Source of the DNA: Escherichia coli
GTDB lineage: Bacteria; Pseudomonadota; Gammaproteobacteria; Enterobacterales; Enterobacteriaceae
Assembly (NCBI RefSeq): GCF_024700885.2
Contig: NZ_CP117014.1
Direction: 5' to 3' (one strand)
DNA: 64,000 nt
Shown here: piece by piece, positions 1-64,000 of the stretch
Layout of the letters: every line of letters starts with the position of its first letter
How positions within the stretch are numbered: the first letter of the stretch is position 1
Notes under the pieces: model-generated
Told to the model about the DNA's origin: nothing
Database searches by the model: none
The model's input: the letters and a program-made list of their open reading frames with translations, nothing else
Made by a program: the position numbers and the translations under genes

Positions 1-861
1 ATGGATAAGTCATTTATCTCTGATATTCTTTATGCTGACATTGAAAGCAAGGCTAAAGAATTAACAGTTAATTCGAACAATACTGTTCAACCTGTCGCAC
101 TTATGCGGCTTGGTGTTTTCGTCCCTAAACCAACTAAAAAACAGGGTGAAAACAACGAGATAGATGCATCATCTGTTTTTTCCAAATTGGAAATAGCTCA
201 AGCAGAAGGCTACGACAACATCAAGATCACTGGCCCTCGCTTGGACATGGATACTGATTTCAAAGTCTGGATTGGGGTAATCTACTCATTTAGCAAGTAT
301 GGCTTATCATCGAATACAATTCGCCTTTCTTTTCAAGAATTTGCAAAGGCGTGCGGATTTCCATCTAAGCGACTTGATGGGAAATTAAGAAACACGATCC
401 ACGATTCTTTAGGTCGGTTACGCAACAAAGGCATCTCATTCAAAAGAGGGAAAAGTGCTCGTGGAAGCTACAATACTGGCCTGCTTAAAACGGGATATTT
501 TGACTTTGAAACAGATGTCGTTGAACTGGAGGCTGATTCCAAGTTATGGGAAATCTTCCAGCTAGACTATCGGGTGCTTCTACAGCAACACGCACTTCGC
601 GCTTTACCTAAAAAAGAAGCAGCCCAGGCCATATATACCTTTATAGAAAGCCTCCCGGCACGTCCAATACCTATTTCATTTGCCAGAATACGTGAAAGAT
701 TAGCCTTGATGTCATCGGTAAGTGAGCAAAACAGAACGATAAAAAAAGCTATAGACCAGTTAAAAACAATAGGTTATCTCGATTGCACCATTGAAAAGCA
801 AGGTCGTGAAAACTTCATTATCGTTCACTCTCGGAATCCGAAACTTAAACCAACAGATTAA
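1..861 (+). CDS. repA: P1-type plasmid replication initiator RepA
   Basis: 286-aa ORF. From memory it is collinear with phage P1 RepA (..SFISDILYADIESKAKELTVNSNNTVQPVALMRLGVFVPKP...IVHSRNPKLK). An iteron array follows directly, as with P1 incA. Confidence 0.9.
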   Translation: MDKSFISDILYADIESKAKELTVNSNNTVQPVALMRLGVFVPKPTKKQGENNEIDASSVFSKLEIAQAEGYDNIKITGPRLDMDTDFKVWIGVIYSFSKYGLSSNTIRLSFQEFAKACGFPSKRLDGKLRNTIHDSLGRLRNKGISFKRGKSARGSYNTGLLKTGYFDFETDVVELEADSKLWEIFQLDYRVLLQQHALRALPKKEAAQAIYTFIESLPARPIPISFARIRERLALMSSVSEQNRTIKKAIDQLKTIGYLDCTIEKQGRENFIIVHSRNPKLKPTD

Positions 862-1085
862 ATGTGTGCTGAAGGGATAGTTTCATGTCTGGATGTGTGG
901 TGGAGGGAATTTCAGAGGATTGCTTATTTCAGATGTGTGCTGGAGGGATAAATGACGCTCTTTACATGCGAAATTCCCCTCCAGCACACATGTTGCCATT
1001 ACCATTCCCTCTACAACACATCTTGAGCAATGGGGTTTCCCGGCAGCACACATTTAACGTAAACCTTTCCCTACAGCACACATAA
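861..1085. repeat. incA: incA-like iteron array (copy-number control), seven ~19-bp RepA-type iterons
   Basis: Core ATGTGTGCTGGAGGGA-like repeats. Three are direct (862-879, 893-910, 933-950) and four inverted (973-992, 1004-1022, 1036-1053, 1066-1083). The core matches the P1 iteron consensus GATGTGTGCTGGAGGGAAA as I remember it. Confidence 0.8.
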
Positions 1086-1095
1086 TTAAAGCATT

Positions 1096-1803
1096 TCAGA
1101 ATTTGATCACTCCACTGATAGCCCCCTTTAACGCACTTGTAGCCATGCCAGCGGCACCGTTGACCAAGGCAGAAACACCTGAGCCTGCAGATGTGTATTT
1201 CTGGAAAGTGATTGGGTATGACAAGAACTCTGACACCTGATCACGTGAGCGAGTGATTTCCCCAAGTTGTGTAGGAAATACGCGCATTTCTTCTTCCAGT
1301 TCTTTTCCGCCGTCCTGAGTTACCCGGTAGACACGGATTTTCATCAGATATTCCGGAGGAAGGTTTATTGTTCCATCAGGATTTGTTACACGAGAACGAC
1401 GCTCTTTGAACCAGTCCATGATCTTGCCATCTTCGGTATCCCTCACGGTCATAGTGACCGGTCCAGCGCTAACATAGGTTGGCTTGCTGAATTCTACGCT
1501 GCCGATCACCTTGCTTTCTGTCTCAATGTTTCCACTGCTGTAGGTGATATCCTTCACGAACATATCGAAGCCGTTCAGGCCATCCACTTCAACGGTCCAC
1601 TGCCACCCCTGGGCGTAACGGATACGCATAGCGGCAGCAACAATATTTTTCCCGTAGGCAATATCGCTACTGTAATTCCCGCTTACCCCGCCGCCTGATA
1701 TGGCTTTATCAAGAATGTCGCTAATGAGGTTGCTGGTGAATGATTTCGTGTTAAATGACAATGCGGTGGTCAACGTTCTACCAACGCTGCTGAAAATACT
1801 CAC
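1096..1803 (-). CDS. hypothetical virion/tail-associated protein
   Basis: 235-aa ORF. It is the last gene of a tightly packed minus-strand operon with the tube, sheath and capsid genes. No motif recognised. Confidence 0.4.
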   Translation of the reverse strand: MSIFSSVGRTLTTALSFNTKSFTSNLISDILDKAISGGGVSGNYSSDIAYGKNIVAAAMRIRYAQGWQWTVEVDGLNGFDMFVKDITYSSGNIETESKVIGSVEFSKPTYVSAGPVTMTVRDTEDGKIMDWFKERRSRVTNPDGTINLPPEYLMKIRVYRVTQDGGKELEEEMRVFPTQLGEITRSRDQVSEFLSYPITFQKYTSAGSGVSALVNGAAGMATSALKGAISGVIKF

Positions 1804-1818
1804 TCTGCGCCTCCAGCG

Positions 1819-2370
1819 TTAAAAAATGGTAGCCCCCGGAATAATGGCCCGGTTTGAGGACATTTTTTCCTCAATCTCCTGCACGCGGGCATATAGCGTG
1901 GCTTCATCGGGCAGATCGGAGTAGTCAAATTTCCCGTCGATGGACGCTCTACGCTGCCGGGCGACATTTCTTACATTGATAAGCGCCTCCAGATATTCCT
2001 CCAGCATTCCAATGATTGCAGGAGGCACTTGCCATTCATCCAGCTTTCTGTCGCGTAGATTAACCAGATACAGCATTCGAAAAGGCCAGCGTTCTGAACC
2101 TGTTAGCTCTAATTCAATAAATCCGGATAATTCATCCGAATAGACCAACAGGCCATTGTTGTCGGTAACATGAACCAGAGAGAGATAATCTTCTGGTAAT
2201 GGGATTGCAGTACCACCAGCTTTTTCAAGTTTTAACGTTTTCACTACCCCTGCCCTGTCCTGATACGTGGTCAGAGCTTTGATCAGGAAGGCTTTCAGCG
2301 TTTCTTCTTCACGCACAAGCAGTGGATTAAATCGTACTTTAACGCTTTCTAATAATTCGGTTGGTGTCAT
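1819..2370 (-). CDS. hypothetical virion protein
   Basis: 183-aa ORF in the same late operon. The gap to the downstream gene is 15 nt. Confidence 0.4.
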   Translation of the reverse strand: MTPTELLESVKVRFNPLLVREEETLKAFLIKALTTYQDRAGVVKTLKLEKAGGTAIPLPEDYLSLVHVTDNNGLLVYSDELSGFIELELTGSERWPFRMLYLVNLRDRKLDEWQVPPAIIGMLEEYLEALINVRNVARQRRASIDGKFDYSDLPDEATLYARVQEIEEKMSSNRAIIPGATIF

Positions 2371-2422
2371 CGTACCTACAACTCAAATACAAGGAGTTCC
2401 CGCCACAAGGGCGGGAAAGAGA

Positions 2423-2914
2423 TCACTCTACCCAGTTGTAAACAATACGCAGGGAAGGCTTAACGACTGCTGTTACGTCTTCGGTGGAGAAGTCCACTGC
2501 GTCGGAATACACTTTGCAGTGATAATATGTGCGGATCAGACCTTTATGGTTACCGCTATTGGATTCAGCCGCTGCCTGTAAGGTAATTTCCAGATATTCT
2601 TTGCCATATACCATTTGTTTTACGGCGGCCAGAACATCCCCTTCGATGGTTTCAGAGCAGGTAACCTGGAATTCACCTGAGTTACGCAATGGCCCGTGCT
2701 GGTTGATCTTCATGCCGCCAGGACCATAGTCTTCCACGTCTTCGCGAGTCATTTCCGGCAACTGAGTGGTACGAACAAGTACAGATAGTTTTTCGTAACC
2801 TTTAATAGTCATCCAGAATTCTGAACCAATAAGTTTTTCGCCCGCTGCCAGGTTTTTGTTCAACCGGGATTTCAGAAAAGCGATATCGGCTTTTGTATTT
2901 GCAAAACCGGACAT
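2423..2914 (-). CDS. putative tail tube protein
   Basis: 163-aa ORF downstream of the sheath gene. Size and position fit a contractile-tail tube, and the synteny resembles the P1 21/22/23 cluster next to rep. No diagnostic motif. Confidence 0.4.
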   Translation of the reverse strand: MSGFANTKADIAFLKSRLNKNLAAGEKLIGSEFWMTIKGYEKLSVLVRTTQLPEMTREDVEDYGPGGMKINQHGPLRNSGEFQVTCSETIEGDVLAAVKQMVYGKEYLEITLQAAAESNSGNHKGLIRTYYHCKVYSDAVDFSTEDVTAVVKPSLRIVYNWVE

Positions 2915-2922
2915 AAATACTC

Positions 2923-3513
2923 CTACACAAAAACAGATGATATGTTGCTACGGTTAATCGAGGTGTTTCCGCTGCATTGCAGGGTTACCGTGTTATGAGT
3001 GAAATAGCCTTCCGGTGTGCGTGGGGCGTCCAGTTGGTAACTCACGCTTTTGATAACAACGTCGGTAAGGGCTATGTTCCTACCTATGTTTAACGTTACT
3101 GTCTCCGGGCGACGACCGAATGGCGCTACATTGTTCAGTTCCGGCGATTCCATCTTCAGCAATGCTGTAATGGCTGCGTTTACTTCAAGTTGCGCGTTCG
3201 TTGTCGCCATGAAATCAATTACCAGATTAAATTCAGGCGGTTGCTGACCTTCCCAAACAAGCATTGAGTTGAAGAGGGTTTTTGTTGTTACGCCGGTTGC
3301 GGTCTGAAGCGTATCTGCAAGAGAGCCAGCCGCAGCGCTAATACCACCAAGCAAACCTCCTACTGACTGGTTTTCAAATGGTGATTGCCACATTGATGAC
3401 AGTTCTGCGGTAGATCCTTCACCGATATAACCGACGACCATATCCTCTGAAGAGAGGATATAAACCTTCATTAACGGACTTATTCCGTCAGGCATTATCG
3501 CGCCGCAAATCAA
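2923..3513 (-). CDS. hypothetical virion protein
   Basis: 196-aa ORF located between the acidic protein gene and the tube gene. Confidence 0.35.
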   Translation of the reverse strand: MICGAIMPDGISPLMKVYILSSEDMVVGYIGEGSTAELSSMWQSPFENQSVGGLLGGISAAAGSLADTLQTATGVTTKTLFNSMLVWEGQQPPEFNLVIDFMATTNAQLEVNAAITALLKMESPELNNVAPFGRRPETVTLNIGRNIALTDVVIKSVSYQLDAPRTPEGYFTHNTVTLQCSGNTSINRSNISSVFV

Positions 3514-3562
3514 ACGCTATTTCTCCCAGGTAGAGGCCACCTTTGCAGACGGCCTATGTCAC

Positions 3563-4303
3563 TTACAAACCGCGTTTTTTGCGAATGCGCATTGATTTTT
3601 TGCGGTTGATATTCGCTACGGATGTATGTGCTTTGCGGCGTGCTTTTTTCAGCGCCTGTTTTTGCAATGACGTCATGCGGCGAGGACGCGGGCGTTTACG
3701 GATGATGGTTACCTTGCCATCACGAACCACTTTTTTACGTACCGCTTCCAGCATTGCGCTATCACCACCAGCAACGGTGTAAATGGCAATAGCTGTTTCC
3801 ATCATGTCGGTGTCGCTTTCGGAAAGAGCGTCATAAACACGTTCGGCAGCTGAGTCATCTTCATCGTCGATCATTTCGGTTACATCATCCTGATCAGCGC
3901 CAAGCGCAACAGCTGCATCAGCAAGAGCTGCGAGTGCATCGTTATAAGCATCGATTTGCTCATCGGTGAAATCGGTGTCTTCATCGATATCAGCCAGGCC
4001 AGCCATAGTGATTGCTAATGCATCAAATGAGTCAGCCTCCGGATCACCATCTTCAACCCAACCAGCAAGCATGGAAGCTGCCAGGCTGCGCATATCACCT
4101 TGTGCACGGGATTCAACCGCTTCCATCATCGCGGTTTCAATGTCGTCTTTGGGCTTTGGTTGAGTGTCCTTTCCTTTCTGTCCTGCGCTTTCCAGCATGG
4201 CGTTATCATTATTGTCCTGCGTGGATTTATCACCGCTTTCAAAGCAGCCAGAACCGAAAATCGCACGCATAAAAGGATCAGCAGTATAATTTTTCATATT
4301 CAA
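3563..4303 (-). CDS. hypothetical acidic protein with strongly basic C-terminal tail
   Basis: 246-aa ORF. The N-terminal two thirds are D/E-rich. The C terminus reads RKRPRPRRMTSLQKQALKKARRKAH..RKKSMRIRKKRGL. Confidence 0.35.
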   Translation of the reverse strand: MNMKNYTADPFMRAIFGSGCFESGDKSTQDNNDNAMLESAGQKGKDTQPKPKDDIETAMMEAVESRAQGDMRSLAASMLAGWVEDGDPEADSFDALAITMAGLADIDEDTDFTDEQIDAYNDALAALADAAVALGADQDDVTEMIDDEDDSAAERVYDALSESDTDMMETAIAIYTVAGGDSAMLEAVRKKVVRDGKVTIIRKRPRPRRMTSLQKQALKKARRKAHTSVANINRKKSMRIRKKRGL

Positions 4304-4340
4304 ACCTCTCTCCCCCGCATCATTTAGCGGGGGTTATAAA

Positions 4341-5999
4341 TCAGCGCATCAGAATTGGCTTACCGACGATTCGGCGAGCTGTACCGGTCGGACAAACAGA
4401 CCAGGACACTTCCCACAGATCGATGTCCTTTTGGACAACCTGAACAACGTATGGATCTTCACCCTGGGACTTGTCACGTGGAGTAACCAGCGCACCGGCT
4501 GCAACGTAACGGTCAAGCAATTCAGTCATTGCTTTCATTAGCGTTTCTTTGGTAATGCCATCCGGTTCGTGCTTAATCGCCTGAGCTACTTCATAGAAAT
4601 CTCTGGCGATGGCGTTCATCAAGGAAGACACATGCTGGAATCGCAGATAGTTGTTTTTGCTGTAAGTTGTTAAAGAGTCGTCAATGTAAACGGACCCGTC
4701 AGCAGCAACTGAAACTGGATTAATGCGCGCAAGAACGAACGCTTCACGATCAACTGCACCGATATTTGGAATTCGGGCAATGTTCTGTCGATCAATAATC
4801 GCGCGTGATATACCTGCCGGTGCGTAATGCCAACCACCAACATCCGGTACCAGCGCCACTCCTTTTGCCTTCGCTACGAATGCGTCGCAGCTAATGCCAT
4901 AGACGACATTCATTCCAGTGAAAGTATCTCGGCAGGAGAGTGGGAAGTAGTAACGGCTTGGTTGATGTGAGCCGCCAAAACTATGGCTTTTCGCTTCTGA
5001 AATAGCGTTTTCAGGTGTCTGGTTGCCCTTCAGGTCATAGAACATGTCTACGCGAACATCTTCAGCCAGCTTTTTGATTGCGGCTAAGGCGGATGCGTCA
5101 TAACAACCCAATGACAGCAATGCGGTGTAATTAACCTCTGAAGCTTCGAGAACCTTTAATGCTTCCAGATAGTCTGCAGCGTTAATTTCGGACAGATTTC
5201 CATCAGTACCACCTTCAAAAGCTACATCCTCAAAAATGAGTTGAGCAGCGGATGCTTCTGCATTATCTGCCAGTACGGCACCAATGCGAGAGGACTGGCT
5301 TTCAAGCAGTGTCGGAATCCATGCTGGTTGGCCCATGTCGTTGGTGCCTTCTGGATTGAAAGACACTTGGTGGCTTTCCAGCACCTCAATGGACCCATCG
5401 GTTTGTTTTTCTTTCAGCGTCAGCGTAAAGAGTTCGCTTTCTTCATCATCGCGAGTTAGTGATAACGTACGATTTTGAGATGCATCACCATCTTTGATGA
5501 AGAATAATGCCTTCTCTCCACCTTTAATCTGGGGCGTCTCTTTGGGTGTGAAGGTCACTGATTGAGTCGTTGCAGTTGAAGCAACACCAACGCTTAATGT
5601 GTCACCTGGATTTACTGTGGTTTCAGTAGGTTCAACGGAAAGTTCTTTGCTCGCCTTTGCCGCTTTTGCTTTGCCCACAACGGAAACAGAAATACCCGGC
5701 ACCTTCATGTCTTTAGCGCAAACTCGAACGACATATCCAGAGCCGCCTTTTACTGCACGCTCCACGTGGCGATATGGTTCAAATGCCGCGCCCTGGCGAG
5801 GGTGAATCGGTGAACCTAATACGCTTTGATAAGTCGTATCGTCAACTTTCAGTACCTTACCCGGTGCGCCACGACGCGATATTACAAGCCCAGCAAAGAC
5901 GGATGCGCCACCGCTGGTATTGGTGAGGGTAGCGTCAGCATTTACTGACATTACAGCAACGCCAGCTGCCTGCCCTACCGAAAAACTAATCTTATTCAT
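4341..5999 (-). CDS. putative contractile tail sheath protein
   Basis: 552-aa ORF. Size, position upstream of the tube candidate, and the character of the C-terminal region (..INPVSV..DDSLTT..LRFQHVSSLMNAIARD..) fit the sheath family. Not verified by search. Confidence 0.55.
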   Translation of the reverse strand: MNKISFSVGQAAGVAVMSVNADATLTNTSGGASVFAGLVISRRGAPGKVLKVDDTTYQSVLGSPIHPRQGAAFEPYRHVERAVKGGSGYVVRVCAKDMKVPGISVSVVGKAKAAKASKELSVEPTETTVNPGDTLSVGVASTATTQSVTFTPKETPQIKGGEKALFFIKDGDASQNRTLSLTRDDEESELFTLTLKEKQTDGSIEVLESHQVSFNPEGTNDMGQPAWIPTLLESQSSRIGAVLADNAEASAAQLIFEDVAFEGGTDGNLSEINAADYLEALKVLEASEVNYTALLSLGCYDASALAAIKKLAEDVRVDMFYDLKGNQTPENAISEAKSHSFGGSHQPSRYYFPLSCRDTFTGMNVVYGISCDAFVAKAKGVALVPDVGGWHYAPAGISRAIIDRQNIARIPNIGAVDREAFVLARINPVSVAADGSVYIDDSLTTYSKNNYLRFQHVSSLMNAIARDFYEVAQAIKHEPDGITKETLMKAMTELLDRYVAAGALVTPRDKSQGEDPYVVQVVQKDIDLWEVSWSVCPTGTARRIVGKPILMR

Positions 6000-6066
6000 G
6001 CTGGTTCTTATCCTCTAAAGCGAGAGAACGAGGCAAGGCTACCCACGGTTAATGGGCAGCCTCTGA

Positions 6067-6345
6067 TCAGGATTGGCTTACCGTGAAGTTATCGCCTACG
6101 GTTACTTCTTTCGTAGTTGGTTCAACACTGACGGTGCTTACGCTTTTATGTGCCTCCCTAACAGTGACTGTGCACTGTGCGGTTTTATTGCCGTCATTTG
6201 TTTTGATTGTCAGCACTGCCTGCCCGACCTTAAGAGCGGTACATGTAGTGCCATCAACCCGGACAATATCAGGGTGATCTGACTCAACAGTGAAAGATTT
6301 GTCTGTTGCGTCAGATGGCGTGATAGTTACTTGAATGTTTGCCAT
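6067..6345 (-). CDS. Ig-like (Big_2-type) domain protein, possible head/tail decoration
   Basis: 92 aa. It shows a beta-rich Big_2-like pattern (VTITPSDATDKSFTVESDHPDIVRVDG..LTIKTNDGNKTAQCTVTV) plus the start of a second repeat (VSVEPTTKEVTVGDNFTV). RBS is caggag. Confidence 0.5.
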   Translation of the reverse strand: MANIQVTITPSDATDKSFTVESDHPDIVRVDGTTCTALKVGQAVLTIKTNDGNKTAQCTVTVREAHKSVSTVSVEPTTKEVTVGDNFTVSQS

Positions 6346-6492
6346 TTTTTTCTCCTGAACGCCCCTTAATCAGGGGCGTGTTTTTGCCTTACTTCTGCTT
6401 TGTTTTTTTCTGTGCCTTTGAAGTGTTCGCGGCGATAGTTTCACCTTCATCTACGTCAAGTGACGTTGGTGATACCGACACGTTCGCCACCA

Positions 6493-8190
6493 TCACTTTT
6501 TTTCGTTAACCTTGCCTGTCAGCATGTCGATAGCACCTTCTTTGGCGCGAGTCAGACGCAGGCGGGTGAAGTAGTTTTCACCGTTGCGAGGATGTACTTC
6601 GTTGATGGCACTGCCCCAGAGAGTGGTACGGTTAACGAGAGACGGATTGGTTTCGTGCACGTAAGGGATTGCTGGGACTGCATCACCAGCAATCAGACCG
6701 GCTTTACCGATGCCTTCGCCACGCCCATAGAAGAAGATGTCATCCAGCCCGAAGTCATATCCCTGTGCCTGGAATTGCTCACAGACAGGTTGCGGCACTT
6801 CGTAAATACGAATCGTGCCAAACAGGGTGCCGATGTACTGTACATACGGCGACTGAACGTAACCTGGTGCGATCTGGAAGTGCTGTGGAGGCAGAGAGCG
6901 CAGGAAGTTCGCGGCGTCACCACCAGCAAAGCCGCCACGAATACCCGTTGTCAGGGTACGATTTGCCATTTCTTGAGACAGAGCGTTTACTACGTGACGC
7001 AGGAGGCCGACCCAGGACTCATAGTTTTGAGCTTCCGGCAGAGCCACATCAAATTCACGACCATAAACGGTATGGAATACCAGGGTGCGCAGACGCATGA
7101 TGTCGGTTTCATGGGAGATCCAGTTACGCATCGCGGAGAACTGAAGTGCCGCTAATTCAAGGCCGTGCTCACGGCTTAAATCGGATGCGGACATTACCGT
7201 GTGTTCGGAAGCAATTACGTACTGGGATGGACGAACTTCGTACTTACGCATAGCCTGGTTGATCACAGGAATCAGGCTTGGATTGCGCTCGATGTTAATT
7301 TCGACCTGAACAGCAATTTCAGTACCTTCTGGCGGAGCCTGGGTAAATGTAATGTCAATGACACCAGTGTCATAGGCAACTTTGGCAGTCGCTGAGAAAG
7401 CTTTACCTTTGCTGTCTTTAGCATTGAAATAAAGGTTGCCATCGCCGTCGTCAACTTTGGACGGTTTGCGGTTGATCAGCAGTTTGTTATAACCAGCGCG
7501 AAGCGGGCAGGATTGTCCCTCAAAATTTTGGATGTCGAACTGGAAGGTTTTGGTGCTGCCATCCCCTTTAGTGGAAAGGGTATACAGGCGCTTCATTTGA
7601 GAATAAACACCAGCTGACTGCATATTCAGTTCGTCACCTTGTTTGAAGGTGCCGAATTTTGTGCCTGCTACGTTGACCAGTTCATAAATATTTGACTCGT
7701 CACGATCACAAGGAACAAAAGTACAGGCATCACTGGTAGCAGCGCCCAGAGAGGCAGGCAGAATTAGAGCAGCATATTGAGCAACTTTCATTACGCCGTC
7801 AGAGCTACGCATTGATTGCGCGACAGACTCAAACATTGCCTTACCCGTGCCTTCGTGGGTATCACTGGCACATTCAGTCATCAGGCGCTCAAGAGCCATG
7901 TGTGCGTTCGCCAGGATGTCACTTGCCGGGTAATGACCATGTTGACGTTTATACTCATGCAGAGACATAGCCCACCCACCAGTGATCTGACGAGCGACCT
8001 CTGGATTTACGCCTTCAAACATAGGCACTTTCTGGATTGCTTTATCCAGGTTTTCCATCATTACTGCCTGGTCAGCAATCATGTTGCCTGCTGCATCGGT
8101 GGTCGGATCGACGGTCATAGCCATGACGCTTGCCGCCCGATTCATAATCTCGCGCTCGCGATCACGAGCTGGCTGAATGTTTTTATTCAC
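6493..8190 (-). CDS. putative major capsid protein (P1 gp23 position)
   Basis: 565-aa ORF and first gene of the late operon. Size and synteny (capsid-sheath-tube next to rep) match P1 gene 23. Ends in a GAA AAA AAG TGA slippery run. Confidence 0.55.
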   Translation of the reverse strand: MNKNIQPARDREREIMNRAASVMAMTVDPTTDAAGNMIADQAVMMENLDKAIQKVPMFEGVNPEVARQITGGWAMSLHEYKRQHGHYPASDILANAHMALERLMTECASDTHEGTGKAMFESVAQSMRSSDGVMKVAQYAALILPASLGAATSDACTFVPCDRDESNIYELVNVAGTKFGTFKQGDELNMQSAGVYSQMKRLYTLSTKGDGSTKTFQFDIQNFEGQSCPLRAGYNKLLINRKPSKVDDGDGNLYFNAKDSKGKAFSATAKVAYDTGVIDITFTQAPPEGTEIAVQVEINIERNPSLIPVINQAMRKYEVRPSQYVIASEHTVMSASDLSREHGLELAALQFSAMRNWISHETDIMRLRTLVFHTVYGREFDVALPEAQNYESWVGLLRHVVNALSQEMANRTLTTGIRGGFAGGDAANFLRSLPPQHFQIAPGYVQSPYVQYIGTLFGTIRIYEVPQPVCEQFQAQGYDFGLDDIFFYGRGEGIGKAGLIAGDAVPAIPYVHETNPSLVNRTTLWGSAINEVHPRNGENYFTRLRLTRAKEGAIDMLTGKVNEKK

Positions 8191-8348
8191 GGTTAAGCCC
8201 TAAATTCGGGCGCGGCGTGAAGGTTCTTTTGACGGGATAACAATACCTACTTTGTGATTTAGTCAATAGGTTTAGTAAAATAAAATCTATTAACACTCAT
8301 GTTGTTATGTGATTTAATTTTAGTTTTCTAACACAAATCATTAGAGTT

Positions 8349-8741
8349 ATGGCGTATCGAATCTTTGTTTCGTATAAAAATGGCGCTAAGAGCCACTCTC
8401 TGAACACAACAAGTCGCTTTCTTGTTGAGGCGCAGTTGGCATCAATTCTTGCCGAAAGTGAGATACTCTCGCTCGCTGAACGGATCGTTATCCAGTTTTC
8501 TGGTAGAGATATACTCAATGTCCCCGCTCTCACCCCGGCCTCCGAAGTTATGGAATCAATTAAATGGCCTGTATGCGGATGTCCTGCCAGGGTTGAAGAA
8601 CCGGTAACTGCAACGCTCTACATGCCGAAAGCTGTAAGAGATTGGCTTGCTATGGTTGGCAATGGGAAAGTCAGTGCTGGACTTCGCAAGTTAATTGAAA
8701 TGGCAGATATTCCTGAGTTAAAAAATGCATGGCGACAATGA
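8349..8741 (+). CDS. hypothetical protein with C-terminal ribbon-helix-helix-like segment
   Basis: 130 aa. The C terminus (TATLYMPKAVRDWLAMVGNGKVSAGLRKLIEMA) looks like an Arc/CopG strand-helix-helix. An operator-like TTAGTTTTCTAACA box lies 15 nt upstream. Confidence 0.4.
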   Translation: MAYRIFVSYKNGAKSHSLNTTSRFLVEAQLASILAESEILSLAERIVIQFSGRDILNVPALTPASEVMESIKWPVCGCPARVEEPVTATLYMPKAVRDWLAMVGNGKVSAGLRKLIEMADIPELKNAWRQ

Positions 8742-8757
8742 GTAAACAAGGGACAAA

Positions 8758-9216
8758 ATGAGTCACGTTAACCCATCAAAAACACAATATCGCTTAATGC
8801 TGGCGATCGCGTCAGCTATACCAACCAGCCTGAATCCCCCGGCAGGCTATCCCACTGTTGTTGATGATTGTTTTCAGTATTACGGAGAAGACATCCTGAG
8901 CCAGTCAAAAGCGCTCAAGCAGTTATGTAAGGCAGGTATTCTTCACTGTATCGGAGATCCGGACGATTTTGTTGTTATGCTGGCGGATCGTGACTCTTTT
9001 CTACTGTCCTGGAAAGCTGGTGCGCGCGAAGCACGTTTGGGGAATGGTATTGGTTACATAGACTATAGCGATTGTCCGCTGGCATTTGCTGGTGGATATA
9101 TGCATTGGCATGAGCGAAATAGGGGCCGTCAGCGTCAGTATCGTTTGAGTGACTTTAACGTCTGTCACGGTTTCGAAGAAGCTGACAGCCAGGACATCTG
9201 GCTTCAGGAGCCTTGA
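8758..9216 (+). CDS. hypothetical protein
   Basis: 152-aa ORF, 16 nt after the previous plus-strand gene. No motif recognised. Confidence 0.4.
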   Translation: MSHVNPSKTQYRLMLAIASAIPTSLNPPAGYPTVVDDCFQYYGEDILSQSKALKQLCKAGILHCIGDPDDFVVMLADRDSFLLSWKAGAREARLGNGIGYIDYSDCPLAFAGGYMHWHERNRGRQRQYRLSDFNVCHGFEEADSQDIWLQEP

Positions 9217-9536
9217 TCCCCCTTCCCTTCCCAAATCTCCCTGTTTCTTTGGTTATTCAGTGCGTTTCGTTGGTTGCATTCGTCGATCGTGCTGAATAAC
9301 TGTTCAGCGTATGTCGGATACTTGTTTAACAGCACTGGCGTGTCTTCTGGCACTAAACAAGGGGAGTAATCAATCAGATTTGCCTGCGGCTTGCTGGTGG
9401 CTTCTACGGTAATTTTCACTGGCACGCTGGTTGATGGCTTTTGCCCGTTCCCGCTGCATCCTGATAACGTCATCAGGCACACGCACATCGTTAATCCCAG
9501 CACGGCGTAACGCATTTTCAAGGCGAGTGATTTCAT
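9204..9536 (-). CDS. o-spanin (outer-membrane lipoprotein, Rz1-like), overlapped architecture
   Basis: Signal peptide with a lipobox (..LTMCVCLMTLSGC). It starts inside the i-spanin ORF in another frame and extends beyond it. Confidence 0.6.
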   Translation of the reverse strand: MKSLALKMRYAVLGLTMCVCLMTLSGCSGNGQKPSTSVPVKITVEATSKPQANLIDYSPCLVPEDTPVLLNKYPTYAEQLFSTIDECNQRNALNNQRNREIWEGKGDQGS

Positions 9537-9843
9537 TATGGCTTTCCTCCCGTTGTTTGATTAGGTTGGCATTCAGTTCTGCTGTTTTGCGCTGGTACTC
9601 CTTTTCCAGTGCTTTAATTCTTTCGTTTTCGGTCAGCATGGCTGAGCGAGCGTTCTCACTTAACTGTAATGCGGTAGAAAGCGTGTTGTTCGTGCTTTCC
9701 AGTTGTGATTTTGAGTCTTCAAGCGATCGGACATACCTGATGTGTTCGATAACTGCCGTCGTTGTTCGGTAAATTCCAGAAATGGCTAAAACCGCAATTA
9801 CAATCAAAATTATCTTTTTCAAAACCATCCTCTTCAGGTTCAT
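9370..9843 (-). CDS. i-spanin (Rz-like)
   Basis: 157 aa. An N-terminal TM helix (KKIILIVIAVLAISGIY) is followed by a long coiled-coil-like region. It overlaps the lipoprotein ORF. Confidence 0.6.
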   Translation of the reverse strand: MNLKRMVLKKIILIVIAVLAISGIYRTTTAVIEHIRYVRSLEDSKSQLESTNNTLSTALQLSENARSAMLTENERIKALEKEYQRKTAELNANLIKQREESHNEITRLENALRRAGINDVRVPDDVIRMQRERAKAINQRASENYRRSHQQAAGKSD

Positions 9844-9898
9844 TTTTGGTGTTAAACATGTACCAATTCACATCCTTTTGTGTTCCTAAGTGGTGTTG

Positions 9899-10705
9899 CT
9901 ATTGTTCCTTTTTGGTGTTCTTTTGGAGCGCATCGATAACGCCTTGTGGCATGATTAAACTGATTGCCGGACTCATTACTGCATCATCCAGTAGAGAACC
10001 AGTTAACGTGATGGCGACAGCGTTTTCTAAACCTTTGGTTGCCTGAGTGGTTGACGTTTTAATGCGACCTGTAAGGGCTACGACACTCTCACTTGCTGAG
10101 TTAATTTCGGAGAGTAAAACTTCGGCGGCTGTCACTGCTTCCCGTAAAGCATCAATTTCATCCTGAGTAATGACTGGAGCCTGAGCGCCCCCAGTACCAC
10201 CCTGTCCACCATTGCTATCACCACCACCAGCACTTCCGGCAGCTTCTATTTTTGCGTTAATGGCGTTCATGGCGGTTTTCAGAGCATCAAGTTTTAGCGC
10301 CGTCAATGCGTCCGTTAGAGATTGCGGAATGGAAACATTCCCCATCCCCTCAACAAGGGCGAAAGCAGGTATGGGGGTCAGCTCGTTACCTTTTACGTAG
10401 CATTCCCAGCCAATCTTCATCTGTAACAGCTCTGATGGCTTGGTGTATGGGGAAAGAGAATCAGCCAGTAATGAAGACGCTTTGCTGGCCTCATTTAGCT
10501 GTTCAGAAAAGCCAAGCAATTGAGTAGTCCAGGCCGAAACAGAATCAGGATAGGTTTTATCGGCGTGAACTATTCCCTGTATGGCGCTGGCGAGTGATGA
10601 GGCTTTTACAGACGCTGCCCGGCTTATGGTTATAGATTCTGGTGTAGAGATACCGGCATCTGACAGAATTTTGAAGGCTTTAACTTCACCTATTGAATCA
10701 AGCAT
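9899..10705 (-). CDS. hypothetical protein downstream of PAAR gene
   Basis: The likely start is MLDSIGEV at 10705, where TAATG overlaps the PAAR stop codon. The longer 301-aa track ORF would overlap PAAR. A Gly-rich linker (GSAGGGDSNGGQGGTGG) is present. Confidence 0.45.
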   Translation of the reverse strand: MLDSIGEVKAFKILSDAGISTPESITISRAASVKASSLASAIQGIVHADKTYPDSVSAWTTQLLGFSEQLNEASKASSLLADSLSPYTKPSELLQMKIGWECYVKGNELTPIPAFALVEGMGNVSIPQSLTDALTALKLDALKTAMNAINAKIEAAGSAGGGDSNGGQGGTGGAQAPVITQDEIDALREAVTAAEVLLSEINSASESVVALTGRIKTSTTQATKGLENAVAITLTGSLLDDAVMSPAISLIMPQGVIDALQKNTKKEQ

Positions 10706-10989
10706 TATGCAACCTGAAAAATATCCTCGCCGTTGGCGATAACAGAACCACAAGAAAGCGGATCGCCTACACAGACAACTCCCTTTCCACCTATCGAAAA
10801 CCATACTCGCGTCGATACAGCTGCCCCTGGATGTGCACTGTTACCGTCAGTGTGACTGGGAAACATGGCACCATCTACAACAATTGGCTTACCGTTAACG
10901 GTGAACCAGGGAACAGTTTCAGCTACCAGTCGCGGCGGAAATCCTCCGTGACCAGAACAAAGGGTGTCGCTGGTGGCTATTGCGCTCAT
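10705..10989 (-). CDS. PAAR-like spike-tip protein
   Basis: 94 aa. Shows a PAAR-repeat-like pattern (CSGHGGFP.., HPGAAVS, VCVGDPLSCGSVIANG). Confidence 0.55.
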   Translation of the reverse strand: MSAIATSDTLCSGHGGFPPRLVAETVPWFTVNGKPIVVDGAMFPSHTDGNSAHPGAAVSTRVWFSIGGKGVVCVGDPLSCGSVIANGEDIFQVA

Positions 10990-11077
10990 TCTTCACCTCC
11001 TGGTTATCCTCCTATTGTCATCACTTTGTTATTTCGTCATTCAAACTGAGAGTAAAATTTCGGAATATTTTTGTATT

Positions 11078-11239
11078 CTCAATTCATCCTCAAATAAATC
11101 TCACTGTCAGACCATCATTCATTGGGTGATTAAGATATTCTCAAAATGAACTCAATAATCACTCTTTATTATCTCTTTTGGTGTGGATTTTTGGGTGCTT
11201 CTCTTTTAAAATTGCATTTTGATTCTCAAATGTGTCTCA
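11078..11239. repeat. parC: parC-like centromere: CTCA/CTCT-core iterons phased at 11 bp
   Basis: CTCA/CTCT cores lie at 11078, 11089, 11100; 11140, 11151, 11162, 11173; and 11225, 11236. Spacing within each cluster is exactly 11 nt, directly upstream of parM. This matches the R1 parC architecture. Confidence 0.55.
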
Positions 11240-11255
11240 GAAGTGGAGCAAGAAG

Positions 11256-12212
11256 ATGCGCATTTTTATCGATGATGGTTCAACCAATATCAAAATGCTG
11301 TGGGAGCACGACGGGGAAACTCGCACTCACATCAGCCCTAACAGCTTTAAGCGCGGATGGTCAGCAACATTTTGTGCTGGCAAGCCGTTTAACTATGTCA
11401 TTGACGACGAAAAGTATTCGTATGATTTGATCTCGCCAGATGTTCTGCCGACGAATAACGTGGAATGGCAATACAGCCCGCTTAACGTCCTGGCTGTTCA
11501 CCATGCCCTGCTGACAAGTGGCATTGAGCCGCAGGAAGTAGAAATTGTGGTCACGCTGCCTCTGGCGGAGTTTTACGACGACGACGCGCAATACAATCTC
11601 GATAACATCGAGCGCAAGAAAGCCAGCCTTATGCGCCCCGTCACGCTGAATAAAGGCAATGTGTTCACGATTAAGAAAGTTACGGTACGACCGGAGTCTA
11701 TTCCGGCAGGAATTGGCCTGTGCGACAATCTGAACCCTGCCCATTCTATTCTTATCGTCGATTTGGGTGGAACTACCCTTGATGTTTCAATGGTCGCCGG
11801 GCAAATGACGGCAGTTTCCCGTGTTTTTGGCGATTCGAATCTTGGCGTCTCTCTGGTTACCAGGGAAGTAAGGCAAGCGCTTGCCAGAGCCAATACCGAA
11901 ACGTCAAATTACAATGTTGATCAGCTCATTATTAACCGCCACGATGAAGATTATCTGAATGACAATATCAATGACCCATCAGCGATTGGTGATGTGAAAA
12001 AGGCCATTGCCGCAAGCATTGACCGTCTGCGTACCCGCGTTCTTGATGTGATTGGCGACTTTAAAGGATATACGCATGTCATGGTGATCGGTGGTGGCGC
12101 ACCGCTGGTGGCAGATGCAATTCGCGAGCAAGTTAATATTCGTGATGACCGTTTCTTCGTGGCGGATGACCCGCAACTTGCTCTTGTTCATGGCCTGAAA
12201 GCAATCGGTTAA
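11256..12212 (+). CDS. parM: actin-like plasmid segregation ATPase ParM (R1 type)
   Basis: Starts MRIFIDDGSTNIK with a gtggag RBS. From memory it is collinear with R1 ParM (..HISPNSFK.., IVDLGGTTLDVS, YTHVMVIGGGA). Confidence 0.9.
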   Translation: MRIFIDDGSTNIKMLWEHDGETRTHISPNSFKRGWSATFCAGKPFNYVIDDEKYSYDLISPDVLPTNNVEWQYSPLNVLAVHHALLTSGIEPQEVEIVVTLPLAEFYDDDAQYNLDNIERKKASLMRPVTLNKGNVFTIKKVTVRPESIPAGIGLCDNLNPAHSILIVDLGGTTLDVSMVAGQMTAVSRVFGDSNLGVSLVTREVRQALARANTETSNYNVDQLIINRHDEDYLNDNINDPSAIGDVKKAIAASIDRLRTRVLDVIGDFKGYTHVMVIGGGAPLVADAIREQVNIRDDRFFVADDPQLALVHGLKAIG

Positions 12213-12218
12213 CGAGGT

Positions 12219-12563
12219 ATGTCCATGTCTCAGGAACGTAAGAAAGTGATGATTTATCTTCGCCCAGAGGCTTATGCCAATGAAAAGGCGGCGAGCGAGA
12301 AGATAAAAAAACATAGCGATATGGCAAGAACTGCATTGTTGGCAGGGCTTGCGCTGGGAGAAGTCGATAGCAGGCTTCCAGGATTACTGGCTTCCCTGCT
12401 GACCGAAGACAATAACCCGGAGCTGATCCGAAAAATGCTGGCATCCTTCCTGGAACTACCAGCTGCGGTTGAGGAGCGCCCTGCCTCCATTGAGCCAGTG
12501 AAGGAGCAAGTTGTTGCCAAAAGCGCGTCGGCGCGCAATCTGGCTGACTCTCTACCTGATTGA
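12219..12563 (+). CDS. parR: ParR centromere-binding adaptor
   Basis: The segment RTALLAGLALGEVDSRLPGLLASLLTED resembles R1 ParR RAALTAGLALYRQDPRTPFLLCELLTKE. It lies immediately after parM. Confidence 0.7.
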   Translation: MSMSQERKKVMIYLRPEAYANEKAASEKIKKHSDMARTALLAGLALGEVDSRLPGLLASLLTEDNNPELIRKMLASFLELPAAVEERPASIEPVKEQVVAKSASARNLADSLPD

Positions 12564-12850
12564 CAGAAGATGTGCTGGTTTAAGGCTGCAAATTGCAGCC
12601 TTTTTTGTGCCTTAATGGTGTCTAATTAGTGTTGAACTGGCACCAGTTAGGTGCTGTTATGGTGCAATTTTGTATCTGGTTCCAATTTAGGGCTGATTTC
12701 GTGTTAAATAGGATGCAATATAAGGTGTATTTGGTCTGATTGATGTTATACTTTGCCAAACATTCATGACTCCATTATAGAGCCTGTCCCGCATCAAAAA
12801 GGCTCTTATCTGGAACCGTTTTGATACCAAAATCACACCGAGGAACGGAT

Positions 12851-13492
12851 ATGATTATATTGGTAGTCAGCCAAAAAGGTGGCTGTGGAAAATCAACCAC
12901 AAGCGTAAACATCTGTGCGGAGCTTGCCCGCGCAAATAAGGATGTAGTGTTACTAGATGCAGACAAGCAAGGAACAGCTGCCCGCTGGGCAGCTGACCGT
13001 AACACGGCAGAGGTTTCTCCTGTAATTCATTGTGTCCAGAAGTTTGGTAATATTCGAGAAACACTTCTCGATCTGGATAAGCGTTATGAATTTGTTGTTG
13101 TTGATACAGCCGGGCGCGATAGCAAAGAGATGCGTACAGGCATAACCGCTGCAGATATTGTGTTGGTCCCATTCAGACCATCTCAACCAGATTTAGACAC
13201 GCTGGCACACTTTGTTGAAGTGTTTGAAGAGGCTTTGGACCTGATGCCTAATCCTAGCATTAAGGCGTTCGCAGTCTTAACAATGGCCCCATCCAATCCG
13301 GTTGTGAATGAAACCAATGAGGCCAAAGAGTACCTGGCTGAATATCCGCAACTGAAGTTGCTGAAAACCATCATTCGTGATCGTAAGGTTTACCGCGATT
13401 GCATGGCTGAAGGGAAGGGCGTTGTTGAGATGGACAACGGGAAAGCTAAAGGTGAAATCCAGATGTTGGTTAAGGAGTTATTAAGTGATTAA
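12851..13492 (+). CDS. parA: small Walker-type partition ATPase (ParA/ParF class, type Ib)
   Basis: Starts MIILVVSQKGGCGKSTTS, a deviant Walker A. About 213 aa with no N-terminal HTH. RBS is gaggaa. Confidence 0.8.
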   Translation: MIILVVSQKGGCGKSTTSVNICAELARANKDVVLLDADKQGTAARWAADRNTAEVSPVIHCVQKFGNIRETLLDLDKRYEFVVVDTAGRDSKEMRTGITAADIVLVPFRPSQPDLDTLAHFVEVFEEALDLMPNPSIKAFAVLTMAPSNPVVNETNEAKEYLAEYPQLKLLKTIIRDRKVYRDCMAEGKGVVEMDNGKAKGEIQMLVKELLSD

Positions 13493-13772
13493 GCCTCGTA
13501 AATCGGTAAAAGCCCCCGAAGTAAAAGACCCCGATCTTGAACGCCGAATTGAGGATTTTGCAAGTAAGGCTGATTTGGTGCCGGGTGAGCAACCAGAAGA
13601 CAACAAAGTGCTCGATAAGGACGCTCCACGTGATTTTAAATCTATTCGTGTTGGTTTCAATGAATACGAGTACCAGGTACTTGATGCGTTGAGCAAAAAG
13701 CATAATCGCAGCAAATTGAATATGATCCGCCATGCTATCCTCATGTTAGCGGAGTCTGAGGAAGCAAAATAA
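13485..13772 (+). CDS. ParG/RHH-like partition adaptor
   Basis: 95 aa. GTG start with an aaggag RBS, overlapping the parA stop. The C-terminal segment FKSIRVGFNEYEYQVLDALSKKHNRSKLNMIRHAILML fits a ribbon-helix-helix. Confidence 0.5.
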   Translation: MIKPRKSVKAPEVKDPDLERRIEDFASKADLVPGEQPEDNKVLDKDAPRDFKSIRVGFNEYEYQVLDALSKKHNRSKLNMIRHAILMLAESEEAK

Positions 13773-14040
13773 AGTCTTTCAGGTTGGTTTTAGAACTTAA
13801 AAAGTCTTGAACCAAAGGTGCACCAATACACCACTAATTTGGTGCACCTTTACATCCTTTTTGGTTCCAATTGTGTACCATTTGTCATTAATTTACTTAT
13901 GCGCAAAAGTGGGCTTCATGAAAAAGCTCATTATTGAAATAACGATAGAAAGTAATTTCTAATCAACTAGTGGTTGTCAGCCTATTCGGCTTATAAGATC
14001 ATACGCTGTTATACGTTGTTTACGCTTTGAGGAATCCACA

Positions 14041-15702
14041 ATGAGTGAGGCAGAAGCCCGCCCGACTAACTTTATTCGTCAGATCATCGATGAAGATCTG
14101 GCCAGTGGTAAGCACACCACAGTACATACCCGTTTCCCGCCGGAACCGAATGGCTATCTGCATATTGGTCATGCGAAATCTATCTGCCTGAACTTCGGGA
14201 TCGCCCAGGACTATAAAGGCCAGTGCAACCTGCGTTTCGACGACACTAACCCGGTAAAAGAAGATATCGAGTACGTCGAGTCGATTAAAAACGACGTTGA
14301 ATGGTTAGGTTTTCACTGGTCTGGCAACATCCGTTACTCCTCCGATTATTTTGACAAACTCCATGCCTATGCTGTTGAACTGATCAACAAAGGCCTGGCG
14401 TATGTTGACGAACTGACGCCGGAACAGATCCGCGAATACCGCGGCACCCTGACGCAGCCGGGTAAAAACAGCCCGTACCGCGACCGCAGCGTTGAAGAGA
14501 ACCTGGCGCTGTTCGAAAAAATGCGTGCCGGTGGTTTTGAAGAAGGTAAAGCCTGCCTGCGTGCGAAAATCGACATGGCTTCGCCGTTTATCGTGATGCG
14601 CGACCCGGTGCTGTACCGCATTAAGTTTGCTGAACATCACCAGACTGGCAACAAGTGGTGCATCTACCCGATGTACGACTTCACCCACTGCATCAGCGAT
14701 GCGCTGGAAGGTATTACGCACTCTCTGTGTACGCTTGAGTTCCAGGACAACCGTCGTCTGTATGACTGGGTACTGGACAACATCACCATTCCTGTTCACC
14801 CGCGCCAGTACGAATTTTCGCGCCTGAATCTGGAATACACTGTGATGTCCAAGCGTAAGCTGAACCTGCTGGTGACCGACAAGCACGTTGAAGGCTGGGA
14901 TGACCCGCGTATGCCGACCATTTCCGGTCTGCGTCGTCGTGGTTACACTGCGGCTTCTATTCGTGAGTTCTGCAAACGCATCGGCGTGACCAAGCAGGAC
15001 AACACCATTGAGATGGCGTCGCTGGAATCCTGCATCCGTGAAGATCTCAACGAAAATGCGCCGCGCGCAATGGCGGTTATCGATCCGGTGAAACTGGTTA
15101 TCGAAAACTACCAGGGCGAAGGCGAAATGGTCACCATGCCGAACCATCCAAACAAACCGGAAATGGGTAGCCGTCAGGTGCCGTTTAGCGGTGAGATTTG
15201 GATCGACCGCGCCGATTTCCGCGAAGAAGCTAACAAGCAGTACAAACGTCTGGTGCTGGGTAAAGAAGTGCGTCTGCGTAATGCTTACGTCATTAAGGCT
15301 GAACGCGTGGAGAAAGATGCCGAAGGCAATATCACCACCATCTTCTGTACTTATGACGCCGACACCTTAAGCAAAGATCCGGCAGATGGTCGTAAAGTGA
15401 AAGGCGTTATTCACTGGGTGAGCGCGGCACATGCGCTGCCGGTTGAAATCCGCCTGTACGATCGTCTGTTCAGCGTGCCGAACCCAGGTGCTGCGGATGA
15501 TTTCCTGTCGGTGATTAACCCGGAATCGCTGGTGATCAAACAGGGTTTTGCTGAACCGTCGCTGAAAGAAGCGGTAGCGGGTAAAGCATTCCAGTTTGAG
15601 CGTGAAGGTTATTTCTGCCTCGACAGCCGCCATTCTACGGCGGAAAAACCGGTATTTAACCGCACCGTTGGGCTGCGTGATACCTGGGCGAAGTTAGGTT
15701 AA
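14041..15702 (+). CDS. glnS: glutaminyl-tRNA synthetase, full length, host-like
   Basis: 553 aa with class I HIGH (HIGH) and KMSKS-type (VMSKR) motifs. From memory it differs from E. coli GlnRS at only a handful of positions and at the last residues (..TWAKLG). Confidence 0.95.
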
Positions 15703-15730
15703 TAGGTATTTCGCCACATAAAAAAGTAAA

Positions 15731-15752
15731 CGCCGCTACTGCGGCGTTTTTT
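15731..15752. terminator. bidirectional rho-independent terminator between glnS and dmt
   Basis: CGCCGC-tact-GCGGCG stem flanked by an A-run and a T-run, sitting between convergent genes. Confidence 0.6.
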
Positions 15753-17907
15753 ACTTCATTATTGCAATTATATCGTTAGCAACTACACGTGTTGACGCCT
15801 TGCAGGACACCGACCGTCTGGCTGCCATATGATGTACTTTAAACCCGTTTCGTTCATATAGTTCACGGATGTTTGGCGCACCACTATTTGTTATCACTAC
15901 CTTAGCGCCGCGCTGGTGGGCTTCCACCAATAGAGATACCAGCCGTTTCTGTTCGTCGAAACGGAAGCTATTTCCTGAATAACTGGTAAACCCTTCTGTA
16001 TCCGGCAGCGGTTCATACGGCGGATCGCAAAAAATCACATCGCCTTCACCAGCCGCCTCGATGACGCCAGCAAAGTCACCTGATACAAAGGACGTGTTTT
16101 TGAGTACGTCATCAGCCAAAAATGCCTCCATCTCTGCATGTGGGAAGTAGGGCGCTTTGTATTTGCCATACCCCACGTTGAACTCGCCATTTTGGTTGTA
16201 CCGCGTTACGCCATTAAAACAGTGCCGATTAAGGTACAAAAAGGCGGCAGCATGATGTAGCTGGTCATACTTTCCTCTGTTAAATGCCTCGCGCACTTCG
16301 AGGTAAGCGTCAGCGTTGTTGTAATTTTTGAAAAAACTATATGCCAGCGTGACGAGCGAATGTCCCTCTCGCTGCAATGTCTGATAGAAGTTAATCAGGT
16401 CACCGTTAATATCATTAAGCAGGTTGTGGCGAAATCCTGCATTCGTAAATACGGAACCGCCACCAACGAATGGTTCTATTAACCGCTTGCCGTGTGGTAG
16501 ATGCTCAAGCACTGTAGGCAACTCTGAGAATTTACCGCCTACCCATTTGAATATTGGGCGTTCATATTCATCCGGAGTCCGGAGTTTTCTTGTGTAGGTA
16601 ATGGTATTTATTGTTTTTTGCTGTTTATCCGCTACGGTCGCAAGAATGCGACACCCTATCCATTGCATAACAGGAACTGCCATGCTGTTGCCGATCGCTT
16701 TGTAACGCGGTCCGTCAGCTGCAAGCATCGCGGCCTCTTCTTCGCTTAAATCTGGATAGTGATTGCGAAGGTATGCCAGTTCATCTGAAGAAACTTTTTT
16801 ACGCTTTTCCGTAGGGATCAACGTGTGCCCGTCAGGAAAGCCCTGCAGGCGTTCGCACTCGACAGGCGTTAAGCGACGTACTGCCACTCCGACGTTCGCA
16901 CTGTCAAAAACAGCCAGGTCGGTTGCATCCTTAAAATCTCTGGCCTTGACCGTGGAAGCCGCCTCATCATCCGCATACTCACCAAATGCTACCATCCGGT
17001 AAGCACCGACAAGCCCACTTCCGCGCTGTGAAAAAATCTCCTGGTTGCTTGCACCCGTCCCGCCGGTATTGTGCGATCGGGCAAGTGTCGGGTGAGGATT
17101 TACAGGGTTATCCCAATGGCTCCCGCTTTTAATGCCATTTCCAACATTTCCGGCAACTTCCTTCCCCTCGCCTCTGCTCGGCGCAATATCCCGGCGCACG
17201 CCTTCGAACTCAAAAAGTACCGTTGCGGGATCGAGGTCTGTTCGAGCACTTGCGACAACAAACACGCGTCGGCGTCGTTGTGCCACTCCGAAGTATTGGG
17301 CATCAAGTATTCTCCAGGCCACCTTTCGCTGCGGTCCATAAATACAACCACACTGCGGCCACTTTGGAGCATGGCAACCGGTTTTGCCATCCCACCGCCA
17401 GAACGCGTTACTTTTTCCTGATTCAGGTCGATCACCTGGTTCAAATGGTGCATCTTCTCCAGCCAATCCGGCAAGGAAACATCCGAAGGCGTTATCTGCC
17501 GATGACAGGACTCCTGGGACATTTTCCCAGACGATAACTGTCGGTTTGAGGAAGGACTCAGACCGTTTGTCGTCAATTGCATTTGCAAGCTCCACATACT
17601 TCAAAGTTAGCGCGCCGCGCTCATCATCAAGCCCACCACGTAATCCCGCGATACTGAATGCCTGACAAGGTGTTCCCCCGACGAGCACATCAGGGGATTC
17701 GATTTCCCCAGCCAGGACTTTTTTGGCAAGTTTTGTCATATCGCCAAGGTTGGCGATATGAGGCCAGCGGTGCGCAAGAACGGCAGATGGAAAAGGCTCA
17801 ATTTCAGCAAACCACGCCGGACGCATACCCAACGGTTCCCAGGCAATGCTCGCGGCTTCAATTCCACTGCAAACTGAACCATATCGAAGGTTAACGTTCT
17901 GCTTCAC
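15751..17907 (-). CDS. dmt: bifunctional DNA methyltransferase (N-terminal C5-cytosine, C-terminal Dam-like N6-adenine)
   Basis: C5 motifs are present: [35 protein letters not shown]. Dam motifs follow: [13 protein letters not shown]. The likely start is GTG at 17907 after a GGAGG RBS. The track ORF extends to 17979, overlapping rdgC. Confidence 0.85.
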
Positions 17908-18796
17908 CGCCAATGGCCTCCACCAGCGCGTTAAACAGTGCAGATAATTCGCCCGTAAAGAGCACGAAATCAGCATCAAATCGTTGTGCTACATCCTCCC
18001 GGTCGATATCGTCATTCTGGTCATAGAGATCATCACAGAATGTCAGGGCTTTGATACTCATATCATCGTTGACTCTGAACGACGCGCGTTCCATCCAGTT
18101 AATTGCAACGGTCGTAGCTACTTTCCCCGCCTCAATGTGAGACATAATCTCGTCGGACTGTAGATCAACTTTGTTGCAGCGAACGGCACCACCATTATCG
18201 AGCAGACCCTTTAATGTGGCGTCTTCACCTGCTGTAAATCCGGCAGGGAAGCCGCTTTTAAACCACTCGGTCATTGTAATTTCCAGCGGTTCGCGTGGTG
18301 TGAATGGAATGACAGGCAGGCTGCCGAGCGATTTTCGCAATAAAGCCAGCTGGTCCTCTGCCTTTTTGGCGCTGCTTGCCTCAACGAATACCAGATGGTT
18401 GCTGCGGTCGATCAGGATTTTGGCAAGTGATTTTCTCGTGAACGCGCGAGGCAAAAGTGAATGCAGGACTTCATCTTTAAGACTGTCTCTTTCCGTTTTC
18501 TTCAGCTTGCGGGCTTGCTCTTCTTCGAGTTTCAGGACTTTTTTCTGCAACTCTTCCTTGAGCACCTGCGAGGGGAGAATTTTTTCTTCTCGCTTATGCT
18601 GTATTAGCAGAAAACCCTGGTATTCATGTGTGAGGTTGTCACCAAGAACGGAGGTCCAACCAGCTTTAGCCATATCCTGAGAACCGCATGGGGTAAACAC
18701 AAACTTGCTAAGGGCTGCATTTACTTCTGCAGTATCCCAGCTAACTTCGCGTGAAAGACGATAGATGAAGATATTTTTGAAAGCGACTGATCTCAT
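17891..18796 (-). CDS. rdgC: RdgC-family recombination-associated protein
   Basis: 301 aa. From memory it is collinear with E. coli RdgC ([77 protein letters not shown]). Confidence 0.85.
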
Positions 18797-18803
18797 TTCT
18801 CAC

Positions 18804-18845
18804 CATTTGTGTTAGAAAATACGCGTTAATTATCTAACACAAATG
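18804..18845. promoter_or_regulatory. operator-like dyad GTTAGA-N16-TCTAAC upstream of rdgC-dmt
   Basis: A perfect 13-bp inverted repeat, CATTTGTGTTAGA (18804-18816) / TCTAACACAAATG (18833-18845), in the intergenic region. Confidence 0.5.
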
Positions 18846-18855
18846 GGTGCATTTT

Positions 18856-19509
18856 CTATCCTTTCTTGAAATCGAAGTTGCCAGCAGTGGCCTGAAAGGT
18901 TCCCCCTGCCTTGAAAGCTATGTCCCCGTTAGCGGTGACAGCAATATTTTCCCCATTAACATTGATGTTGTTGGCTGATTTGACGTTAACACTCCCTCCT
19001 GCATTCACGATTACATCAGCCGGACCAATGATATATATCTGCCCGGACTCATTCATGCCAATCCTTGAGCCTGCTGCCGTATTGGCAATTTCATAGCCGC
19101 CACCAGCAGTTCGTACTTCAAGAATATTGTTGCGGTGAATAACGAAGTCTTTCGTTGCTGAGATTTGGGGGCGGGGAGGTGCTCCATCTACTTCCGGCGG
19201 CGTCCAGCCGTTGCCTTTGCCAGATGCTTCTGGTGCAACGTTTGGAATTCCTCCCGGTGCATCCTGAGCGGCACCAACTATCATTGGGCGTCTGGTGTCT
19301 ATTCGACCGTTAACATCTAAATAAGGAAACTCTACCCAGACCAGGTCACCTTTGACTGTGGGTACAAAAGCGTTTCCGATGGGTAACAGGTATTCCGCCC
19401 AGGGTAGATCGTCATCAGGAACGCCATTCCAGTCAGGTAAAACACGGACTTGAGCACGCATAAGCCCTGCCGGGTGCACAGTTCCAACAATTTGCGCTCT
19501 ACGCTTCAT
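18856..19509 (-). CDS. baseplate central spike protein (gpV/gp5 OB-fold plus beta-helix type)
   Basis: The N-terminal pattern is Phage_base_V-like (GTVHP..RAQVRVLPDW..LPWAEYL..VKGDLVWVEF). The C-terminal region is repetitive, G/N/V-rich and beta-helix-like. Confidence 0.55.
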   Translation of the reverse strand: MKRRAQIVGTVHPAGLMRAQVRVLPDWNGVPDDDLPWAEYLLPIGNAFVPTVKGDLVWVEFPYLDVNGRIDTRRPMIVGAAQDAPGGIPNVAPEASGKGNGWTPPEVDGAPPRPQISATKDFVIHRNNILEVRTAGGGYEIANTAAGSRIGMNESGQIYIIGPADVIVNAGGSVNVKSANNINVNGENIAVTANGDIAFKAGGTFQATAGNFDFKKG

Positions 19510-20486
19510 TTGTTCGGCACTCCTAATATCATTCGTGTTGTGTAGCCTACGCGGTCCTCAAAGTGCGCAACATTTTTTACTATCAGCTTACGGGGCATTG
19601 ATTCATCAATGCGGTTTTCCTGGTCATAGCGGTATACGATAATCTCTATTACCATCCCCGGTTTTATATCAGGATTGCCTGCGACTTCTATATCCATTTT
19701 GGGGACGAGAGACAGCTGCATATTGCGAAGAGTTTCCATATCAGAGTCGGATATATAACGCACTGGGAGTGAGCTATCGCCATATTCGACGTAGCCATCG
19801 GTCATGGAATACCCAACAAAACGATATTGATTCTTTGCTGTTGTCGCATGTTCCTGTTGGAGTAGGCGCATTTTGGACAAAGTGTATTCTGCTTTAGGGT
19901 TATTCCCCTCGTAGGTAAATGATGGCGTTTGCTTCATCAGATCAGCCAGGGTGTAAAAGTTCAATTCCCCCCGGCATACCCAACATAATGCACCTTTGTC
20001 TCGCGCTATCTCCGAAAGCATTTTTGACGGTTTGTCACCGGCATTCAGATGATATGTAACTGCGCGTTTTAGCACGCTGCTGGTAATTTTAAGCTTGCCG
20101 GAATATGCCTTGAATATAGCGTCTGGTGTTTTGTTGGTATGTAAATTTGTGCGCGGGGAGGGGATCTTAAACCTGCGCACGTCTTCACTGACAGCAATAA
20201 CGGTAACAACATCACCAGCCAGCATTGCAGACGTAACAAAGAAATCTGTTTTAAAAGTGCCTGCATTACCGTTTGGATCGCCCATTTCAGCCACCAGCGA
20301 TGCACCGTATTTGGCTTTCCAGTCATCAATTACGGTGCCGGTAGCGTCATGAATTTCCAGTTTTAGCAAAGGGGCTTTGAGGCTGGTTTTTTCTACATAT
20401 ACTGCGGTAAAAATCCAGTCTCGAGGCACTTTGTTATCGTTAATGAGCACTGACTGTAGAAAATATTGTTGTAACTCCTGGGCCAC
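19506..20486 (-). CDS. putative baseplate hub protein
   Basis: 326 aa, overlapping the start of the spike gene. The call rests on position and size only. Confidence 0.4.
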   Translation of the reverse strand: MAQELQQYFLQSVLINDNKVPRDWIFTAVYVEKTSLKAPLLKLEIHDATGTVIDDWKAKYGASLVAEMGDPNGNAGTFKTDFFVTSAMLAGDVVTVIAVSEDVRRFKIPSPRTNLHTNKTPDAIFKAYSGKLKITSSVLKRAVTYHLNAGDKPSKMLSEIARDKGALCWVCRGELNFYTLADLMKQTPSFTYEGNNPKAEYTLSKMRLLQQEHATTAKNQYRFVGYSMTDGYVEYGDSSLPVRYISDSDMETLRNMQLSLVPKMDIEVAGNPDIKPGMVIEIIVYRYDQENRIDESMPRKLIVKNVAHFEDRVGYTTRMILGVPNK

Positions 20487-20489
20487 TTA

Positions 20490-21257
20490 TCACCCCATAG
20501 ATATCGAGGTTTCGGTAATAATACGTTTTGCGTCCAACTCCCATGCTGTGATCACGTCTGTAATCACACTTATCGGCGCTTGTGTGGCATAAATACGCTC
20601 TTCTCCAATTGGTGCTGAAACATCCGTAAAGCCGACTTCTTTGGCATCCTGTATCGAGCAAATCAGCGGGACCGGGACACGAACAAGGTGAGTGGTTGCT
20701 TCAAATTGTGTACCTGTCATCAGGCGAAGCCGTGCGCCCAGCGAATTACACATCAGACTCATGGTCGCTTTATCAGTTGCCATTAACGTAACGTCATACG
20801 TCAGAATGGCCTGGGTGTATTCCAGTTCTGCTAAAGGCATTCCGGTATCCGGTTCGCAAAAACTGGCTACTTTTTTGCGGTCAATCTGCTGATCATCGTT
20901 GATATAATTGATATCCATAGTGCGTGAGATATTGACCAGGGGGAGAGCATCCCGGTTAATGTTCTGGTTTTCAGGTTTTCTCCCTTGCCCGGCATTTGCG
21001 CGACGAACTGCTTTAAGAAACTCGATCGCATTGTCGAAACGGGCCACATAGACACGCTCTGCTGGTGGACGATTCAGGAATGACGCAAAGCGTTTTTCTT
21101 CCGGCGCGGGGGCCACCAGTAAGATATCAGAAAAGATATTGCTGATTAGCGTAGCAAACGCGTTATCCACGTTTTCAAAGCCCGTGGTCTGGAATTTCCC
21201 TGTGCGTGAGGTTTGCCATTCACCTGTTCGCGCCAGGAGGGTTTTATTTGAAGTCAT
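20490..21257 (-). CDS. hypothetical baseplate/tail protein
   Basis: 255-aa ORF in the same operon. Confidence 0.35.
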   Translation of the reverse strand: MTSNKTLLARTGEWQTSRTGKFQTTGFENVDNAFATLISNIFSDILLVAPAPEEKRFASFLNRPPAERVYVARFDNAIEFLKAVRRANAGQGRKPENQNINRDALPLVNISRTMDINYINDDQQIDRKKVASFCEPDTGMPLAELEYTQAILTYDVTLMATDKATMSLMCNSLGARLRLMTGTQFEATTHLVRVPVPLICSIQDAKEVGFTDVSAPIGEERIYATQAPISVITDVITAWELDAKRIITETSISMG

Positions 21258-22087
21258 TCGATCACTCCGTTTTGAGTCGTATCAAAATTTCTGGCAGGTA
21301 TGCAGTAGTAAAGCGAACCAACATGTTGTGTGCCGTAGCTAAAAATACGGTGCACGTACCACCAGCGGCGGGCTACGCCGTTTACCATCTCTTCATTCCA
21401 TTCAAGAATTGATCCGACGGGGACGTTATTTGCTGCAATACGCAGAATCAGAACATCATCGGTTAAGCCATCCTGCTCACCGTCTGCGTCAATCGCATGG
21501 AAAGAGTCACGCCCGTCAGGGTTATCCAGCACATAAACGATTTCAGGTTCCTGGTAAGTCAGTTCGCGTTGGTTGTTATCCAGTTCAGTGAATGACTCTT
21601 CTCCTGTTTCGTCGCTGACTACCCCATATGTGCCAACATCTGGTCGATATAAGAGAGCCTGAAACGCGTCTGGGCTGGATTCAATAATCAGCATCCAGTC
21701 TGCGCGGATTTGGTCGTTAAAGGCTTTATGCCCGTTATAGCGTGCTTTTAGCTGTGGCGTCGGTTCTCTGCCAGCCAAGGAAGGTGGAAGTATGGCTATA
21801 TCTGATTCGCCAGCGTCCGGAGTAAGGCCACCGTTGCTATCAGCAAAATTATCATGGCTATCAGCTTCGGCGGTGGATTGCTCTTCCAGAATGCTGAATG
21901 AATCCGGTCCGGCATTGCCATGTTCCGGCGCGCTTCCTGCATCCGCTTCAACCGTCGCTGGCGTTTCTCTCTGCGTGCTGTCATGTTCTGACTCCTTACT
22001 TGCCAGGTTTGCATCGTCAGCAAACCATTCGTCAAAACGGCCCATAAGCATCCTCAAAGGTCGATTTATCAGGTATCGAGGGTGCAT
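21254..22087 (-). CDS. hypothetical virion protein with acidic N-terminal half
   Basis: 277-aa ORF and first gene of this minus-strand operon. Confidence 0.35.
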   Translation of the reverse strand: MHPRYLINRPLRMLMGRFDEWFADDANLASKESEHDSTQRETPATVEADAGSAPEHGNAGPDSFSILEEQSTAEADSHDNFADSNGGLTPDAGESDIAILPPSLAGREPTPQLKARYNGHKAFNDQIRADWMLIIESSPDAFQALLYRPDVGTYGVVSDETGEESFTELDNNQRELTYQEPEIVYVLDNPDGRDSFHAIDADGEQDGLTDDVLILRIAANNVPVGSILEWNEEMVNGVARRWWYVHRIFSYGTQHVGSLYYCIPARNFDTTQNGVIE

Positions 22088-22190
22088 TGTCTGGAGATTG
22101 TGATTTCAATTCATATCCCAGCATGGGACTAAAGTGCTTTACATTGTCCCATATTGGAACTACTATACTTTCAGTGAGAAGGAATCTGTG

Positions 22191-22493
22191 ATGAAAATAA
22201 TTTCGGTAAAAACACTAAGGGATTTTTGGGCGAAGAATCCCGATGCAGAACAGCCTTTAAAGGCATGGGTTGATGAAGCAACAAAGGCTGACTGGAAAAA
22301 TCCGGCTGAGATCAAAGAACAGTACCGGACAGCCAGCATCCTTAAAAACAGGCGCGTGGTGTTCAATATTAAGGGAAATGATTACAGGTTAATTGTCGCA
22401 ATTGCTTATCAGCGAGGATGGATGTTCGTTAAGTTTATTGGAACACACAAGGAATACGATGCCATTGACGCGGATACAATAGAACTGGAGTAA
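22191..22493 (+). CDS. higB: HigB-family type II toxin (ribosome-dependent mRNA interferase)
   Basis: MKIISVKTLRDFWAKNPDAEQPLKAWVDEA..ASILKNRRVVFNIKGNDYRLIV..FIGTHKEYD matches the HigB_toxin family pattern. The ATG at 22191 has a gagaagga RBS. Confidence 0.8.
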   Translation: MKIISVKTLRDFWAKNPDAEQPLKAWVDEATKADWKNPAEIKEQYRTASILKNRRVVFNIKGNDYRLIVAIAYQRGWMFVKFIGTHKEYDAIDADTIELE

Positions 22494-22496
22494 ATC

Positions 22497-22856
22497 ATGA
22501 ACATTAAACCTATCCGTACAGAACAAGATTATGAGGCCGCACTGCGTGCGGTCGAACCGATGTTCGATAACGAACCGGAAATGAACACCCCGGAAGGTGA
22601 TTTCTTTGAGGTCATGTGTCTTCTCATTGAGGAGTACGAGAAAAAACATTACCCAATTGAGCCACCATCACCTATTGAAGCCATTAAATTCCGCATGGAA
22701 CAGCAAGGGCTGACCGTGAAGGATCTGGAACCGGCAATTGGTAAGTCAAACCGTGTTTACGAAGTGCTTAATGGGACACGAAATTTGACGTTACCTATGA
22801 TTCGTCGTTTACATGCCCAGTTTGGTATTCCACTGGAAAGTCTGGTTGGTGTTTAA
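22497..22856 (+). CDS. higA: HigA-family antitoxin (HTH)
   Basis: Lies 3 nt after higB. The C-terminal Xre-type HTH reads LTVKDLEPAIGKSNRVYEVLNGTRNLTLPMIRRLHAQFGIP. Confidence 0.8.
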   Translation: MNIKPIRTEQDYEAALRAVEPMFDNEPEMNTPEGDFFEVMCLLIEEYEKKHYPIEPPSPIEAIKFRMEQQGLTVKDLEPAIGKSNRVYEVLNGTRNLTLPMIRRLHAQFGIPLESLVGV

Positions 22857-22916
22857 GTTTTGCGGTCTGGATGACCGCTTTTACATAAAATCAATGTTTA
22901 AATATTTGGTAATTAT

Positions 22917-23648
22917 ATGAGCGCTGATTCATCAATAGAAAAGGAAAACCCCTCTACCAAAAATCTGTTAGAAGACGCTGTAAAAGATAAGTTGTTTAAT
23001 AAGGTTTTTGCCTATATTTTTATTTCATTTTTAATTTCTAACTGGCAAGAAATATTGATTTTGTTTAAATCAAAATATGATATATACACAACACTATCTA
23101 TAGTATGGATTGGTGACAAATATCAAGTCCCTTATTTGGGAACCTTCATTGTACCTCCGTTTTTAGCTCACTTTGTTATGCCGTTTATATATGGCACTGT
23201 TGCGTCCATAGTAATGCCTTATATTACTATGCGTATATCAAAACTAACTGGTAGAAATTATGCGCAAATAAGACATATTGACCGTGAATTTGACTCAAAA
23301 GAGCAAGCAAGATTAGATGAGTTACAGAAAGAAATAGAACAAAAAAAAGATGAGCGTTTAAGTCTAGAAAAGAAAATAGAAGATCAACGTAAATCATTGG
23401 CTAAAATTGAAGGTGAAAAGAAAGAAGTTGAGGACGCTAGAATATCCCTGTTTTATGGGATAAAGGCAATAGTTGATATATATGAAACCAAAGGCGAAAG
23501 CATTTCCACCCAAGAGGATTTTGCTGATTTACTAAAGGCAGTCGAACAAACTGATTTTTATAAAGATACAGGTTTATACGGTATTAATAAATTGGTAGAT
23601 GATGTAAAAAGAATATACGAACATCAATCTATCTTAAATGATAAGTAA
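22917..23648 (+). CDS. membrane protein with C-terminal coiled coil (unknown function)
   Basis: 243 aa in visibly AT-rich DNA. Hydrophobic helices (FAYIFISFLISNW, LGTFIVPPFLAHFVMPFIYGTVASIVMPYI) are followed by a K/E-rich coiled coil. Confidence 0.5.
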   Translation: MSADSSIEKENPSTKNLLEDAVKDKLFNKVFAYIFISFLISNWQEILILFKSKYDIYTTLSIVWIGDKYQVPYLGTFIVPPFLAHFVMPFIYGTVASIVMPYITMRISKLTGRNYAQIRHIDREFDSKEQARLDELQKEIEQKKDERLSLEKKIEDQRKSLAKIEGEKKEVEDARISLFYGIKAIVDIYETKGESISTQEDFADLLKAVEQTDFYKDTGLYGINKLVDDVKRIYEHQSILNDK

Positions 23649-23678
23649 TAACATAGGCGGGATAACCGCCTATGTTAT
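23648..23678. terminator. hairpin between convergent genes (no U-tract)
   Basis: ATAACATAGGCGG-gataa-CCGCCTATGTTAT, a 13-bp stem. Confidence 0.4.
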
Positions 23679-23681
23679 CAA

Positions 23682-24878
23682 TCAAGAACCTTTCTTCACA
23701 TACTCCATGAACATTTTTTCAGCCTGCTCAGGTGACGTTCCTGCCATGACAAGCGCATCAATGAACGCCTGCTTCTTCAGTGCGAACTGATCGGCAAGGC
23801 GTTGCTGAAGCTCCTTGTTTTTCTGTTTCTCACGTTGCAAGGCCGCTTCTTTTGCTGCCGCCCGTTTTTTCTGTGCGTCTGACAACTTTCTGGCTTTGGT
23901 CAATTGGTCACGTAGCTTGTCAATTTTGCCGTTGTCCTTTGCCAGTTTTGTGCTTAAAGCGGCCTGGCGCTTCTGATAGAGCCTCCATTCGCGCTTGGCA
24001 GCGTCAACGTTTGTTTTACTGTTGCGATTGCGATTAAACTCCCTCTCGTCTTCTTTTGAGAAGTGTTTGGTTGTACGGCGGCGATCGTCACCAAATGCAA
24101 TTTGCGTTGCGGCCTTTTGTAACGCACGAGCAATACTCATTTGCCAACTGGCGGACTGTAACCGCGTCATTGAGTGGATCACGTGTTTACAGGCGACGCC
24201 TTGTAGCTTAGGGTTACGAACTTTTGGATAGGCGTATTCTTTTGGCGGGGCCAGGGCAAAGTTACCTGCAGTAGCGATGTAACGATACCAGTATTGATGA
24301 CGACCACAGTCACAATCGAAAGACACCCGCCCAGCGCACAGTGATTTAGTGATTTTCAGAGCTGATTTATCGTCTTCTGCGATGTCATCGACCATCTGAT
24401 CCCATTCTTCAAAGCGTATCCGGACGATATGGTGCTGGTGGACGGATATATCCGATGCTTCTACGCGGATATTAATCACGTTGTGGCGAAGAGATACGGG
24501 TGTAGCTCTTTTGATACCAGATCCGTCATCCACGGCGTTATTTGCACGCTTAATATCGATTGCCTGGCTGGATGCCACCAGCTGGGCGTATGTGATGCCA
24601 GCCGTCTTGCTGTCATATTTTTCGCGTGTTTTACTCCGTAGCTTTTCGAAACCTTTCAGGTCGTCTCGCGTGAAGAACGTGCCGCCTTTTTTCTTCCCTA
24701 ACTTGAGAATATCTTCGGCGGATTTGTTCCTCAGTCTACCTGGCGTCAGCGTCCGGTGAGCTTGTCGGCGCTTACGGGTTTGTTCTTTCCTGATAAGGTC
24801 GAATAAACGCGTGAAGTCCTTAGAGGACAGGCCGTCAGTGATATAGCGCCCGTCCTGGTTTTTCAGGAAATCAGGCAT
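23682..24878 (-). CDS. SWIM zinc-finger protein with basic coiled C-terminal region
   Basis: 398 aa with a CxC...CxH pattern (FDCDCGRHQYW...GVACKHVIH). Confidence 0.45.
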   Translation of the reverse strand: MPDFLKNQDGRYITDGLSSKDFTRLFDLIRKEQTRKRRQAHRTLTPGRLRNKSAEDILKLGKKKGGTFFTRDDLKGFEKLRSKTREKYDSKTAGITYAQLVASSQAIDIKRANNAVDDGSGIKRATPVSLRHNVINIRVEASDISVHQHHIVRIRFEEWDQMVDDIAEDDKSALKITKSLCAGRVSFDCDCGRHQYWYRYIATAGNFALAPPKEYAYPKVRNPKLQGVACKHVIHSMTRLQSASWQMSIARALQKAATQIAFGDDRRRTTKHFSKEDEREFNRNRNSKTNVDAAKREWRLYQKRQAALSTKLAKDNGKIDKLRDQLTKARKLSDAQKKRAAAKEAALQREKQKNKELQQRLADQFALKKQAFIDALVMAGTSPEQAEKMFMEYVKKGS

Positions 24879-25200
24879 TTTCTATCTCCGGTTCCGCGCT
24901 CGCGTAATCACGGATCTTGTTCCTCAGCCATGCCACATCAGGAAGAGTTAACGTGGTCCCGGCGGGCATTTCTTCCATTTCTGACTCATGGCCCACCAGC
25001 ACCCGGAATACCCAGCGCAAATCTGCATTGCCATACGCCCGGTAGGCTGCAAGGTCTGAACGATATACTTCATCAATCTTTATCGTGTACTGGAAATTAT
25101 CAGAGTGATACTCCGATACCCGCTTAATCATTTCCTGGTGAAACAGCGCACGAAAAATATCGTCTTCAATGTACCTATCGTCGAGTCTGCTATAGCCCAT
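24871..25200 (-). CDS. hypothetical protein
   Basis: 109-aa ORF overlapping the start of the downstream gene by 8 nt. Confidence 0.4.
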   Translation of the reverse strand: MGYSRLDDRYIEDDIFRALFHQEMIKRVSEYHSDNFQYTIKIDEVYRSDLAAYRAYGNADLRWVFRVLVGHESEMEEMPAGTTLTLPDVAWLRNKIRDYASAEPEIENA

Positions 25201-25373
25201 AACAAAGCCTCTCAGTCATAACCTGGGGGAAACTGTATGCAGGGTGTGAAATGCGAGAAACAGACAGGTCACCATAAATCCCCTCACTGGTGACAAGTGA
25301 CTTTCATTAATCTTTATGCGGGGGCCAGCTTCATTTGCTGGCATTAGATTAAAAATTAAACGGAGTGAATGAC

Positions 25374-25508
25374 ATGGATGTTATATTCGAATTATTAATG
25401 CTAATTGATCTGTTTATGAACGCTTCATTGACCACTCAAATACTCGCGTCAATATTTTTGTTACTCTTCTACCTGGTATTGAGGGAGTTAACAAAGCTAC
25501 TAATGTGA
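25374..25508 (+). CDS. small hydrophobic peptide (44 aa), possible membrane toxin/holin-like
   Basis: Not in the track because it is under 60 aa. RBS cggagtg lies 6 nt upstream of the ATG. Translation: MDVIFELLMLIDLFMNASLTTQILASIFLLLFYLVLRELTKLLM. Confidence 0.3.
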   Translation: MDVIFELLMLIDLFMNASLTTQILASIFLLLFYLVLRELTKLLM

Positions 25509-26162
25509 TCAAAGTATCACGGTATCTTCATCAACTTCTTTCCCAGCCAGTGACTTTGGCTGGGAGGTGCCTGCTTTAACTTTTTCATGCCCAATAATGG
25601 ACAGGAACGAAGCGAGTATGCCTGTTTTTTGCTCTTTCTCGACTGTACCGGTCATCTGCTCTACATAATCTGCACTGGCAACGTTGTGGTATACGGTCGC
25701 GTAGCAACACAGGATCATCAAAATATGCTCCGGCCTGATATCCTGCCAGTTCACCCTGTAGACTTCTTCTCCGTTACCGTTGTATTCGGTATCAACGATA
25801 GAGTCGGGGATTTCGAAAGCACCTTTGTTATTTTGCGGCAGGGATAATAGTTTCTGGAGTTTTAACTCTCTGTATCTTTCCATCCCAACGATGATTGCTG
25901 CTCTACCATCGGCATGACGGGTCTTGAGAGTCACCTGGCTTGCTCCGGTGCCAGCGGAGATCGTTGGCGTAATTTCGTCTACTAGAACCTTAAATTTGCT
26001 TTTCCGCAGGGCTGCTATAGCTGGAGGAATTTTTTGCTTTTGCTCCAATGCTGACGCGGGAAGGGGTTTTACTTCGTTAATAATGAGAGCACCGTCTTTC
26101 AGTATTGCAGTGAGCATTTGAGGCTTGCTGGTGGTCAGGCTGAATATTGCGATCTTTTCCAT
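25509..26162 (-). CDS. hypothetical protein
   Basis: The likely start is MEKIAIFS at 26162, after a GGAGGAAGG RBS. No motif recognised. Confidence 0.45.
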   Translation of the reverse strand: MEKIAIFSLTTSKPQMLTAILKDGALIINEVKPLPASALEQKQKIPPAIAALRKSKFKVLVDEITPTISAGTGASQVTLKTRHADGRAAIIVGMERYRELKLQKLLSLPQNNKGAFEIPDSIVDTEYNGNGEEVYRVNWQDIRPEHILMILCCYATVYHNVASADYVEQMTGTVEKEQKTGILASFLSIIGHEKVKAGTSQPKSLAGKEVDEDTVIL

Positions 26163-26430
26163 TTTCCTTCCTCCACGGATGACGGATACAAAAAAAGGCC
26201 GCACATGGCGGCCTGCTTTGGCGTTATGACTCCCTACCGCGCTTCGGCTGAAAGTTAATCGTCAAAAGAACCTTCAACGGGAGCCGTTAGCGCGATGGAT
26301 TATGTGCAGTTTGTGATTTCCAAAATAGTGTCAACCACTTTTTGTGGATTTTATTTTTTGACCGAAATTTGGCCTAAATCATGTTGATGTAGTTAATTGT
26401 TTTTATAACATAAAACTTCATTTTGTTTAC

Positions 26431-27054
26431 ATGAAGGATGGTGTAGTGAAGTTAAGGGTTTTAGGGGCCGCGCTCGCGGCTATGTTGGGATGCGTATCTG
26501 CTAATACTGCCAATGCAACTGCGTTACCTGCACAATTCAGGGCAGGGCAGCAGGTTATGAATAATGCTGGTGGGGATCATTCACAAGCGGCCATTATGGA
26601 CTTTTGCAAGAGGGAGGGCATTCCATTACGGCCTGTTGGAACTCAGTTTATTGGTAAAACTGACTTTTGCGTTTTTGCATATACAGCATATCTGACGGAC
26701 AAAGCTATAACAAAAACAGGTTATTCAACCAAAGATACTCTTTCCAGATTAAGTCAGGGATGGCAGCAATTCGAAGTGTATCGCCAGCAAGGATTAGGTG
26801 AGTTATTGCAACCACTTTTTATGCTTGCGTTGGTGCCCGAGGGGCAGCAATTTTTGGTTAAAAAGGGAATGCTTCGCCAAAGTGATATTGCCGGGTTCGA
26901 TAGCATGATGGCTTATGAGCGCAAACTAACCGAGCAGCGAAATAAAAAACCATCTGCTTCATGTGTGCAAAGTAAAACAGCAGAATACAGTGCAGTAGCC
27001 GGGCCTTTAGCCAAACAAATGGCAGAGCAATGGTGTAAAAAATACGGGCAATAA
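26431..27054 (+). CDS. predicted secreted protein
   Basis: N-terminal signal-like segment (LRVLGAALAAMLGCVSANTANA). Confidence 0.4.
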   Translation: MKDGVVKLRVLGAALAAMLGCVSANTANATALPAQFRAGQQVMNNAGGDHSQAAIMDFCKREGIPLRPVGTQFIGKTDFCVFAYTAYLTDKAITKTGYSTKDTLSRLSQGWQQFEVYRQQGLGELLQPLFMLALVPEGQQFLVKKGMLRQSDIAGFDSMMAYERKLTEQRNKKPSASCVQSKTAEYSAVAGPLAKQMAEQWCKKYGQ

Positions 27055-27074
27055 GTTACGCAGCGGAGGCAGAA

Positions 27075-27467
27075 TTGAAAAGATTGACAATTGCTTTACT
27101 GGCGTCTTTCCCTTTGATCGCGAGCGCCGGAAATTTACAAGTTAAGTGCGGTCGGTTTGATATAAAAATCTATCCAGATGCCATATTTCTGAATGGGAAT
27201 AAGGTTGATAACGTACACCGAAAAACTGAATCTGACGTAATGAGCTATGTGTTCCAGGAGTATGCGGAGATGGGGGGAACTTACACGCTGTACTCGCTGG
27301 ATGTTCCTTCTCGCGGTGATATGACATTATCCCATCAATGGCAGAACGCCGATGGCGAAGCTCTGCGCGAAGTTAAAACAGAAAAATGTGGCACTTTCCA
27401 TTCTTTTAAAGGGAAAGTGCCAAATGTTAAATCTGTGCTTGAAAAACAGCGCGCAGGTGATTTTTAA
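27075..27467 (+). CDS. predicted secreted protein
   Basis: Signal peptide MKRLTIALLASFPLIASA. A hairpin plus T-run terminator follows (GCGACAAC..GTTGTCGC, then tgtatgttttt). Confidence 0.4.
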   Translation: MKRLTIALLASFPLIASAGNLQVKCGRFDIKIYPDAIFLNGNKVDNVHRKTESDVMSYVFQEYAEMGGTYTLYSLDVPSRGDMTLSHQWQNADGEALREVKTEKCGTFHSFKGKVPNVKSVLEKQRAGDF

Positions 27468-27555
27468 ACTGTGTTAGCACTTTGAACATGGCGACAACAC
27501 ATCTTGGTGGCTGCGTTGTCGCTGTATGTTTTTATAATATAAAGCATTAAAGTTT

Positions 27556-28173
27556 TCATTTTTGTCGGATCTTTTCCAGCATATTTAATTCATTATCACT
27601 TTCTGCTGCTGAGACGGTTGGCCTCACATTTCCGAAATATTTCCTGTGAGACTCATGACTTATGTATTCACCGACAGTTTCATTCTTGAATATACGAATT
27701 TGACATATGCGAGATCCAACAATAAGTTCTACAGGGCTATTCCCATGATTAAATAACTCTAAAGATATACAGCCTCTGTACCCTGGTTGTATCATGGTAT
27801 TTAATGAAAGACCAAGCCTTGTATAGCTGCTTCTGGACAATACATCAGCGTAGCAATCTGGTGGCAAACAAACATATTCTAATGTTGTTGCCAGTACCAC
27901 TTGATTCGGGTAAACAATGAACCTATCCCCAAGATCTCTCCTTGTTTCCTGGAAAAATGTTCTGATTGGTTGATGAGTATCATTGTTTTTTGAGGGAATT
28001 AACTCTATTGACGGCTTCCTTGTCATAATAGACACTAAAAAATCGTAACCAAGTCTAAGGTCTATGGTGAAGTTTCCAATTTGGTTTTTATTTAGAAGAG
28101 GTTCAATGAACAACGACTCAGGTTCTTCTGATTCATAATATTGCAGCAATTCAGCTTTGCTTAGGAGATTCAT
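27556..28173 (-). CDS. Dcd-type dCTP deaminase homolog (dUTPase fold)
   Basis: Aligns by eye to E. coli Dcd across four blocks: IDLRLG; VLATTLEYVCLP; SRSSYTRLGL; IQPGYRGCISLELFN (catalytic Glu retained, IDPG changed to IQPG). The ATGA start/stop overlaps the upstream gene. Confidence 0.75.
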   Translation of the reverse strand: MNLLSKAELLQYYESEEPESLFIEPLLNKNQIGNFTIDLRLGYDFLVSIMTRKPSIELIPSKNNDTHQPIRTFFQETRRDLGDRFIVYPNQVVLATTLEYVCLPPDCYADVLSRSSYTRLGLSLNTMIQPGYRGCISLELFNHGNSPVELIVGSRICQIRIFKNETVGEYISHESHRKYFGNVRPTVSAAESDNELNMLEKIRQK

Positions 28174-29243
28174 TGTGCACTCCATTTTTCAAGAATCATT
28201 ACGTTTCGAATCGATTTTTCAACCAAATCATTTATAGTTTTTTCTATGGCTTCTTTTGACAACCCAGACCATATACCCGTAGGTTTTTCCCATTCAGAGC
28301 ATAAGTACTGCCAGCTGCTGTTAATAAAAGCATGCATTTCATTGTGGTCGCGAATAACAAAAGGACGCACATTATCAAAAGCTGATTTCACATCAAGCAA
28401 AGGTGTCGGCAATGTCAAACAAGGAGAAATAATCTGCCCACCCTTATGTAAGGCTGATATCACAGCATTGAACATGCCAACAACTGGATTTTCCACTTTG
28501 TTCAAAAAGTCGCTTACAATTTTAACTCTATCTTCTGTGGATGGGTGAGTATAGCTTGCAGGATGAGAGCCAGCTAATTTGTATAAGAAATCTACCCCAC
28601 TTTTTCCAATAAATTGGGCACTAAATAGATCTGCAAAATATTCTCTGCAATGATTTATCCAAATAACATCAGGTAGATTACTCCATTCTGGTCCTGGAAG
28701 TGTGCCTTTGTCCTTGGAACGATAGTTAAGACAGGCAAGCTCAGAAATACCTTTGCTAATATCAACGAAATGTCCCAATTCGTGATATAAAGGTATAGAG
28801 CATAATGGTCGTCTTCTGTACATTTCAGGTAATGAAATCTGAATTAATTCGACCTCGAATTTGACATTTAAAACTTCATCAAATAAAGAATACAAATTCT
28901 TGTTTACAGACTTAAAATAAAACCCATGCATATCTGGAGATAGGGCTGTGGTTATAAGTGTTTTTTCACTTATCCATTTTTTACAGGCATCATTTAAGCA
29001 ATAAACAATCTCGTAGGGAATTTTCTTTGTAGTACTGCCAGTGAAAAAATTAACTGCATCGGTGATAAAAAAAGTACAATCCGCAATTATTTTATCAGCA
29101 ACATTCACATGGTTTTCATAGAGCTTATCTACCGCTTCTTGTAGAACAGCAAGATATTCATGCATGTCTTTAGAAAAATAGGGAGATTCTGATATCTCCC
29201 TTAGCTTATTTCGAACTAATGTAAGTTGTGTAAATGCAAGCAT
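28170..29243 (-). CDS. soluble M48-like zinc metalloprotease homolog
   Basis: 357 aa with three signatures: YHELGH (HExxH), REYFAD (ExxAD) and THPSTEDRV (THPxxxxR). No TM helix or signal peptide seen. Confidence 0.65.
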   Translation of the reverse strand: MLAFTQLTLVRNKLREISESPYFSKDMHEYLAVLQEAVDKLYENHVNVADKIIADCTFFITDAVNFFTGSTTKKIPYEIVYCLNDACKKWISEKTLITTALSPDMHGFYFKSVNKNLYSLFDEVLNVKFEVELIQISLPEMYRRRPLCSIPLYHELGHFVDISKGISELACLNYRSKDKGTLPGPEWSNLPDVIWINHCREYFADLFSAQFIGKSGVDFLYKLAGSHPASYTHPSTEDRVKIVSDFLNKVENPVVGMFNAVISALHKGGQIISPCLTLPTPLLDVKSAFDNVRPFVIRDHNEMHAFINSSWQYLCSEWEKPTGIWSGLSKEAIEKTINDLVEKSIRNVMILEKWSAQ

Positions 29244-29548
29244 TAAATGTACTCTAATACATTCCGGGCCATTACGGGTTCTAACATATCTTCGCTAGTT
29301 ACTTTGGTTAGCACCTGGGCGAGCGCCTTAGTGTGGCGTATCTCTACCGCGAGCGAGATGGACTCTCTGTGAGAAGGAATCTGTAATTGATCACCTTTAT
29401 CTACACTTAAGTTTGAGGCTTCTCTGATCACCTCATAAACCCGTAACTTTAACTGCTGTGACACTTCTTGTTGAGATGCTATAAGCTGAAGTACAGTCTT
29501 GATTAACTTCAAAGAATCAGAAGCTTGCTGAGGAACCGCATAGAGCAT
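29243..29548 (-). CDS. small helical protein, first gene of the cassette
   Basis: 101 aa. RBS aaggagggg. Its stop overlaps the next start (TAATG). Confidence 0.5.
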   Translation of the reverse strand: MLYAVPQQASDSLKLIKTVLQLIASQQEVSQQLKLRVYEVIREASNLSVDKGDQLQIPSHRESISLAVEIRHTKALAQVLTKVTSEDMLEPVMARNVLEYI

Positions 29549-29630
29549 AACCCCTCCTTTTCCCTTATCTATAACCGCTTTCTTTTTTCTGTGGATGTTA
29601 AAAGTAGAAGCGGTTTTTACCTTTTATAAT

Positions 29631-29667
29631 ATATATAGTGTCTAAAACTAATTTTGGCACTATATAT
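29631..29667. promoter_or_regulatory. 10-bp inverted repeat in the cassette promoter region
   Basis: ATATATAGTG-N17-CACTATATAT, 83 nt upstream of the cassette start codon. Confidence 0.35.
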
Positions 29668-29684
29668 GGCATGATATCTATGTT

Positions 29685-29730
29685 TTAAAGACACAAAAGC
29701 TCTGTTAAAACAGAGCTTTTGTGTCTTTAA
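29685..29730. repeat. perfect 46-bp palindrome
   Basis: TTAAAGACACAAAAGCTCTGTT-aa-AACAGAGCTTTTGTGTCTTTAA, lying between the 95-aa gene and the cassette. Confidence 0.6.
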
Positions 29731-29874
29731 CTTGATCATTTTCTCGCTGAAGTGTATGTCAGGCTTAGCTCATAATCAAGTTGCTTCCAAGCTAAAAATG
29801 AGCTATTTCACTGAAACACCAAGAGCGGGATGTTTCATTTATTTGCGTTGGGCCTGACGGTGTGCAGGTGAGTT

Positions 29875-30162
29875 TTAGCTCATCACACTATAACGACGGG
29901 GAACGGAATTCTCCATCAGGTCACGAATTACTCCCGCCTCATGTAGTTCCTCTGTTTCCCAGTATCTGTTTGTCACCAGATCGAGGCTGGCTATGACCTT
30001 GTGCCGGTCATTAGGCATAGCCAATTTTTCTGCTATAACCATCAGTGAAAACTCTTCATCCAGTAGGATTTGATACCAGACTTTTGACAGCTCCAACTCT
30101 CTAATGAGGGTGAAGCGCCGCTCAAGTGTGGCGGCAGAATAAGTGAAATCTATTTTTTTCAT
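29875..30162 (-). CDS. hypothetical protein
   Basis: 95-aa ORF downstream of the antirepressor-like gene. Confidence 0.4.
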   Translation of the reverse strand: MKKIDFTYSAATLERRFTLIRELELSKVWYQILLDEEFSLMVIAEKLAMPNDRHKVIASLDLVTNRYWETEELHEAGVIRDLMENSVPRRYSVMS

Positions 30163-30221
30163 CGTGCGGATAATCCGATTATTTGGCAGTTAAATCCCCG
30201 GCGTCGCCGGGGATGCAGCAT

Positions 30222-31148
30222 TTAACTAACAATCCAGTCCATAGCAATAACATCCTCTGGAGCTAAATCAATAGCATGGATTTTCCCGTCACGGATGGTG
30301 CGCCAGTGCTTTCGTGATCCACCTTCGGGCCACACCCATATACCTTCAGGCCAGGAAGAACGACGACACACTGTTGCGTATCCAGTCCTGATCTTCTCTC
30401 TGACGGTATGTAGTGACAGATTATCCTTTGGGCTTTCAGGCACAGGATGGTGGATTGCCTGAAACATCCCCATCTTTGGATGATACCAGCGTTTATTGCG
30501 TGGTTCTGCCTCCGACATCACCTGCTTAAAGGCTTTCCGGAAGGGGGCCAGGGCCACAATGGAGCGTCGCGCAAGCAAACCCTCTGGAGTTAAAAACTCA
30601 TGCGTATCGGTGGGAATCCGGAAAGCGTTAACCAGGTTGCGACATTTGGCTTCAGTCAGGCCACATTTCGCCGCCAGCTGGCGGTAGCCAATGTAACCTT
30701 CCGGCATATTGCCTTTCTTGATTTGCTCGAGTGTTTCAGCGACCATCGATACTTGTGCTGATACCTCGGCTACCTGGGCATTTACGGCGTTGATCCGGCG
30801 TTCATGCTCAAGATGCATTTGCGCCATTTCAGCCAGAATTTCGGCTTTTGATTTTAACTGTACCCGGGCATTCTCCAGTTCGCGCCAGCGGTCCACCAGC
30901 CGGGCGGTGAATTCGGGAGAGAGCTGCGCGACGACGACAATACTATCGCGCTTGCCTTGCTCGCCTTCGAAGACGTAATAGCTCGCCGGGCGGCCTGCGG
31001 TGGGCTTTTCCTCAATTTGAGGAAAAGATATTACGCCCCGTTCCGCCAGGTGTTCAATGGTGCGTTTAACGTTATCAGGGCGCTTACCTACCAGTTCCGC
31101 GATCTCAATGCTGGTCATTGTCGCTTTTTGAGAGATGGACAGATTCAT
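30222..31148 (-). CDS. Rha-family regulatory / antirepressor-like protein
   Basis: The N terminus (MTSIEIAELVGKRPDNVKRTIEHLAERGVISF..) fits Phage_pRha. The position corresponds to P1 ant in immI. Confidence 0.6.
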   Translation of the reverse strand: MNLSISQKATMTSIEIAELVGKRPDNVKRTIEHLAERGVISFPQIEEKPTAGRPASYYVFEGEQGKRDSIVVVAQLSPEFTARLVDRWRELENARVQLKSKAEILAEMAQMHLEHERRINAVNAQVAEVSAQVSMVAETLEQIKKGNMPEGYIGYRQLAAKCGLTEAKCRNLVNAFRIPTDTHEFLTPEGLLARRSIVALAPFRKAFKQVMSEAEPRNKRWYHPKMGMFQAIHHPVPESPKDNLSLHTVREKIRTGYATVCRRSSWPEGIWVWPEGGSRKHWRTIRDGKIHAIDLAPEDVIAMDWIVS

Positions 31149-31363
31149 CAGTGCGCCTCCACGCAGTTCATCGGCAGATTCCAGTAATTGAGGATCTCCA
31201 TCGCATCAAGAGTGAAGCGAGCAGCAAAAATGCAGGGTTCTTCGGGAAGGTATGAGCGCGCCTCTGCTTCGGTAGCAGCCATGACGCAGATATACAGGTG
31301 TTTTTGGCAGGAATAGAAACGCCAGATAAATTCAGAATGAGTTGGGGTAGGGATAGTAGCCAT
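31148..31363 (-). CDS. small protein, position-equivalent to P1 icd
   Basis: 71 aa. RBS aaggagg. Its stop overlaps the antirepressor start (ATGA). The assignment is by synteny only. Confidence 0.4.
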   Translation of the reverse strand: MATIPTPTHSEFIWRFYSCQKHLYICVMAATEAEARSYLPEEPCIFAARFTLDAMEILNYWNLPMNCVEAH

Positions 31364-31384
31364 ATTGGCAGCCTCCTTTGACTA

Positions 31385-31500
31385 AGTTAAGGAGCTACCG
31401 CGTGAGGTTCCAATCTCAATGGCGGTAGCACTGACTGGGTTGGAACTACCGGCGTCAAAGGGAACCGGCCTGCCTTTCGGCAGCCCAGCCAGCACTACCA
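31385..31500 (-). ncRNA. candidate c4-like antisense/leader RNA of an immI-type operon
   Basis: Structured leader. An 8-bp stem, GCTACCGC (31394-31401) / GCGGTAGC (31422-31429), presents GGTTCCAAT in its loop. The complementary GTTGGAAC lies at 31439-31446, and a second GGTTCCAAT copy at 31594-31602. Confidence 0.25.
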
Positions 31501-31548
31501 TTGATCTCTGAGCTAAACGCTACGTATGGCTGTGCGATGGCATGACAC

Positions 31549-31569
31549 AAAAAAGACGCTTTCGGCGTC
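31549..31569 (-). terminator. rho-independent terminator (minus strand)
   Basis: On the minus strand: GACGC-cgaaa-GCGTC followed by TTTTTT. Confidence 0.6.
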
Positions 31570-31674
31570 TGTGTCGCCTTTGACATTATCCGGGGTTCCA
31601 ATCCCGGCACCCGTTTTTCTAAGGTGCCGTAGAAATATACCCCACGATAATGCTAGGGCGCAACAGTCAGTATT

Positions 31675-31842
31675 TTATGCTTTGGCGGATTTCTTCCGGG
31701 CTTGCTTGCAGGCGTAGGCCATTGCTTTAACTTTCACTTCATCCAGCTTCCCGGTGATCACTTCTTTTCCGAGAGTGACAAACCAGTCATAGCAACCGCC
31801 AGTGATGTTCTGGATTTGAAAGTTGAGGTAGCGAACAGTCAT
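31675..31842 (-). CDS. small hypothetical protein (55 aa)
   Basis: Not in the track. RBS ggggg. Translation: MTVRYLNFQIQNITGGCYDWFVTLGKEVITGKLDEVKVKAMAYACKQARKKSAKA. Followed by a terminator. Confidence 0.35.
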   Translation of the reverse strand: MTVRYLNFQIQNITGGCYDWFVTLGKEVITGKLDEVKVKAMAYACKQARKKSAKA

Positions 31843-32173
31843 TTTGACACCCCCGACGCGAGTAAAGAATGCAGATTATCGCGTGAGTGGTGGACGACGA
31901 GTGATGGGAAAAGACTGTAGTTGTTCATAGTGTAGTGACTCCTTGCTTTCGGAGCCGCCATCGACTGTTCCACGGTCTGGTGGCGGCGCAATAAAGGCTG
32001 GAACACCGTGAGTCAACGGGGGCTTTTCAGCCACCTATATTGCACCGCCATAGGTATGACGGCGGCAATAATACGAAAAACTAAACAGTTTGTCTCAAAA
32101 AGTTGACCGGTGTGCCAATCGGTAGTGAATGTACATCGGAGAAATTTACAATTCAACTTAAAATGTTAGAAAA

Positions 32174-32752
32174 CTAATTTATCGATTCAATCGCCATCTG
32201 ATACAACGTCATTTCATCGGCATTGTGCCGTATGAAATCTGCTTTTCCGCCTATTTTTCCATCAGCATGAACAGGGACCAGCCAGGGATATTGTTCTCGG
32301 ACCTCGGCTGGCGCTGCGTACTGGTGGTGCCATTTACACAAAGGGAGGACATATTTATGCGCGTTCTCTGCCGTTCTCCCGAAGATATGGTGCAGGGATA
32401 CCACTGGGCTATGTTGCCCGTGAATATGGCAGGCAATGCAGGGGAGAGTACCTATAGCGGTCTGTATCCGGCGTTCATCGGCTGTGAGTGATCTGCCTTT
32501 CAGGCCGCGTGACGTGCGTGTTTTTTTGGGCGGAGCGGATACAGCTTTATCTTTTCTCCGCTGTTCATATTGCTTTGCTTTTTCATTTTTCTTTTGCCGA
32601 TATTCAGGCGATGCGGCCTTTTCTCTCGCTCGCTGCTGCTGGCGTTGAGCTTGTTGAAGGCGCTTTGCCCTTTGTTCCTCTCGCCAGGCCGGGTCAGCCA
32701 ATTTTTGCATGGCTTTTTGTCTCTGTTTCTCCCAATAACTCTGTTTCTGCAT
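32174..32752 (-). CDS. ref: Ref-type recombination enhancement HNH endonuclease
   Basis: Basic disordered N terminus plus LPCIACHIHG..SLHHI..LPLCKWHHQYAAPAEVREQYPWLVPVHADG. From memory this is very close to P1 Ref. Confidence 0.8.
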   Translation of the reverse strand: MQKQSYWEKQRQKAMQKLADPAWREEQRAKRLQQAQRQQQRAREKAASPEYRQKKNEKAKQYEQRRKDKAVSAPPKKTRTSRGLKGRSLTADERRIQTAIGTLPCIACHIHGQHSPVVSLHHIFGRTAENAHKYVLPLCKWHHQYAAPAEVREQYPWLVPVHADGKIGGKADFIRHNADEMTLYQMAIESIN

Positions 32753-32801
32753 GATGGCAGTCTCTTACTTTTCAACGATTTTTCTATGATTGATCAAAAC
32801 G

Positions 32802-32829
32802 GTTAGATATTCAAAATTGATTTTCTAAC
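32802..32829. promoter_or_regulatory. operator-like dyad GTTAGA-N16-TCTAAC overlapping a TTGATT/TAATAT promoter
   Basis: GTTAGA at 32802-32807 and TCTAAC at 32824-32829. A -35-like TTGATT lies at 32817-32822 and a -10-like TAATAT at 32839-32844. It sits at the head of the plus-strand early block. Confidence 0.5.
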
Positions 32830-32869
32830 ACAAAACATTAATATCATCACTGATAAATGTTTGGAGGAC

Positions 32870-33025
32870 ATGATGCTTATAGCTTTAAGTGCGATCCACC
32901 AGCCATCTGTGAATGAGATTGGCCTGTTCTATGTGTTGTTTTTCGGGGCGTTGGCGCTACTTGAGCTTGGTATTGAGCTTTTCGCAGTGCTTATGTTTTG
33001 CGTCACGATTTTGGGGAAATTTTGA
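32870..33025 (+). CDS. small membrane protein (51 aa)
   Basis: Not in the track. RBS ggagg. Hydrophobic sequence (..IGLFYVLFFGALALLELGIELFAVLMFCVTILGKF). Its TGATG overlaps the next gene. Confidence 0.3.
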   Translation: MMLIALSAIHQPSVNEIGLFYVLFFGALALLELGIELFAVLMFCVTILGKF

Positions 33026-33636
33026 TGGTGAAACGTGTTTTGAAAATTTACATCGCGGGGCCGATGACTGGTTATCCAGATTACAACCGTGCTGCGTTTA
33101 ATGCGAAAGCGAGCGAGCTGATGGCTGAAGGGCATATCGTTCTGAATCCAGCTGTGTTACCTGGTGGCCTTTGTCAGAGTGAATACATGGATATTTGCCT
33201 GGCAATGGTGCGTTCTGCTGATGCGATCTACTTGCTCAATCGATGGGAGGAATCGATTGGTGCTCGTGCAGAGCACGCGCTGGCTGAAAAGCTGGGGCTG
33301 ACTGTAATTTATGAGTCACCAACCAACATTGAATGCCAGGTTGCTCCGCATATTTACCGGGAACTGGTCAATGCACTGCGTGATATCGCTGCTGTATATC
33401 ACGGCACAGAACAGCTTCGTGAGCGTTTAGCCCATACCATTTCCTATTACCTGTCTTTATCTCATGAGCACAAGCTCCGCCAGAAGGTAATGATCAAATT
33501 TATCATGAGGTTATCGAAATCCCTGGCAAACGCCGATCCAAAGAATCCATTACCGAAAGAGGCAATGAATTACCTGAAGTCCTGCAACGTTGTTTCTGAA
33601 GATGGCGTTCTTTTGGTTAGAAGGAGTTCTGCGTGA
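33025..33636 (+). CDS. DUF4406 / nucleoside 2-deoxyribosyltransferase-like protein with C-terminal extension
   Basis: MVKRVLKIYIAGPMTGYPDYNRAAFNAKASELMAEGHIVLNPA..ADAIYLLNRWEESIGARAEHALAEKLGL fits the DUF4406 pattern. Confidence 0.55.
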   Translation: MVKRVLKIYIAGPMTGYPDYNRAAFNAKASELMAEGHIVLNPAVLPGGLCQSEYMDICLAMVRSADAIYLLNRWEESIGARAEHALAEKLGLTVIYESPTNIECQVAPHIYRELVNALRDIAAVYHGTEQLRERLAHTISYYLSLSHEHKLRQKVMIKFIMRLSKSLANADPKNPLPKEAMNYLKSCNVVSEDGVLLVRRSSA

Positions 33637-33950
33637 GCTGGCGGGGATGGGGAAGGGCAGAAATCATGATACTCCGCCAGTGCGCCGGAACTATGACGGT
33701 CGAGAGTATTGGGAAGCTGATCGGTCGTACCGGTGATGCCGTCAGGACTAAAGCGCGGGAGTTGGGGATCAGCATGATTCTGAAAGGAGACTTTCATCCG
33801 TCAGCCAAATTCCGGCAGAGCGATATAGAACTGGCGCGGCAGCTTCATCAGTGTGGTGTTCCCCGCCGTGAGATCGCGGAAAAACTCGAAATGCCCCTGG
33901 GCATGATTAATCAGTACGTTTATTTCGAAAGGAGAGTACATGAAGTCTGA
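33633..33950 (+). CDS. putative HTH DNA-binding protein
   Basis: 105 aa with two HTH-like segments (VESIGKLIGRTGDAVRTKAREL; RREIAEKLEMPLGMINQYV). Confidence 0.4.
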   Translation: MSWRGWGRAEIMILRQCAGTMTVESIGKLIGRTGDAVRTKARELGISMILKGDFHPSAKFRQSDIELARQLHQCGVPRREIAEKLEMPLGMINQYVYFERRVHEV

Positions 33951-34443
33951 AGGTTTAACGCCAGCACAACTGGCAGAGCGTAACGCTGAGTATGTAACGG
34001 AAATTTCCCGACTTGAGAAAGCGTGTGCTGCGCTGGCGGCGGAGAATGCGAGACTGAATGCGATATGTGAGGATCGCCGCACGTTCATTATGAATGGCGT
34101 GCAGCTTGGCTTTATCAAGGTGCCAACAGTGGAAATAGATCCAGCTCTCGAAACAATTCGTCTCGCCCTATCACCACAAAAAACCACTCCTGCGACCGAC
34201 ACTTTCCTGGATGAAGTGAAGACTGAAGCACGCAAGGAGGGCGCTTACTTTGTGGCGAACAGGATGCTGGCTGCTTGGGAAGCTGGTTTTATTGATGATA
34301 CTGCGAAGAACGCCGCGGATATTGCCCGGATGATTCTTACCTCTACTGAGTTTATGGCTAATGCGCGGGAAGGCGATTTTGACCGCTCATTCTCTGATGG
34401 CGTTCTCGAAGATATCGCCGAACAGCTTAGAAAAGGAAGGTAA
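33940..34443 (+). CDS. Ea22-like mosaic early protein
   Basis: Shares the AALAAEN coiled segment and the ATDTFLDEVKTEARKEG..GFI module with the 37652-38374 product. Confidence 0.45.
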   Translation: MKSEGLTPAQLAERNAEYVTEISRLEKACAALAAENARLNAICEDRRTFIMNGVQLGFIKVPTVEIDPALETIRLALSPQKTTPATDTFLDEVKTEARKEGAYFVANRMLAAWEAGFIDDTAKNAADIARMILTSTEFMANAREGDFDRSFSDGVLEDIAEQLRKGR

Positions 34444-34446
34444 ACA

Positions 34447-34695
34447 GTGAGTAATACCGCACGACTACAGCTTGGTTTTTCACCGCTATCAAAAACCATC
34501 GTGTTGGCAAAAATGCGTGACTTAGGGGATGGAACAAAACGTCGTGTTGGCAATGATCGCGGTCGTGATGTAACCAACGAGGCCGCTCAACTCCTCTGGC
34601 ATCTGGTCATGGCAGAAGGCGGTGAAATTAATTGGGAGCTGGATGATGGTTCTCGCATGGTATTGAAGGCAGAAAAGCAGGAACCACCACAGTGA
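34447..34695 (+). CDS. hypothetical protein
   Basis: 82-aa ORF in the tightly packed plus-strand operon. Confidence 0.35.
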   Translation: MSNTARLQLGFSPLSKTIVLAKMRDLGDGTKRRVGNDRGRDVTNEAAQLLWHLVMAEGGEINWELDDGSRMVLKAEKQEPPQ

Positions 34696-34967
34696 ATATC
34701 GACACCACGATAACGCTCGATACGGCCCTAAATACCGGTCTGGCACTTCTTGGTTGGCTTTACATCATGTCCCGTACCTGGCGATGGCTGGGTTCCATTT
34801 TCCTAAAAGAGTGGAAAAAACGGCGCAAACAGGAACTACGCCAGAAGGCATTAGAAGCGTTCTATGACGCATTTGAACTTAGCCGCATTGAACCAGGCAC
34901 AACAGCCAGAATAGCGACAAAAGGCGACCTGATGATAGTGATGTTCAGACAGGAGAAAACCAAATGA
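34692..34967 (+). CDS. hypothetical membrane protein
   Basis: 91 aa with a TM-like segment (LNTGLALLGWLYIM). It has 4-nt overlaps with both neighbours. Confidence 0.35.
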   Translation: MNIDTTITLDTALNTGLALLGWLYIMSRTWRWLGSIFLKEWKKRRKQELRQKALEAFYDAFELSRIEPGTTARIATKGDLMIVMFRQEKTK

Positions 34968-35188
34968 CAGAACAGACGATGACAAATCGCGAACTTGTTG
35001 ATGCCGCGATTGAACTTGCTGGCGATTTTTATTCCATGATGGGGTACACGCATCGCCCAGGCTTCAAATATTGGGAGTCTCCGCACCCGCAAGAGCAACG
35101 GGTATTTCAAATGGCCTGCCGCGCTTTTGAAGTTATTCGCGGTTCTGATGTGATGGACGCGGTTGCTGATTTGGAGGATGAAGAGTGA
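34964..35188 (+). CDS. hypothetical protein
   Basis: 74-aa ORF with overlapping stop/start junctions. Confidence 0.35.
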   Translation: MTEQTMTNRELVDAAIELAGDFYSMMGYTHRPGFKYWESPHPQEQRVFQMACRAFEVIRGSDVMDAVADLEDEE

Positions 35189-35496
35189 ACACAATTAAAG
35201 AAATGCCGGTAGAACGTGATGAATATGGCTGCTGGACACATCCGGAGTATGAGAAGTTTTGCGCAGGTCGTGAATATATTTCCACTGAGGAATTTGACGC
35301 CTGGATGAAGGAAAATAATCTTCAGTGGACTATTCGCAGTATGGATGAAGATGATTTTGATCTGGACGCAGCTGGTCCCGATATTGCCGCCTGGGAACCG
35401 GAGCGACCAGAGGGTGAAGGCTGGTTTGTTGGCTCTATTCATGACACTGAAGATGGTCCGGTTTGTATCTGGCTGCGTGAGAAGGTTGCCGCATGA
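35185..35496 (+). CDS. hypothetical acidic protein
   Basis: 103-aa ORF with an overlapping stop/start junction. Confidence 0.35.
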   Translation: MNTIKEMPVERDEYGCWTHPEYEKFCAGREYISTEEFDAWMKENNLQWTIRSMDEDDFDLDAAGPDIAAWEPERPEGEGWFVGSIHDTEDGPVCIWLREKVAA

Positions 35497-35653
35497 CCCA
35501 GGCTCTGCATGAAGTGAATTTATATAGCCGTATTGATGGTTCTGGCTATAGAAACTAGACACGGGCGCGGTTTTTAGCGGAAATCTGACGCTAATGCAGG
35601 TGAAGGGAGGGCAGCTTAAAGTCTGATCAAATCATTTACGCACTCAAAATCAC

Positions 35654-35683
35654 GTTAGAACATTGATTTTAGTTTTCTAACAT
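35654..35683. promoter_or_regulatory. operator-like dyad GTTAGA-N16-TCTAAC containing the TTAGTTTTCTAACA box
   Basis: GTTAGA at 35654-35659 and TCTAAC at 35676-35681. It lies in the intergenic region before the 35725 gene. Confidence 0.5.
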
Positions 35684-35724
35684 ATTATTTTACCGATCGG
35701 AACAAAACAGAGTCGGTATGCATT

Positions 35725-36720
35725 ATGAGTGCAATAATCACCCCATATGTCGTAAATGAAACTGGTGTGGCTGTCTTTCCTGTAGATAAGCCCACCAGCA
35801 ATTACATCGGCGCAGGACGCCGTTTTCTTATATCCCCATTGCCGCGTGAACAGGCTGAAAACACCCCTGATGGTGTCGTTGACCTGAATTATTCACTGGT
35901 TGCCAACCAGTCACTGGCACCCTTTTTTCAAAGTGAGCGCGTATTTAACGCGTTAGGTGGTGAGGATTCTCTCGTTCACTGGGTTAGCACCAACATTCAC
36001 GATTGCCAGGTGCATGATAAGCGCGATTGCAGCCACCAGCTAACCACCCATTTCTATAACGGTTCTGCCGTTCGCCTGTGCTGGAAGCATGATGCGGAAT
36101 ACATGATGAAGGGATACGGCAAGCTGGAAGACCAACTGTCACTGAATCGCGCCAACTGGATTATGAACTGGGCTGCCAGCGAGTTAAAACTTCCGCCAGA
36201 TCGCGATCTGAGCATGGTTGAACTCACCTTTTGGGCCATTCGCCGGAATCTTAAAGACGAACTGCCTGATGAAGCTGGTCGCATTGCATTTTGTCAGCCA
36301 AAAACTGAAATCCCTACCGGCACTCTGAAAGAGTCGGATATTACTTGGGAGCATAGTACCCGCGAGCTGGTGGATATTTCCGCAGAGCAGATCGTCAATC
36401 TGTCCGTCGATGAAGATTCTGGCCTCCTATATATGCGCCGTCCAAAAACCTTACTCGGAAAAAGCCCGGCTTATCTCCGGTTTGTGGTGTCTCGCCCGTG
36501 TGTAGGCTGCGGCGGCAAGGTTAATCACCCATTCATGTACCGCGCCCGCTCGTTAAACGAACACGACCGCTGGACTGTTCCTCTTTGCGATGACTGCGCC
36601 AGAAGCGCAGAAAACGATGTCCGGGCATGGGAAAAAGCACATGGCATACGCCTTTACGTAGCCGCTAACCAGCTTTTCGACTTCGCCATTGAGCGCGGAG
36701 TGATCACGTTCAATAACTGA
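35725..36720 (+). CDS. hypothetical protein with C-terminal Cys-rich (HNH/DUF968-like?) segment
   Basis: 331 aa. The C terminus reads RPCVGCGGKVNHPF..DRWTVPLCDDCARS. Confidence 0.4.
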   Translation: MSAIITPYVVNETGVAVFPVDKPTSNYIGAGRRFLISPLPREQAENTPDGVVDLNYSLVANQSLAPFFQSERVFNALGGEDSLVHWVSTNIHDCQVHDKRDCSHQLTTHFYNGSAVRLCWKHDAEYMMKGYGKLEDQLSLNRANWIMNWAASELKLPPDRDLSMVELTFWAIRRNLKDELPDEAGRIAFCQPKTEIPTGTLKESDITWEHSTRELVDISAEQIVNLSVDEDSGLLYMRRPKTLLGKSPAYLRFVVSRPCVGCGGKVNHPFMYRARSLNEHDRWTVPLCDDCARSAENDVRAWEKAHGIRLYVAANQLFDFAIERGVITFNN

Positions 36721-36733
36721 TGGGAGCAATGCA

Positions 36734-37027
36734 ATGAGTCAAGGTAATGGTGACGGAGCTGCAAAGTGCAGAATCTCCACTTGTTTGATTAATGACAAAA
36801 AAATAGAACCGTGCGCGGCGTTGGCACAATCTCTGGAGAAGGATGCTGAATACACGACGCGGAAAGGTCTGCTGAAATACAAAATCTATAACCATGAATT
36901 AATTCATTCACAAGACCTGATCATGCTGCGGTCTGGTGAATTTTCTAAATCGCCTATTCGAGTTTCATTTTGCCCATTCTGTGGTGAAAGTCTGAAAACG
37001 TGGGAAGCGGAGGCAACCAGTGAATAA
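36734..37027 (+). CDS. hypothetical zinc-ribbon protein
   Basis: 97 aa with a CxxC element (FCPFCGESL). Confidence 0.35.
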   Translation: MSQGNGDGAAKCRISTCLINDKKIEPCAALAQSLEKDAEYTTRKGLLKYKIYNHELIHSQDLIMLRSGEFSKSPIRVSFCPFCGESLKTWEAEATSE

Positions 37028-37664
37028 CCGCTTTTACATGATGTGCTTGCGTGAAACTGTGGGTAATAACGCCTCATTCCATTGCCATAACGGCAATGGT
37101 TACAGTTCTGATATCGATCGCGCTCATATTTACACGCTGGAAGAAGCCCAAAAAGCCTGGAATTGTGGGCGAGATATCGATCAGCCTGTTTGTGCCGATA
37201 GTGTGGATGCAATGGCTGTGTGGCACGTTGATTGCCAGTACATCCCTACAGAAAGCCTGATTGAGTCAGATTGCACTGAGTATGTGGCCTACAAAAAAGG
37301 TAGCTGGAACGGCAACGATGTTTACTGGCTTCAACACGGTGGATTGCCAACAGATGACTTCAGTAAAGCGACCATCTTTAGCTTCGCCAACAAAAACGAA
37401 CCAGGAATAGTTTGGTTGCCATTTTCCATTGCTGATGCAGCAAAGCGCCGGACGTTCAATATCAATAACTTTAACCGCAGAACAATGGTTCAGGGCGCAG
37501 GTTTGGTCATGCCTGACTGGTTGAAAGAGCAGAACAGAAGAAAGAAGTCGCGAAGCGGGAAGGTGCGTTGGAATTGTCCGCATTGCGGAAAAATAACCTG
37601 GCAGTACAGCCCATATGATTTTGAAGGCTGTCGTGATTACAACTGTGAAGGATGGCGAGAATGA
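37020..37664 (+). CDS. hypothetical protein with C-terminal Cys cluster
   Basis: 214 aa containing WNCPHCGKITW..CRDYNCEGW. Confidence 0.4.
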   Translation: MNNRFYMMCLRETVGNNASFHCHNGNGYSSDIDRAHIYTLEEAQKAWNCGRDIDQPVCADSVDAMAVWHVDCQYIPTESLIESDCTEYVAYKKGSWNGNDVYWLQHGGLPTDDFSKATIFSFANKNEPGIVWLPFSIADAAKRRTFNINNFNRRTMVQGAGLVMPDWLKEQNRRKKSRSGKVRWNCPHCGKITWQYSPYDFEGCRDYNCEGWRE

Positions 37665-38374
37665 CAATTGACTATCAGGTACTGCGTGAGGCGGCAGAAA
37701 AGGCAACACCAGACGAATGGGTCGCATTTATTTCGACGGATACTGGTACTTATGCGGTGCACACGCCCGGTGATGAACGATGTGAAGACGTTATCAAATG
37801 GACCGGCTTTGATGGACAGAAAAATGCAGAGAACAACGCTCGTTATGTTGCCGCGTTCAACCCAAAGGTTGCACTGGAGCTTCTTGGTGAAATTAAGCGC
37901 CTGGAGGACACAAATATTGATGCTATGTGTCGAATTGCAGAGCTTGAGACTAATCTCGCGGCGCTGGCGGCGGAGAATGAACTGGCTCGTAAGGCAGTTC
38001 AGGCATTCTGCGATGTTGTTGGCGACAACACCGAGGTTATCGCTGAGGAGGTTGGGCGAGATGGCGTTCTGGTTATTTTGGAGGCCATGAAGGCAACAGG
38101 AAATATGCCAGCCACCGATGCTTTTCTGGCTGAAATTCGTGCGGAAGCACGCAACGAGGGAGTTAACTATACCGCCAGCCGTCTTGCTGCTGCGTTCAAT
38201 CACGGATTTATCAATAAGTCTTTGCGTGAAGTTTTCGACGTTACACGCATGATTTTGTCAGCGAAAGAAGAGTTGGCTAATGAAGCGCATCCGATTGATG
38301 GCCTGTCTGGTGAATATGCGGAGAAATCCCTTGAAGAATGGGCGGAACAGATTCGCAAAGGAGCTGACAAGTGA
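37652..38374 (+). CDS. Ead/Ea22-like family protein
   Basis: The N-terminal YQVLREAAEKATPDEW..AAFNPKVALELLGEIKRLE is the pattern I associate with ead/Ea22-like proteins. Confidence 0.5.
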   Translation: MARMTIDYQVLREAAEKATPDEWVAFISTDTGTYAVHTPGDERCEDVIKWTGFDGQKNAENNARYVAAFNPKVALELLGEIKRLEDTNIDAMCRIAELETNLAALAAENELARKAVQAFCDVVGDNTEVIAEEVGRDGVLVILEAMKATGNMPATDAFLAEIRAEARNEGVNYTASRLAAAFNHGFINKSLREVFDVTRMILSAKEELANEAHPIDGLSGEYAEKSLEEWAEQIRKGADK

Positions 38375-38781
38375 AGAAGATGATTTTTATCGCGGCATTG
38401 TTGGTGAATATCCAACAAGTGCATGCTTCAGCAGCTATTGTAGCCTCTACCGCCGCGACTACGGCTGCTGTAGCTGCTGCGAACTCTGCGAATATCGCAA
38501 ACCAACAGGCACAGCGTGCTGCTAATGCATCAGCCAGCGTTCACTCAATCACCATTAAGAGCAGTAAGCAAAATCTGGGATTCATAACGTGCGGCACGCG
38601 TTCTAATGAAGCTGTAGGTTCACTTGGATGTACGGTATATGGGGGTAGTGAGAATAGAGAAATTCCATGGAAAACGTGGCCCGGATACGTTCTTGGCTCG
38701 AAGCTCCCGGCCAGTTATGAAGTAAACGCCGTATCGTTTGATCACTATAACGGCGTGGCAACGGTCTATTTTGCATATTGA
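38371..38781 (+). CDS. predicted secreted protein with Ala/Thr-rich N-terminal region
   Basis: Signal-like MKKMIFIAALLVNIQQVHA, followed by a low-complexity AATTAAVAAANSAN stretch. Confidence 0.4.
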   Translation: MKKMIFIAALLVNIQQVHASAAIVASTAATTAAVAAANSANIANQQAQRAANASASVHSITIKSSKQNLGFITCGTRSNEAVGSLGCTVYGGSENREIPWKTWPGYVLGSKLPASYEVNAVSFDHYNGVATVYFAY

Positions 38782-38788
38782 GGCCCGC

Positions 38789-39322
38789 ATGAAATTCTCC
38801 AAATTTTCTGAGTTGGTGAATCGTATTTTGTTGAATCGTATTTTGTCCAACAACCACAGCCATCGTCGCGATATGGATGTAACGATCGTTGTTCATTCGC
38901 CTGGCAGCATTGGTTCAACACCCTCAGTTGAGGTTCAGTCAATTCACGCTGGTTTTGATTGGGATTCCGGGAAAGTGCTGATTTTCCCAGCACAGCCACT
39001 GACCACTCTAACACCAGAACAGATTACTGATATTACTGATAGTGTGCGCAAAGGTCAGTCCTGGCACGCATATCAGGAATACAAGAAGCATAAAGAGCAG
39101 TTGGAAAAATTATCGATTGAACTTGATACCGCAAAACAGCGCATTGCAGAGCTGGAGAGCAATCGCGCGGCGCTGGCGGCGGAGCATGGTATTCAGATTG
39201 CAATAAATGAACTGCTTGCTCTGGCCCCGCGTCTGGATAAACGAGCGGTGGATGCACTCTCTGTGGCTGTGGAGCACCTGTGTAAACTGATTAAGAAGGA
39301 GGCAGTCAGTGAGCAAAATTAA
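38789..39322 (+). CDS. hypothetical protein with Ea22-like coiled segment
   Basis: Starts MKFSKF at 38789 after a TGAGG RBS. Shares the IAELESNRAALAAEH module with the 37652 gene. Confidence 0.4.
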   Translation: MKFSKFSELVNRILLNRILSNNHSHRRDMDVTIVVHSPGSIGSTPSVEVQSIHAGFDWDSGKVLIFPAQPLTTLTPEQITDITDSVRKGQSWHAYQEYKKHKEQLEKLSIELDTAKQRIAELESNRAALAAEHGIQIAINELLALAPRLDKRAVDALSVAVEHLCKLIKKEAVSEQN

Positions 39323-40064
39323 TTACCAGGCACTGCGTGAGGCGGCAGAGAAAGCAACGTGGGGAGACTGGGACTCATATAAACCACACCGTGGCGCACG
39401 TGGTTATAAGGTCCGACTAAGTGGTCAGGCCATTGCGCAACACGTTCTGAAAAACAACGCTGAATTTATTGCTGCCTTTAATCCAAAGGTTGCTTTGGCA
39501 TTACTGGATGAACTGGAAAGAAACCAGCAATACATCAAACGCCGCGACCAGAAGAACGAGGATATTGCTCTTACGGTTGGGAAGCTGAGAGTTGAGCTTG
39601 AGGAAGTAAAACAACACGCTGAAGAATTATCCGAAACCAAGGCTGTTCGTAACCAATGGCGGCCAGATATTTGCCCAATAACCGGACGTGCATTTTTCAT
39701 GTGGATTGAGCATCCAACATTGGGAAATGTGCCGACATATGGTGGCCCATTAGATAGTTACACCATTCCAACAAAGGACGGTGACGGTGAGTTTTCATGT
39801 GAGCGTTACGATCATGATTTTGGCGGTTGGGTAGAAAGCGAATGTCTTGGGTTATATCTGATTGATGATAGAGAACAATGCAGGGTCTACGAACTGGAGG
39901 AGCGCGTTAAGGAACTGGATGCTCGGGAAATATCGCTCCCGGAACGTAGCAGCATGCTTCATCGAACAGATTTTCACGATGATTACCAAACGGTAATGGC
40001 ATACAAAGTTTCTGAAGTCATCGATGCAATCCGCGCTACTGGCATTCGCATCAAAGGAGAGTGA
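39309..40064 (+). CDS. Ead/Ea22-like family protein
   Basis: SKINYQALREAAEKATWGDW..AAFNPKVALALLDELERNQ; the start codon is GTG. Confidence 0.5.
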   Translation: MSKINYQALREAAEKATWGDWDSYKPHRGARGYKVRLSGQAIAQHVLKNNAEFIAAFNPKVALALLDELERNQQYIKRRDQKNEDIALTVGKLRVELEEVKQHAEELSETKAVRNQWRPDICPITGRAFFMWIEHPTLGNVPTYGGPLDSYTIPTKDGDGEFSCERYDHDFGGWVESECLGLYLIDDREQCRVYELEERVKELDAREISLPERSSMLHRTDFHDDYQTVMAYKVSEVIDAIRATGIRIKGE

Positions 40065-40065
40065 G

Positions 40066-40476
40066 ATGAACGCTATAACCAAAGAACGTATCAAATTATT
40101 CATTAAAAATCCGCTTGATAACGGACTTACTCGTGGCGAACAAATGGAACTGGCACGAATTGCTCTGGCATCGCTGGAAGCAGAGGCAGTTATGTTCTGT
40201 ATATCAGGACAAAATGTAGATTCAGAAGAACATGTATCAACCAGCAAAGCGGTTGTTGATGCCTGGGTTGAAGAATGGAATCAGGTTGACGGAAGTCCTG
40301 GCGAACCACTGTACAAAACTATGCCACTCTACTATCACGCTGCCTTGCCAGCGCCGGTAGTGCCGGATGAAATGTATTGGCAGGATGCGCCAGTTGAAGG
40401 CAGCAGCAAAGCGGCTGCATACGCTACAGGCTGGAACGCCTGCCGCGCCGCTATGCTTCATGGGAAAGGAGAGTGA
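40066..40476 (+). CDS. short paralog of the 506-aa early protein
   Basis: MNAITKERIKLFIKNPLDNGLTRGEQMELARIALASLEAE is nearly identical to the N terminus of the 40752 gene. The LPAPVVPDE and WNACRAAML modules are also shared. Confidence 0.5.
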   Translation: MNAITKERIKLFIKNPLDNGLTRGEQMELARIALASLEAEAVMFCISGQNVDSEEHVSTSKAVVDAWVEEWNQVDGSPGEPLYKTMPLYYHAALPAPVVPDEMYWQDAPVEGSSKAAAYATGWNACRAAMLHGKGE

Positions 40477-40477
40477 T

Positions 40478-40741
40478 ATGGCAACTTTAACAAAAAAAGA
40501 ACGGGCATGGTTGAACGAATTACAGGACGTTCTTGATCGCTGTCCATCACCGAAAAAAATTGGTTTTTACACCATTGGCGATAAAAGCATTTACCTGTAT
40601 GACCTGCGCCGCATGGATGAAATCATGGAGACTCTTGATAATCGTTCGTCGATGGATTGGTGTGTTGCTGTTCATGATATGAATGCAGGGTTTGATGAAA
40701 AGATTTTGTTCCCCTCATCAGTTGAAAGCACTGCGGGTTAA
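40478..40741 (+). CDS. hypothetical protein
   Basis: The likely start is MATLTKKERAW at 40478 after an aaaggagag RBS. The track ORF starts upstream, inside the previous gene. Confidence 0.4.
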   Translation: MATLTKKERAWLNELQDVLDRCPSPKKIGFYTIGDKSIYLYDLRRMDEIMETLDNRSSMDWCVAVHDMNAGFDEKILFPSSVESTAG

Positions 40742-40751
40742 GGAGTAACAC

Positions 40752-42272
40752 ATGACCACTATTACCAAAGAACGTATTGAATTGTTCATTAAAAATCCGC
40801 TTGAAAACGGGCTTACCCGTGGTGAACAAATGGAACTGGCACGGATTGCGCTGGCATCGCTGGAAGCAGATCCAGTTAAACGAGTTAACTCAGATCAGAT
40901 GCGCCGAGTCTGCTTAGAAGCTAATCGCCATTTAGATAAATATGACGCGATGGCGAAAGAGGTAAATAAGTTGCTTGGACGCATCGCCCCGCCAGCGCCG
41001 GTAGTGCCGGAAGAAGCAACTCCGGAAAACGTAGAAATGCTCTCTGGCTATGTTTCCACGTACAAATTAACCGATAGCGAGCGCGATATTGCTGCCGAAA
41101 TATGGAACGCCTGCCGCACCGCCATGCTTCAGTCCGGAAACTTTCGGGAAAGCAAGAATTCGTCAACCAATAATTTTCGGGAAATCGCGGAAACGTCAAC
41201 CAACTATCCGGTAATTCCTAGTGAGGTGTTGTCAGCAATCCTGAAGTTTGCCAGAGTTCGTGCCGATTTCGATGATTTTGACGGTGACAGGCGAGGTATC
41301 GGTGATTGTCTGGATGAGGCCGAGCAAGAGCTTATCGTTACCATTAACAAATATGCCAGTCAGTTGGCAGCAGAACCGATAGCGACTAATGACGTTCGAG
41401 AGCAAACAGCCGTTCCGCCAATACAGGCTGATGTCGCGCAAGCAATTGAAAATCTCAAGCAGAAGTTAGTGGAATGCAATCGCTATAACTACTGCGCAGA
41501 TGCAGTTAAAGGCGTAGAGGATGCCAGCCGCGTCTTGGCACTCCAAAATCAAAATATGTCAGCACCGGTAACGCCGGAGGCCATTGAAAACGCAATTGAA
41601 TATATCCGCAGTATCGCTTTTCACATCGATGAAGACGATTACCACGGCAAGCATATTGCGTATTTCATGCGACAAGCATTGGCCTGGCTGGAAGGGCATT
41701 CATGCAGCGACGACAGGCTGGGTAAGGCCGACAATCAACCCGCATCTGGTAACCAGTCTGCCGAATCCAATCGCGGTAATGAGTGGACCGGCAATCCTGA
41801 TATTGATAACGCCATCATCATGCTCGACCGCATAGATACGGCGGAAAGTTGCGATGATGACCGTATTGAGGCCGTTAAGGCTGTGTTGCGTAGACTGGCA
41901 GGCAACTATCCGGATATTCCGGATAGTTCGGTGCCAGCGCCAGGAAAGGGCGTCACCGGTGAACGTATCCGCATTAAGCCGCATGTTTATCGCGAACTGG
42001 TTAACCGTCTCCACGATACAGCGATCAAGTGTGCTGGCACCCAGCAATTACGAGAAAGAATTAGCCGTGTTTTGGGCGACGTTATTACACCAGATCATCA
42101 TAAACAAGCCGAGAAAAGTGGCCTGGAAAGGTGTCGCCTTGAGGCGGCATTAAACATTAAGCCGGGGCATACGCTTGGCATTATTGATGCACTATTGGTT
42201 CATAAGATGGCCAGGGCTTTATTGCCGCTGGTGGCTGAAAAGCATGAGGTGGACCATGCCAACGAAAGCTGA
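40752..42272 (+). CDS. large mosaic early protein
   Basis: 506 aa. The N terminus is paralogous to the 40066 gene. Its C-terminal KPHVYRELVNRLHDTAIKCAGTQQLRERISRVL resembles the segment APHIYRELVNALRDIAAVYHGTEQLRERLAHTI of the 33025 product. Confidence 0.5.
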   Translation: MTTITKERIELFIKNPLENGLTRGEQMELARIALASLEADPVKRVNSDQMRRVCLEANRHLDKYDAMAKEVNKLLGRIAPPAPVVPEEATPENVEMLSGYVSTYKLTDSERDIAAEIWNACRTAMLQSGNFRESKNSSTNNFREIAETSTNYPVIPSEVLSAILKFARVRADFDDFDGDRRGIGDCLDEAEQELIVTINKYASQLAAEPIATNDVREQTAVPPIQADVAQAIENLKQKLVECNRYNYCADAVKGVEDASRVLALQNQNMSAPVTPEAIENAIEYIRSIAFHIDEDDYHGKHIAYFMRQALAWLEGHSCSDDRLGKADNQPASGNQSAESNRGNEWTGNPDIDNAIIMLDRIDTAESCDDDRIEAVKAVLRRLAGNYPDIPDSSVPAPGKGVTGERIRIKPHVYRELVNRLHDTAIKCAGTQQLRERISRVLGDVITPDHHKQAEKSGLERCRLEAALNIKPGHTLGIIDALLVHKMARALLPLVAEKHEVDHANES

Positions 42273-42540
42273 ATTACAGGTGCGCGTAGATGAGCTTGAA
42301 AAAGAGAACGCGAGCCTCAAAAAAATGCTGTCGCGGGCGGAAAGGGAATTATCAGGCAAATTATTGCCAGAAGAACTGCCACCAGCAGATATACCTGATC
42401 GAGTGTCCTGGTGGATGAAGTATTTCCGTGCACCGTGGGAGGCGTTTTGGTGCTACGACCATCGCAGATGGTGTGATGAGCTTGATAGCAGTTTCCCCTA
42501 TTTTGCAGAAGGGAACTCTTGCCCTGAATGTAGGCGTTAA
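42256..42540 (+). CDS. hypothetical coiled-coil/Cys-His protein (tandem paralog 1)
   Basis: Starts MPTKAELQ after a gaggtgg RBS. The C-terminal module is PWEAFWCYDHRRWCDELDSSFPYFAEGNSCPECRR. Confidence 0.45.
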   Translation: MPTKAELQVRVDELEKENASLKKMLSRAERELSGKLLPEELPPADIPDRVSWWMKYFRAPWEAFWCYDHRRWCDELDSSFPYFAEGNSCPECRR

Positions 42541-42845
42541 TGATGACCGGCGAGCTTTATTTTAAAATGGCACGGGAGCGGCGTGTGCATCTGGATCGGA
42601 TATTTCATCTCCAGAAGAGAGTAGAAGAACTGGAACGTCGTCTGAACTGTTATCCTGTTGATATGGTGTCTGCAATACCGCCGATTCCAATAGAAATGCA
42701 GATCCGCCTATGGATGGAAGAATATGGAATGCCGTGGGAGATATTTTTCTGCTTCGACCATAAACAGTGGGTAGATGAGCTGGATAATAGTTTCCCATAT
42801 TTCACAGAGAACACATGCCCAGTATGCAGGAAGAACGGAATATGA
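42540..42845 (+). CDS. hypothetical coiled-coil/Cys-His protein (tandem paralog 2)
   Basis: The C-terminal module PWEIFFCFDHKQWVDELDNSFPYFTENTCPVCRK is paralogous to that of the previous gene. Confidence 0.45.
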   Translation: MMTGELYFKMARERRVHLDRIFHLQKRVEELERRLNCYPVDMVSAIPPIPIEMQIRLWMEEYGMPWEIFFCFDHKQWVDELDNSFPYFTENTCPVCRKNGI

Positions 42846-43366
42846 CAAAATTTGGAAAGCTGGAAGCTCATTTGCTAACTCGCAACTACCGCCATGATAT
42901 ACACCCATATAGACAGTGGATCGATGAAAGCGAAGGAGTAGTTACATTCCCTCTCTACAGGTTTGATGGGATGTTGGCTGGGTATCAGACATATAGACCA
43001 GGTGCACCTAAGCAGCATAGCAATCCGAAGATGGCCCGGTATTTCACGCGATCACACGGCAGACAGTTACTTTGGGGAACCTATCTTCCTTTAAAAGATG
43101 GCCCAATATGGATAACTGAGTCTATTTTTAAGAGCGCAGCTGTACACAACGCGGGCGGCAATTCGTGGGCGCTGTTAGGTTCAACTTTCTCCGCAGGATT
43201 ACGCCGTCAACTTGCGATGCTGCCGTATGACTTTCGCGTAATAGGTGACAATGATGCGGCTGGTGAATCACTTGTGAAGTCTTTCGGAAAAGGTTTTGTG
43301 GCCCCGGATCTTGACGAGCTACAACCACATGAAGTGTCTCATTTGATTTTTAGCCATAGCCAATAA
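42842..43366 (+). CDS. Toprim-domain protein (primase-like fragment)
   Basis: The ATGA overlaps the previous stop. Toprim-like acidic motifs are present (WITESIFKSAA ... VIGDNDAAGE). Confidence 0.5.
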   Translation: MTKFGKLEAHLLTRNYRHDIHPYRQWIDESEGVVTFPLYRFDGMLAGYQTYRPGAPKQHSNPKMARYFTRSHGRQLLWGTYLPLKDGPIWITESIFKSAAVHNAGGNSWALLGSTFSAGLRRQLAMLPYDFRVIGDNDAAGESLVKSFGKGFVAPDLDELQPHEVSHLIFSHSQ

Positions 43367-43574
43367 GCATCTCTCCCCTTTGAGGTCACAATTAGTGGCC
43401 TTAAACAATGTGTTTTCTACCTCGATTTAGCCTTTATTATCGTTTTGCATTTCTCTAATCCGGGCAACGAGGTTACGCTGATTCGTTGGTGATGAATAGT
43501 AGCAAAGCGCACAAAATCATCTGCGGTGGTTGATGTACGTAACGCGTTTGCACCAAATGTGTCTCTTTAATGTA

Positions 43575-43594
43575 TACTGTATAAATGAACAGTA
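43575..43594. promoter_or_regulatory. LexA (SOS) box upstream of humD
   Basis: TACTGTATAAATGAACAGTA fits CTG-N10-CAG, 20 nt upstream of the humD ATG. Confidence 0.7.
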
Positions 43595-43613
43595 TTATTG
43601 AGGTGAAAACGCT

Positions 43614-44003
43614 ATGGGCTTCCCTTCTCCTGCGGCGGACTATGTTGAAAGCCGAATTTCTCTTGATCAGCAACTAATCAGGCATCCATCAGCGACATAC
43701 TTCATGCGGGCGGCAGACAGCCATCACCGTGAGGGAATATTGCAGGGTGCTTTGCTGGTGGTTGATTCTTCGCTTACTCCAGTTGATGGTTCGCTGCTTG
43801 TGTGCGCTATGGAGGGAGAATATCGCGTAAAAAGATACCGGAAGTATCCGCGCCAGCACCTGGAGGATTTAAGCACCGGGAAGAAAGAGGCGTTACCAGT
43901 AGATGACGATGGTTACACGGGTAGTAATGCTGTTTTTGGTGTGATCACCCACATTATCAATGACGCCAGGGGCGGTGAATTTGATGATAGTCCTGCTATA
44001 TGA
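43614..44003 (+). CDS. humD: UmuD'-like protein HumD
   Basis: MGFPSPAADYVESRISLDQQLI..GALLVVDSSLT..GSLLVCA.EGE.R.KRYR. From memory it is close to P1 HumD. It lacks the UmuD N-terminal cleaved peptide. Confidence 0.85.
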   Translation: MGFPSPAADYVESRISLDQQLIRHPSATYFMRAADSHHREGILQGALLVVDSSLTPVDGSLLVCAMEGEYRVKRYRKYPRQHLEDLSTGKKEALPVDDDGYTGSNAVFGVITHIINDARGGEFDDSPAI

Positions 44004-44137
44004 TTTGTTTTCAGAGAAACCATAGAGAGGCATGACTGGATCTATATCGCCCTGGCCATTTAAATGATTCCTCCCATTAGACGCGGTTACTCACTTGAAG
44101 ATAAGATGAGGTTATAATTCTCTTTTTAGGTACGCGA

Positions 44138-44560
44138 ATGAGTTCGTCTGCTTTTGTCACTGTTGTCACTGGAGTAAGCGTTTTTGTCCTAGGTCGACTC
44201 ATCATCAAGGGGGTTGAGTCTTACATTTCATTCAAGGAACAGTTGGGGGAAATATCGCATCTGTTATTGTCTAACCAAGCAAAGCTATCGAATCCCCGCT
44301 CTGACTTAAAACAAGAAATCATCCATGATTTGAAAGATGCGGCAGCACAGTTACGGGTGAAGTACGAACTATTACCTTTCTATATCAAAATGTTACACAT
44401 CGGTTTTCGCCTTGTTCCATCAGAAACTGAAATTCGTAAAGCGGCGCAAGAATTGAATCTGATAGCCTCGATACATGATGGTAAAACCGGAGAGCTGCCA
44501 TATGAGCACATAGCCAAGATTGGATTACTGCTCAGAATTCCAACCACTTATTCTGCTTAA
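44138..44560 (+). CDS. hypothetical membrane-anchored protein
   Basis: 140 aa with an N-terminal TM segment (SAFVTVVTGVSVFVLGRLII). Confidence 0.4.
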   Translation: MSSSAFVTVVTGVSVFVLGRLIIKGVESYISFKEQLGEISHLLLSNQAKLSNPRSDLKQEIIHDLKDAAAQLRVKYELLPFYIKMLHIGFRLVPSETEIRKAAQELNLIASIHDGKTGELPYEHIAKIGLLLRIPTTYSA

Positions 44561-44668
44561 TCCCAGCAATTGCAAGACTGCATCTCGAGGATTTAAGGCA
44601 CCAAGAAGTGGTATTCAGCATCATTAAAACCTATAATTGCGTACACATAACGAGCACACGAGGTGTTT

Positions 44669-44890
44669 ATGCAATCCATTAACTTCCGTACCGCGCGCGG
44701 CAACCTTTCTGAAGTGCTCAACAATGTTGAAGCCGGGGAAGAGGTTGAAATCACCCGCAGAGGCCGTGAGCCAGCAGTAATTGTCAGCAAGGCTACTTTT
44801 GAAGCCTACAAAAAAGCGGCGCTGGATGCCGAATTTGCATCCCTGTTTGACACCCTGGACTCCACCAACAAGGAACTGGTTAACCGATAA
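44669..44890 (+). CDS. phd: Phd antitoxin
   Basis: [73 protein letters not shown] matches P1 Phd as I remember it. Confidence 0.95.
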
Positions 44891-45270
44891 TGAGGCATAT
44901 ATCACCGGAAGAACTTATTGCGCTTCATGATGCGAATATAAGCCGCTACGGCGGCCTGCCGGGAATGTCAGATCCGGGTAGGGCAGAGGCCATTATCGGG
45001 AGAGTTCAGGCCAGAGTTGCCTACGAAGAGATCACCGACCTTTTCGAAGTCTCCGCCACCTACCTGGTGGCTACGGCGAGAGGGCATATATTCAATGATG
45101 CCAATAAGCGTACCGCGCTAAACAGTGCGCTGCTATTTCTACGCCGTAACGGTATACAGGTATATGATGATCCCGTGCTGGTGGAGCTTGCAGTGGGGGC
45201 TGCAACTGGTGAAATCCCCGTATCTTCAGTAGCGAAAAAACTACGTGAACTATATGGTTCCAATATTTGA
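44890..45270 (+). CDS. doc: Doc toxin (Fic-fold kinase)
   Basis: [34 protein letters not shown] contains the Fic-type motif H-x-F-x-D-A-N-K-R. From memory it matches P1 Doc. Confidence 0.95.
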
Positions 45271-45271
45271 A

Positions 45272-45301
45272 AAGAAGCCCGCTCAACCAGGCGGGCTTCT
45301 T
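45272..45301. terminator. bidirectional hairpin terminator after doc
   Basis: AAGAAGCCCGC-tcaaccag-GCGGGCTTCTT (11-bp stem), sitting between convergent genes. Confidence 0.6.
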
Positions 45302-45305
45302 ACTA

Positions 45306-46400
45306 TCACTCAATGATTTTTTCTGCTGTCAGCCAGCTAATTTCTTGCCTGTCTTTCGGCGGTTTTAGCATGTGGGCGTATTCAGCGACATTCTCCCACG
45401 GAATTGTTTTTGCCCACTCAACGATAGCATTGTGATCTGCAGTGAAGAGTGGAATGGTGTGCGATTTCAACCATTCTAATGTCGTGACGCCATGTTTTTT
45501 GGCGTGGTGCTGCGCATGATGCCGGGCTATCACTCGTAATGGTATTGTCCATTCACTACCATCAGGCATCGAAAAGCGCATTGTCTTCGGCATATCTGAT
45601 TCAAGAACAGCCTCCCTAATACCAGGGAACTCACCAAGAATCATACGACGATAGTCATCACTATTTCGCCCGCCATACCTTTCGGCAAAATGATCAAGAT
45701 ATTCTTGGGTAATAAATGGTGAATCCTCCGCACTCAGCTTAATGGCTTTATATACACCACTCGGATTATCTTCAGCTAAAGCACGTCCATGATGTGAATC
45801 ATAAAAAAAGCCTATTTCCTCTGGTGACGGAATTGAAGTGAGCAATATGCGTGAATCACCACTAGTCATGCTTGCCCACACAATGCTGTATGCCCGATCG
45901 CTGATATGTGCGGAATCCACAATAATGAATAAAAGATGGTCGGCGTAGTGACCTGCAATGCTATCTTCATAGTTAAGGCGGAAGTTACAAAAGCACATTC
46001 CCCAAAATTCATTGAACATCAGACCGCTATCACCGACCTTAAAATACTCAATGATAAAAGGTTGTTTTTTCAGCAATGCCTCCCAACATTGCCACACATA
46101 TGCAACAATTCCTCTTTTGCAAACATTTGATTTTGGATAAACAATTACTGTCCGGGAATCAGGATACATAATCGTATAAAGGGTACTAATAACAGCAAGC
46201 ACTTGCGGTCGTCCGATCCCATACGGAGTGGTGACAGTAGCTTTTGCATTATTGGGCTGTATAGCTTCAACAATTTGTTGTTGCTGGTGGCTTAAATCAA
46301 TATCAAACAATTCTTTTGCTGCCAGTACCCAATTGTCTTTATATTTCTCCACCAGCGACAGCCAGCGCGGATCTTTATAAATATTGCTCTTAGTCGCCAT
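45306..46400 (-). CDS. terminase large-subunit (PacB) ATPase-domain paralog with degenerate Walker motifs, no nuclease domain
   Basis: The likely start is MATKSNIY at 46400 (RBS aaggaag). It aligns to the PacB-like protein of this window (DPRW, SHQQQQI, FYDSHH, SPF.T, GEFP). Walker A GHGTGKSS is replaced by PYGIGRPQ, and Walker B LILDEAS by IIVDSAH. Confidence 0.6.
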   Translation of the reverse strand: MATKSNIYKDPRWLSLVEKYKDNWVLAAKELFDIDLSHQQQQIVEAIQPNNAKATVTTPYGIGRPQVLAVISTLYTIMYPDSRTVIVYPKSNVCKRGIVAYVWQCWEALLKKQPFIIEYFKVGDSGLMFNEFWGMCFCNFRLNYEDSIAGHYADHLLFIIVDSAHISDRAYSIVWASMTSGDSRILLTSIPSPEEIGFFYDSHHGRALAEDNPSGVYKAIKLSAEDSPFITQEYLDHFAERYGGRNSDDYRRMILGEFPGIREAVLESDMPKTMRFSMPDGSEWTIPLRVIARHHAQHHAKKHGVTTLEWLKSHTIPLFTADHNAIVEWAKTIPWENVAEYAHMLKPPKDRQEISWLTAEKIIE

Positions 46401-47157
46401 CTGCCACTTCCTTAACTTCTTCTTTGGCCTGTTCTGCAATCGCCGCACGGCATTTCGCCCTGGCTGTAGCGATTGCTTCAGCTCGCACATCGTCTGGAAT
46501 CGTTGACGTGATATACATATCCAGTTCTTCGGCACGGAATACTGTTTGGTCCAGATATTCGCGTAGCATCCAGGTAAATTCGAAATCACACGCGATAATC
46601 TCTGCGCTACCTTCTGCACCATTTGGGAAATGAATAAATGCCTGTTTAGCCAAACCGATAACACGACATGCGGTTGCCAAAACAGCGACAACTAGGTTTA
46701 CATTTTCACACGCTACGGGCTGGTTAACGCCGGAGATTACTCCATTTAACTGTCGGTTATATGGAAGGTAGTTTGAGATGCGTTCTACGCGCCATGTGCC
46801 AGTCAGGCTGCCATTTTTAAATATAATTGGTGTAACGGATAGCCCAAGCTCGCGTATAAGTCGTTGCGCTATAGCAGGATCATTAAACAGGTCTAATGCT
46901 ACACATTCGAAAGACTGCGCAAGGGCAAACAGTTCTTCCAGAGAGTAGTCTTTGCCCCTGGCGGTGATGTAACGACGAACGCCGCTGTCTGCATCACTCC
47001 ATATAGCTACGCCATGCTCTTCATTCAGCTCTTCATTAAAGCCGAGATACGTCATGATAGTGCGTTCAATCGTGTCAAACGGCAGTGACATGTCGGCGTT
47101 AACAGCCACCAGCAGGCCATTACGCAAGCGGTATTGAATTGTTTTAGTGCTTTCCAT
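46390..47157 (-). CDS. hypothetical protein
   Basis: 255-aa ORF overlapping the downstream start by 11 nt. Confidence 0.4.
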   Translation of the reverse strand: MESTKTIQYRLRNGLLVAVNADMSLPFDTIERTIMTYLGFNEELNEEHGVAIWSDADSGVRRYITARGKDYSLEELFALAQSFECVALDLFNDPAIAQRLIRELGLSVTPIIFKNGSLTGTWRVERISNYLPYNRQLNGVISGVNQPVACENVNLVVAVLATACRVIGLAKQAFIHFPNGAEGSAEIIACDFEFTWMLREYLDQTVFRAEELDMYITSTIPDDVRAEAIATARAKCRAAIAEQAKEEVKEVADGD

Positions 47158-47163
47158 GTCAAA

Positions 47164-47604
47164 TCACTCCACAACAAACCAGTCACAGGCCAGCAGGTCG
47201 CCAACTGAAGGCACCCACGGAACAACTACACCTTGTGCATTTTTTAAGGCGAAATAAGCACCATACGGAACGAGGTCGCCGGGGAAATATCCCTTAATGG
47301 CTTCCATTCGTGCCGGGTACTGTCCTTCAGGAACCAGCCAGCAGAATTGGTTTTCGCCGTTCCACCCGCGTCGAGCAACTTTCTTGCCTTCCTTCAGCCA
47401 CATCAGCGCGTCTGAAAAGTCGGCTGCTTCAAGGTCGATTTCTTCTTGCTGGGTGGTGATGCCACCAGCAGAAATAGTTACGCTCCCGGTAAGATTAATC
47501 ATCACGCCGTTGTCATCCGTAATGATGACCGTGGTTCCATTTTTTTTGTGAGCTTTGTATTTGGGACGGAACTTAAAAAGCTCTTTCGTTGCCATGTTAT
47601 TCAT
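47164..47604 (-). CDS. DUF2829-domain protein (Tad2-family-like) with N-terminal extension
   Basis: The C-terminal FSDALMWLKEGKKVARRGWNGENQFCWLV...YFALKNAQGVVVPWVPSVGDLLACDWFVVE fits the DUF2829 pattern (F..AL..lK.GkkvaR.gWng ... W.ps..DllA.DW). Confidence 0.6.
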   Translation of the reverse strand: MNNMATKELFKFRPKYKAHKKNGTTVIITDDNGVMINLTGSVTISAGGITTQQEEIDLEAADFSDALMWLKEGKKVARRGWNGENQFCWLVPEGQYPARMEAIKGYFPGDLVPYGAYFALKNAQGVVVPWVPSVGDLLACDWFVVE

Positions 47605-47618
47605 AGTCTTTTCTCTGC

Positions 47619-48113
47619 TTATAACTTTTCGTACTGAAGCGGTGAACGCTTAATTTCAAAGTGGCCTTCCGATGTGCTACCAAAGCCACCAGCACCACGC
47701 TCCGTTTCGTTGAGTTCCTCAACCTCGACTAGTGAGACTTGTTCAACACGCTCAAAAATTCCTTGCATGACAGCCATTCCAGGCTTGAGACAAACGCCTT
47801 CCCCGCCGGGATCAGTAATCAGTTTTGCCATGATTTCGCCGCGATAATCGGAGTCGATAATTCCTACGCAGTTAGCCAGGCGAGTATGTTTTTTGCAGCC
47901 CAATCCTGATCGCGGATAGAGTTTCAGACACCAGCCGGGCGGGATCTCCATAGCCAGTCCGGTATACACCCACCAGCTTGAGGAAATTGCACCATTGCTA
48001 TCGACGCATGGTTTTATTTCAACAGCCTCAAAATCCATCGCCGCCGATCCGGAGGTGGCATAAGCTGGAAGTTTTGCTGCCGGATGTAGGCGTTTCACTT
48101 TTACGTAAATCAT
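47619..48113 (-). CDS. dut: trimeric dUTPase
   Basis: Motifs present: SAAMDF, PRSGL, GIIDSDYRGEI, RGAGGFGST. Confidence 0.85.
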   Translation of the reverse strand: MIYVKVKRLHPAAKLPAYATSGSAAMDFEAVEIKPCVDSNGAISSSWWVYTGLAMEIPPGWCLKLYPRSGLGCKKHTRLANCVGIIDSDYRGEIMAKLITDPGGEGVCLKPGMAVMQGIFERVEQVSLVEVEELNETERGAGGFGSTSEGHFEIKRSPLQYEKL

Positions 48114-48592
48114 TGTTTTTTAGCTCTCTGCGTGAAGGTGTAAACCCGACGTTTGATATGTGGAACGGTAGGAACAGGAAGACAGGAACTTTCAATAACT
48201 CCTTGCTCATCCAGCGATCGCACCGCCCGCAAGAACTGCGACGTGTCGCCGCCAAACTGGCGGGCATAGGTGCTGCCGTTATGAAGTATTTGAGCTATTA
48301 CCCGAGTTTTTGTCTGGCTGTCACGATATGCGAATAGCCGCACGGCCTCTTCTGGCGCAATCGCTAACTGATAGCCTTTCCCGGCACGGTGTCGAATGAA
48401 TCCATGCGCCAGTAGGTTTTTGAGTTCGTTACGAGTGCGAACAGATCCGTAACCCAGGAAGTGTGGATTGATAACGACTGGCTTAAACCATTCCGTAGGT
48501 GCTTTAGCTAATAGAGCTAACAGCTTCCCGGATAATTCTGGATAGGAAGACGGGTAACAATTCAGAGATGGGTAATAAGTTTTCACCGACAC
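48110..48592 (-). CDS. hypothetical protein
   Basis: 160-aa ORF with a 4-nt overlap with dut. Confidence 0.4.
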   Translation of the reverse strand: MSVKTYYPSLNCYPSSYPELSGKLLALLAKAPTEWFKPVVINPHFLGYGSVRTRNELKNLLAHGFIRHRAGKGYQLAIAPEEAVRLFAYRDSQTKTRVIAQILHNGSTYARQFGGDTSQFLRAVRSLDEQGVIESSCLPVPTVPHIKRRVYTFTQRAKKQ

Positions 48593-48927
48593 CCCCTTGC
48601 AGGATATCGACCGGCATTAGTATCCGGTGCAATAAAGCCGGTAGTGGGGCGAGTGAAAGCGAGATTAATCTTCTCGACCATAGTGCGATAATTTTCCTGA
48701 TAGTGGGCCAGGAGTTTTTCGGCGGCAATGATGGTTACTTTCCGGACGTAGCTTTCTGCTTCCTCCAGATTTCGCCAGTTTTTTTCGAGGGTAAACACAG
48801 GGACGGCCTCAAGCCCGGTCATGATGCCGAACACAACGACAGCATGACTGTTCTTAACACCAGCGGCGAAGGTTACGGTGTAACCATCCACCTTGAAGCG
48901 TCTTGATTCCGTGATTTGACTCTGCAA
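48583..48927 (-). CDS. hypothetical protein (first gene of the dut operon)
   Basis: 114 aa. TTG start after a taggaggg RBS. An operator-like box GTGTTAGAAATTT lies at 48985-48997 upstream. Confidence 0.4.
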   Translation of the reverse strand: MQSQITESRRFKVDGYTVTFAAGVKNSHAVVVFGIMTGLEAVPVFTLEKNWRNLEEAESYVRKVTIIAAEKLLAHYQENYRTMVEKINLAFTRPTTGFIAPDTNAGRYPARGCR

Positions 48928-49000
48928 AGCACCCTCCTAAATAGGCGAGGGTACTTTACAGCAAAGGCGTTAATCTAAAAAGATGTGTTAGAAATTTAAT

Positions 49001-50029
49001 TTACGAATCCATCAGGCGGCTATTAGCCCCCACAGACACGCCGCCACGGCGAAGATACCGCATAAGTGTTTCCGGTTTCTTCCAGGTTCCTTCCTGCATG
49101 ATCTCCACCATAGACACCTGCTTTTCAGCCATATCAATAGCGGCCCCGACGCGTGCACTATGCCCGGTCCACGTCCGGTATCTTCCTTTGTTTGGCGTAG
49201 CATCTCTTTTATTCAGCAACACCCAGGCGTCGCTGAATATTTTCTCCATTGCAGGTGCAGTAAGGGGCGTTGTCGTGATCCTGGCCTTATTGCTACGGTG
49301 TATCGGCGGGAACAGCACTGCGTCAGGATGTTCGCGAAGCCCGGAAACATCCAGCCAGTCATTCAGCACAGCGGTAGTGCGACGGGAAAGCACCTTATCA
49401 AGCCCGGCGGCGGTCGTTATTGTCTTCGTGTGTGAAATATGTAGCGTGACAGTGTCACCTGTTTGATCCAGATCTCCTACACGAATACGCGAGATTTCCG
49501 ACATACGCATCAGCGTATTGTATGCAACAAAGAGAAAAGCCCGGTTGCGCAGGTCCACCAGCCGTTCTGACCTGGACAACAGGACGTCGAGCAGTTTCAG
49601 ATCGTCCCACCGAAGCGGTATAGCCTGGCCTGTTCGTTCGCCTTTTTCAGTTGCCGCTTCGCGCCGGATGCGCCGCATAGCCAGAGAAACACTTTTATCA
49701 TCCGAAAGTGGCGGAAGGCCACAATGCGAAAGCAGCATATTCAGCATGGCGTAGTGCTTATCAATGGTGGTCGAAGCCAGATCGGCATCATGCAGCTGAA
49801 GAAAATACTCGCGGGCCATTTCTGGTGAGATCGGAAACCAGGCAAGCTGGCGAGCGTGACACCAGCGCGCCCATGAATGAAACACCAACCGGAGGTCGCG
49901 CAGAGTATTCGGCGCATAAGCCCCCTGGTCATTCATGAACCGCATAAAGTTTTCTGCAGCCTCCTGGTACTCTTTGCCAATGTTGCGCAGAAAACCACCG
50001 GAGCTGCCAGAGATAATTAATTCACTCAT
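49001..50029 (-). CDS. dre: Dre tyrosine site-specific recombinase (Cre family)
   Basis: 342 aa. MSELIISGSSGGFLRNIGKEYQEAAENFMRFMNDQGAYAPNTLRDL... matches my memory of phage D6 Dre. The cognate rox site lies upstream. Confidence 0.9.
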   Translation of the reverse strand: MSELIISGSSGGFLRNIGKEYQEAAENFMRFMNDQGAYAPNTLRDLRLVFHSWARWCHARQLAWFPISPEMAREYFLQLHDADLASTTIDKHYAMLNMLLSHCGLPPLSDDKSVSLAMRRIRREAATEKGERTGQAIPLRWDDLKLLDVLLSRSERLVDLRNRAFLFVAYNTLMRMSEISRIRVGDLDQTGDTVTLHISHTKTITTAAGLDKVLSRRTTAVLNDWLDVSGLREHPDAVLFPPIHRSNKARITTTPLTAPAMEKIFSDAWVLLNKRDATPNKGRYRTWTGHSARVGAAIDMAEKQVSMVEIMQEGTWKKPETLMRYLRRGGVSVGANSRLMDS

Positions 50030-50181
50030 GAAACTATTTAACCTCTATATACAGATAACGCTACGCGAAAAATATAAAAATGACAGGGTAGCTATAAGTT
50101 AATTTTCAAGATTCAAGCCTTTGATTCGAGGCGCGTATTTTCAGTGATGTCAATACTGATCATCTACCCATAATTATAGCC

Positions 50182-50213
50182 TAACTTTAAATAATGCCAA
50201 TTATTTAAAGTTA
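50182..50213. other. rox: rox recombination site
   Basis: Exact TAACTTTAAATAAT-GCCA-ATTATTTAAAGTTA: 14-bp inverted arms around a 4-bp spacer. Confidence 0.9.
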
Positions 50214-50423
50214 TAAAATGCCGATTTTTTTTAATCCATCATAGATTGATGATGACCAGTAACACGTTGCCTTCATGGTCTTTAATTTGCGAAGTGTGGT
50301 TTCTACGGTTGGTTTTCTAAAATTGATGACAAAAAATCACAGTTCGATCCTTTACTCACTCTGTTATTCGACATAAATTTGTCATAGTAATTTTATGTTA
50401 GAAAACTAAATCGAGTAGGAATA

Positions 50424-51461
50424 ATGAGTAAGAAGTCGATCGAGAAAGAGTACAAACGGTTCCTGCAAACCGCTGAACGGTGGAAAGAGCTGGTGGTCGC
50501 AAACTCTGTTTTCCATGATACCAGTTATGCTGGCGAGGAATTCCGCCATGTTGCATTAACGCATGACCAAAACATATTAGAAGAAGCTGAAAAATGTCTT
50601 GCTGAATGGAAAGCCTTCGTTGACATGTGCCGCGATGCCGACGGCAAAGCGTCGAACATTGTTGAGTCTGTATATTCTCCGATCCCATTCATCATTGAGG
50701 ACACCAATCAAAGCACGCATGTCGTTGTGCAAAGCGCTACAACAACACGTACATTTACACGTGAACAATTGCTAAAAAAATACGACAAAATCATAAAGAA
50801 AAGCCTTAAAAATAGGGTTTTTTCTCAAATCGTAGGTGATCTTGAAGAAGAACAGCGCTTCTTTGAAGCTGAGCCTGAAGGCGAGATCTACCGGGCGCGT
50901 AAAGAGGCATATACAGATGTTGTGCTGACAACAAACATCGAAGGCAGCAATGCCCTTTCTCGCTTTAGAGTTGGCGCACATGGTGCATTGGTTTTCGCAA
51001 GACTACCGAAGACAACGATCCCCGTTGTCAATAATGTTGGTGAACGCCGGAGCATTACAATTTATTCTGGCGTCGAATCGGTACCTTGCAGCCTTCTCGG
51101 CGATTTTAACTTATATCGTGTTCGTGACCTGGAAAAACACCAGCCAAGCTATGTTGCGAAGTCGTACATCTTAAGGAACATCGATATTCGCAATGAAAGC
51201 CTTAAGCAGAAATCCGCTAAGATGCTGGAGGATGCCGATCCGGCTATTCGCCATATCATTGAGCGTAAGATACGTACATCACGTGAAGCAATGGCAAGGC
51301 TGGATAAAATGGATCTGGAATTGTTAGACGTAATGATGGCCTCTGGAGACGACCTGACCGGCATTAAACTGAATGAAGCTCGTAAAAAATACGGCAAAGC
51401 AATCGAAGAACGTTACGGATACACATTCCCCCAAACGCAGTACGCCGCGAAGCTCTGGTAA
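50424..51461 (+). CDS. hypothetical protein at the position of P1 c1 (candidate master repressor)
   Basis: 345-aa ORF convergent with pacB, as c1 is in P1. The operator-like box ATGTTAGAAAACTA (50395-50408) lies just upstream. I saw no sequence similarity to P1 C1. Confidence 0.45.
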   Translation: MSKKSIEKEYKRFLQTAERWKELVVANSVFHDTSYAGEEFRHVALTHDQNILEEAEKCLAEWKAFVDMCRDADGKASNIVESVYSPIPFIIEDTNQSTHVVVQSATTTRTFTREQLLKKYDKIIKKSLKNRVFSQIVGDLEEEQRFFEAEPEGEIYRARKEAYTDVVLTTNIEGSNALSRFRVGAHGALVFARLPKTTIPVVNNVGERRSITIYSGVESVPCSLLGDFNLYRVRDLEKHQPSYVAKSYILRNIDIRNESLKQKSAKMLEDADPAIRHIIERKIRTSREAMARLDKMDLELLDVMMASGDDLTGIKLNEARKKYGKAIEERYGYTFPQTQYAAKLW

Positions 51462-51470
51462 TCACAACCG

Positions 51471-51490
51471 GCCCCGCATCGCGGGGCTTT
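51471..51490 (+). terminator. rho-independent terminator
   Basis: GCCCCGC-atc-GCGGGGC followed by TTT. Confidence 0.55.
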
Positions 51491-52997
51491 ATATATCCAG
51501 ATCCGGCATTTCGATATCCGCCAGAACCTGATCTCGGAAAGTTGCCATTTCGGCACCAATATCTTCATTAGCAGGCACATAGTCCACCAGCATAGTGAAG
51601 CAGTAGGTATCCCATCGGTCAGGCGATTTGATGTTTAGCTTTTGCCGCATGTGCTCTTTGCGCATCATCGCCATTTTCCCTTCTTCATTCAGTAAAAAGG
51701 GGATTTTTGACGCTTGCTCTGCCGTTTTAGGGTCACTGTCTATCCGCATACGCCCTGACTTTATGGCATCACGCGCCATAATGTTTGCGTAGGCACGCTG
51801 ATTAACAAATCGCTCCCTGTCTTTGTTCGCAAACATGGGTTTTCCCCACCGAATACGTACCGGGTTCGCACCACGACGCACCAACTGCGCACACGTATCA
51901 GAACCAAAACCATCAGCATCAACCGCGATTGTTATATTCGGGTATTTTTCCGGCGTACATTCGTTATATATGAAGTCAGCAAAGGCCAATGGGTCCATAG
52001 TGCCAGGCATCTCCATTACCTTAAAGTTAACAACGCGCCGCTTATCCCTGTGACCTGATACCTTGCAGATGTTGAGGACCGACTTATCTCGCCCATTACC
52101 AACGTCAGCCGTTGCCACCCATCCCCAGTTTTTCTCCAACAACACCTTGCGGCGAGCAGAGCGATCGCATTCATCACGACCAAGCAAATAGCCGTTAATT
52201 TCTCGTGGGAACTGACCAAGCACCTTGACCATGTACTCAATAGAATCGCGCCCACCATATTCCAGAAGCTTCTCCTTGATGAATTGTGGTGTGACGAACG
52301 GTGATTCTTCCGAGTTAAGAACAATTGCTGTCCAGATCCCTTTCGGGTTGTCTGGGGTTTTTGCTCGAGAATGGTGCGAATCGTAGAAATAACCACTTGG
52401 CCTTGTTGGCTGGGATAGCATCAACATCCGGTTATCTTCTTCAGTAAGAGCACCGGTCATTACGCCGATCGCCTTATCAGATATACCAGATGCTTCATCC
52501 AGAATTAGAAGCAAATGTGCCGCGTGTTCCCCCGCCAGCGCTTCTTCGTTGCCGAGTCGATAACCTTTGCAGAGAACTTCCCAAATCCCCTTACGGGAGC
52601 GCTCATAAAACATGGTGTCAGAGAGGACAAAATAGGTCTGCAACCACCCATGACGCTTAACTGCATTCGCCCAATACTGTTTAACGTATTTGAATACGCC
52701 TGTTTTTACCTGGCCTATCTTGTTAGCAACAATGATGACACGGGCATCGGGGAACAGGATCATAAAAATCAACAGCAACATCGCGGTAAGGGACGACTTC
52801 CCCGTTCCGTGTCCGGACGTGACGGTCGTCCTACTCCCCGTTTCCTGCACTGACTGAATGATCTGCTGCTGCTGGTGGGAGGGGAACATCCCAAAAATAT
52901 CGACTACAGCCTGGGTAAAGTTGTAGCGGTATTTGATTACCATATCGCGCCAGCGTGGATCGCTGGTGACGCATTTAATCTTGCGCCCGCCAGCCAT
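51489..52997 (-). CDS. pacB: terminase large subunit (PacB type)
   Basis: 502 aa with Walker A SGHGTGKSS and Walker B LLLILDEAS plus a C-terminal nuclease-sized domain. It overlaps the pacA stop. Confidence 0.85.
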   Translation of the reverse strand: MAGGRKIKCVTSDPRWRDMVIKYRYNFTQAVVDIFGMFPSHQQQQIIQSVQETGSRTTVTSGHGTGKSSLTAMLLLIFMILFPDARVIIVANKIGQVKTGVFKYVKQYWANAVKRHGWLQTYFVLSDTMFYERSRKGIWEVLCKGYRLGNEEALAGEHAAHLLLILDEASGISDKAIGVMTGALTEEDNRMLMLSQPTRPSGYFYDSHHSRAKTPDNPKGIWTAIVLNSEESPFVTPQFIKEKLLEYGGRDSIEYMVKVLGQFPREINGYLLGRDECDRSARRKVLLEKNWGWVATADVGNGRDKSVLNICKVSGHRDKRRVVNFKVMEMPGTMDPLAFADFIYNECTPEKYPNITIAVDADGFGSDTCAQLVRRGANPVRIRWGKPMFANKDRERFVNQRAYANIMARDAIKSGRMRIDSDPKTAEQASKIPFLLNEEGKMAMMRKEHMRQKLNIKSPDRWDTYCFTMLVDYVPANEDIGAEMATFRDQVLADIEMPDLDI

Positions 52998-54361
52998 TAA
53001 TCATCCTCCGGCGGTTCTATCGCGATATCATCATCTCCGGCGTCATACCCTGCATCAGATGCATCATAATCACCGTAAATTTCAGCCGTTGCCGAAGGGT
53101 CAATATCCAGCTCTTCGTCGTTGGCCTCGAATTCTCCAGCTTTACGCTCGCCATTGCGGTCGTAATCTCCGCACCCCAATTCTTCAACAATGGTTGCCAC
53201 ATCCGCCCGGCGCTCTGCCAGCCATTGCGGATGGTTAGCCTGAAGCGTTGCAAACTCCCTTGCCTCTTTGTCCAGCTGTTCATCATCAACATCATTGACG
53301 TCAGAAACAGGTGGTTCGAGAAGAGTGATAGCTTTCGCCGCGCGCGCCGCGAGGATAGCCGGGACGCTGACACCCTGGCGCTCGATGTATTCAGCAACAC
53401 CGATATCATCCAGTTCCTCGCGCTCACGCATACGTATAGCGGCGGCGATAACTCTGGCTGCGCGTGCGTCAGCGCCAATGCGATATTCAATCTCTTTGCC
53501 ACGCTGTTCGGCCTGTAGGCGTGCTAATTCGAGTTTTTCTCTGGCCTCAGCCTCTTTGAATGCTTGCTGGCGAGCGCTCTGACGAAGCTTTTCATCCCCC
53601 TGTCGCAGCTTTTGTTCGGACTGATATATAGCTGCCAACCTACTGATAAAATCATTCATGTAGTAGGCCGCGTCACTGATTAGACCGAGAAGGCGCTGCC
53701 CAGGGTGCATTCCTTCTGGCTCTTTATCGCCCAAGGCGTCTATTTCCGCCTGTAGACGTTCGGCCTCCTGATCAACAATGCTTTGATACTGAAGTGCGCG
53801 CTCTTGCGCCATTTGAATTGCTAACCGCAGGTGTTCTTCTGCGCCGTTCTTCATCATATCGCGAGCCACATTCGTAGTTGGCAATGTGGCACGCTGCACA
53901 GCACCGTCAGGGATCATTGCAGAAGATCCCTCAATTTTTGGGGCGTTTTTATCTTCTTCGGGGATCATTTTCGCCATTTTTTCGCGCAATGATCTCCTGA
54001 CAGATTCTTTTATCTCATTGTTATTATTTGAATTATTTTCATGATCCGAAGTTTTCTTTCTCGGCATACTTCGGAAAGAACCTGCGCCCTGCGAATTGTC
54101 AATTTCTGTAAATTTTGTTTTTTCTGCACCCTCTTCCAGCTTTTTTGTTGCTCTTCCCGCCCGTTTTTTTTCAGGTGATTTGGTGCTTTTTTTTGTTGTC
54201 TTTACCTGCGACCGCACCTCATTTTTTTTCATATTGAGATGCTTTCTGGCTGTATTGAAGCTAAGGCCATGCTCCTCACAGTATTCCTTTACAGTGATCC
54301 CTTTTTCTTCACGCAACGCTATAAAGCGGGCGCGGTGCTCCTCCCAATTAACCAGACTCAT
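52997..54361 (-). CDS. pacA: terminase small/recognition subunit (PacA type)
   Basis: 454 aa. It has an N-terminal HTH-like segment (ITVKEYCEEHGLSFNTARKHL), a basic linker, a coiled middle and a highly acidic C terminus. This is the same layout as P1 PacA. Confidence 0.75.
   Translation of the reverse strand: MSLVNWEEHRARFIALREEKGITVKEYCEEHGLSFNTARKHLNMKKNEVRSQVKTTKKSTKSPEKKRAGRATKKLEEGAEKTKFTEIDNSQGAGSFRSMPRKKTSDHENNSNNNNEIKESVRRSLREKMAKMIPEEDKNAPKIEGSSAMIPDGAVQRATLPTTNVARDMMKNGAEEHLRLAIQMAQERALQYQSIVDQEAERLQAEIDALGDKEPEGMHPGQRLLGLISDAAYYMNDFISRLAAIYQSEQKLRQGDEKLRQSARQQAFKEAEAREKLELARLQAEQRGKEIEYRIGADARAARVIAAAIRMREREELDDIGVAEYIERQGVSVPAILAARAAKAITLLEPPVSDVNDVDDEQLDKEAREFATLQANHPQWLAERRADVATIVEELGCGDYDRNGERKAGEFEANDEELDIDPSATAEIYGDYDASDAGYDAGDDDIAIEPPEDD
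53912..54046. other. pac: candidate pac site: cluster of five GATC-containing hexamers inside pacA
   Basis: GATC occurs at 53912, 53925, 53963, 53991 and 54043. In gene sense the hexamers read GGATCA, AGATCA, TGATCC, GGATCT, TGATCC. P1 pac is built from TGATCA/G hexamers within pacA. Confidence 0.4.
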
Positions 54362-54750
54362 AAAGCAACACCACGCTTTTTAACGGCGGCATTCCACAGC
54401 TTATTCGCCATGTCCACCAGCTCTCGTTGCTCTTTTCGCGCCTGTTCGACTGATTTCCTGCTACAGTTTTTAACCAGTAAACTGCCATATTCAGGGGTTC
54501 GCCCACGCACCTTGAACTGATATCCGTTCAGGCCATGCAACCAGTATTTTCGTGGGTAAACACGATCATCAAGCTCACAGATTGCCCTGCTTGAACGAAC
54601 AAAATGACGAATGATGTTAGTTACACTTACTCGTGAAACATGGAGATGAGGGTATTTTTCTTTGGCGAGAGTGGTAATTTCAGTGACTGTCAGATAGCAG
54701 TCAGCCCTGATCATGATATCCGCAATTTCTGCGCTGCTGATTTGTTCCAT
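54358..54750 (-). CDS. hypothetical protein at the position of P1 lpa (late promoter activator)
   Basis: 130 aa. It overlaps the pacA start and is preceded by an operator-like dyad. The assignment is by synteny only. Confidence 0.4.
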   Translation of the reverse strand: MEQISSAEIADIMIRADCYLTVTEITTLAKEKYPHLHVSRVSVTNIIRHFVRSSRAICELDDRVYPRKYWLHGLNGYQFKVRGRTPEYGSLLVKNCSRKSVEQARKEQRELVDMANKLWNAAVKKRGVAL

Positions 54751-54829
54751 TAATCCCCCGGGCAGGAAATGACCGAGGGGATGATAATGAGAATGTTAAA
54801 ACTGTATAGACTGGTAAAAAGATGAATGT

Positions 54830-54857
54830 ATTAGAAAATTAATACTAAATATCTAAT
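54830..54857. promoter_or_regulatory. operator-like dyad variant ATTAGA-N16-TCTAAT
   Basis: It has the same 16-nt spacing as the GTTAGA/TCTAAC dyads and carries a symmetric G-to-A / C-to-T change in the two half-sites. Confidence 0.45.
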
Positions 54858-54858
54858 G

Positions 54859-55251
54859 CTACCAGCTAGACAAACGAACAACATGTTTCACTTTTGCGAT
54901 CCACTGTCCGCGATAACTATTGATTACGGCCTGTGCCAGCTTCAAATTGGCTTCAAAATCAGCCTTACTACCATCAGACTCCACCAGCATTCCTCCATCT
55001 ATTTCTGGTAAACATAGATAATCCTGCTCAACCTGCAGCGGCATTGATGGCTCTCTGAATGGGGTTACTTGCTCTGCTTTCCAGCGAAATCTAACCCTTA
55101 TCCCCCTGGTGGTCATTACTAGATAGCCTGTTATAGTGCTTTTATGGCCCACATCAGTACGCGTGGCATTGCATGACTCGATCTTACAGTTAGCGATAGA
55201 CCACTCCATATTGGTGGCCTGTTGAGTGCTTAATTTGGTAGTCCCGTACAT
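54859..55251 (-). CDS. hypothetical protein
   Basis: 130-aa ORF. Confidence 0.4.
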   Translation of the reverse strand: MYGTTKLSTQQATNMEWSIANCKIESCNATRTDVGHKSTITGYLVMTTRGIRVRFRWKAEQVTPFREPSMPLQVEQDYLCLPEIDGGMLVESDGSKADFEANLKLAQAVINSYRGQWIAKVKHVVRLSSW

Positions 55252-55826
55252 CAGAAAGCCTCCCAGTCAGTCGCGATAATATCCACACCAGTTGCAAACC
55301 AGTCTGTCTGCGCCTGTAAATCCCCATTCATCATTACCAGGCGAGGCATCACCATCACATCGCACCCTTCCACAATATCGAATGCCTCTTCCGGCAAGAA
55401 TTCGAAGAGCTTTTCTTTGCTGCCAATACTGCCACGGAACATCGATATATAGCTCCCTTTGGGCCATGATGTCCGCCGGGCATCAAGCCCTTTCATCATC
55501 CAGTAAAAAGCCGAGGAAAAAGGGATATTCTTTTTGCCAATGATTACATTATTCGCTTCTGTGTATTTCAGGAACTTAACTAACCTTACCATTGACTCGG
55601 ATAACGCAACGTATGGCTCATGATTGATTGCTGACACGCTTACACCGTGCAATCCAACGCTTACCACTGTCATATCGCCGCTCTGTGCGGTTTCGATATT
55701 GACGCCTTTGCGAACTAATGAGGCGTAAATTTCCTCTCGCTTTTGGGTCCAGCGTTCACGCTTCCCTATGAAGTCACTCAAAATGAGATCTTCTTCTGTA
55801 TATGCGTTATCGTTCGCCATTAACAT
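55251..55826 (-). CDS. second DUF2829-like protein with N-terminal extension
   Basis: The C-terminal half (FSSAFYWMMKGLDARRTSWPKGSYISMF...MPRLVMMNGDLQAQTDWFATGVDIIATDWEAF) fits the same F..A...G...R.sW ... W....D..A.DW pattern. Confidence 0.45.
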   Translation of the reverse strand: MLMANDNAYTEEDLILSDFIGKRERWTQKREEIYASLVRKGVNIETAQSGDMTVVSVGLHGVSVSAINHEPYVALSESMVRLVKFLKYTEANNVIIGKKNIPFSSAFYWMMKGLDARRTSWPKGSYISMFRGSIGSKEKLFEFLPEEAFDIVEGCDVMVMPRLVMMNGDLQAQTDWFATGVDIIATDWEAF

Positions 55827-56048
55827 AACGTTTCCTTTTTTACACGCGCGACTATCCCCCGGAAGTACCGGTAGTGATGTCGTAACTTCGTATTAATTAA
55901 GGGGTACAGCCTGAGCGGCTATATGATGAATTGAAAGGAGTTGTGGCGGTGGTGCCTCCACCTGCCAGGTTAGCCACTCCTGGCGACGTCACTTATCAGA
56001 ACGTAGTGAATGAAAATGGCTTCGTCACGAGCGCATAGCCGCAATTAC

Positions 56049-56096
56049 CACAACGGAAACGGCGCTCACGCTAATTAAACGCCTTTTCCTGTTGTG
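56049..56096. repeat. box-hairpin element A
   Basis: CACAACGGAAACGGCG / CGCCTTTTCCTGTTGTG: 15 bp with one bulge and one mismatch, and a 15-nt loop. The left arm is preceded by GCAATTAC. Confidence 0.5.
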
Positions 56097-56280
56097 CGCC
56101 GTGCTCTTCCGGCTGTCACACCGAATCGCCAGGATGGTGAATCCGCAGTCCGACGCTATGAACGGGGCTTGCACATTCCGGCTACCTGGTGTGCCCATGC
56201 AGTGTTAGTAAAAGGTACCTAACAGCTACACCAGACCGCTAACGACGCATGTGCCATACGCCGTGTTACAACCAAATGTG

Positions 56281-56356
56281 GTGGCCCCTACCGGACTTGA
56301 ACCGGTGACCGTGCGATTATGAGTCGCCCGCTCTAACCACTGAGCTAAAGGGCCAG
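56281..56356 (-). tRNA. tRNA-Ile2 (anticodon CAU, lysidine type) or Met
   Basis: GGCCCTTTAGCTCAGTGGTTAGAGCGGGCGACTCATAATCGCACGGTCACCGGTTCAAGTCCGGTAGGGGCCACCA forms a cloverleaf. From memory it is close to E. coli ileX. CCA is encoded. Confidence 0.85.
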
Positions 56357-56785
56357 ATTACTGTTAATTACGCTTACGCTTTTTGCCAGAACCGCGTAAG
56401 GCTTTTGCCGCTTGCTCTACCCCGTATGCAACCACCAGCAGAAACAATAATGTCCACTCCGGGTTTTTATCGGCAAACGCCCAAAAATCCATCACTTGCA
56501 GCCACCTTTTAAGACAAAACGCCATTGCTGTTAGGTTGCGGTGCCGGGCGCCTCCCGGTGACGTTAACCAGTTAACAATTAACGCCGGATCACTTATGGA
56601 TTCTCGTTACGCCAGTAAAAAGACCACCTTTACTGTTTTAACTGTTCCGCGTGCGCTTAGCCGCATTCACCGCAATGGTAAGAGCATTTGGCTGACTGGG
56701 CGGCGATGACGCCTGTACGCATTTGGTGATCCGGTTCTGCTTCCGGCATTCGCTTAATTAGCCAAATACCCTTAATGTTGCACTG

Positions 56786-56872
56786 GCGGAGAGTAATGGA
56801 ATCGAACCATCATCGCTTGCGCAATGGGACGGTTTTCAAGACCGCTTGAGCACCATGCTCCCTACTCTCCCG
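56786..56872 (-). tRNA. tRNA-Ser (anticodon UGA), class II with atypical D arm
   Basis: Acceptor GGAGAGT/ACTCTCC, discriminator G and CCA. Anticodon stem-loop GCGGT-CTTGAAA-ACCGT. Long variable arm and T arm GATGG-TTCGATT-CCATT. The D arm (GAGC-ATGGT-GCTC) lacks the GG. Confidence 0.65.
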
Positions 56873-57002
56873 TTATTGTGGCGACCGGTGCTGATCTCCG
56901 GCTTGCGGTTATTTCAGACTCTCACGGGCGTTTAATTGCCCCGCCGAACAGCTCTTTTCCGCAATAGCTGCAATGTCTTTCGCGCATCAGCCTGCGCATT
57001 CA

Positions 57003-57102
57003 CCACAATGTTGAGAACACTGGTTGTCACGCTGCAACGCAACATTTATTCGTAGATTGGGATATGACCCCGTTACGCCAGTGTTCTCAACGTTGTAGTG
57101 CC
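57003..57102. repeat. box-hairpin element B
   Basis: CACCACAATGTTGAGAACACTGG / CCAGTGTTCTCAACGTTGTAGTG: 23 positions (21 Watson-Crick pairs, 1 GU, 1 mismatch) with a 54-nt loop. Confidence 0.55.
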
Positions 57103-57238
57103 GGTTACGGTTCCGGCCAGACCTCTTCCTCAACGGGGTGTTCTCCATACGGACTACCGTTTATTGGTCGTTCCTGCGGTTTATGTTGTGAAGCCAGATG
57201 CTTATCTTCTGGTTGCTTCAAAGAGCTGCACTTCATCA

Positions 57239-57325
57239 CAACGGTAAGAGCATTTATGGCTCGCATCGCGGGAAAAAGCCCACGGTAGAGAGTCGAACTC
57301 TACAAATGCTCTTACCTGTTGTGTT
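57239..57325. repeat. box-hairpin element C containing a T-arm-like hairpin; abuts the tRNA-Thr 3' end
   Basis: The outer stem is CACAACGGTAAGAGCATTT / AAATGCTCTTACCTGTTGTG (19 bp, 1 bulge). On the minus strand the inner region reads GTAGAG-TTCGACT-CTCTAC, then CGTGGG-CTTTTT-CCCGCG. Confidence 0.55.
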
Positions 57326-57326
57326 G

Positions 57327-57402
57327 GTGCCGGTTAACGGGATCGAACCGCTGACCATTCGCTTACAAAGCGACTGCTCTACCAACTGAGCTAAACCGGC
57401 AA
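57327..57402 (-). tRNA. tRNA-Thr (anticodon UGU)
   Basis: GCCGGTTTAGCTCAGTTGGTAGAGCAGTCGCTTTGTAAGCGAATGGTCAGCGGTTCGATCCCGTTAACCGGCACCA; the anticodon loop is TTTGTAA. Confidence 0.85.
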
Positions 57403-57406
57403 TTTG

Positions 57407-57493
57407 GTGGGGAGTGATGGAGTCGAACCACCCGAGTCGCAATGACAGTAGATTTACAGTCTACCCCGCTACCCCTACGGACTAACTCCCCTA
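57407..57493 (-). tRNA. tRNA-Tyr (anticodon GUA), class II
   Basis: GGGGAGT...GTAGA-CTGTAAA-TCTAC, a long variable arm, T arm GGTGG-TTCGACT-CCATC, acceptor 3' strand ACTCCCC, discriminator A and CCA. Confidence 0.8.
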
Positions 57494-57498
57494 AATTG

Positions 57499-57575
57499 GC
57501 GATGGTGGGTGGATTCGAACCACCTACCGAAAGCTTAGAAGGCTGCTGTTCTATCCTACTGAGCTACACCATCAC
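57499..57575 (-). tRNA. tRNA-Arg (anticodon UCU)
   Basis: Acceptor GATGGTG/CACCATC, discriminator G and CCA. The anticodon loop is CTTCTAA and the T arm GGTGG-TTCGAAT-CCACC. Both the anticodon stem and the D stem contain mismatches. Confidence 0.7.
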
Positions 57576-58036
57576 TTGCCGGGTACGTCTCCGGCGAGGG
57601 CTTCCACCTCCGTATGCTTTTCGGCGCACCGCGCCCTGGCTGCAATTCGGTAACAGGGGATGCACAACCCTGGCTTCCAGCGTGATTAGCGCCTTCAGCA
57701 TGACGGGATATACCCGTTACAAGAAGTTCTCCCAGGATGCCATTAAGCAATGGCTGTTACGCGGGAAGGACGCAACAGGTAAGGGCGCTGACCAGAAAGA
57801 CCTGACCCTTCTCATTCATCTGGTTAATCACACCAGCGCCCTTGCCTGTTATGCCTCCCCGTTCCCTAATACACAGACGGGGACACTCTGCGGTCGATTT
57901 TTTTGACGGGGGACGACTCATACCCCGTGGCGTCTGGCTTCTTAGGCCGCTACCATCATCAGATCATCGTTTGCATTTACTTTAATGGTCAGTTTCTAAA
58001 CCGCCGCAAAGTCGCTAACCATGACGAAAACCCTAA

Positions 58037-58158
58037 AAAAGCCCACCCGAAGATGGGCAAATACGCTACATCTCACACAAGAAAGAAGCCGACTGCCTGA
58101 GCTGGATTCACTTTCAAATGCCCGCTGAAAGGGATCACAAGTCGGCTTCTTTCTTGAT
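58037..58158 (-). ncRNA. candidate small-RNA 3' module: 17-bp hairpin plus rho-independent terminator
   Basis: On the minus strand, CAAGAAAGAAGCCGACT (58158-58142) pairs perfectly with 58096-58080 across a 45-nt loop. GCCCA-tcttcggg-TGGGC plus TTTTTT follows at 58060-58037. Confidence 0.35.
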
Positions 58159-58374
58159 GCGGCACTCTCTCCGCCCGTCACCGCTCTGTCTCGGTTGTCG
58201 CGTTTGCCACGCCAGCCGTAACGAGGTTTAAAGTCTTTACACGTTTCCATCACTCGACTGCCGTCTGTGGCTGTTCGTTGCAGCGGGGGTGCCTCCCCCT
58301 GGGGATATCCCCGGCCTTACCCCATTCTTTCAAGACACAATGCAAGGCCACATCCGCATAGGTGCATTACCGCA

Positions 58375-58439
58375 ACATTAAGGAGACTCAGGGCAAAAGG
58401 TAACCGCCACAAAAATCCCTATGCCTCCTTAATGTTGAA
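58375..58439. repeat. box-hairpin element E
   Basis: CAACATTAAGGAG / CTCCTTAATGTTG: a perfect 13-bp stem with a 39-nt loop. The left arm is preceded by GCATTACCG, as in the other boxes. Confidence 0.5.
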
Positions 58440-58667
58440 GATGTGCATTGATGATTAGATGCAGCATGTACCGTTACTCTCTGCCGGACCATCATCAATG
58501 AACACCTTAAAAAGACCTTCCGTGGCTCAACATGTATTGTCGTTTACTCCGCAAAGTGCTCTCTCTGAAACCACTTTCCGCACTAAACCTGCTGAACTTT
58601 GGCCTGCACGGTGCCAAAGCGTGCTCTTGCATTACTATACATTTCTAACACTTTAATTTGTTAAATG

Positions 58668-58741
58668 CTGGTGGGCGAACAATAACCAATAAGTGACTAT
58701 CAAGCCCAGCAAGCGAAACGTGGGTACCGCCCACCAGCAAG
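58668..58741. repeat. long hairpin
   Basis: TGCTGGTGGGCG / CGCCCACCAGCA: a perfect 12-bp stem with a 50-nt loop. Confidence 0.45.
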
Positions 58742-58808
58742 GAAAATTCTATGTTAAGTTATCTTCACAATCAATACATTCGAATTGTGATTTTAGATTT
58801 CTAACACA

Positions 58809-60017
58809 TTATTTCCCATAAAGATCTTCTACACCCCCATTCTTCTTATCCCATTCGTTCGCCCATACCCGGCAAGCGTCAATGATTTCCTGACGACGAT
58901 CTCCTTGCATGAACGGGATGCTTTCATGGAAACAGCTTGGAATGCAGGCCACACTGAATACAGTATCAAACTCCGTCTGCTTGATTGCCTCCAGCGTCTC
59001 CGGACGCATTTTTAATTCATCGATTGGCGCATCCTTAGAGTCCATAATCCGGCGATATAAGCGCGGAAAATCCGTCTCCAGATACGCCATAATTTTATCT
59101 GCGAGACATTCGTCTATGTCGGTATTCCAGTCCTTTTCGAAGCCCGGCAGGCGATAGTAAAGCGGCGTTCCCCATACCGATGGGATCACATCCATCGTTA
59201 ACAGGCGATTGGTTCTGATTTGTTGATGGTAATTAGCCGTCAGCAGTGCTTCGCCACGCTGCCCAGTTTCCGCAACCAGGCCGTGCGGATACTCATGGAT
59301 GTAGGCAATGGCATCCCTTCCATCATACATAAGTGGAAATGTCTCTGGTCTTTGTCCCATGCCACAAGCACGGTTCAGATCGTGACCAAGCTGTGAGCAC
59401 TCTCGCTTTAATGTTTCGATAATGCTCTGCGCTGTAGCCAACTTTTTACGCAGTGTGACGCCTTCGCCTTGATAATCAATGCATTGCTGATTGAGCTTGG
59501 TTAAACGCTCTTTTAGTTCCCGGCGCTCTCTTTTCAGCGTGCGGTTATCCTTCTCCGCAACATCCAGCCGCTTTGTCAGGCTTGGCGGATAGTCTTTTTT
59601 GTAACGGTTCAAATCGGCTTCGGCAGATTTACGCAGTGTATTTGCCTGTTCAAGACGCGCTTCCAGATTGCCGATCTCATTACGCATATTCGCGGCAAAT
59701 TGATTAACTGCATCACCCAGGCTTTCAACTGTCGCTGATACGCCTGTGACTTGTGAAAAACGGATCAAGCCATCATTAACTGCTTGTTGGTATTCCTCAA
59801 ACTGATCCACCAGCTTATTGTAATCAACTGCCCCATCATCAAGCAGCTTGTTGATTTCCGCCACCAGGTTATCTGTAGTGGCAATGACACTCTCGTGCAG
59901 TCGCTTTGACAGGTCATCACCCGGATTCCGTTTCTGTATAAGAGCGATTTGTGTGCGCAGCGTTTCAATTGCTGTCGAGATAATTTCCAGATTAGAAGTA
60001 TCAGTGTGTTGACTCAT
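58809..60017 (-). CDS. hypothetical protein, N-terminal coiled coil
   Basis: 402-aa ORF. Operator-like boxes lie on both sides (58791-58809 and 60041-60056). Confidence 0.45.
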   Translation of the reverse strand: MSQHTDTSNLEIISTAIETLRTQIALIQKRNPGDDLSKRLHESVIATTDNLVAEINKLLDDGAVDYNKLVDQFEEYQQAVNDGLIRFSQVTGVSATVESLGDAVNQFAANMRNEIGNLEARLEQANTLRKSAEADLNRYKKDYPPSLTKRLDVAEKDNRTLKRERRELKERLTKLNQQCIDYQGEGVTLRKKLATAQSIIETLKRECSQLGHDLNRACGMGQRPETFPLMYDGRDAIAYIHEYPHGLVAETGQRGEALLTANYHQQIRTNRLLTMDVIPSVWGTPLYYRLPGFEKDWNTDIDECLADKIMAYLETDFPRLYRRIMDSKDAPIDELKMRPETLEAIKQTEFDTVFSVACIPSCFHESIPFMQGDRRQEIIDACRVWANEWDKKNGGVEDLYGK

Positions 60018-60096
60018 TGCTATTCCCGTTACTTTGTTAAATTATTTTTCTAACATATTTTATTAGTTTGATGACAGTATCGAAAGATGCAATAAA

Positions 60097-60124
60097 CAAA
60101 AAACCCGCTAATTGGCGGGTTTTT
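60097..60124. terminator. bidirectional rho-independent terminator
   Basis: ACCCGC-taattg-GCGGGT flanked by an A-run and a T-run. Confidence 0.6.
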
Positions 60125-60130
60125 ATGCAA

Positions 60131-60445
60131 TTACTGTGTTGCAGCCTGATAAATAAGATACGCGATAAATACAGGTACGATGGCCCATTGCAGCAATGAA
60201 AGTAGCCTCATTACTGTTATTGGGGTAACTCCATCCACGTATTGTTTCTCTGACATTTTCCCGAACCAACTAACCGACAACAGTGCCGAGTTTTCCCCCA
60301 ATTCCAGCTCTCTGAGAGCTTCACGGATTAACGGCGCTGTCACAGCCTTAACCGGTGTGCTCAACGTGATACTCCGCGTCCTCCCCGCATCGTCAGCGAA
60401 CGCCAGACTCACATAATATTTTTTGCTCAATGTACAAACTCCCAA
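60131..60445 (-). CDS. hypothetical tail-anchored membrane protein
   Basis: 104 aa with a C-terminal TM segment (LLSLLQWAIVPVFIAYLIY). Confidence 0.4.
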   Translation of the reverse strand: MGVCTLSKKYYVSLAFADDAGRTRSITLSTPVKAVTAPLIREALRELELGENSALLSVSWFGKMSEKQYVDGVTPITVMRLLSLLQWAIVPVFIAYLIYQAATQ

Positions 60446-60627
60446 TCATCAGCGCTTGCACTTTCCGGGGTTATGTGAACCTTATCGCCAGTAACAATAT
60501 TGCGAGCTTCAAAACTTCCATTGATACGTTTCGAGATCTCAATACATAGAGCCTGCTGCCATGAGCGACGACGAGCGATAGCATTAGTTCCTGCAGGGAT
60601 AAGTTCTGCCACGTTAAGTAACCGCAA
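60427..60627 (-). CDS. hypothetical protein
   Basis: 66-aa ORF overlapping the downstream start. Confidence 0.3.
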   Translation of the reverse strand: MRLLNVAELIPAGTNAIARRRSWQQALCIEISKRINGSFEARNIVTGDKVHITPESASADDWEFVH

Positions 60628-60641
60628 AACGATTTCTCCGT

Positions 60642-61136
60642 TTAATCAAGACAAACATACTCCGTGATAGCTTTTATGGCTTCAGCGGCACTGCGCGCCT
60701 CAAAGCAGTAGTAACCGGCTTCTGTGAGGCGAGTCATCCAGACGAGTTGTTCGGGAGTCAGGCGATTTCTCCCATGTTTCATCTCAATGCGCATTCCGTG
60801 GTATCCCCCACAAGCAAGGTCTATAGAAAGATCGGGATATCCCTTCTTTTGGCCCTCTGCCACCATTTTTATTGCCGTCCTTATGCCTCGCAGGCCACCG
60901 TTTGGAGTGGCGTGAGTATGCTCATACACATAACGCATATTGCGATACATCCAGTCCAGGACGCGAACCTGCTCGTAATGCTCATGGTTCCTTTTGATTA
61001 GATCTGGGTTTTTCTCCAGTTCTCTAAGAGCTGCGGCATGTGGGGATGTTTCAGAATATTCACTGCGACGCCTTCTCTTTCGCGCTATTTTTCTAACACA
61101 CCCATTGATAGTAAATATGCGAAATAATAACAACAA
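60642..61136 (-). CDS. VRR-NUC domain nuclease
   Basis: ATPNGGLRG..KKGYPDLSIDL..GMRIEMKHGRNRLTPEQLVWMTRLTEAGYYCFEARSAAEA fits VRR-NUC. The true start is probably internal, because an operator-like box (61086-61099) lies within the 5' end of the track ORF. Confidence 0.6.
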   Translation of the reverse strand: MLLLFRIFTINGCVRKIARKRRRRSEYSETSPHAAALRELEKNPDLIKRNHEHYEQVRVLDWMYRNMRYVYEHTHATPNGGLRGIRTAIKMVAEGQKKGYPDLSIDLACGGYHGMRIEMKHGRNRLTPEQLVWMTRLTEAGYYCFEARSAAEAIKAITEYVCLD

Positions 61137-61272
61137 CGTTAGATTTGTAAAACAAGAGAGATACTACTCAAGGATGGTCTATATGCAACAGGTCGGATTT
61201 GCTTTTAGAGTAAAGAGTGACCTTAATCAACAAGGAGGGTAAATCGCATGGCATTTACCCAACCTGTTATTT

Positions 61273-61533
61273 TTAAAGGGTTATTTTATCCTGTTCGGAT
61301 AATTCTTTGATTGTCTTGTCGATTGCGATCAACCAACCTTCATAGGTTAAATCATCAACAAGTTCTACCAACTTATCATCGGTGTGAGGAAAGTATATCC
61401 AGCTCCAGTTCGCAGGGTTTTCTGCTTTTCGCAGCGTAAAAACCTTCTTGTATCGGTGGAACTCAAGGATATACCCCTTCGATATGGAATATTCCTTTAG
61501 GTCTTCGACCGTAAACCTACGATTCTTTCGCAT
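61273..61533 (-). CDS. hypothetical protein
   Basis: 86-aa ORF, 2 nt after the upstream gene. Confidence 0.35.
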   Translation of the reverse strand: MRKNRRFTVEDLKEYSISKGYILEFHRYKKVFTLRKAENPANWSWIYFPHTDDKLVELVDDLTYEGWLIAIDKTIKELSEQDKITL

Positions 61534-61535
61534 GG

Positions 61536-61970
61536 CTACCCCATAATTCGATATTTCTCTATAGACTCGTCGTAACTTGTGTACACGTATGGCTCTGTAT
61601 CATCGGCATAAGGTGCGACTTCCAGAGCATGAACAGGATTGTATACCGCGTCATTTTCCAGGCGATCGCTCGAATACAGATGCCCAGCCAAAACCGTAAG
61701 CGCCGGGCGACTCATTTTGTAGATCTCTGCCACATCACTATCTACAACTTGTCCAAATGATATGTCGCCGCGCTCCAGCAATAACGTTTTAAGCGCAGGC
61801 CACCACGGCCCATAAAGGTGATAAAGCTGTGGATCTCGTTTCAGCCTTTCCACCATGCCATTCAGATATGCATCCAGAAACGCCTCTTCACTCCTGCCAT
61901 TGAGCGCCTGCGGCAAAATGTCCTCAAGGTAGGATTCCGTCGGTTTTACAGTGTCAATTAATGTCGTCAT
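61536..61970 (-). CDS. hypothetical protein
   Basis: 144-aa ORF. Confidence 0.4.
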   Translation of the reverse strand: MTTLIDTVKPTESYLEDILPQALNGRSEEAFLDAYLNGMVERLKRDPQLYHLYGPWWPALKTLLLERGDISFGQVVDSDVAEIYKMSRPALTVLAGHLYSSDRLENDAVYNPVHALEVAPYADDTEPYVYTSYDESIEKYRIMG

Positions 61971-62006
61971 TCAAATTCGGCCCCAGTTGGGGCCGCTCCT
62001 TATCTG

Positions 62007-63962
62007 TTAGGCCGCATCGGCGATTATTTTACGCAGTTCATCTACCGAGTAACGCGTAGATACCATCCATGCAGGACGGTCAAAGTTCACATCAGCAACC
62101 GGGTTTGCTTCAAAATTCCAGAAACGTCCGCCAATCTTCTTAATCGCGTCTTTGGCGTTCCGTATTGTCGAGGAACCTGGTTGGTCGGCAATGAGATAAA
62201 CCGCGCCAACGTCCTCGCTGACGCTCCACCAGCGCCCGCGAACACGCGCCTTAGCGCGAATCGGCTTATCATTAACCACAATGATATAGTCATCATTCGC
62301 CGCTTCATCAGCTCTGGCTTCAGCCACTGCCGCCTGCTCTTCTCTTTTGCTTTCAGCCTGCTCAAGCCTTTCCGCGATCTCTGATTCAGTGGCCCCGCCG
62401 TTTTTCAGCGATACATAGTCCTGCCACGTTGCCGATTTGAGCGTATCCGGCAACTCATTCACATAGTCGCCGTCTTTCAACTCACGGGCGCGGCGGGTAG
62501 CCATTTCTACCAGGCGATTAACAGAAACAGCATCAGCAAAATCGTCCTTACTAATGTGTTTTTCATCAAATGCATTGATGACAGCCCCCACCTTAATCCA
62601 CTGTGCTGCCGGTGATTCCAGGGGGTTATCAGCCTGAACAATGGCGAGTTTCGCTCCATCTACCCCATTATTCGCCAGCTGTTCCAATGCCGCCCATCCA
62701 TCTGCATCACTGAGTGATTTATATTGCTCAAACAATGCATCGCGCCAGGCCACCAGCGCAGAACGTGTTTTTTCGATCTTCGCCTTAATTTTCGCGATCT
62801 TGACCTGATTAAACATCCGTTCAATATCATCGATATTGCTAAAGGCTTTCATCCTGCCCTGGAATAAACGGTATGCCAGCACGGTCCTCCAGAATGATTC
62901 CAGACCTTCTCCGGACGGTTTGCGGAACAAGCTAAGAATATCTTCAGAAGTGACTTTATTAAGCGAACGACCTGACAGACCACGCCCAGCCATCCAGTTT
63001 TCGAACTCATGGGCAACATCATCCATCGTTGCCTGTGCGCCCCATGCCTGCATTCCCTGGGTGTAATCATACCCATACAATGCCTGGAGGAATCCCTCGC
63101 CGTCCACGATATTCAGCGGGTTATCACTGGCTTGTATTTTTGCCACTTCACGCTTCAGCGCCTCGTCGTTGCCATCAGGATATATCCATCGCTCAGGTGC
63201 TATATCCGATGCTCGCCCGATTTTTTGGCCTATCACGCCATCATAGGCCGATGACAGCGCGATCTGACCATCATCTGTGCGATATGCCCAGTATTTAATA
63301 GCTGACCCACCGCCCCATGCATTACCAGGTTTACCAGCAATAACATTCATTACCCCATTGCGAATAGCATCATAGAACTGATCGCGAGTAAGTATTGTTG
63401 ATAGCTGGTGGCACTGAACACCACGCGCAGCCGTTGCGCGCGATTCAGCTACCCCCTCTTCAAAAGTTACCGCTTCAATCACAGAGTCAAACGGCAATGT
63501 AACGATTGACCCCGGTGCTCGAGCGTAACGACTTGCTCTATCCAGCCAGGCGATACGGCAGAGGTATTGTGCTTTTTCACCGTCAATTTTTTCCACCCGG
63601 ACAATCGCTGTTGTTTCGCGATCATCAATGACTGCACGGTAATAACTACCTTTATGCAACAGGATATTCTTGTCAGTGCGCATATATTCCTGTGGGTTCT
63701 GAATAACATCGATACTGATATCCAGCACACCAGACTTAATAGCGCGCTCCACCTCACCACGAGAGCGTTTCATTATGGTATCCGCGTCTTTTGCCCTGGT
63801 GATCGCAAACCGCAGCACCCGCGCACGTTTTCTGTAGCTACTCAACTGCTCAAGCGCGTATTTTTGCCCATTCCTGTTCGTACCCGCTTTTATCAGGTCG
63901 TCAAGATTGCGCTGGTAATACTCTATCTGTTCCATCGCGCTTTTCAGTTCTGTCTCCATCAT
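62007..63962 (-). CDS. large hypothetical protein
   Basis: 651-aa ORF with no motif recognised. The upstream gene runs off the window end. Confidence 0.45.
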   Translation of the reverse strand: MMETELKSAMEQIEYYQRNLDDLIKAGTNRNGQKYALEQLSSYRKRARVLRFAITRAKDADTIMKRSRGEVERAIKSGVLDISIDVIQNPQEYMRTDKNILLHKGSYYRAVIDDRETTAIVRVEKIDGEKAQYLCRIAWLDRASRYARAPGSIVTLPFDSVIEAVTFEEGVAESRATAARGVQCHQLSTILTRDQFYDAIRNGVMNVIAGKPGNAWGGGSAIKYWAYRTDDGQIALSSAYDGVIGQKIGRASDIAPERWIYPDGNDEALKREVAKIQASDNPLNIVDGEGFLQALYGYDYTQGMQAWGAQATMDDVAHEFENWMAGRGLSGRSLNKVTSEDILSLFRKPSGEGLESFWRTVLAYRLFQGRMKAFSNIDDIERMFNQVKIAKIKAKIEKTRSALVAWRDALFEQYKSLSDADGWAALEQLANNGVDGAKLAIVQADNPLESPAAQWIKVGAVINAFDEKHISKDDFADAVSVNRLVEMATRRARELKDGDYVNELPDTLKSATWQDYVSLKNGGATESEIAERLEQAESKREEQAAVAEARADEAANDDYIIVVNDKPIRAKARVRGRWWSVSEDVGAVYLIADQPGSSTIRNAKDAIKKIGGRFWNFEANPVADVNFDRPAWMVSTRYSVDELRKIIADAA

Positions 63963-64000
63963 GCCGATATCTTTTCCGGCGGCGTTTGCCGCTTTCAGGT

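Follow-up and report, generated by a model that had tools for sequence, protein, structure and literature searches.

Why does a P1-like phage-plasmid carry a dCTP deaminase whose gene is tied to those of a metalloprotease and a small helical protein? The question is raised by a cassette in a 64,000-nucleotide stretch of Escherichia coli DNA (the window), inserted directly downstream of the immI (c4-icd-ant) operon of the phage-plasmid. The cassette consists of three translationally coupled minus-strand genes inside an AT-rich insert. Gene A (29243..29548) encodes an all-helical protein of 101 aa that belongs to a new family, with a conserved N-terminal MLAAxP and a conserved central PEAIxLA. 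Gene B (28170..29243) encodes a soluble zinc metallopeptidase of 357 aa, composed of a three-helix bundle, an M48-like core and a C-terminal helical domain. Gene C (27556..28173) encodes a Dcd-family dCTP deaminase of 205 aa. The first-pass annotation had described three minus-strand open reading frames joined by overlapping stop and start codons, and we found the coordinates and both junctions as described: base 29243 is common to the A stop and the B start (TAATG), and the ATG of C is overlapped by the TGA of B (ATGA, 28173-28170). The region was also rightly called AT-rich, with a GC content of 0.369 in the cassette against 0.476 in the remaining window; the GC3 of the cassette is 0.29-0.44. 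For gene C we used the RefSeq start, ATG 28173, which has a GGAG Shine-Dalgarno sequence 6 nt upstream; an alternative upstream start, ATG 28185, would yield a protein of 209 aa.

The three genes travel together. Of the 66 genome loci collected in a search from B, 62 have C immediately after B, and 49-50 have an A homologue immediately before it according to an iterated profile; in almost every locus, B is preceded by a small A-like ORF. When C was the starting point, two loci were reached that contain the same A-B-C trio. The loci belong to Alpha-, Beta- and Gammaproteobacteria, Desulfobacterota, Nitrospirota, Leptospirales and Bacteroidota. In the Bacteroidota loci, the position of A is occupied by an ORF of ~100 aa that aligns to A over its full length (hhalign E 7e-5) and is probably a remote homologue of it. 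As the genes keep the same order and overlap or abut in 62/66 loci from distant taxa, the arrangement is far beyond chance.

The cassette is also accessory and mobile. It is present in 11 of 476 flank-matching P1-like plasmids (~2%) and in 7 of 5,426 E. coli genomes, and the corresponding slot in sibling P1-like plasmids is empty or holds other content. Integrases, AlpA or transposases adjoin the cassette in Proteus, Dickeya, Rhizobium and Geobacter. B was found in none of 50,697 phage genomes (megablast and tblastn) and in 3 of 2.9 million viral contigs, and on these counts we rejected a phage origin, or a phage metabolic gene, as the explanation of the cassette. Its earlier description as prophage-encoded is too narrow: the module is mainly an element of chromosomal islands that is nearly absent from phages.

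Next, we focused on the deaminase. The first-pass annotation had aligned gene C block by block to E. coli Dcd, and profile searches bear this out: C scores 113.3 bits against TIGR02274 (cutoff 92.8) and 107 bits against PF22769 (threshold 27; E 1.3e-30), and it matches solved Dcds with E-values of 1e-14 to 1e-16. By these scores C is a true Dcd-family dCTP deaminase. As had been noted, the catalytic Glu is retained (E143), along with S119, S120, R118 and R123, and Gln133 occupies the position of Asp128 in E. coli Dcd. In an alignment of 60 C sequences, E143, K182 and Y183 are kept in 60/60 and S119 and R123 in 58/60 each; in Dcd numbering, the equivalents of R110, S111, S112, R115, E138, K178 and Y179 show little or no variation. 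C thus resembles the housekeeping enzymes (E. coli, 1XS1; Bacillus halodurans, 4XJC) in its family, in the equivalents of Glu138, Ser111 and Arg115, and in its C-terminal KY motif. Unlike them, the C clade has Gln at the Asp128 position (58/60 cassette-linked homologues, the other 2/60 having His), which defines the clade, a shorter loop before IxPG, its own invariant Arg and Gln residues (R82, R83, Q95, Q162, R181 and R188) and a tail that is ~12 aa longer and conserved as RKYxGxVRPxVSxADxDxEL. Because of the Asp128-to-Gln change and the shortened loop, which could alter substrate or activity, the conversion of dCTP to dUTP is an uncertain output for C.

One account of such a protein would be ordinary nucleotide metabolism, in which an extra Dcd raises the dUMP and dTTP supply of the phage-plasmid or its host and the neighbouring genes are functionally unrelated. 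C does pass the NCBI equivalog threshold, and every database calls it a dCTP deaminase. However, housekeeping Dcd is neither accessory nor island-borne nor coupled to partners, whereas C is always linked to A and B across phyla, has a sporadic distribution on islands, is virtually absent from phages and forms a distinct clade marked by the Asp128-to-Gln change. Enterobacterial hosts, moreover, already own a housekeeping dcd. We therefore give this account almost no weight. Hundreds of genomic entries named 'dCTP deaminase' are misannotated in this respect, as they represent this accessory clade instead of housekeeping metabolism.

Gene B had been proposed to encode an M48-like metalloprotease, on the basis of the motif trio HELGH, REYFAD and THPSTEDR. 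These motifs are present and invariant across the family: the catalytic core comprises H154-E-L-G-H158, E201 in REYFAD, H233-P234 and R239, the HExxH residues (H154, E155 and H158), E201 and D205 do not vary among 28 diverse B homologues, and H233, P234 and R239 are likewise invariant in B. The core motifs therefore stand, but the family assignment is less secure than they imply. B reaches 16.1 bits against Pfam PF01435, below the gathering threshold of 20.3 and over residues 198-243 only, profile searches of the PDB found no relative, and Foldseek found no global structural match; among long structural matches, the best were ZMPSTE24, Ste24p and BepA. Like M48 peptidases (Ste24/ZMPSTE24, HtpX and BepA) and M56 BlaR1, B combines HExxH with a downstream Glu in a REYxAD-type motif and HPxxxxR. 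In contrast to typical M48 enzymes, which are membrane anchored or periplasmic (this is not strictly defining), B is soluble and has no transmembrane helices, in agreement with the first-pass annotation (the highest Kyte-Doolittle 19-mer scores 1.16). It also differs from them at both ends, where it has a three-helix bundle of its own (N-terminal) and a helical domain that contains an invariant NDLxEKSIRN (C-terminal). Judged by its motifs, B is a soluble HExxH/REYxAD zinc peptidase with an M48-like core, in an overall fold that has no solved relative. The strict conservation in both proteins indicates that the catalytic sets of B and C are under selection.

We found no relatives of A in Pfam, NCBIfam, PADLOC or the PDB, and profile searches of the PDB and Pfam returned only noise. 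The AlphaFold2 model has five helices and a pLDDT of 55, too poor for a fold search. A and B are new protein families, one of them with a confident but unmatched fold. A is also the fastest-diverging component: the median identity of homologues to the window proteins is 28% for A, 34% for B and 54.5% for C. This gradient suits an effector that is conserved and control or sensor parts that evolve fast. A may be an inhibitor, which is a guess on our part, as its fold is not recognisable and its model is poor. A natural B-C fusion protein suggests that B and C are physically coupled; it is a singleton, known from 2 short contigs, and may have arisen as an artefact of assembly or of a frameshift.

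The neighbourhoods of the trio point to conflict. Defence or conflict neighbours include QatABCD, an HTH-M78 pair (RmrA-like/Rosmer-like), type I and II RM, Bub/ubiquitin-like operons, SoFic and TA clusters, and a scan of the 140 nearest flanking ORFs revealed capP/M78 (4), RES (3), BREX (BrxL and PglZ), PrrC, AbiE and defence RTs. The first-pass annotation had proposed checking whether the neighbourhood is conserved and sits in defence islands, and the answer to both was positive, with B and C adjacent in the 62 loci and defence neighbours recurring; the second association is a descriptive tally, a case of guilt by association with no background rate set beside it. Mobile or defence neighbours were not evident in some contexts, such as those of Aeromonas and Bradyrhizobium. 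A ubiquitin-like operon is a frequent neighbour, and we rejected it as an obligatory part, since it is missing from most contexts, including the window.

We found no sign that the trio has already been named, which agrees with the initial impression. PADLOC v2 matched neither A, B nor C (C at E <= 0.01), a result that speaks equally for novelty and for a role outside defence. PHROGs contained only near-identical families of 'unknown function'. Our literature search found no paper that joins a metalloprotease or peptidase to a dCTP deaminase in a defence context, or that cites the RefSeq accessions of the trio. The trio accessions were absent from those parts of the DefensePredictor supplements that were searched, and a 'dUTPase' candidate of DefensePredictor proved to be a different system, consisting of a MazG-C kinase, a dUTPase and an aGPT-Pplase.

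Taken as a whole, these features make the trio a credible candidate for a new module, anti-phage or toxic, that depletes nucleotides. Our preferred reading, in which we place middling confidence, is that of a conflict module with three components that is autonomous and horizontally mobile. Most likely anti-phage, it would abort or arrest infection through a protease-gated dCTP deaminase. C would be the effector and, once unleashed, would convert dCTP to dUTP, starving replication of dCTP and loading the pool with deoxyuridine nucleotides. It would stop at dUTP, as the Gln at the position of the dUTPase-type catalytic Asp argues against dUTP hydrolysis. A and B would form the control unit. The three proteins would be made in coupled amounts and would probably assemble into one complex, within which the small, fast-evolving A would silence C. 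The zinc protease B would be the switch, which may cleave A (or the tail of C) on sensing infection or some other insult. The cassette comes from an E. coli phage-plasmid, makes a small construct of 2.4 kb and is directly testable in E. coli.

The roles of B and C may also be reversed. B would then be a toxic, Lit-like protease that attacks an essential host or phage target, C would sense or convert an altered (d)CTP pool, for instance phage-modified cytosine nucleotides, and A would be an adaptor or inhibitor. Zinc proteases can act as abortive-infection effectors, as Lit of e14 does, and the active site of B is conserved as strictly as that of C; the Asp128-to-Gln change and the residues R82, R83, Q95, Q162, R181 and R188 could likewise mean a changed ligand. 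However, C is the slowest-evolving part of the trio, as is usual for effectors, and the retention of every deaminase catalytic residue speaks for turnover of its ligand rather than mere binding. With a target of B being without evidence, we regard this reversal as highly improbable.

How does the preferred reading, a deaminase effector gated by a protease, compare with known deaminase defences? The enzymes of Tal 2022 and AvcD reportedly carry a kinase or P-loop domain at the N-terminus, joined to a zinc cytidine/dCMP-deaminase domain. C is an unrelated enzyme, with the trimeric dUTPase-superfamily fold of Dcd (PF22769/TIGR02274); it matches none of the PADLOC v2 models, and its Pfam matches are DCD and dUTPase-type domains only. 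The predicted chemistry is nonetheless shared, as deoxycytidine nucleotides are deaminated to deoxyuridine nucleotides and phage replication is blocked (PMC13276650, PMC10511110). In AvcID, AvcD is the deaminase toxin and AvcI an RNA antitoxin; the deamination of dC nucleotides defends against phage, and the labile antitoxin holds off AvcD until infection (PMC10511110). The dCTP-deaminase defence enzyme of Tal et al. is covered by a review (PMC13276650). Like both systems, the trio as proposed would have a toxic enzyme that is restrained until infection, and it shares with them a location in defence islands or on mobile elements. In contrast to AvcID, its control would lie with a zinc protease and a second protein instead of an RNA antitoxin. 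More tentatively, and with somewhat less confidence than in a conflict module as such, we suggest that the trio may represent a new defence family. Its effector would be a trimeric-fold Dcd with an evolutionary origin independent of the AvcD and Tal zinc deaminases, and it would be gated post-translationally by a soluble M48-like protease and a helical protein. The Asp128-to-Gln change would lock the output at dUTP, leading to dCTP starvation and uracil poisoning of phage DNA, and the family would spread as a unit across phyla, moving between phage-plasmids and defence islands on chromosomes. If so, nucleotide-pool immunity would be convergent, a second, unrelated fold having been recruited for dCTP deamination against phages, and its protease-gated control would be distinct from the RNA-antitoxin control of AvcID.

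Alternatively, the cassette may serve addiction alone, as a three-component toxin-antitoxin that stabilises plasmids and islands and has no dedicated anti-phage role. C would be a bacteriostatic toxin, A its antitoxin and B an accessory protease. The layout does resemble that of a type II-like TA system, with a small fast-evolving upstream gene, translational coupling and a conserved downstream enzyme; the cassette is found on a low-copy phage-plasmid, in integrative islands and amid TA clusters, and the AvcD deaminase is formally a TA toxin (PMC10511110). However, P1-like plasmids already carry other addiction systems and only ~2% of them have the cassette, a self-encoded protease is unusual for a TA system, and the neighbours are mostly defence systems, not TAs alone. 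As many TA systems are themselves defence systems, this reading also overlaps largely with the preferred one. We consider pure addiction distinctly improbable.

A small protein and an HExxH protease beside an effector are also found in ImmR/ImmA of ICEBs1, in CapH/CapP of CBASS and in the HTH-M78 antitoxin of RosmerTA; ImmR, ImmA and Int form a single operon. The trio resembles these systems in this combination and in its location on mobile elements or in defence islands. Unlike ImmA/IrrE and CapP, B is not an M78 protease (it has no M78 or capP match in Pfam or PADLOC), and no HTH could be detected in A. Where genuine CapP- and RmrA-like genes occur, they are separate neighbours of the trio. 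By analogy, A may be an autorepressor and B an anti-repressor protease, as in ImmR/ImmA, BlaI/BlaR1 and CapH/CapP. C would then be induced upon cleavage of A, and the effector and outcome would be those of the preferred reading, with control residing at the promoter. Zinc proteases of the M48/M56 and M78 types (BlaR1, ImmA) are established repressor-cleaving switches, and CapP-like proteases are common beside defence operons, including those of the islands described here.

The upstream region bears directly on such a transcriptional switch. A consensus scan identified a putative sigma-70 promoter on the minus strand (29735..29762), with a -35 element CTGACA at 29762-29757, a spacer of 16 nt and a -10 element AATGAT at 29740-29735. 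The scan is weak support by itself, and the main support is conservation, as TTGACA is invariant at the aligned -35 position of the Proteus, Dickeya and Pantoea copies. A perfect palindrome of 22+22 nt (29685..29730, minus strand) sits at about +1 of the transcript and may be a 5' stem-loop or an operator. In Proteus each arm has ~6 substitutions, yet the palindrome remains perfect there, and it recurs in Dickeya, Pantoea and an IMG/VR contig (L087). A second inverted repeat, ATAT[A/G]TAGT...ACTA[T/C]ATAT (29631..29667, minus strand), emerged from the leader comparison; in Dickeya and Pantoea a compensated change turns one of its A-U pairs into G-C, and a similar repeat occurs in Aeromonas. 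A perfect 46-bp palindrome at the enterobacterial promoter, together with this second repeat, both with compensated changes, speaks for a repressor-operated switch.

However, Pfam, NCBIfam and PDB profile searches revealed no HTH, RHH or other DNA-binding signature in A, and the leader comparison found no perfect inverted repeat of at least 10 nt upstream of the distant homologues. Long, perfect and fully compensated palindromes are explained no less well by a hairpin, in RNA or DNA, than by an operator, and the tight translational coupling and the B-C fusion favour a protein complex. Control at the promoter is thus rather unlikely, and we keep to the preferred reading of post-translational gating. 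The palindrome is confined to the enterobacterial lineage, and its role as a universal cassette element was rejected. The sign of TA-type autoregulation, an operator-like palindrome, is accordingly seen in one lineage only.

A third stem-loop of the leader, ACCGCTTCT...AGAAAGCGGT (29574..29614, minus strand), lies immediately upstream of the Shine-Dalgarno sequence GGAGGGG (29557-29551). The fold of the whole leader RNA has a z of -7.1, and the consensus fold contains compensated pairs, in an alignment of n=4 sequences only. In AvcID the AvcI RNA antitoxin gene adjoins that of the deaminase. The structured leader here, for which Rfam gave no match, is kept in the enterobacterial copies and not conserved in distant loci.

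The first-pass annotation had the island bounded by a terminator hairpin on one side and the 46-bp palindrome on the other. Both structures are real, but the palindrome belongs to the cassette leader. It follows closely on the conserved promoter that belongs to the cassette itself and moves together with the cassette into the Proteus, Dickeya and Pantoea chromosomes, and we rejected it as an island boundary. The hairpin lies between convergent genes at 27500..27540 and is terminator-like, with a stem at 27505-27524 that is followed by a T-run on the plus strand. This T-run fits a terminator of the convergent plus-strand gene at 27075-27467, and the hairpin may mark the end of the cassette transcript as well.

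The first-pass annotation had proposed a cassette of three minus-strand genes, and ORF analysis reproduced these genes exactly. They encode a small helical protein of 101 aa (A, 29548..29243), an M48-like zinc protease of 357 aa (B, 29243..28170) and a Dcd-type dCTP deaminase (C, ending at 27556). Gene C has two candidate starts, of which the ATG at 28173 is favoured: it has a good Shine-Dalgarno sequence, forms an ATGA overlap with the TGA of B and is the RefSeq start. The GC content of the cassette is 0.369, versus 0.476 for the remaining window. The replicon carrying the window is a P1-like phage-plasmid. A stretch of pKY1497_2, a circular plasmid of 93 kb, matches the cassette with 100% identity, and all matching records are non-mobilizable plasmids from E. 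coli or Salmonella, nearly all of ~90-110 kb and one of 169 kb. The genes around the cassette are Dam, RdgC, Ref, Icd and Ant/Rha, and Rfam identified the P1 C4 antisense RNA (immI) on the minus strand at 31418-31505 (77 bits). Some 500 nt upstream of it, a second and weaker match to C4 that falls short of the gathering score (40 bits) may represent a c4 copy that has diverged or been duplicated. An isrK-like element was matched as well, and together these Rfam matches lie at 31418-31640 and 31976-32055 on the minus strand.

A genome-wide scan with an alignment of B found 67 loci from many phyla. In 62/66 loci, a C homologue in the same orientation overlaps or abuts the 3' end of B, and an iterated profile placed A directly upstream of B in ~50/66; the three-gene neighbourhood, noticed at first in one sequence, is conserved across genomes. 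In Bacteroidota, the ~100-aa ORF at the position of A aligned over its full length to the A profile (hhalign E 7e-5). The same trio was present at two loci that were found via C homologues and not chosen through B. Median identities to the window proteins were 28% for A, 34% for B and 54.5% for C. One protein from Logan assemblies (P0334, 631 aa) joins a full B-type module (residues 12-397) to a full Dcd domain (425-586). As a singleton from two contigs of at most 4.3 kb each, it may be a genuine Rosetta-stone fusion, or it may have arisen artefactually through assembly or read-through. Three loci (L029, L064 and L083) contain A and B but no intact C, which is truncated, disrupted or substituted; they may represent decay of the cassette or an A-B pair combined with a different partner.

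Profile matches identify C as a genuine Dcd-family protein (TIGR02274, 113 bits against a cutoff of 92.8; PF22769, E 1.3e-30; solved Dcds, E-values of 1e-14 to 1e-16). Across 60 cassette-linked homologues, the equivalents of E. coli Dcd R110, S111, S112, R115, E138, K178 and Y179 are invariant or nearly so. The position of Asp128 in the IDPG motif is occupied by Gln in 58/60 and by His in 2/60. The corresponding Asp of dUTPases serves as catalytic base in hydrolysis, and its loss argues that C is monofunctional and would release dUTP. The C clade also has a shortened loop before the IxPG motif and a conserved C-terminal tail that is ~12 residues longer.

Protein B has no confident family assignment. 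Its Pfam M48 score is below threshold (16.1 bits), profile searches found no PDB relative and no TM helix was found. Homologues that are ~35% identical share an invariant HExxH, REYxAD (E201, D205), H233-P234, R239 and a C-terminal NDLxEKSIRN, and the AF2 model is confident (pLDDT 91, pTM 0.91). On these grounds, we describe B as a predicted soluble gluzincin in which novel domains flank an M48-like core. Members are scarce: 1.84 billion proteins yielded 517 representatives of the family. Protein A is all-helical and fast-evolving, with conserved N-terminal MLAAxP and central PEAIxLA motifs, and had no relatives in any library searched.

The cassette occurs in 11/476 flank-matching plasmids and 7/5,426 complete E. 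coli genomes; in sibling plasmids of the same replicon cluster, its slot is empty or holds other small genes. None of 50,697 deposited phage genomes contained B, which was found in 3 of 2.9 million viral contigs. If the trio served ordinary nucleotide metabolism, its obligatory linkage, its sporadic, island-borne distribution and its absence from phages would be hard to explain. Elsewhere, the trio lies in integrase/AlpA islands with QatABCD (Proteus) or an HTH-M78 pair (Dickeya), beside an integrase and a type I RM-like pair (Rhizobium phaseoli), in an integrase/resolvase island (Rhizobium leguminosarum) and near a Y1 transposase (Geobacter). In Methylophilus, its neighbours are a Bub-type ubiquitin-like operon, a CapP-like M78 protein, an AAA_15/21 ATPase, a restriction enzyme and RHS toxins. 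One metagenomic contig carries SoFic, a kinase and an AHH nuclease, and further metagenomic loci carry TA clusters or type II RM. The defence-island location raised by the first-pass annotation is borne out descriptively: the 140 nearest ORFs of ~38 loci include many defence and conflict genes, in raw counts without background control from loci of which several are related Rhizobiales, and the Aeromonas and Bradyrhizobium contexts are unremarkable. These counts comprise ThiF (11), Prok-JAB (8), Prok-E2_E (7), Multi_ubiq (7), capP/M78 (4), RES (3) and RmrA (2), as well as BrxL, PglZ, PrrC, AbiE, defence RTs and a type I MTase.

The commonest immediate neighbour is the Bub-type ubiquitin-like conjugation operon (Multi_ubiq, Prok-E2_E, ThiF, Prok-JAB), seen in Rhizobiales (L032, L035, L037, L039, L042-L044), Methylophilus (L082) and Geobacter (L081). 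It adjoins the trio in at least three proteobacterial classes, is missing from most other contexts and may either share islands with the trio as cargo or partner it in function. Three Bacteroidota loci (L047, L050, L052) share a ~300-aa protein beginning MVD..DIERISYDILKSS, ~1 kb from the trio. In L052 it adjoins an XRE-type HTH gene, so the two may form an ImmA/IrrE-like pair.

The trio forms a genuine three-gene module that is strongly conserved and, it seems, has not been described before. No publication on it was found in a search of the openly available literature, and C had no match in PADLOC v2, in keeping with the initial view that the architecture is unmatched among named systems. A DefensePredictor dUTPase candidate was rejected as a different system. 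No dCTP-deaminase defences are known other than the enzyme of Tal et al. 2022 (reviewed in PMC13276650) and AvcID, a type III TA system with an RNA antitoxin (PMC10511110). As C lacks a PADLOC match and Pfam shows Dcd and dUTPase-type domains alone, its sequence places it outside the Tal/AvcD deaminase family. The predicted output of the trio is likely the same as that of these systems, whereas its enzyme fold and control parts differ and are undescribed. On present evidence, the trio is best read as an autonomous mobile conflict module in which C, the Dcd-fold deaminase, would be the effector, controlled by B and A; rival readings are a pure addiction module, or reversed roles with protease B as the effector. 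Given the coupled translation, the gradient in evolutionary rate and the B-C fusion, post-translational gating of C within a protein complex is the favoured form of control. The trio is a promising candidate for a novel variant of immunity by nucleotide depletion, and E. coli allows it to be tested directly.

Gating could instead be transcriptional, if A were a repressor and B cleaved it. This fits the palindromes of the leader, whereas A has no DNA-binding signature, and we favour gating within a complex. The leader (29549-29770, minus strand), ~190 nt with three stem-loops, is found in enterobacterial copies (also L069, L073, L002, L075 and the IMG/VR contig L087). Its 46-bp palindrome, formerly taken as an island boundary, lies just downstream of a predicted promoter belonging to the cassette itself; the -35 of this promoter is aligned to a TTGACA that is invariant in Proteus, Dickeya and Pantoea. 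The palindrome is perfect in Proteus despite about six compensated substitutions per arm, and the second inverted repeat and third stem also show compensated changes, with 6 compensated pairs from four sequences only. The fold has a z of -7.1, and Rfam gave no match. Comparable repeats are missing in distant loci and Aeromonas retains just an IR2-like repeat, which points to a regulatory element restricted to this lineage, namely a 5' hairpin or an operator. It may be an RNA element, comparable to the RNA antitoxin of AvcID, or an operator set. The word AGACAC/GTGTCT occurs in both the long palindrome and the second repeat.

The slot is flanked by two convergent genes of 207 and 130 aa with signal-peptide-like N-termini (26431-27467, plus strand) and by a 95-aa gene after ant (29875-30162, minus strand). 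Sibling P1-like plasmids (L077-L079) have different genes in place of the 207-aa gene and vary in slot content, so 26.4-30.2 kb is a variable region. A second AT-rich patch at ~21900-23700 (6434-8152 in L001; GC 0.31-0.33 at 22800-23600) contains a 243-aa hypothetical gene, with a truncated HTH gene and a RelE/ParE-HigA toxin-antitoxin pair next to it; this patch resembles a further accessory cargo slot of the phage-plasmid.

Follow-up and report, generated by a model that had tools for sequence, protein, structure and literature searches.

Among the enzymes of tailed phages, none is more conserved than the large terminase, and bacterial immune sensors take it as one of their prime targets. 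In the window analysed here, a 64,000-nt stretch of Escherichia coli DNA (contig NZ_CP117014.1 of assembly GCF_024700885.2) with a D6-type element of the D6/P1 phage-plasmid kind, a gene related to that of the PacB large terminase stands in an early accessory operon, away from the late packaging module in which the genuine pacB lies beside pacA. This raises the question of what its product is and, if it is not a terminase, how it might act. The gene, its parts and the genuine terminase used as comparator are as follows.

45306..46400, minus strand: pseudo-terminase paralogue, full coding sequence (364 aa plus stop), a member of phrog_5902.
45615..46400, minus strand: N-terminal PacB-like domain (TerL ATPase fold), residues 1-262, supported by BLASTP to PacB; catalytically degenerate.
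46203..46232, minus strand: degenerate Walker A motif, TTPYGIGRPQ, residues 57-66, located by alignments; the lysine position is Arg64.
45906..45938, minus strand: degenerate Walker B motif, HLLFIIVDSAH, residues 155-165, located by alignments; Asp-Glu has become Val-Asp.
45309..45614, minus strand: C-terminal small domain, residues 263-364, a beta-hairpin with helices.
51489..52997, minus strand: genuine PacB large terminase, 502 aa, with SGHGTGKS and LILDEAS intact and the C-terminal nuclease part present; 59% identical to P1 PacB over the ATPase domain.

The open reading frame runs from an ATG at 46400 to a TGA stop at 45306-45308, and its product is 100% identical to WP_000201932.1 of the E. 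coli plasmid p702_18_3. It matched phrog_5902, an uncharacterised phage protein family, over its full length (E 8.6e-165, residues 4-363 on profile positions 2-358 of 359). Against the window PacB, whose gene lies directly 3′ of pacA (52997-54361), BLASTP aligned residues 7-259 with residues 10-264 at 96/258 identities (37%, E 6e-57), a score that places the similarity far above chance. All the blocks that the initial annotation had quoted as shared (DPRW, SHQQQQI, YPDSRTVIV/FPDARVIIV, FYDSHH, EDSPFIT/EESPFVT and YGGR..GEFP/GQFP) were present in these alignments. A Foldseek search with the paralogue model returned TerL structures as its top 26 matches, the best being the ATPase domains of Sf6 gp2, P74-26, T4 gp17, HK97 and D6E TerL; the full-length AF2 model, built on a 7-sequence alignment, reached a pLDDT of 63.6 and is too weak for surface mapping. 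The terminase profile phrog_2 matched residues 143-265 (E 9e-9), corroborating, together with the BLASTP alignment and the Foldseek matches, the previously proposed paralogy with the PacB ATPase domain. No Pfam terminase family (Terminase_6N) matched the paralogue and no PDB relative emerged from sequence profile searches, while NCBIfam TIGR01547 reached 13 of the 105 bits that its cut-off requires. These curated thresholds are a weak test, given that PacB itself is also sub-threshold (18.8 vs 22). The literature searched contained no described P1/D6 terminase paralogue or terminase pseudoenzyme.

Despite the kinship, the residues on which a packaging ATPase depends are missing. The PacB Walker A sequence TSGHGTGKSS corresponds to TTPYGIGRPQ in the paralogue, and elsewhere in the family the lysine position is occupied by H, E, T or C; likewise, the Walker B sequence HLLLILDEAS corresponds to HLLFIIVDSA (residues 155-164), and the DE position reads MD, IN, LN or PN in other clades. 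The destruction of both motifs, already read from this single copy in the initial annotation, thus extends to the whole family: none of the five sequenced clades, which share 33-51% identity among one another, has retained the P-loop lysine or the Walker B Asp-Glu pair. Segment by segment, the paralogue resembled PacB least around Walker A (residues 51-100, 28% identity, compared with 60% between PacB proteins) and most in the lid (residues 191-262, 46% compared with 65%), where 17/72 positions were invariant. What the paralogue still shares with PacB comprises the N-terminal helices, the Q-motif glutamine and, in the lid, the motifs FYDSHH, NPxG, E(D/E)SP, YGGR and LGxFP.

Retention of the P-loop glycines G61 and G63, the Q-motif glutamine Q40 and a motif-III-like S-x-P-S would fit a protein that is still an enzyme, hydrolysing ATP non-canonically through a shifted lysine or other residues, and 4/7 aligned sequences carry a G-x-K-T/S with the lysine one position past the canonical one, so that these four may bind nucleotide in a non-canonical manner. 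We nevertheless regard such an ATPase as very unlikely, given that the window protein reads G-R-P-Q, with neither lysine nor Ser/Thr, that the lysine position is free to vary (R/H/E/T/C), and that in every clade a hydrophobic residue or proline stands in for the Walker B aspartate, the catalytic glutamate surviving in one sequence only. Devoid of a P-loop lysine, of the Walker B Asp-Glu pair and of any nuclease domain, the paralogue is not a canonical ATP hydrolase, DNA translocase or DNA cutter. The gene product is not a terminase; it is a paralogue of the ATPase domain of a PacB-type large terminase, most likely a non-catalytic look-alike. The label "terminase large subunit" attached to it in some public records is wrong and can mislead terminase-based phage typing.

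PacB residues ~265-502, the RNase H-like nuclease part of ~240 aa, have no counterpart in the paralogue, and a small domain of ~100 aa stands in their place. Modelled alone, this domain reached a pLDDT of 90.4, and the model predicts an independently folding unit. The initial annotation was therefore right that the nuclease domain had been replaced, but its description of the replacement as an unrelated His-rich tail does not hold: the segment is a widespread folding domain, conserved and mobile, and its histidines are peculiar to the lineage of the window, the family consensus at that place being IAxHRAxxYA. At least 225 sequence-cluster representatives, mostly free-standing proteins of ~100 aa, make up the family, with the overall consensus MPDGSxWxVP..IA.HRA..YA....T.PLF....I.DWA.NNM.W.DV. 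There is no Pfam family for the domain (DUF5076 scored 14.2-16.9 bits, under its cut-off of 25) and no PDB structural match (3ic3 reached E 0.11 at most), and no second copy was found within the window. A phage domain of ~100 aa, widespread and with a confident predicted fold, is hereby defined that has neither a Pfam entry nor a PDB relative.

Relatives of the C-terminal 100 residues of the paralogue include the free-standing proteins JK004 gene_35, WP_061375432.1 of a Salmonella plasmid and A0A0F6TH29 of the Sinorhizobium phage phiM9, and the C-terminus of ORF36 of Xanthomonas phage CP2 (phrog_17928; E 1.2e-14) also belongs to the family, with the conserved W/IA/A/T-PLF/WA/M-W/W positions present. 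Members not fused to a pseudo-ATPase matched with E values down to 5e-15 and conserve the same positions (W, IA, A, T-PLF, WA, M-W and W), but unlike the paralogue they have no terminase-like part, being ~100 aa long or fused to DUF1351/Lar-like modules. Three further arrangements concern the pairing of the two modules. In the L043 clade, the pseudo-ATPase and the small domain occur in the same order, encoded after dnaB; in P0020, their order is reversed; and in a C. freundii plasmid, a pseudo-ATPase without the small domain follows ref. The pairing of the two modules is thus recurrent.

The neighbourhoods of the small domain suggest one alternative to action by the terminase-like part, namely an accessory factor for replication or recombination, unconnected with packaging, whose functional core would be the small domain; it would partner the Ban/DnaB helicase or recombination proteins, and the dead ATPase fold would provide a scaffold for binding DNA or protein. 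In Cronobacter phage JK004 and in a P1-like plasmid of Salmonella, a free-standing copy comes directly after dnaB, and the L043 fusion also follows dnaB; in Xanthomonas phage CP2 the domain is fused to DUF1351, in Bordetella phage PHB04 it adjoins RecE and an SMC-like ATPase, further free-standing copies occur within early small-gene arrays, and the paralogue shares its operon with ssb in the P1 type or with dut in the D6 type. However, the small domain, DUF1351 and IsaA are all functionally uncharacterised, P1 plaque formation does not need isaA, and a replication role leaves the conserved PacB-specific surfaces unexplained, which places this reading on the unlikely side.

When and with what the paralogue is made can be judged from the genes and signals around it, which are listed below.

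46390..47157, minus strand: isaA homologue, 255 aa (phrog_2326, E 1e-133; 48% identity to P1 IsaA).
47164-47604, minus strand: DUF2829/Tad2-like gene (Pfam Tad2-like, E 5.9e-23).
47619-48113, minus strand: dut (Pfam dUTPase, E 1.7e-14).
48110-48592 and 48583-48927, minus strand: two uncharacterised open reading frames of the same co-directional cluster.
47164..48927, minus strand: the upstream genes of the cluster as a whole block, whose gene order recurs in D6 and in related plasmids.
48984..48994, minus strand: operator-like motif TTTCTAACACA, a candidate D6-type C1 operator, upstream of the cluster.
45269..45300, minus strand: hairpin terminator read from the sequence, GAAGCCCGC-loop-GCGGGCTTC followed by a T run, directly past the paralogue stop and common to the convergent doc.

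The paralogue is the last gene of this co-directional cluster with dut, the DUF2829 gene and isaA, in agreement with the initial annotation. The isaA stop overlaps its ATG by 11 nt, a Shine-Dalgarno sequence (AAGGAAG) lies within isaA, and isaA was directly upstream in 24/24 IMG/VR loci of clades 1-3, suggesting that the three main clades couple translation of the paralogue to that of the isaA homologue. The proposal of an operator ahead of the operon is plausible in that the motif TTTCTAACA(C/T)A occurs at 15 sites in the window compared with 2.5 expected, with 0/100 shuffles reaching 15; another copy lies just upstream of a repressor-like gene, and an extended consensus was built. The P1 C1 operator consensus itself had 0 matches in the window, the repeated motif being a different one. 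For the ssb-isaA operon, its equivalent in P1, a C1 operator, Ossb, is annotated. A terminator scan called the hairpin of the paralogue more weakly. Adjacency to phd-doc, also pointed out earlier, is real here but is not a conserved feature: a 98%-identical copy adjoins humD without phd-doc, and P1-type copies sit between isaA and hxr; the adjacency is incidental. Concerning the operon partner, kinship of IsaA with the small terminase PacA was rejected for lack of any similarity, a DUF1351-like assignment found no Pfam match, IsaA being a globular 250-aa protein, and PDB profile searches with IsaA gave no matches.

The isaA-IS1-isaB region of P1 corresponds to the variable region RD-2 of P1-like phage-plasmids (PMC6906374, PMC9603915). 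P1-type copies of the paralogue fill the exact slot after isaA where P1 has IS1 and isaB, the alignment of P1 with MH422554 showing a plain replacement past the isaA stop, and the partner of the paralogue in the window is likewise an isaA homologue. By contrast, the D6-type element of the window has the isaA-paralogue pair in a dut-DUF2829-isaA operon beside doc. The idea that P1 IsaB is a remnant of the paralogue was rejected, as the two show no similarity.

The gene is accessory, being absent from phage D6 and from P1; among the D6-type plasmids that complete E. coli genomes contain, ~45% carry it. Full-length matches, covering >=80% of the query, were found in 162 plasmid records, and the complete E. 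coli genomes with the paralogue number 35 + 9 + 100 (about 144). Word-index protein searches returned only 8 close paralogue clusters, the distant clades being reached via tblastn, IMG/VR and an exhaustive domain search. Several alleles with mosaic recombination were apparent, and in some plasmids the gene is interrupted by IS elements.

Lost catalytic motifs, absence from D6 and P1 and interruption by IS elements are what a decaying, functionless relic of a terminase duplication might show, and the initial annotation had allowed that the gene might prove a pseudogene. The seven copies examined nevertheless had intact open reading frames, and dN/dS was 0.14-0.36 overall and 0.08-0.13 in the C-terminal domain, measured between clades whose synonymous divergence is saturated. 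These values indicate that the gene is under purifying selection and is not a pseudogene; together with the 162 plasmid records and about 144 genomes, a start still coupled to isaA and its own terminator, they already contradict the relic, which we consider scarcely tenable.

What a non-catalytic protein under selection might do is suggested by comparison with PacB itself. The N-terminal ATPase-fold domain is homologous to that of PacB from P1 and D6 (33-37% identity), but the paralogue is without the P-loop lysine, the Walker B Asp-Glu and the nuclease, has a different C-terminal domain, is encoded in an early accessory operon after isaA instead of beside pacA in the late packaging module, and occurs in only part of the phage family. 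Taking these observations together, we tentatively favour, at somewhat less than even confidence, a PacB ATPase-domain look-alike whose action rests on binding, not on catalysis. It would be synthesised early from the repressor-controlled operon, with translation coupled to IsaA; its retained N-terminal helices, Q-motif glutamine and above all its lid would offer PacB-like surfaces to something that normally touches PacB, be it PacA, the portal, PacB itself or a host terminase sensor; and the small C-terminal domain would give a second contact. We infer the action by binding, the surfaces that matter and the partner alike, and the residues common to the paralogue and PacB could be conserved for folding only.

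Being an accessory and early gene, the paralogue fits poorly with a role in the late packaging of its own element, and the probable early, repressor-controlled expression together with the accessory distribution argues against a core packaging regulator. Interference with packaging is a different matter: a dominant-negative subunit might sequester PacA or the portal, or poison PacB rings, of a co-infecting or co-resident P1/D6-family phage, much as the initial annotation had suggested with its exclusion factor, or it might act on the packaging motor of its own element to control timing. Kept N-terminal helices and lid with the catalytic residues gone, absence of the nuclease/C-terminal part, the alleles and mosaic recombination expected of competition genes, and the occurrence of P1-like and D6-like plasmids in the same hosts are all consistent with interference. 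The paralogues, however, are 33-37% identical to D6-type and P1-type PacB alike; no target specificity is therefore visible, nor any sign of co-evolution with the resident PacB. Poisoning of the resident PacB would also be expected, and classical superinfection exclusion is disfavoured since expression is probably repressed in the lysogen. On balance, we judge packaging interference unlikely.

A look-alike made ahead of the late terminase could alternatively serve in counter-defence, either neutralising TerL-recognising host sensors (Avs1-3, Upx) or shielding PacB from them, the decoy idea of the initial annotation. Several observations point this way: the putative early, repressor-controlled expression, an operon shared with a gene for a Tad2-like anti-Thoeris domain, the position of the P1-type copy next to the dar/ddr antirestriction genes, the accessory nature of the gene in a known variable hot spot, and the existence of sensors for which the ATPase domain of the terminase suffices for binding. 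Phages have also been described to encode proteins that are not terminases but resemble this domain, namely T4 vs.8 and Ksap2, which interact with sensors and for which the authors suggested an anti-defence role (bioRxiv 10.64898/2026.04.30.721860; PMC11564622). However, Avs2/Avs3 need an active site with bound ATP to recognise a terminase (bioRxiv 10.64898/2026.04.30.721860), and Avs3 and EcAvs2 read active-site residues and bound ATP/Mg, neither of which the paralogue has; sensor binding would, moreover, normally activate and not block. The paralogue and IsaA had no match in PADLOC-DB at E<=0.1, a library of defence-system models, not of anti-defence proteins. Counter-defence of this kind thus seems quite unlikely.

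The absence of the active site and of bound ATP makes canonical decoy binding to Avs less likely and "invisibility" more likely. A further reading, which we hold to be improbable, would be a "stealth" terminase mimic of the early lytic phase that has shed the features recognised by sensors (the active site with its bound ATP and the nuclease domain) and kept PacB-like surfaces, with which it would block or divert terminase-directed immunity (Avs1-3, Upx or another sensor) before PacB appears. Such a mimic, if real, would be the first anti-defence protein to derive from a terminase, and IsaA and the small domain would be its co-factors.

T4 vs.8 and, more loosely, Ksap2 resemble the paralogue as extra, lineage-restricted terminase-ATPase-like folds that have no nuclease and are encoded outside the packaging module, vs.8 being likened by fold, not by homology. 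By contrast with vs.8, which retains Walker A and B and activates EcAvs2, the paralogue lost both motifs in every clade, has an added C-terminal domain and derives from the PacB lineage, not from that of T4 gp17. As a dead motor-domain copy that is selected and has repeatedly been joined to the same small domain, it constitutes a natural separation-of-function variant, which could reveal the surfaces of the terminase ATPase domain that contact the small terminase, the portal or host sensors.

D6-like plasmids without the paralogue carry short matches of 37-43 bp to the 3′ end of the gene, which we did not take as proof of an ancestral deletion; phage D6 itself has only the terminator hairpin beyond the stop of the paralogue in common.

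The paralogue was 37% identical to the PacB of the window (51489-52997) across 258 residues (BLASTP, E 6e-57), and all the sequence blocks quoted in the initial annotation were found in this comparison. The alignment also bore out the claims that the catalytic motifs are destroyed, with SGHGTGKS at the PacB Walker A becoming TPYGIGRP and LILDEAS at Walker B becoming IIVDSAH, and that the nuclease half is gone, the C-terminal half of PacB having no counterpart in the paralogue. A full-length model of low confidence (pLDDT 63.6) had large-terminase ATPase domains as its best 26 PDB matches, including Sf6 gp2, P74-26, T4 gp17, HK97, D6E, and the PhiV-1 terminase bound to Avs3. Conservation relative to PacB was lowest near Walker A, at 28% compared with 60% between PacB proteins, and highest in the lid segment (residues 191-262), at 46%, where 17 of 72 positions were invariant across all seven sequences. 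The paralogue has the fold of a terminase and no other defining property of one, and therefore should not be called a terminase. In databases, the family is listed as 'hypothetical protein' (phrog_5902) or mislabelled 'terminase large subunit'; this label in some phage records and the overlong 438-aa start of one metagenomic entry are probable annotation errors (MH422554.1, MH445380.1, protein P0002).

A D6-like plasmid prophage makes up the window; it carries a rox site and a gene for the Dre recombinase (49001-50029). The paralogue was 100% identical to WP_000201932.1 from E. coli plasmid p702_18_3. An alternative ORF of 461 aa opens at a TTG codon; homologues begin at ATG or GTG, with an 11-nt overlap with the stop of the preceding gene. 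The gene and its neighbours are as follows.

45306-46400, minus strand: paralogue CDS, 364 aa, ATG at 46400, TGA at 45306-45308
Just 5′ of the start codon: Shine-Dalgarno sequence AAGGAAG
Directly 3′ of the stop: 9-bp G+C-rich hairpin, then a T run
46390-47157, upstream of the paralogue: isaA homologue, 48% identity to P1 IsaA, phrog_2326
47164-47604, minus strand: DUF2829 gene, Pfam Tad2-like (Thoeris anti-defence 2), E 5.9e-23

A near-consensus sigma-70 promoter (50173-50200, TTGGCA-16-TATAAT) is directed into dre, and the rox site TAACTTTAAATAATTGGCATTATTTAAAGTTA (50184-50215) overlaps its −35 box. Two adjoining small plus-strand genes, 42175-42540 and 42540-42845, are paralogues of each other (43% identity, E 2e-22), and their products have in common a C-terminal W-x-F-x-C-x-D-H...FPYF...CP-x-CR motif resembling a zinc-binding module.

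Collecting relatives by tblastn and IMG/VR scans revealed a family of dead terminase paralogues (identities are to the window protein).

Clade 1, the window's type: 98-100%, D6-like plasmids
Clade 2: 64-66%, D6-like plasmids
Clade 3, P1-type: 51%, P1-like plasmids
Clade 4, locus L043 2995-4083 (IMG/VR UViG_2773857937_000001): 38%, directly 3′ of a dnaB/ban-type helicase gene, small domain C-terminal
C. freundii 263-aa protein, plasmid locus L010 4974-5765: 38.6% across the ATPase domain, after ref, without the C-terminal domain
Protein P0020, locus L009 8001-8741: 29% over 142 aligned residues, small domain N-terminal followed by the PacB-like domain, truncated by a Tn3-family transposase

In the alignment, every clade and protein listed had R, H, E, T, or C at the P-loop lysine position, and VD, MD, IN, LN, or PN in place of the Walker B Asp-Glu. 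The two PacB proteins were 59% identical over the ATPase domain, whereas the paralogues were 33-37% identical to either PacB (~40% for the C. freundii protein) and 33-51% identical to one another, indicating either that the split from PacB is old or that the paralogues evolve fast. The L043, L010, and L009 paralogues occupy other slots of P1-like elements.

What had been described as an unrelated His-rich tail proved to be a domain. Residues 258-364, used as the query of an exhaustive HMMER search, retrieved 225 cluster representatives (E<=1e-3), most of them free-standing proteins of ~100 aa and a few fused to DUF1351 coiled-coil proteins or a Lar-like module; the histidine run is confined to this lineage, the family consensus being IAxHRAxxYA. 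A confident model from a 58-sequence alignment (pLDDT 90.4) contained a beta-hairpin, five helices, and a short strand, and matched only uncharacterised phage proteins in BFVD. No Pfam family was found for the domain, a DUF5076 match falling below threshold. Two free-standing 98-aa copies shared ~80% identity with the small domain at the C-terminus of the L043 fusion.

L011 4004-4300, Salmonella P1-like plasmid: directly downstream of a ban/dnaB-type helicase gene
L012 4001-4297, Cronobacter phage JK004 gene_35: directly downstream of a ban/dnaB-type helicase gene

The position and similarity of these copies suggest the site where the fusion originated. In Bordetella phage PHB04, the free-standing domain adjoins RecE and an SMC-like ATPase, and in metagenomic phage contigs such domains lie within arrays of small early genes. 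These genomic contexts favour a role of the paralogue in replication or recombination, which we nevertheless consider unlikely.

The paralogue gene is under selection, with dN/dS (Nei-Gojobori) of 0.14-0.36 between clades and ~0.2 within clades, and 0.08-0.13 for the C-terminal domain. Between the window and the clade-2 allele (L005), dS was 1.41 for the ATPase-like part but 0.11 for the C-terminal domain (45306-45614), indicating a recombination breakpoint coinciding with the domain junction. Allele combinations of isaA and the paralogue are mosaic in IMG/VR loci, for example L029-L031. Given the variable catalytic positions, the conservation of the N-terminal helices and lid between the paralogue and PacB, and the strongly constrained added domain, we favour a pseudo-enzyme that would work by binding, as a terminase-ATPase look-alike or adaptor, although binding as such is put forward tentatively. 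The retained PacB-like surfaces would also suit interference with the packaging of its own or related phages, which seems quite unlikely. A literature search for a description of the family found no paper; the nearest described counterparts are T4 vs.8 and Ksap2, likewise terminase-ATPase-like accessory proteins, and what is new in the paralogue is its catalytic death together with a new domain fusion.

The paralogue ends a cluster of two unknown ORFs, dut, the DUF2829 gene, and isaA, and an isaA homologue ended at the paralogue start in 24/24 IMG/VR loci of clades 1-3. IsaA is confined to enterobacterial P1/D6-like plasmids, a search for a domain or solved relative of it detected none, and a CRISPRi screen showed that P1 does not need isaA to form plaques (PMC10695390). 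A longer DUF2829 allele (218-220 aa) is found in related plasmids (L005 3545-4201, L015 1075-1737). An asymmetric motif, (A/G)ATTTTAGT-TTTCTAACA(C/T)A, occurred 15 times in the window compared with 2.5 expected (0/100 shuffles), at 8325, 18808, 18831, 32822, 35674, 48984, 50394, 58798, 60047, 61090, and five more sites. One copy (48984-48994) lies upstream of the cluster, another immediately upstream of a 345-aa repressor-like gene (50424-51461), and the 18808/18831 pair is divergent; these sites probably constitute the D6-type C1 operators. No match to the P1 operator consensus was present in the window, and the equivalent ssb-isaA operon of P1 has an annotated C1 operator, Ossb. Because the 73-bp gap that follows dre had no sigma-70 promoter in a consensus scan, the cluster may also be transcribed by read-through, starting at the strong promoter at 50200-50173.

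A function in counter-defence would fit the early expression and the neighbouring Tad2-like and dar genes. However, Avs3 and EcAvs2 recognise the active site of the terminase together with the ATP bound to it, and T4 vs.8, terminase-ATPase-like with intact motifs, activates EcAvs2 (bioRxiv 10.64898/2026.04.30.721860), whereas the paralogue lacks these features. Counter-defence seems very unlikely, and the paralogue is more likely invisible to Avs-type sensors than a canonical decoy, and we speculate that motif loss itself could be an outcome of selection for escaping detection.

The slot itself is variable. Phage D6 lacks the paralogue, having a pdcA-like ORF in its place and a different isaA 3′ end, and in P1 the slot is filled by IS1 and isaB, whose product is unrelated to the paralogue; the isaA-IS1-isaB region has been published as RD-2, a variable hot spot in P1-like phage-plasmids (PMC6906374, PMC9603915). 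Among complete E. coli genomes, D6-type pacB was present in 96-99, a full-length paralogue of clade 1 in 35 and of clade 2 in 9, and the P1-type paralogue in 100, nearly all copies being plasmid-borne; 162 of the 789 PLSDB records having a PacB-like match carried a full-length paralogue. The phd-doc adjacency pointed out initially was not conserved among paralogue loci. Insertion sequences were found repeatedly in or beside the slot.

L004 2127-2894: IS1 in P1
L006 5785-6975: ISEc60 splitting the paralogue, E. albertii pEA13_2
L009 8738-10384: Tn3-family transposase cutting P0020

Several D6-like E. coli plasmids without the paralogue (H183-H188) matched the clade-2 gene at 100% identity over its final 37-43 nt, which may be the scar of a deletion; phage D6 itself had only the terminator hairpin in common.

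What the first reader, a model, noticed from the sequence alone, without database searches (positions are those of the whole stretch)
47164..47604. Two DUF2829 (Tad2-family-like) proteins with N-terminal extensions in one prophage
The C-terminal halves of two products carry the hallmark I associate with DUF2829: F..AL..lK.Gkk.aRr.W ... W.ps..Dl.A.DW.
- 47164-47604: ..FSDALMWLKEGKKVARRGWNG...VVPWVPSVGDLLACDWFVVE
- 55251-55826: ..FSSAFYWMMKGLDARRTSWPKG...QTDWFATGVDIIATDWEAF

DUF2829 is the family that includes the anti-Thoeris gcADPR sponge Tad2.

Both proteins have ~60-100 extra N-terminal residues. The first is embedded between dut and the inactive terminase paralog, in an early operon preceded by an operator-like box. 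They may be signalling-nucleotide sponges or other anti-defence factors.
Basis: partly seen in the sequence, partly recalled or inferred. Interest (0 to 1): 0.55.

Follow-up and report, generated by a model that had tools for sequence, protein, structure and literature searches.

The report
Two Tad2-family genes in D6-like phage-plasmid
A D6-like plasmid prophage of E. coli carries two different genes of the known Tad2 family, whose members soak up bacterial immune alarm molecules; databases and a recent survey already label them this way, so the finding is correct but largely ordinary.

Summary
Both ORFs end in a Pfam PF11195 (Tad2-like/DUF2829) domain above the curated cut-off. Predicted structures of both match solved Tad2 structures.

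[quoted passage not shown] It keeps the core pocket residues W/N/W/S/D. Its N-terminal "extension" is what remains after a 237-bp in-frame deletion in a 220-233-aa two-domain protein found in sister plasmids.

Protein 2 (55251-55826, minus strand, 191 aa) belongs to a rare subfamily. It has a dsRBD-like N-domain and a divergent Tad2 domain with W-P-K in place of W-N-G. It always lies just upstream of lpa-pacA-pacB. Its ligand is unknown.

The window is a D6-like, P1-family phage-plasmid. Protein 1 sits in a six-gene operon behind a recurrent box that is probably the D6 C1 operator.

Novelty is low. RefSeq already names these genes "Thoeris anti-defense Tad2 family protein" or "DUF2829", and a 2025 preprint reports Tad2 in 93% of D6-like phage-plasmids. 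No binding or anti-defence activity has been tested for either protein.

The parts
47164..47604 (-). Protein 1 gene (146 aa; D6 orf114 homolog). N-terminal remnant plus Tad2 domain.
   Evidence: ORF. 98.6% identical to D6. PF11195 81.6 bits.
47167..47421 (-). Tad2 (PF11195) domain of protein 1, residues 62-146. Pocket-aligned residues are W81, N82, G83, L120, N122, Q124, V128, W130, S133, G135, D136.
   Evidence: PDB phmmer hit to ModTad2 9eib/8v3e, E about 1e-20. AF2 pLDDT about 93 for this domain. The top 24 Foldseek PDB hits are all Tad2 structures. Alignment.
47422..47604 (-). N-terminal 61 residues of protein 1: a 20-aa stub plus a linker, left by a 237-bp in-frame deletion. The junction is near 47542-47545 and is flanked by CAAAAA microhomology in the long form.
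   Evidence: Protein alignment A1. DNA alignment with pMTY12355_3. Low pLDDT for residues 1-22.
55251..55826 (-). Protein 2 gene (191 aa; D6 orf6 homolog). Two-domain Tad2-like protein.
   Evidence: ORF. 99% identical to D6. PF11195 39.3 bits. phrog_7362.
55254..55520 (-). Divergent Tad2 domain of protein 2, residues 103-190. Carries W121-P122-K123 in place of W-N-G, plus W176, T179, D183.
55554..55814 (-). N-terminal domain of protein 2, residues 5-91. Predicted alpha-alpha-beta3-alpha, dsRBD-like topology.
48982..48998 (-). Operator-like box TAAATTTCTAACACATC in the 73-nt gap between the cre-like gene and the first gene of the operon that holds protein 1.
   Evidence: The same site is present in D6.
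54825..54841 (-). Second copy of the box, 75-91 nt upstream of lpa. This is the positional equivalent of the P1 C1 operator Olpa (Op94). It lies downstream of protein 2 and orf5.
48583..48927 (-). First gene of the operon (D6 orf117 homolog, phrog_1968, function unknown).
48110..48592 (-). Second gene of the operon (D6 orf116 homolog, phrog_6669, function unknown). Overlaps its neighbours.
47619..48113 (-). dUTPase gene, immediately upstream of protein 1 (14-nt gap).
   Evidence: PF00692 54 bits. Sequence.
46390..47157 (-). IsaA homolog (phrog_2326), 6 nt downstream of protein 1. A constant neighbour of this Tad2 gene in D6, SJ46 and pMTY12355_3.
45306..46403 (-). PacB (large terminase) paralog, last gene of the operon. 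Absent from D6.
45277..45292 (-). Terminator-like hairpin after the operon.
54859..55251 (-). 130-aa ORF (D6 orf5 homolog, phrog_7004). Its start overlaps protein 2's stop by 1 nt.

Best explanation
The window is a D6-like, P1-family phage-plasmid of E. coli that encodes two unrelated-looking members of the Tad2 (PF11195/DUF2829) family of anti-defence sponge proteins.

Protein 1 belongs to the ModTad2/Tad2_68 clade. By homology, four copies of its C-terminal domain would form the Tad2 tetramer. The inter-protomer pockets (W81, N82, W130, S133, D136) would sequester TIR-made ADP-ribose-derived alarm molecules. The most likely ligand is His-ADPR of type II Thoeris, and possibly also 3'cADPR of type I. 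The Thoeris effector would then never be activated.

Protein 1 is transcribed with dut and isaA from a six-gene operon behind a box that is probably the D6 C1 operator. It would therefore be made early, after infection or induction. Its N-terminal 61 residues are a remnant of a larger N-domain lost by an in-frame deletion, not a functional addition.

Protein 2 is a rarer two-domain relative, with a dsRBD-like N-domain and a divergent Tad2 domain. It is fixed next to lpa-pacAB in D6-type elements. It most likely also sequesters a small immune signal, but which one cannot be said.

Shown here: family, fold, residue conservation, gene order, the deletion, the recurrent box. Inferred: tetramer, ligand, timing of expression, anti-defence phenotype.
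For: Family and fold
- Pfam PF11195 hits above cut-off for both proteins.
- Protein 1 hits ModTad2 (9eib/8v3e, E about 1e-20), HgmTad2 and SPO1 Tad2 by PDB sequence search.
- The AF2 model of protein 1 has pLDDT about 93 in the Tad2 domain. Its top 24 Foldseek PDB hits are all Tad2 structures, the best being ModTad2 with His-ADPR.

Functional proxy for protein 1
- It is 68% identical to Tad2_68 and 46% to ModTad2.
- Tad2_68 inhibited type II Thoeris in both screen and plaque assay, and is marked 'y' for type I in the plaque assay (Hadary et al., bioRxiv 10.1101/2025.08.24.671296, Table S2).
- ModTad2 sequesters His-ADPR and also cUMP/cCMP.
- The positions aligned to the SPO1 Tad2 pocket residues W25, N26, I63, T65, D67, H71, W73, S76, T78, D79, plus the Gly of W-N-G, are identical between protein 1 and Tad2_68.

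N-terminal extensions do not block function
- The AcrIIA7-type homolog in the Table S2 row before the MoTad2 control (453-nt insert, about 150 aa) and Tad2_73 (158 aa) both scored positive in assays.

Selection on the Tad2 domain
- A 237-bp in-frame deletion and an independent in-frame dUTPase-Tad2 fusion both keep the domain intact.

Early-operon context
- The genes are tightly packed or overlapping, with a terminator-like hairpin after the last gene.
- The box recurs 5 to 8 times against about 0.3 expected.
- One copy lies where P1 has the C1 operator Olpa.

Protein 2 family
- W121, W176, D187 and W188 are invariant and D183 is mostly kept.
- Synteny with lpa-pacAB holds even at 23% identity.

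Independent annotation
- PGAP names the genes 'Thoeris anti-defense Tad2 family protein' or 'DUF2829'.
- A DefenseFinder-type screen found Tad2 in 93% of D6-like phage-plasmids.
Against: - No binding, oligomer or phenotype data exist for either protein.
- The ModTad2 residues specific for His-ADPR and for cUMP were not available in text, so ligand specificity rests on the 68% homolog.
- Protein 1 has lost most of its ancestral N-domain, which could mean decay.
- Protein 2 lacks the phosphate-contacting Asn (W-P-K). In its subfamily that position is not conserved (P/R/D/M/N/G/H).
- Of protein 2's closest tested relatives, Tad2_69 (27% identity) inhibited none of seven systems. Tad2_72 (26% identity) was positive only for type I Thoeris.
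- Several protein 2 alleles in other plasmids are frameshifted.
- No box or clear sigma-70 promoter lies directly upstream of protein 2.
- The identity of the box as a C1 operator is inferred from position only. It matches the P1 operator consensus at only about 9 of 16 positions, and no P1-type operator is present.
Confidence: 0.72

Rival explanations
1. Protein 2 has a Tad2 fold but is not a sponge for any currently known immune signal. Its conserved place beside lpa-pacAB and its dsRBD-like N-domain would point to another role. Options include binding an undiscovered signal, a nucleic acid or another protein, or a role in late-gene or packaging control.
For: - The Asn of W-N-G is replaced and is not conserved in the subfamily.
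- The nearest tested homolog, Tad2_69, inhibited none of seven systems.
- The family is very small: 16 hits among 1.84 billion representatives.
- Synteny with lpa holds even at 23% identity.
Against: - Both pocket Trp residues and the Asp are kept.
- Tad2_72 also has W-P-K and scored positive against type I Thoeris.
- The dsRBD-like topology is a very common small fold and the scores are weak.
- Accessory genes often sit at fixed hot spots without any functional link to their neighbours.
Confidence: 0.3
2. Protein 1 is a decaying gene. The in-frame deletion crippled a two-domain protein, and the remaining ORF is non-functional or on its way to loss.
For: - 79 residues of the N-domain are missing relative to the 220-233-aa forms that dominate in P1-like plasmids.
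- Other truncated or fused variants exist.
Against: - The Tad2 domain is intact, 98-99% identical to long forms, and in frame, with every pocket-aligned residue kept.
- The short form is shared by phage D6 and the window.
- Stand-alone 87-89-aa Tad2 proteins are fully active.
- An independent dUTPase fusion also preserves the domain.
Confidence: 0.1
3. The proteins are AcrIIA7-like anti-CRISPRs that inhibit Cas9.
For: A DUF2829 protein was first reported as AcrIIA7. PDB entries 8kbi and 9kzr carry that name.
Against: Li et al. could not reproduce Cas9 inhibition and showed sponge activity instead. To my knowledge, E. coli does not carry type II CRISPR-Cas.
Confidence: 0.03
4. Protein 2 is a 'MW1434 family type I toxin-antitoxin toxin', as some RefSeq records name its homologs.
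For: The name is given to P0008 and to one plasmid copy.
Against: - No NCBIfam model hits it at E <= 0.01.
- It is a 191-aa protein predicted to fold as two globular domains, with no predicted membrane helix. From general knowledge, type I toxins are short hydrophobic peptides.
- Most RefSeq copies are named Tad2 family.
Confidence: 0.02

Closest known systems
Tad2_68 (IMG/VR UViG_3300014659; Hadary et al. 2025 preprint) and ModTad2/MoTad2 (PDB 8V3E, 9EIB)
   Same: - Protein 1's Tad2 domain is 68% and 46% identical to these, respectively.
- The insertion between beta2 and beta3 has the same length class.
- All 11 positions aligned to the SPO1 pocket are identical to Tad2_68.
- The best structural match is ModTad2 with His-ADPR.
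   Different: - Protein 1 carries 61 extra N-terminal residues, a deletion remnant of a larger N-domain.
- It has not been tested.
- It sits in a plasmid-prophage early operon with dut and isaA.
SPO1 Tad2 (PDB 8SME/8SMF) and HgmTad2/AcrIIA7 (8KBI-8KBM)
   Same: Same fold. The W-N-G motif and the W..S..D motif are conserved in protein 1. Both Trp residues and the Asp are conserved in protein 2.
   Different: - Identity is 36% for protein 1 and about 20% for protein 2.
- Protein 2 has W-P-K instead of W-N-G and a subfamily-specific conserved insertion (G132, P145, MPR).
- Both window proteins have N-terminal additions.
220-233-aa DUF2829 proteins of P1-like phage-plasmids (SJ46 gp048, pMTY12355_3 WP_311042694)
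   Same: These are orthologs of protein 1: same first 20 residues, same linker and Tad2 domain, and same isaA neighbour.
   Different: They keep a roughly 100-aa N-terminal domain of unknown function (phrog_11049/872). The window and D6 have lost it through a 237-bp deletion.
Tad2_72 and Tad2_69 (W-P-K/Q variants tested by Hadary et al.)
   Same: Like protein 2, they replace the Asn after the first Trp with Pro. They are 26-27% identical to protein 2.
   Different: They are single-domain proteins (108 and 80 aa). One inhibits type I Thoeris and the other inhibits nothing tested, so they do not predict protein 2's activity.

Membership tests
Tad2 / PF11195 (DUF2829) | Match to the Pfam PF11195 profile above the gathering score (25 bits) | tested here: met
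   Protein 1: 81.6 bits. Protein 2: 39.3 bits.
Tad2 / PF11195 (DUF2829) | [quoted passage not shown] | tested here: met
Tad2 / PF11195 (DUF2829) | Conserved ADPR-pocket residues (SPO1 W25, N26, W73, S76, D79) | tested here: met
   Protein 1 has W81, N82, W130, S133, D136.
Tad2 / PF11195 (DUF2829), protein 2 | Conserved ADPR-pocket residues (SPO1 W25, N26, W73, S76, D79) | tested here: inconclusive
   Protein 2 has W121, P122 (Asn lost), W176, T179, D183. The Asn position varies across its subfamily. A tested W-P-K homolog, Tad2_72, is still active against type I Thoeris.
Tad2 / PF11195 (DUF2829) | Homotetramer made of two V-shaped dimers | not testable with these tools
   Only monomer prediction is available. 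Needs AF-multimer, SEC-MALS or a crystal structure.
Tad2 / PF11195 (DUF2829) | Binds and sequesters an immune signalling molecule (3'cADPR, His-ADPR, N7-cADPR, cUMP/cCMP or cyclic dinucleotides) | not testable with these tools
   Inferred for protein 1 from the 68%-identical Tad2_68. Unknown for protein 2.
Tad2 / PF11195 (DUF2829) | Relieves Thoeris, Pycsar or CBASS defence when expressed | not testable with these tools
Tad2 / PF11195 (DUF2829) | Encoded by a phage or prophage | tested here: met
   The window is 97.9% identical to phage D6 in this region. Both genes lie on 90-97-kb phage-plasmids in E. coli.
ModTad2 clade (His-ADPR binders) | [quoted passage not shown] | tested here: met
   Protein 1 only: 68% to Tad2_68 and 46% to ModTad2, its best PDB hits. 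Protein 2: not met (about 22%).
ModTad2 clade (His-ADPR binders) | Residues that contact the histidine moiety of His-ADPR in 9EIB | not tested
   The residue list was not available in any text held.
C1-controlled early operon (P1 type) | C1 operator overlapping or next to the promoter | tested here: inconclusive
   No P1-consensus operator is present. A recurrent 17-mer lies upstream of the operon and at the Olpa-equivalent position. Binding by D6 C1 is untested.

The most novel reading that the evidence does not exclude
Protein 2 would represent a distinct, narrowly distributed two-domain Tad2 subfamily: a dsRBD-like N-domain plus a Tad2 domain lacking the canonical Asn. It is fixed beside lpa-pacAB in D6-type phage-plasmids. 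In this reading it sequesters an immune signal not yet described, or couples signal binding to a second activity of its N-domain. D6-like elements would then carry two sponges with complementary specificities.
Probability: 0.2. Interest if true: 0.55.

Novelty: new member of a known kind. Interest (0 to 1): 0.27.

Why it matters
Tad2 sponges are an established phage counter-defence. These two genes add members from a medically common group of E. coli and Salmonella plasmid prophages.

Practical value is modest:
- Protein 1 is a good candidate His-ADPR/3'cADPR binder native to E. coli phages.
- Protein 2 could serve as bait to fish out an unknown signal, as ModTad2 did for His-ADPR.
- The repeated in-frame deletions that spare the Tad2 domain are a small natural experiment. 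They suggest that the domain alone is what selection keeps.

Tried and rejected
- A search for the P1 C1 operator consensus ATTGCTCTAATAAATTT with up to 3 mismatches found nothing. I replaced this with the recurrent D6-type box.
- The box does not resemble P1 late promoters (AAGTGAnTn plus -10), so that reading was rejected.
- NCBIfam gave no hit for either protein or its neighbours.
- Pfam gave nothing for either N-terminal region, or for the N-domain of the long form.
- A PDB sequence search with the long-form N-domain gave only a weak Dec-protein hit (E 0.006). I treated it as noise.
- PDB sequence search with protein 2 found nothing. Only the fold comparison worked.
- Recent duplication of the two genes was rejected: BLAST between them is not significant.
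- The published Nature version of the His-ADPR paper is not held, so the His-contacting residues could not be checked.
- The sigma-70 scan found no convincing promoter directly upstream of protein 2.

Full report
**Observation**

The two ORFs are present as described, both on the minus strand: 47164-47604 (146 aa) and 55251-55826 (191 aa).

Both match Pfam PF11195, now named 'Tad2-like, Thoeris anti-defense 2-like domain', above the 25-bit gathering score:

| Protein | Bits | E-value | Residues |
|---|---|---|---|
| 1 | 81.6 | 5.9e-23 | 62-145 |
| 2 | 39.3 | 9.5e-10 | 103-190 |

The extra N-terminal residues (about 61 and about 102) are therefore real.

**What the element is**

- The region is 97.9% identical to Escherichia phage D6, a P1-family plasmid prophage.
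- The surrounding genes are the D6/P1 set: Cre-like recombinase, Phd/Doc, Lpa, PacA/PacB and C1.
- In complete E. coli genomes, the protein 2 gene occurs in 97 of 5,426 genomes, always on plasmids; those listed are about 80-96 kb.
- The protein 1 gene occurs in 212 genomes, almost always on such plasmids.
- The 24-kb stretch around both genes matches 91-97-kb plasmids at about 98% identity.
- So this is a plasmid prophage rather than an integrated one.

**Protein 1: family and likely ligand**

- A PDB sequence search gives ModTad2 (9EIB, 8V3E) at E about 1e-20. HgmTad2/AcrIIA7, SPO1 Tad2 and SptTad2 follow.
- An AlphaFold2 model built on 78 homologs has pLDDT about 93 over residues 62-146.
- The 24 best Foldseek matches in the PDB are all Tad2 structures. 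The first is ModTad2 in complex with His-ADPR.
- ModTad2 sequesters His-ADPR, the type II Thoeris signal. It also binds cUMP/cCMP of Pycsar in a second pocket.
- The closest experimentally tested relative is Tad2_68 from Table S2 of Hadary et al. (bioRxiv 10.1101/2025.08.24.671296). It is 68% identical over 82 residues.
- Tad2_68 is recorded as inhibiting type II Thoeris in both the screen and the plaque assay. It is marked 'y' for type I Thoeris in the plaque assay.
- The SPO1 Tad2 ligand contacts are W25, N26, I63, T65, D67, H71, W73, S76, T78 and D79.
- In protein 1, the aligned residues, with the Gly of W-N-G, are W81, N82, G83, L120, N122, Q124, V128, W130, S133, G135 and D136. They are identical to Tad2_68 at every one of these positions.
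- I infer that protein 1 is a sponge of the His-ADPR / 3'cADPR type. This is homology-based; nothing was measured.

**Protein 1: the N-terminal 'extension'**

- The commonest close homologs are 216-233 aa and lie on roughly 90-kb contigs.
- Alignment shows they share protein 1's first 20 residues and its linker (KNGTTVIITDDNG...EEIDLEAAD). They carry about 79 further residues in between.
- A D6-like plasmid, pMTY12355_3, has the long form in exactly the same locus: cre, two unknown genes, dut, DUF2829, isaA, pacB paralog.
- At the DNA level the window differs from it by one clean 237-bp in-frame gap. The ends of that gap carry CAAAAA in the long form.
- The extension is thus the remnant of a lost N-domain of unknown function (phrog_11049/872; no Pfam or PDB match).
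- In the model, residues 1-22 are disordered and residues 24-51 form low-confidence hairpins.
- A second, independent rearrangement in other plasmids fuses dUTPase in frame to the same Tad2 domain. This is P0038, with PF00692 plus PF11195 and the junction at GAGG|ITTQQ.
- Other relatives append a C-terminal crAss001_48 domain.
- The Tad2 domain is what all these variants retain.
- Phage P1 itself lacks the gene: ssb is followed directly by isaA. In SJ46 the Tad2 gene sits between ssb and isaA.

**Protein 1: operon and the box**

- From 48927 down to 45306, six co-directional genes overlap or are separated by at most 14 nt. They are two unknown genes, dut, protein 1, the IsaA homolog and a PacB paralog.
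- A terminator-like hairpin follows at 45292-45277.
In fact IsaA intervenes. The 365-aa ORF is indeed a PacB paralog, 37% identical to D6 PacB over residues 8-260.
- The 73-nt gap upstream of the operon contains TAAATTTCTAACACATC. With up to 3 mismatches, this 17-mer occurs 5 times in the window against 0.25 expected.
- Its core TTTCTAAYAC occurs 8 times against 0.27 expected. It is found at the corresponding sites in D6.
- One copy lies 75-91 nt upstream of lpa. In the P1 record the C1 operator Olpa (Op94) lies 71-87 nt upstream of lpa.
- No P1-consensus operator exists in the window.
- I therefore read the box as the D6-type C1 operator, and the operon as repressor-controlled and early. This fits a sponge that must be present before the alarm signal accumulates. 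It is an inference from position only.

**Protein 2**

- It has no PDB sequence hit. Among deposited phages it is found only in D6.
- In 5.8 billion clustered proteins, only about 10 clusters match at E <= 0.001. All named ones are E. coli, and several are frameshifted.
- An exhaustive search of 1.84 billion representatives finds 16 hits. About ten of them are 190-270-aa proteins that align over both domains at 20-41% identity.
- The AlphaFold2 model has mean pLDDT 89.
- In the family alignment the two pocket Trp residues (W121, W176) and the terminal D-W are invariant. The Asp equivalent to SPO1 D79 (D183) is mostly kept.
- The Asn that contacts the phosphates is Pro here and is variable across the subfamily.
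- The subfamily also has its own conserved insertion features (G132, P145, MPR).
- The nearest tested homologs give mixed guidance. Tad2_69 (27% identity, W-P-Q) inhibited none of seven systems. Tad2_72 (26% identity, W-P-K) is marked positive for type I Thoeris.
- Gene order is strikingly conserved. P0008 (55% identity) and even P0144 (23% identity) lie immediately upstream of lpa-pacA-pacB, with c1 facing them.
- In the window, protein 2's stop overlaps the start of a 130-aa ORF of unknown function. Both genes lie upstream of the lpa box.
- No box and no clear promoter sit between protein 2 and the tRNA cluster upstream.
- The most likely function is still a sponge, but the ligand is open.

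**The two proteins are not recent duplicates**

BLAST between them is not significant.

**Comparison with what is known, and novelty**

- Both genes are already labelled by NCBI's pipeline. Protein 2's copies are named 'Thoeris anti-defense Tad2 family protein', and protein 1's 'DUF2829 domain-containing protein'. At least one plasmid has both named Tad2.
- A 2025 preprint on phage-plasmids reports a Tad2/AcrIIA7 anti-Thoeris hit in 93% of D6-like and 56% of P1-like elements (bioRxiv 10.1101/2025.09.12.675607).
- The Tad2 family is known to be functionally diverse. Different members bind 3'cADPR, His-ADPR, N7-cADPR, cUMP/cCMP or cyclic dinucleotides.
- N-terminally extended members are known to work.
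- The finding is therefore a correct identification of new, untested members of a known kind.
- Three points are new here but minor: protein 1's extension is a deletion remnant; rearrangements repeatedly spare the Tad2 domain; and protein 2 defines a small two-domain subfamily fixed next to lpa.
- The old AcrIIA7 anti-CRISPR reading is disfavoured by published work.
- The occasional RefSeq name 'MW1434 family type I TA system toxin' does not fit a 191-aa protein predicted to fold as two globular domains.

**Verdict**

- Observation: confirmed.
- Interpretation: supported, strongly for protein 1 and tentatively for protein 2.
- Novelty: low.
- Interest: about 0.27. The remaining upside is that protein 2 may bind an undescribed signal.

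Noticed in passing
window 8325, 18809, 32822, 48985, 54828, 58642, 58798, 61090 (10-mer starts): TTTCTAAYAC occurs 8 times in the window against 0.27 expected, and at matching sites in D6. The copy upstream of lpa sits where P1 has the C1 operator Olpa. It is probably the D6-type C1 operator, and differs from the P1 consensus.
   Followed up: partly
window 45306-46403 (-): A 365-aa PacB (large terminase) paralog is the last gene of the operon. It is 37% identical to D6 PacB and 51% identical to an extra ORF in some P1 variants. It is absent from D6 itself, and no GK[ST] Walker A motif was seen by eye.
   Followed up: partly
window 46390-47157 (-): The IsaA homolog (phrog_2326, no known domain) directly follows this Tad2 gene in D6, SJ46 and pMTY12355_3. 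In P1 it follows ssb directly, with no Tad2 gene. Its function is unknown; it could be another accessory or anti-defence gene.
   Followed up: no
P0038 (other D6-like plasmids); corresponds to window 47400-48113: An in-frame dUTPase-Tad2 fusion protein (241 aa) arose by a deletion between the GAGG of dut and the SAGG of the Tad2 linker.
   Followed up: partly
P0006, P0007, P0009, P0010 (homologs of window 55251-55826): Several alleles of protein 2 in other E. coli plasmids are frameshifted or truncated, so the gene is dispensable in some lineages.
   Followed up: no
window 56279-57573 (-): The tRNA cluster Met(CAT), Ser(TGA), Thr(TGT), Tyr(GTA), Arg(TCT) lies on the same strand as protein 2. 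D6 has Asn/Thr/Ser on the opposite strand and tciA/tciB in between, so this element differs from D6 here.
   Followed up: no
window 54859-55251 (-): A 130-aa ORF (phrog_7004, no domain) is translationally coupled to protein 2. It is present in close relatives but absent next to the distant homolog P0144.
   Followed up: partly
RefSeq records NZ_CP173569.1 and P0008: Some annotations call the protein 2 homolog 'MW1434 family type I TA system toxin'. This does not fit its size or predicted fold and looks like a naming artefact.
   Followed up: partly
P0046, P0113 and others (homologs of protein 1): Some enterobacterial relatives carry the Tad2 domain followed by a C-terminal PF21825 (crAss001_48-related) domain. 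This is another fusion architecture of the family.
   Followed up: no
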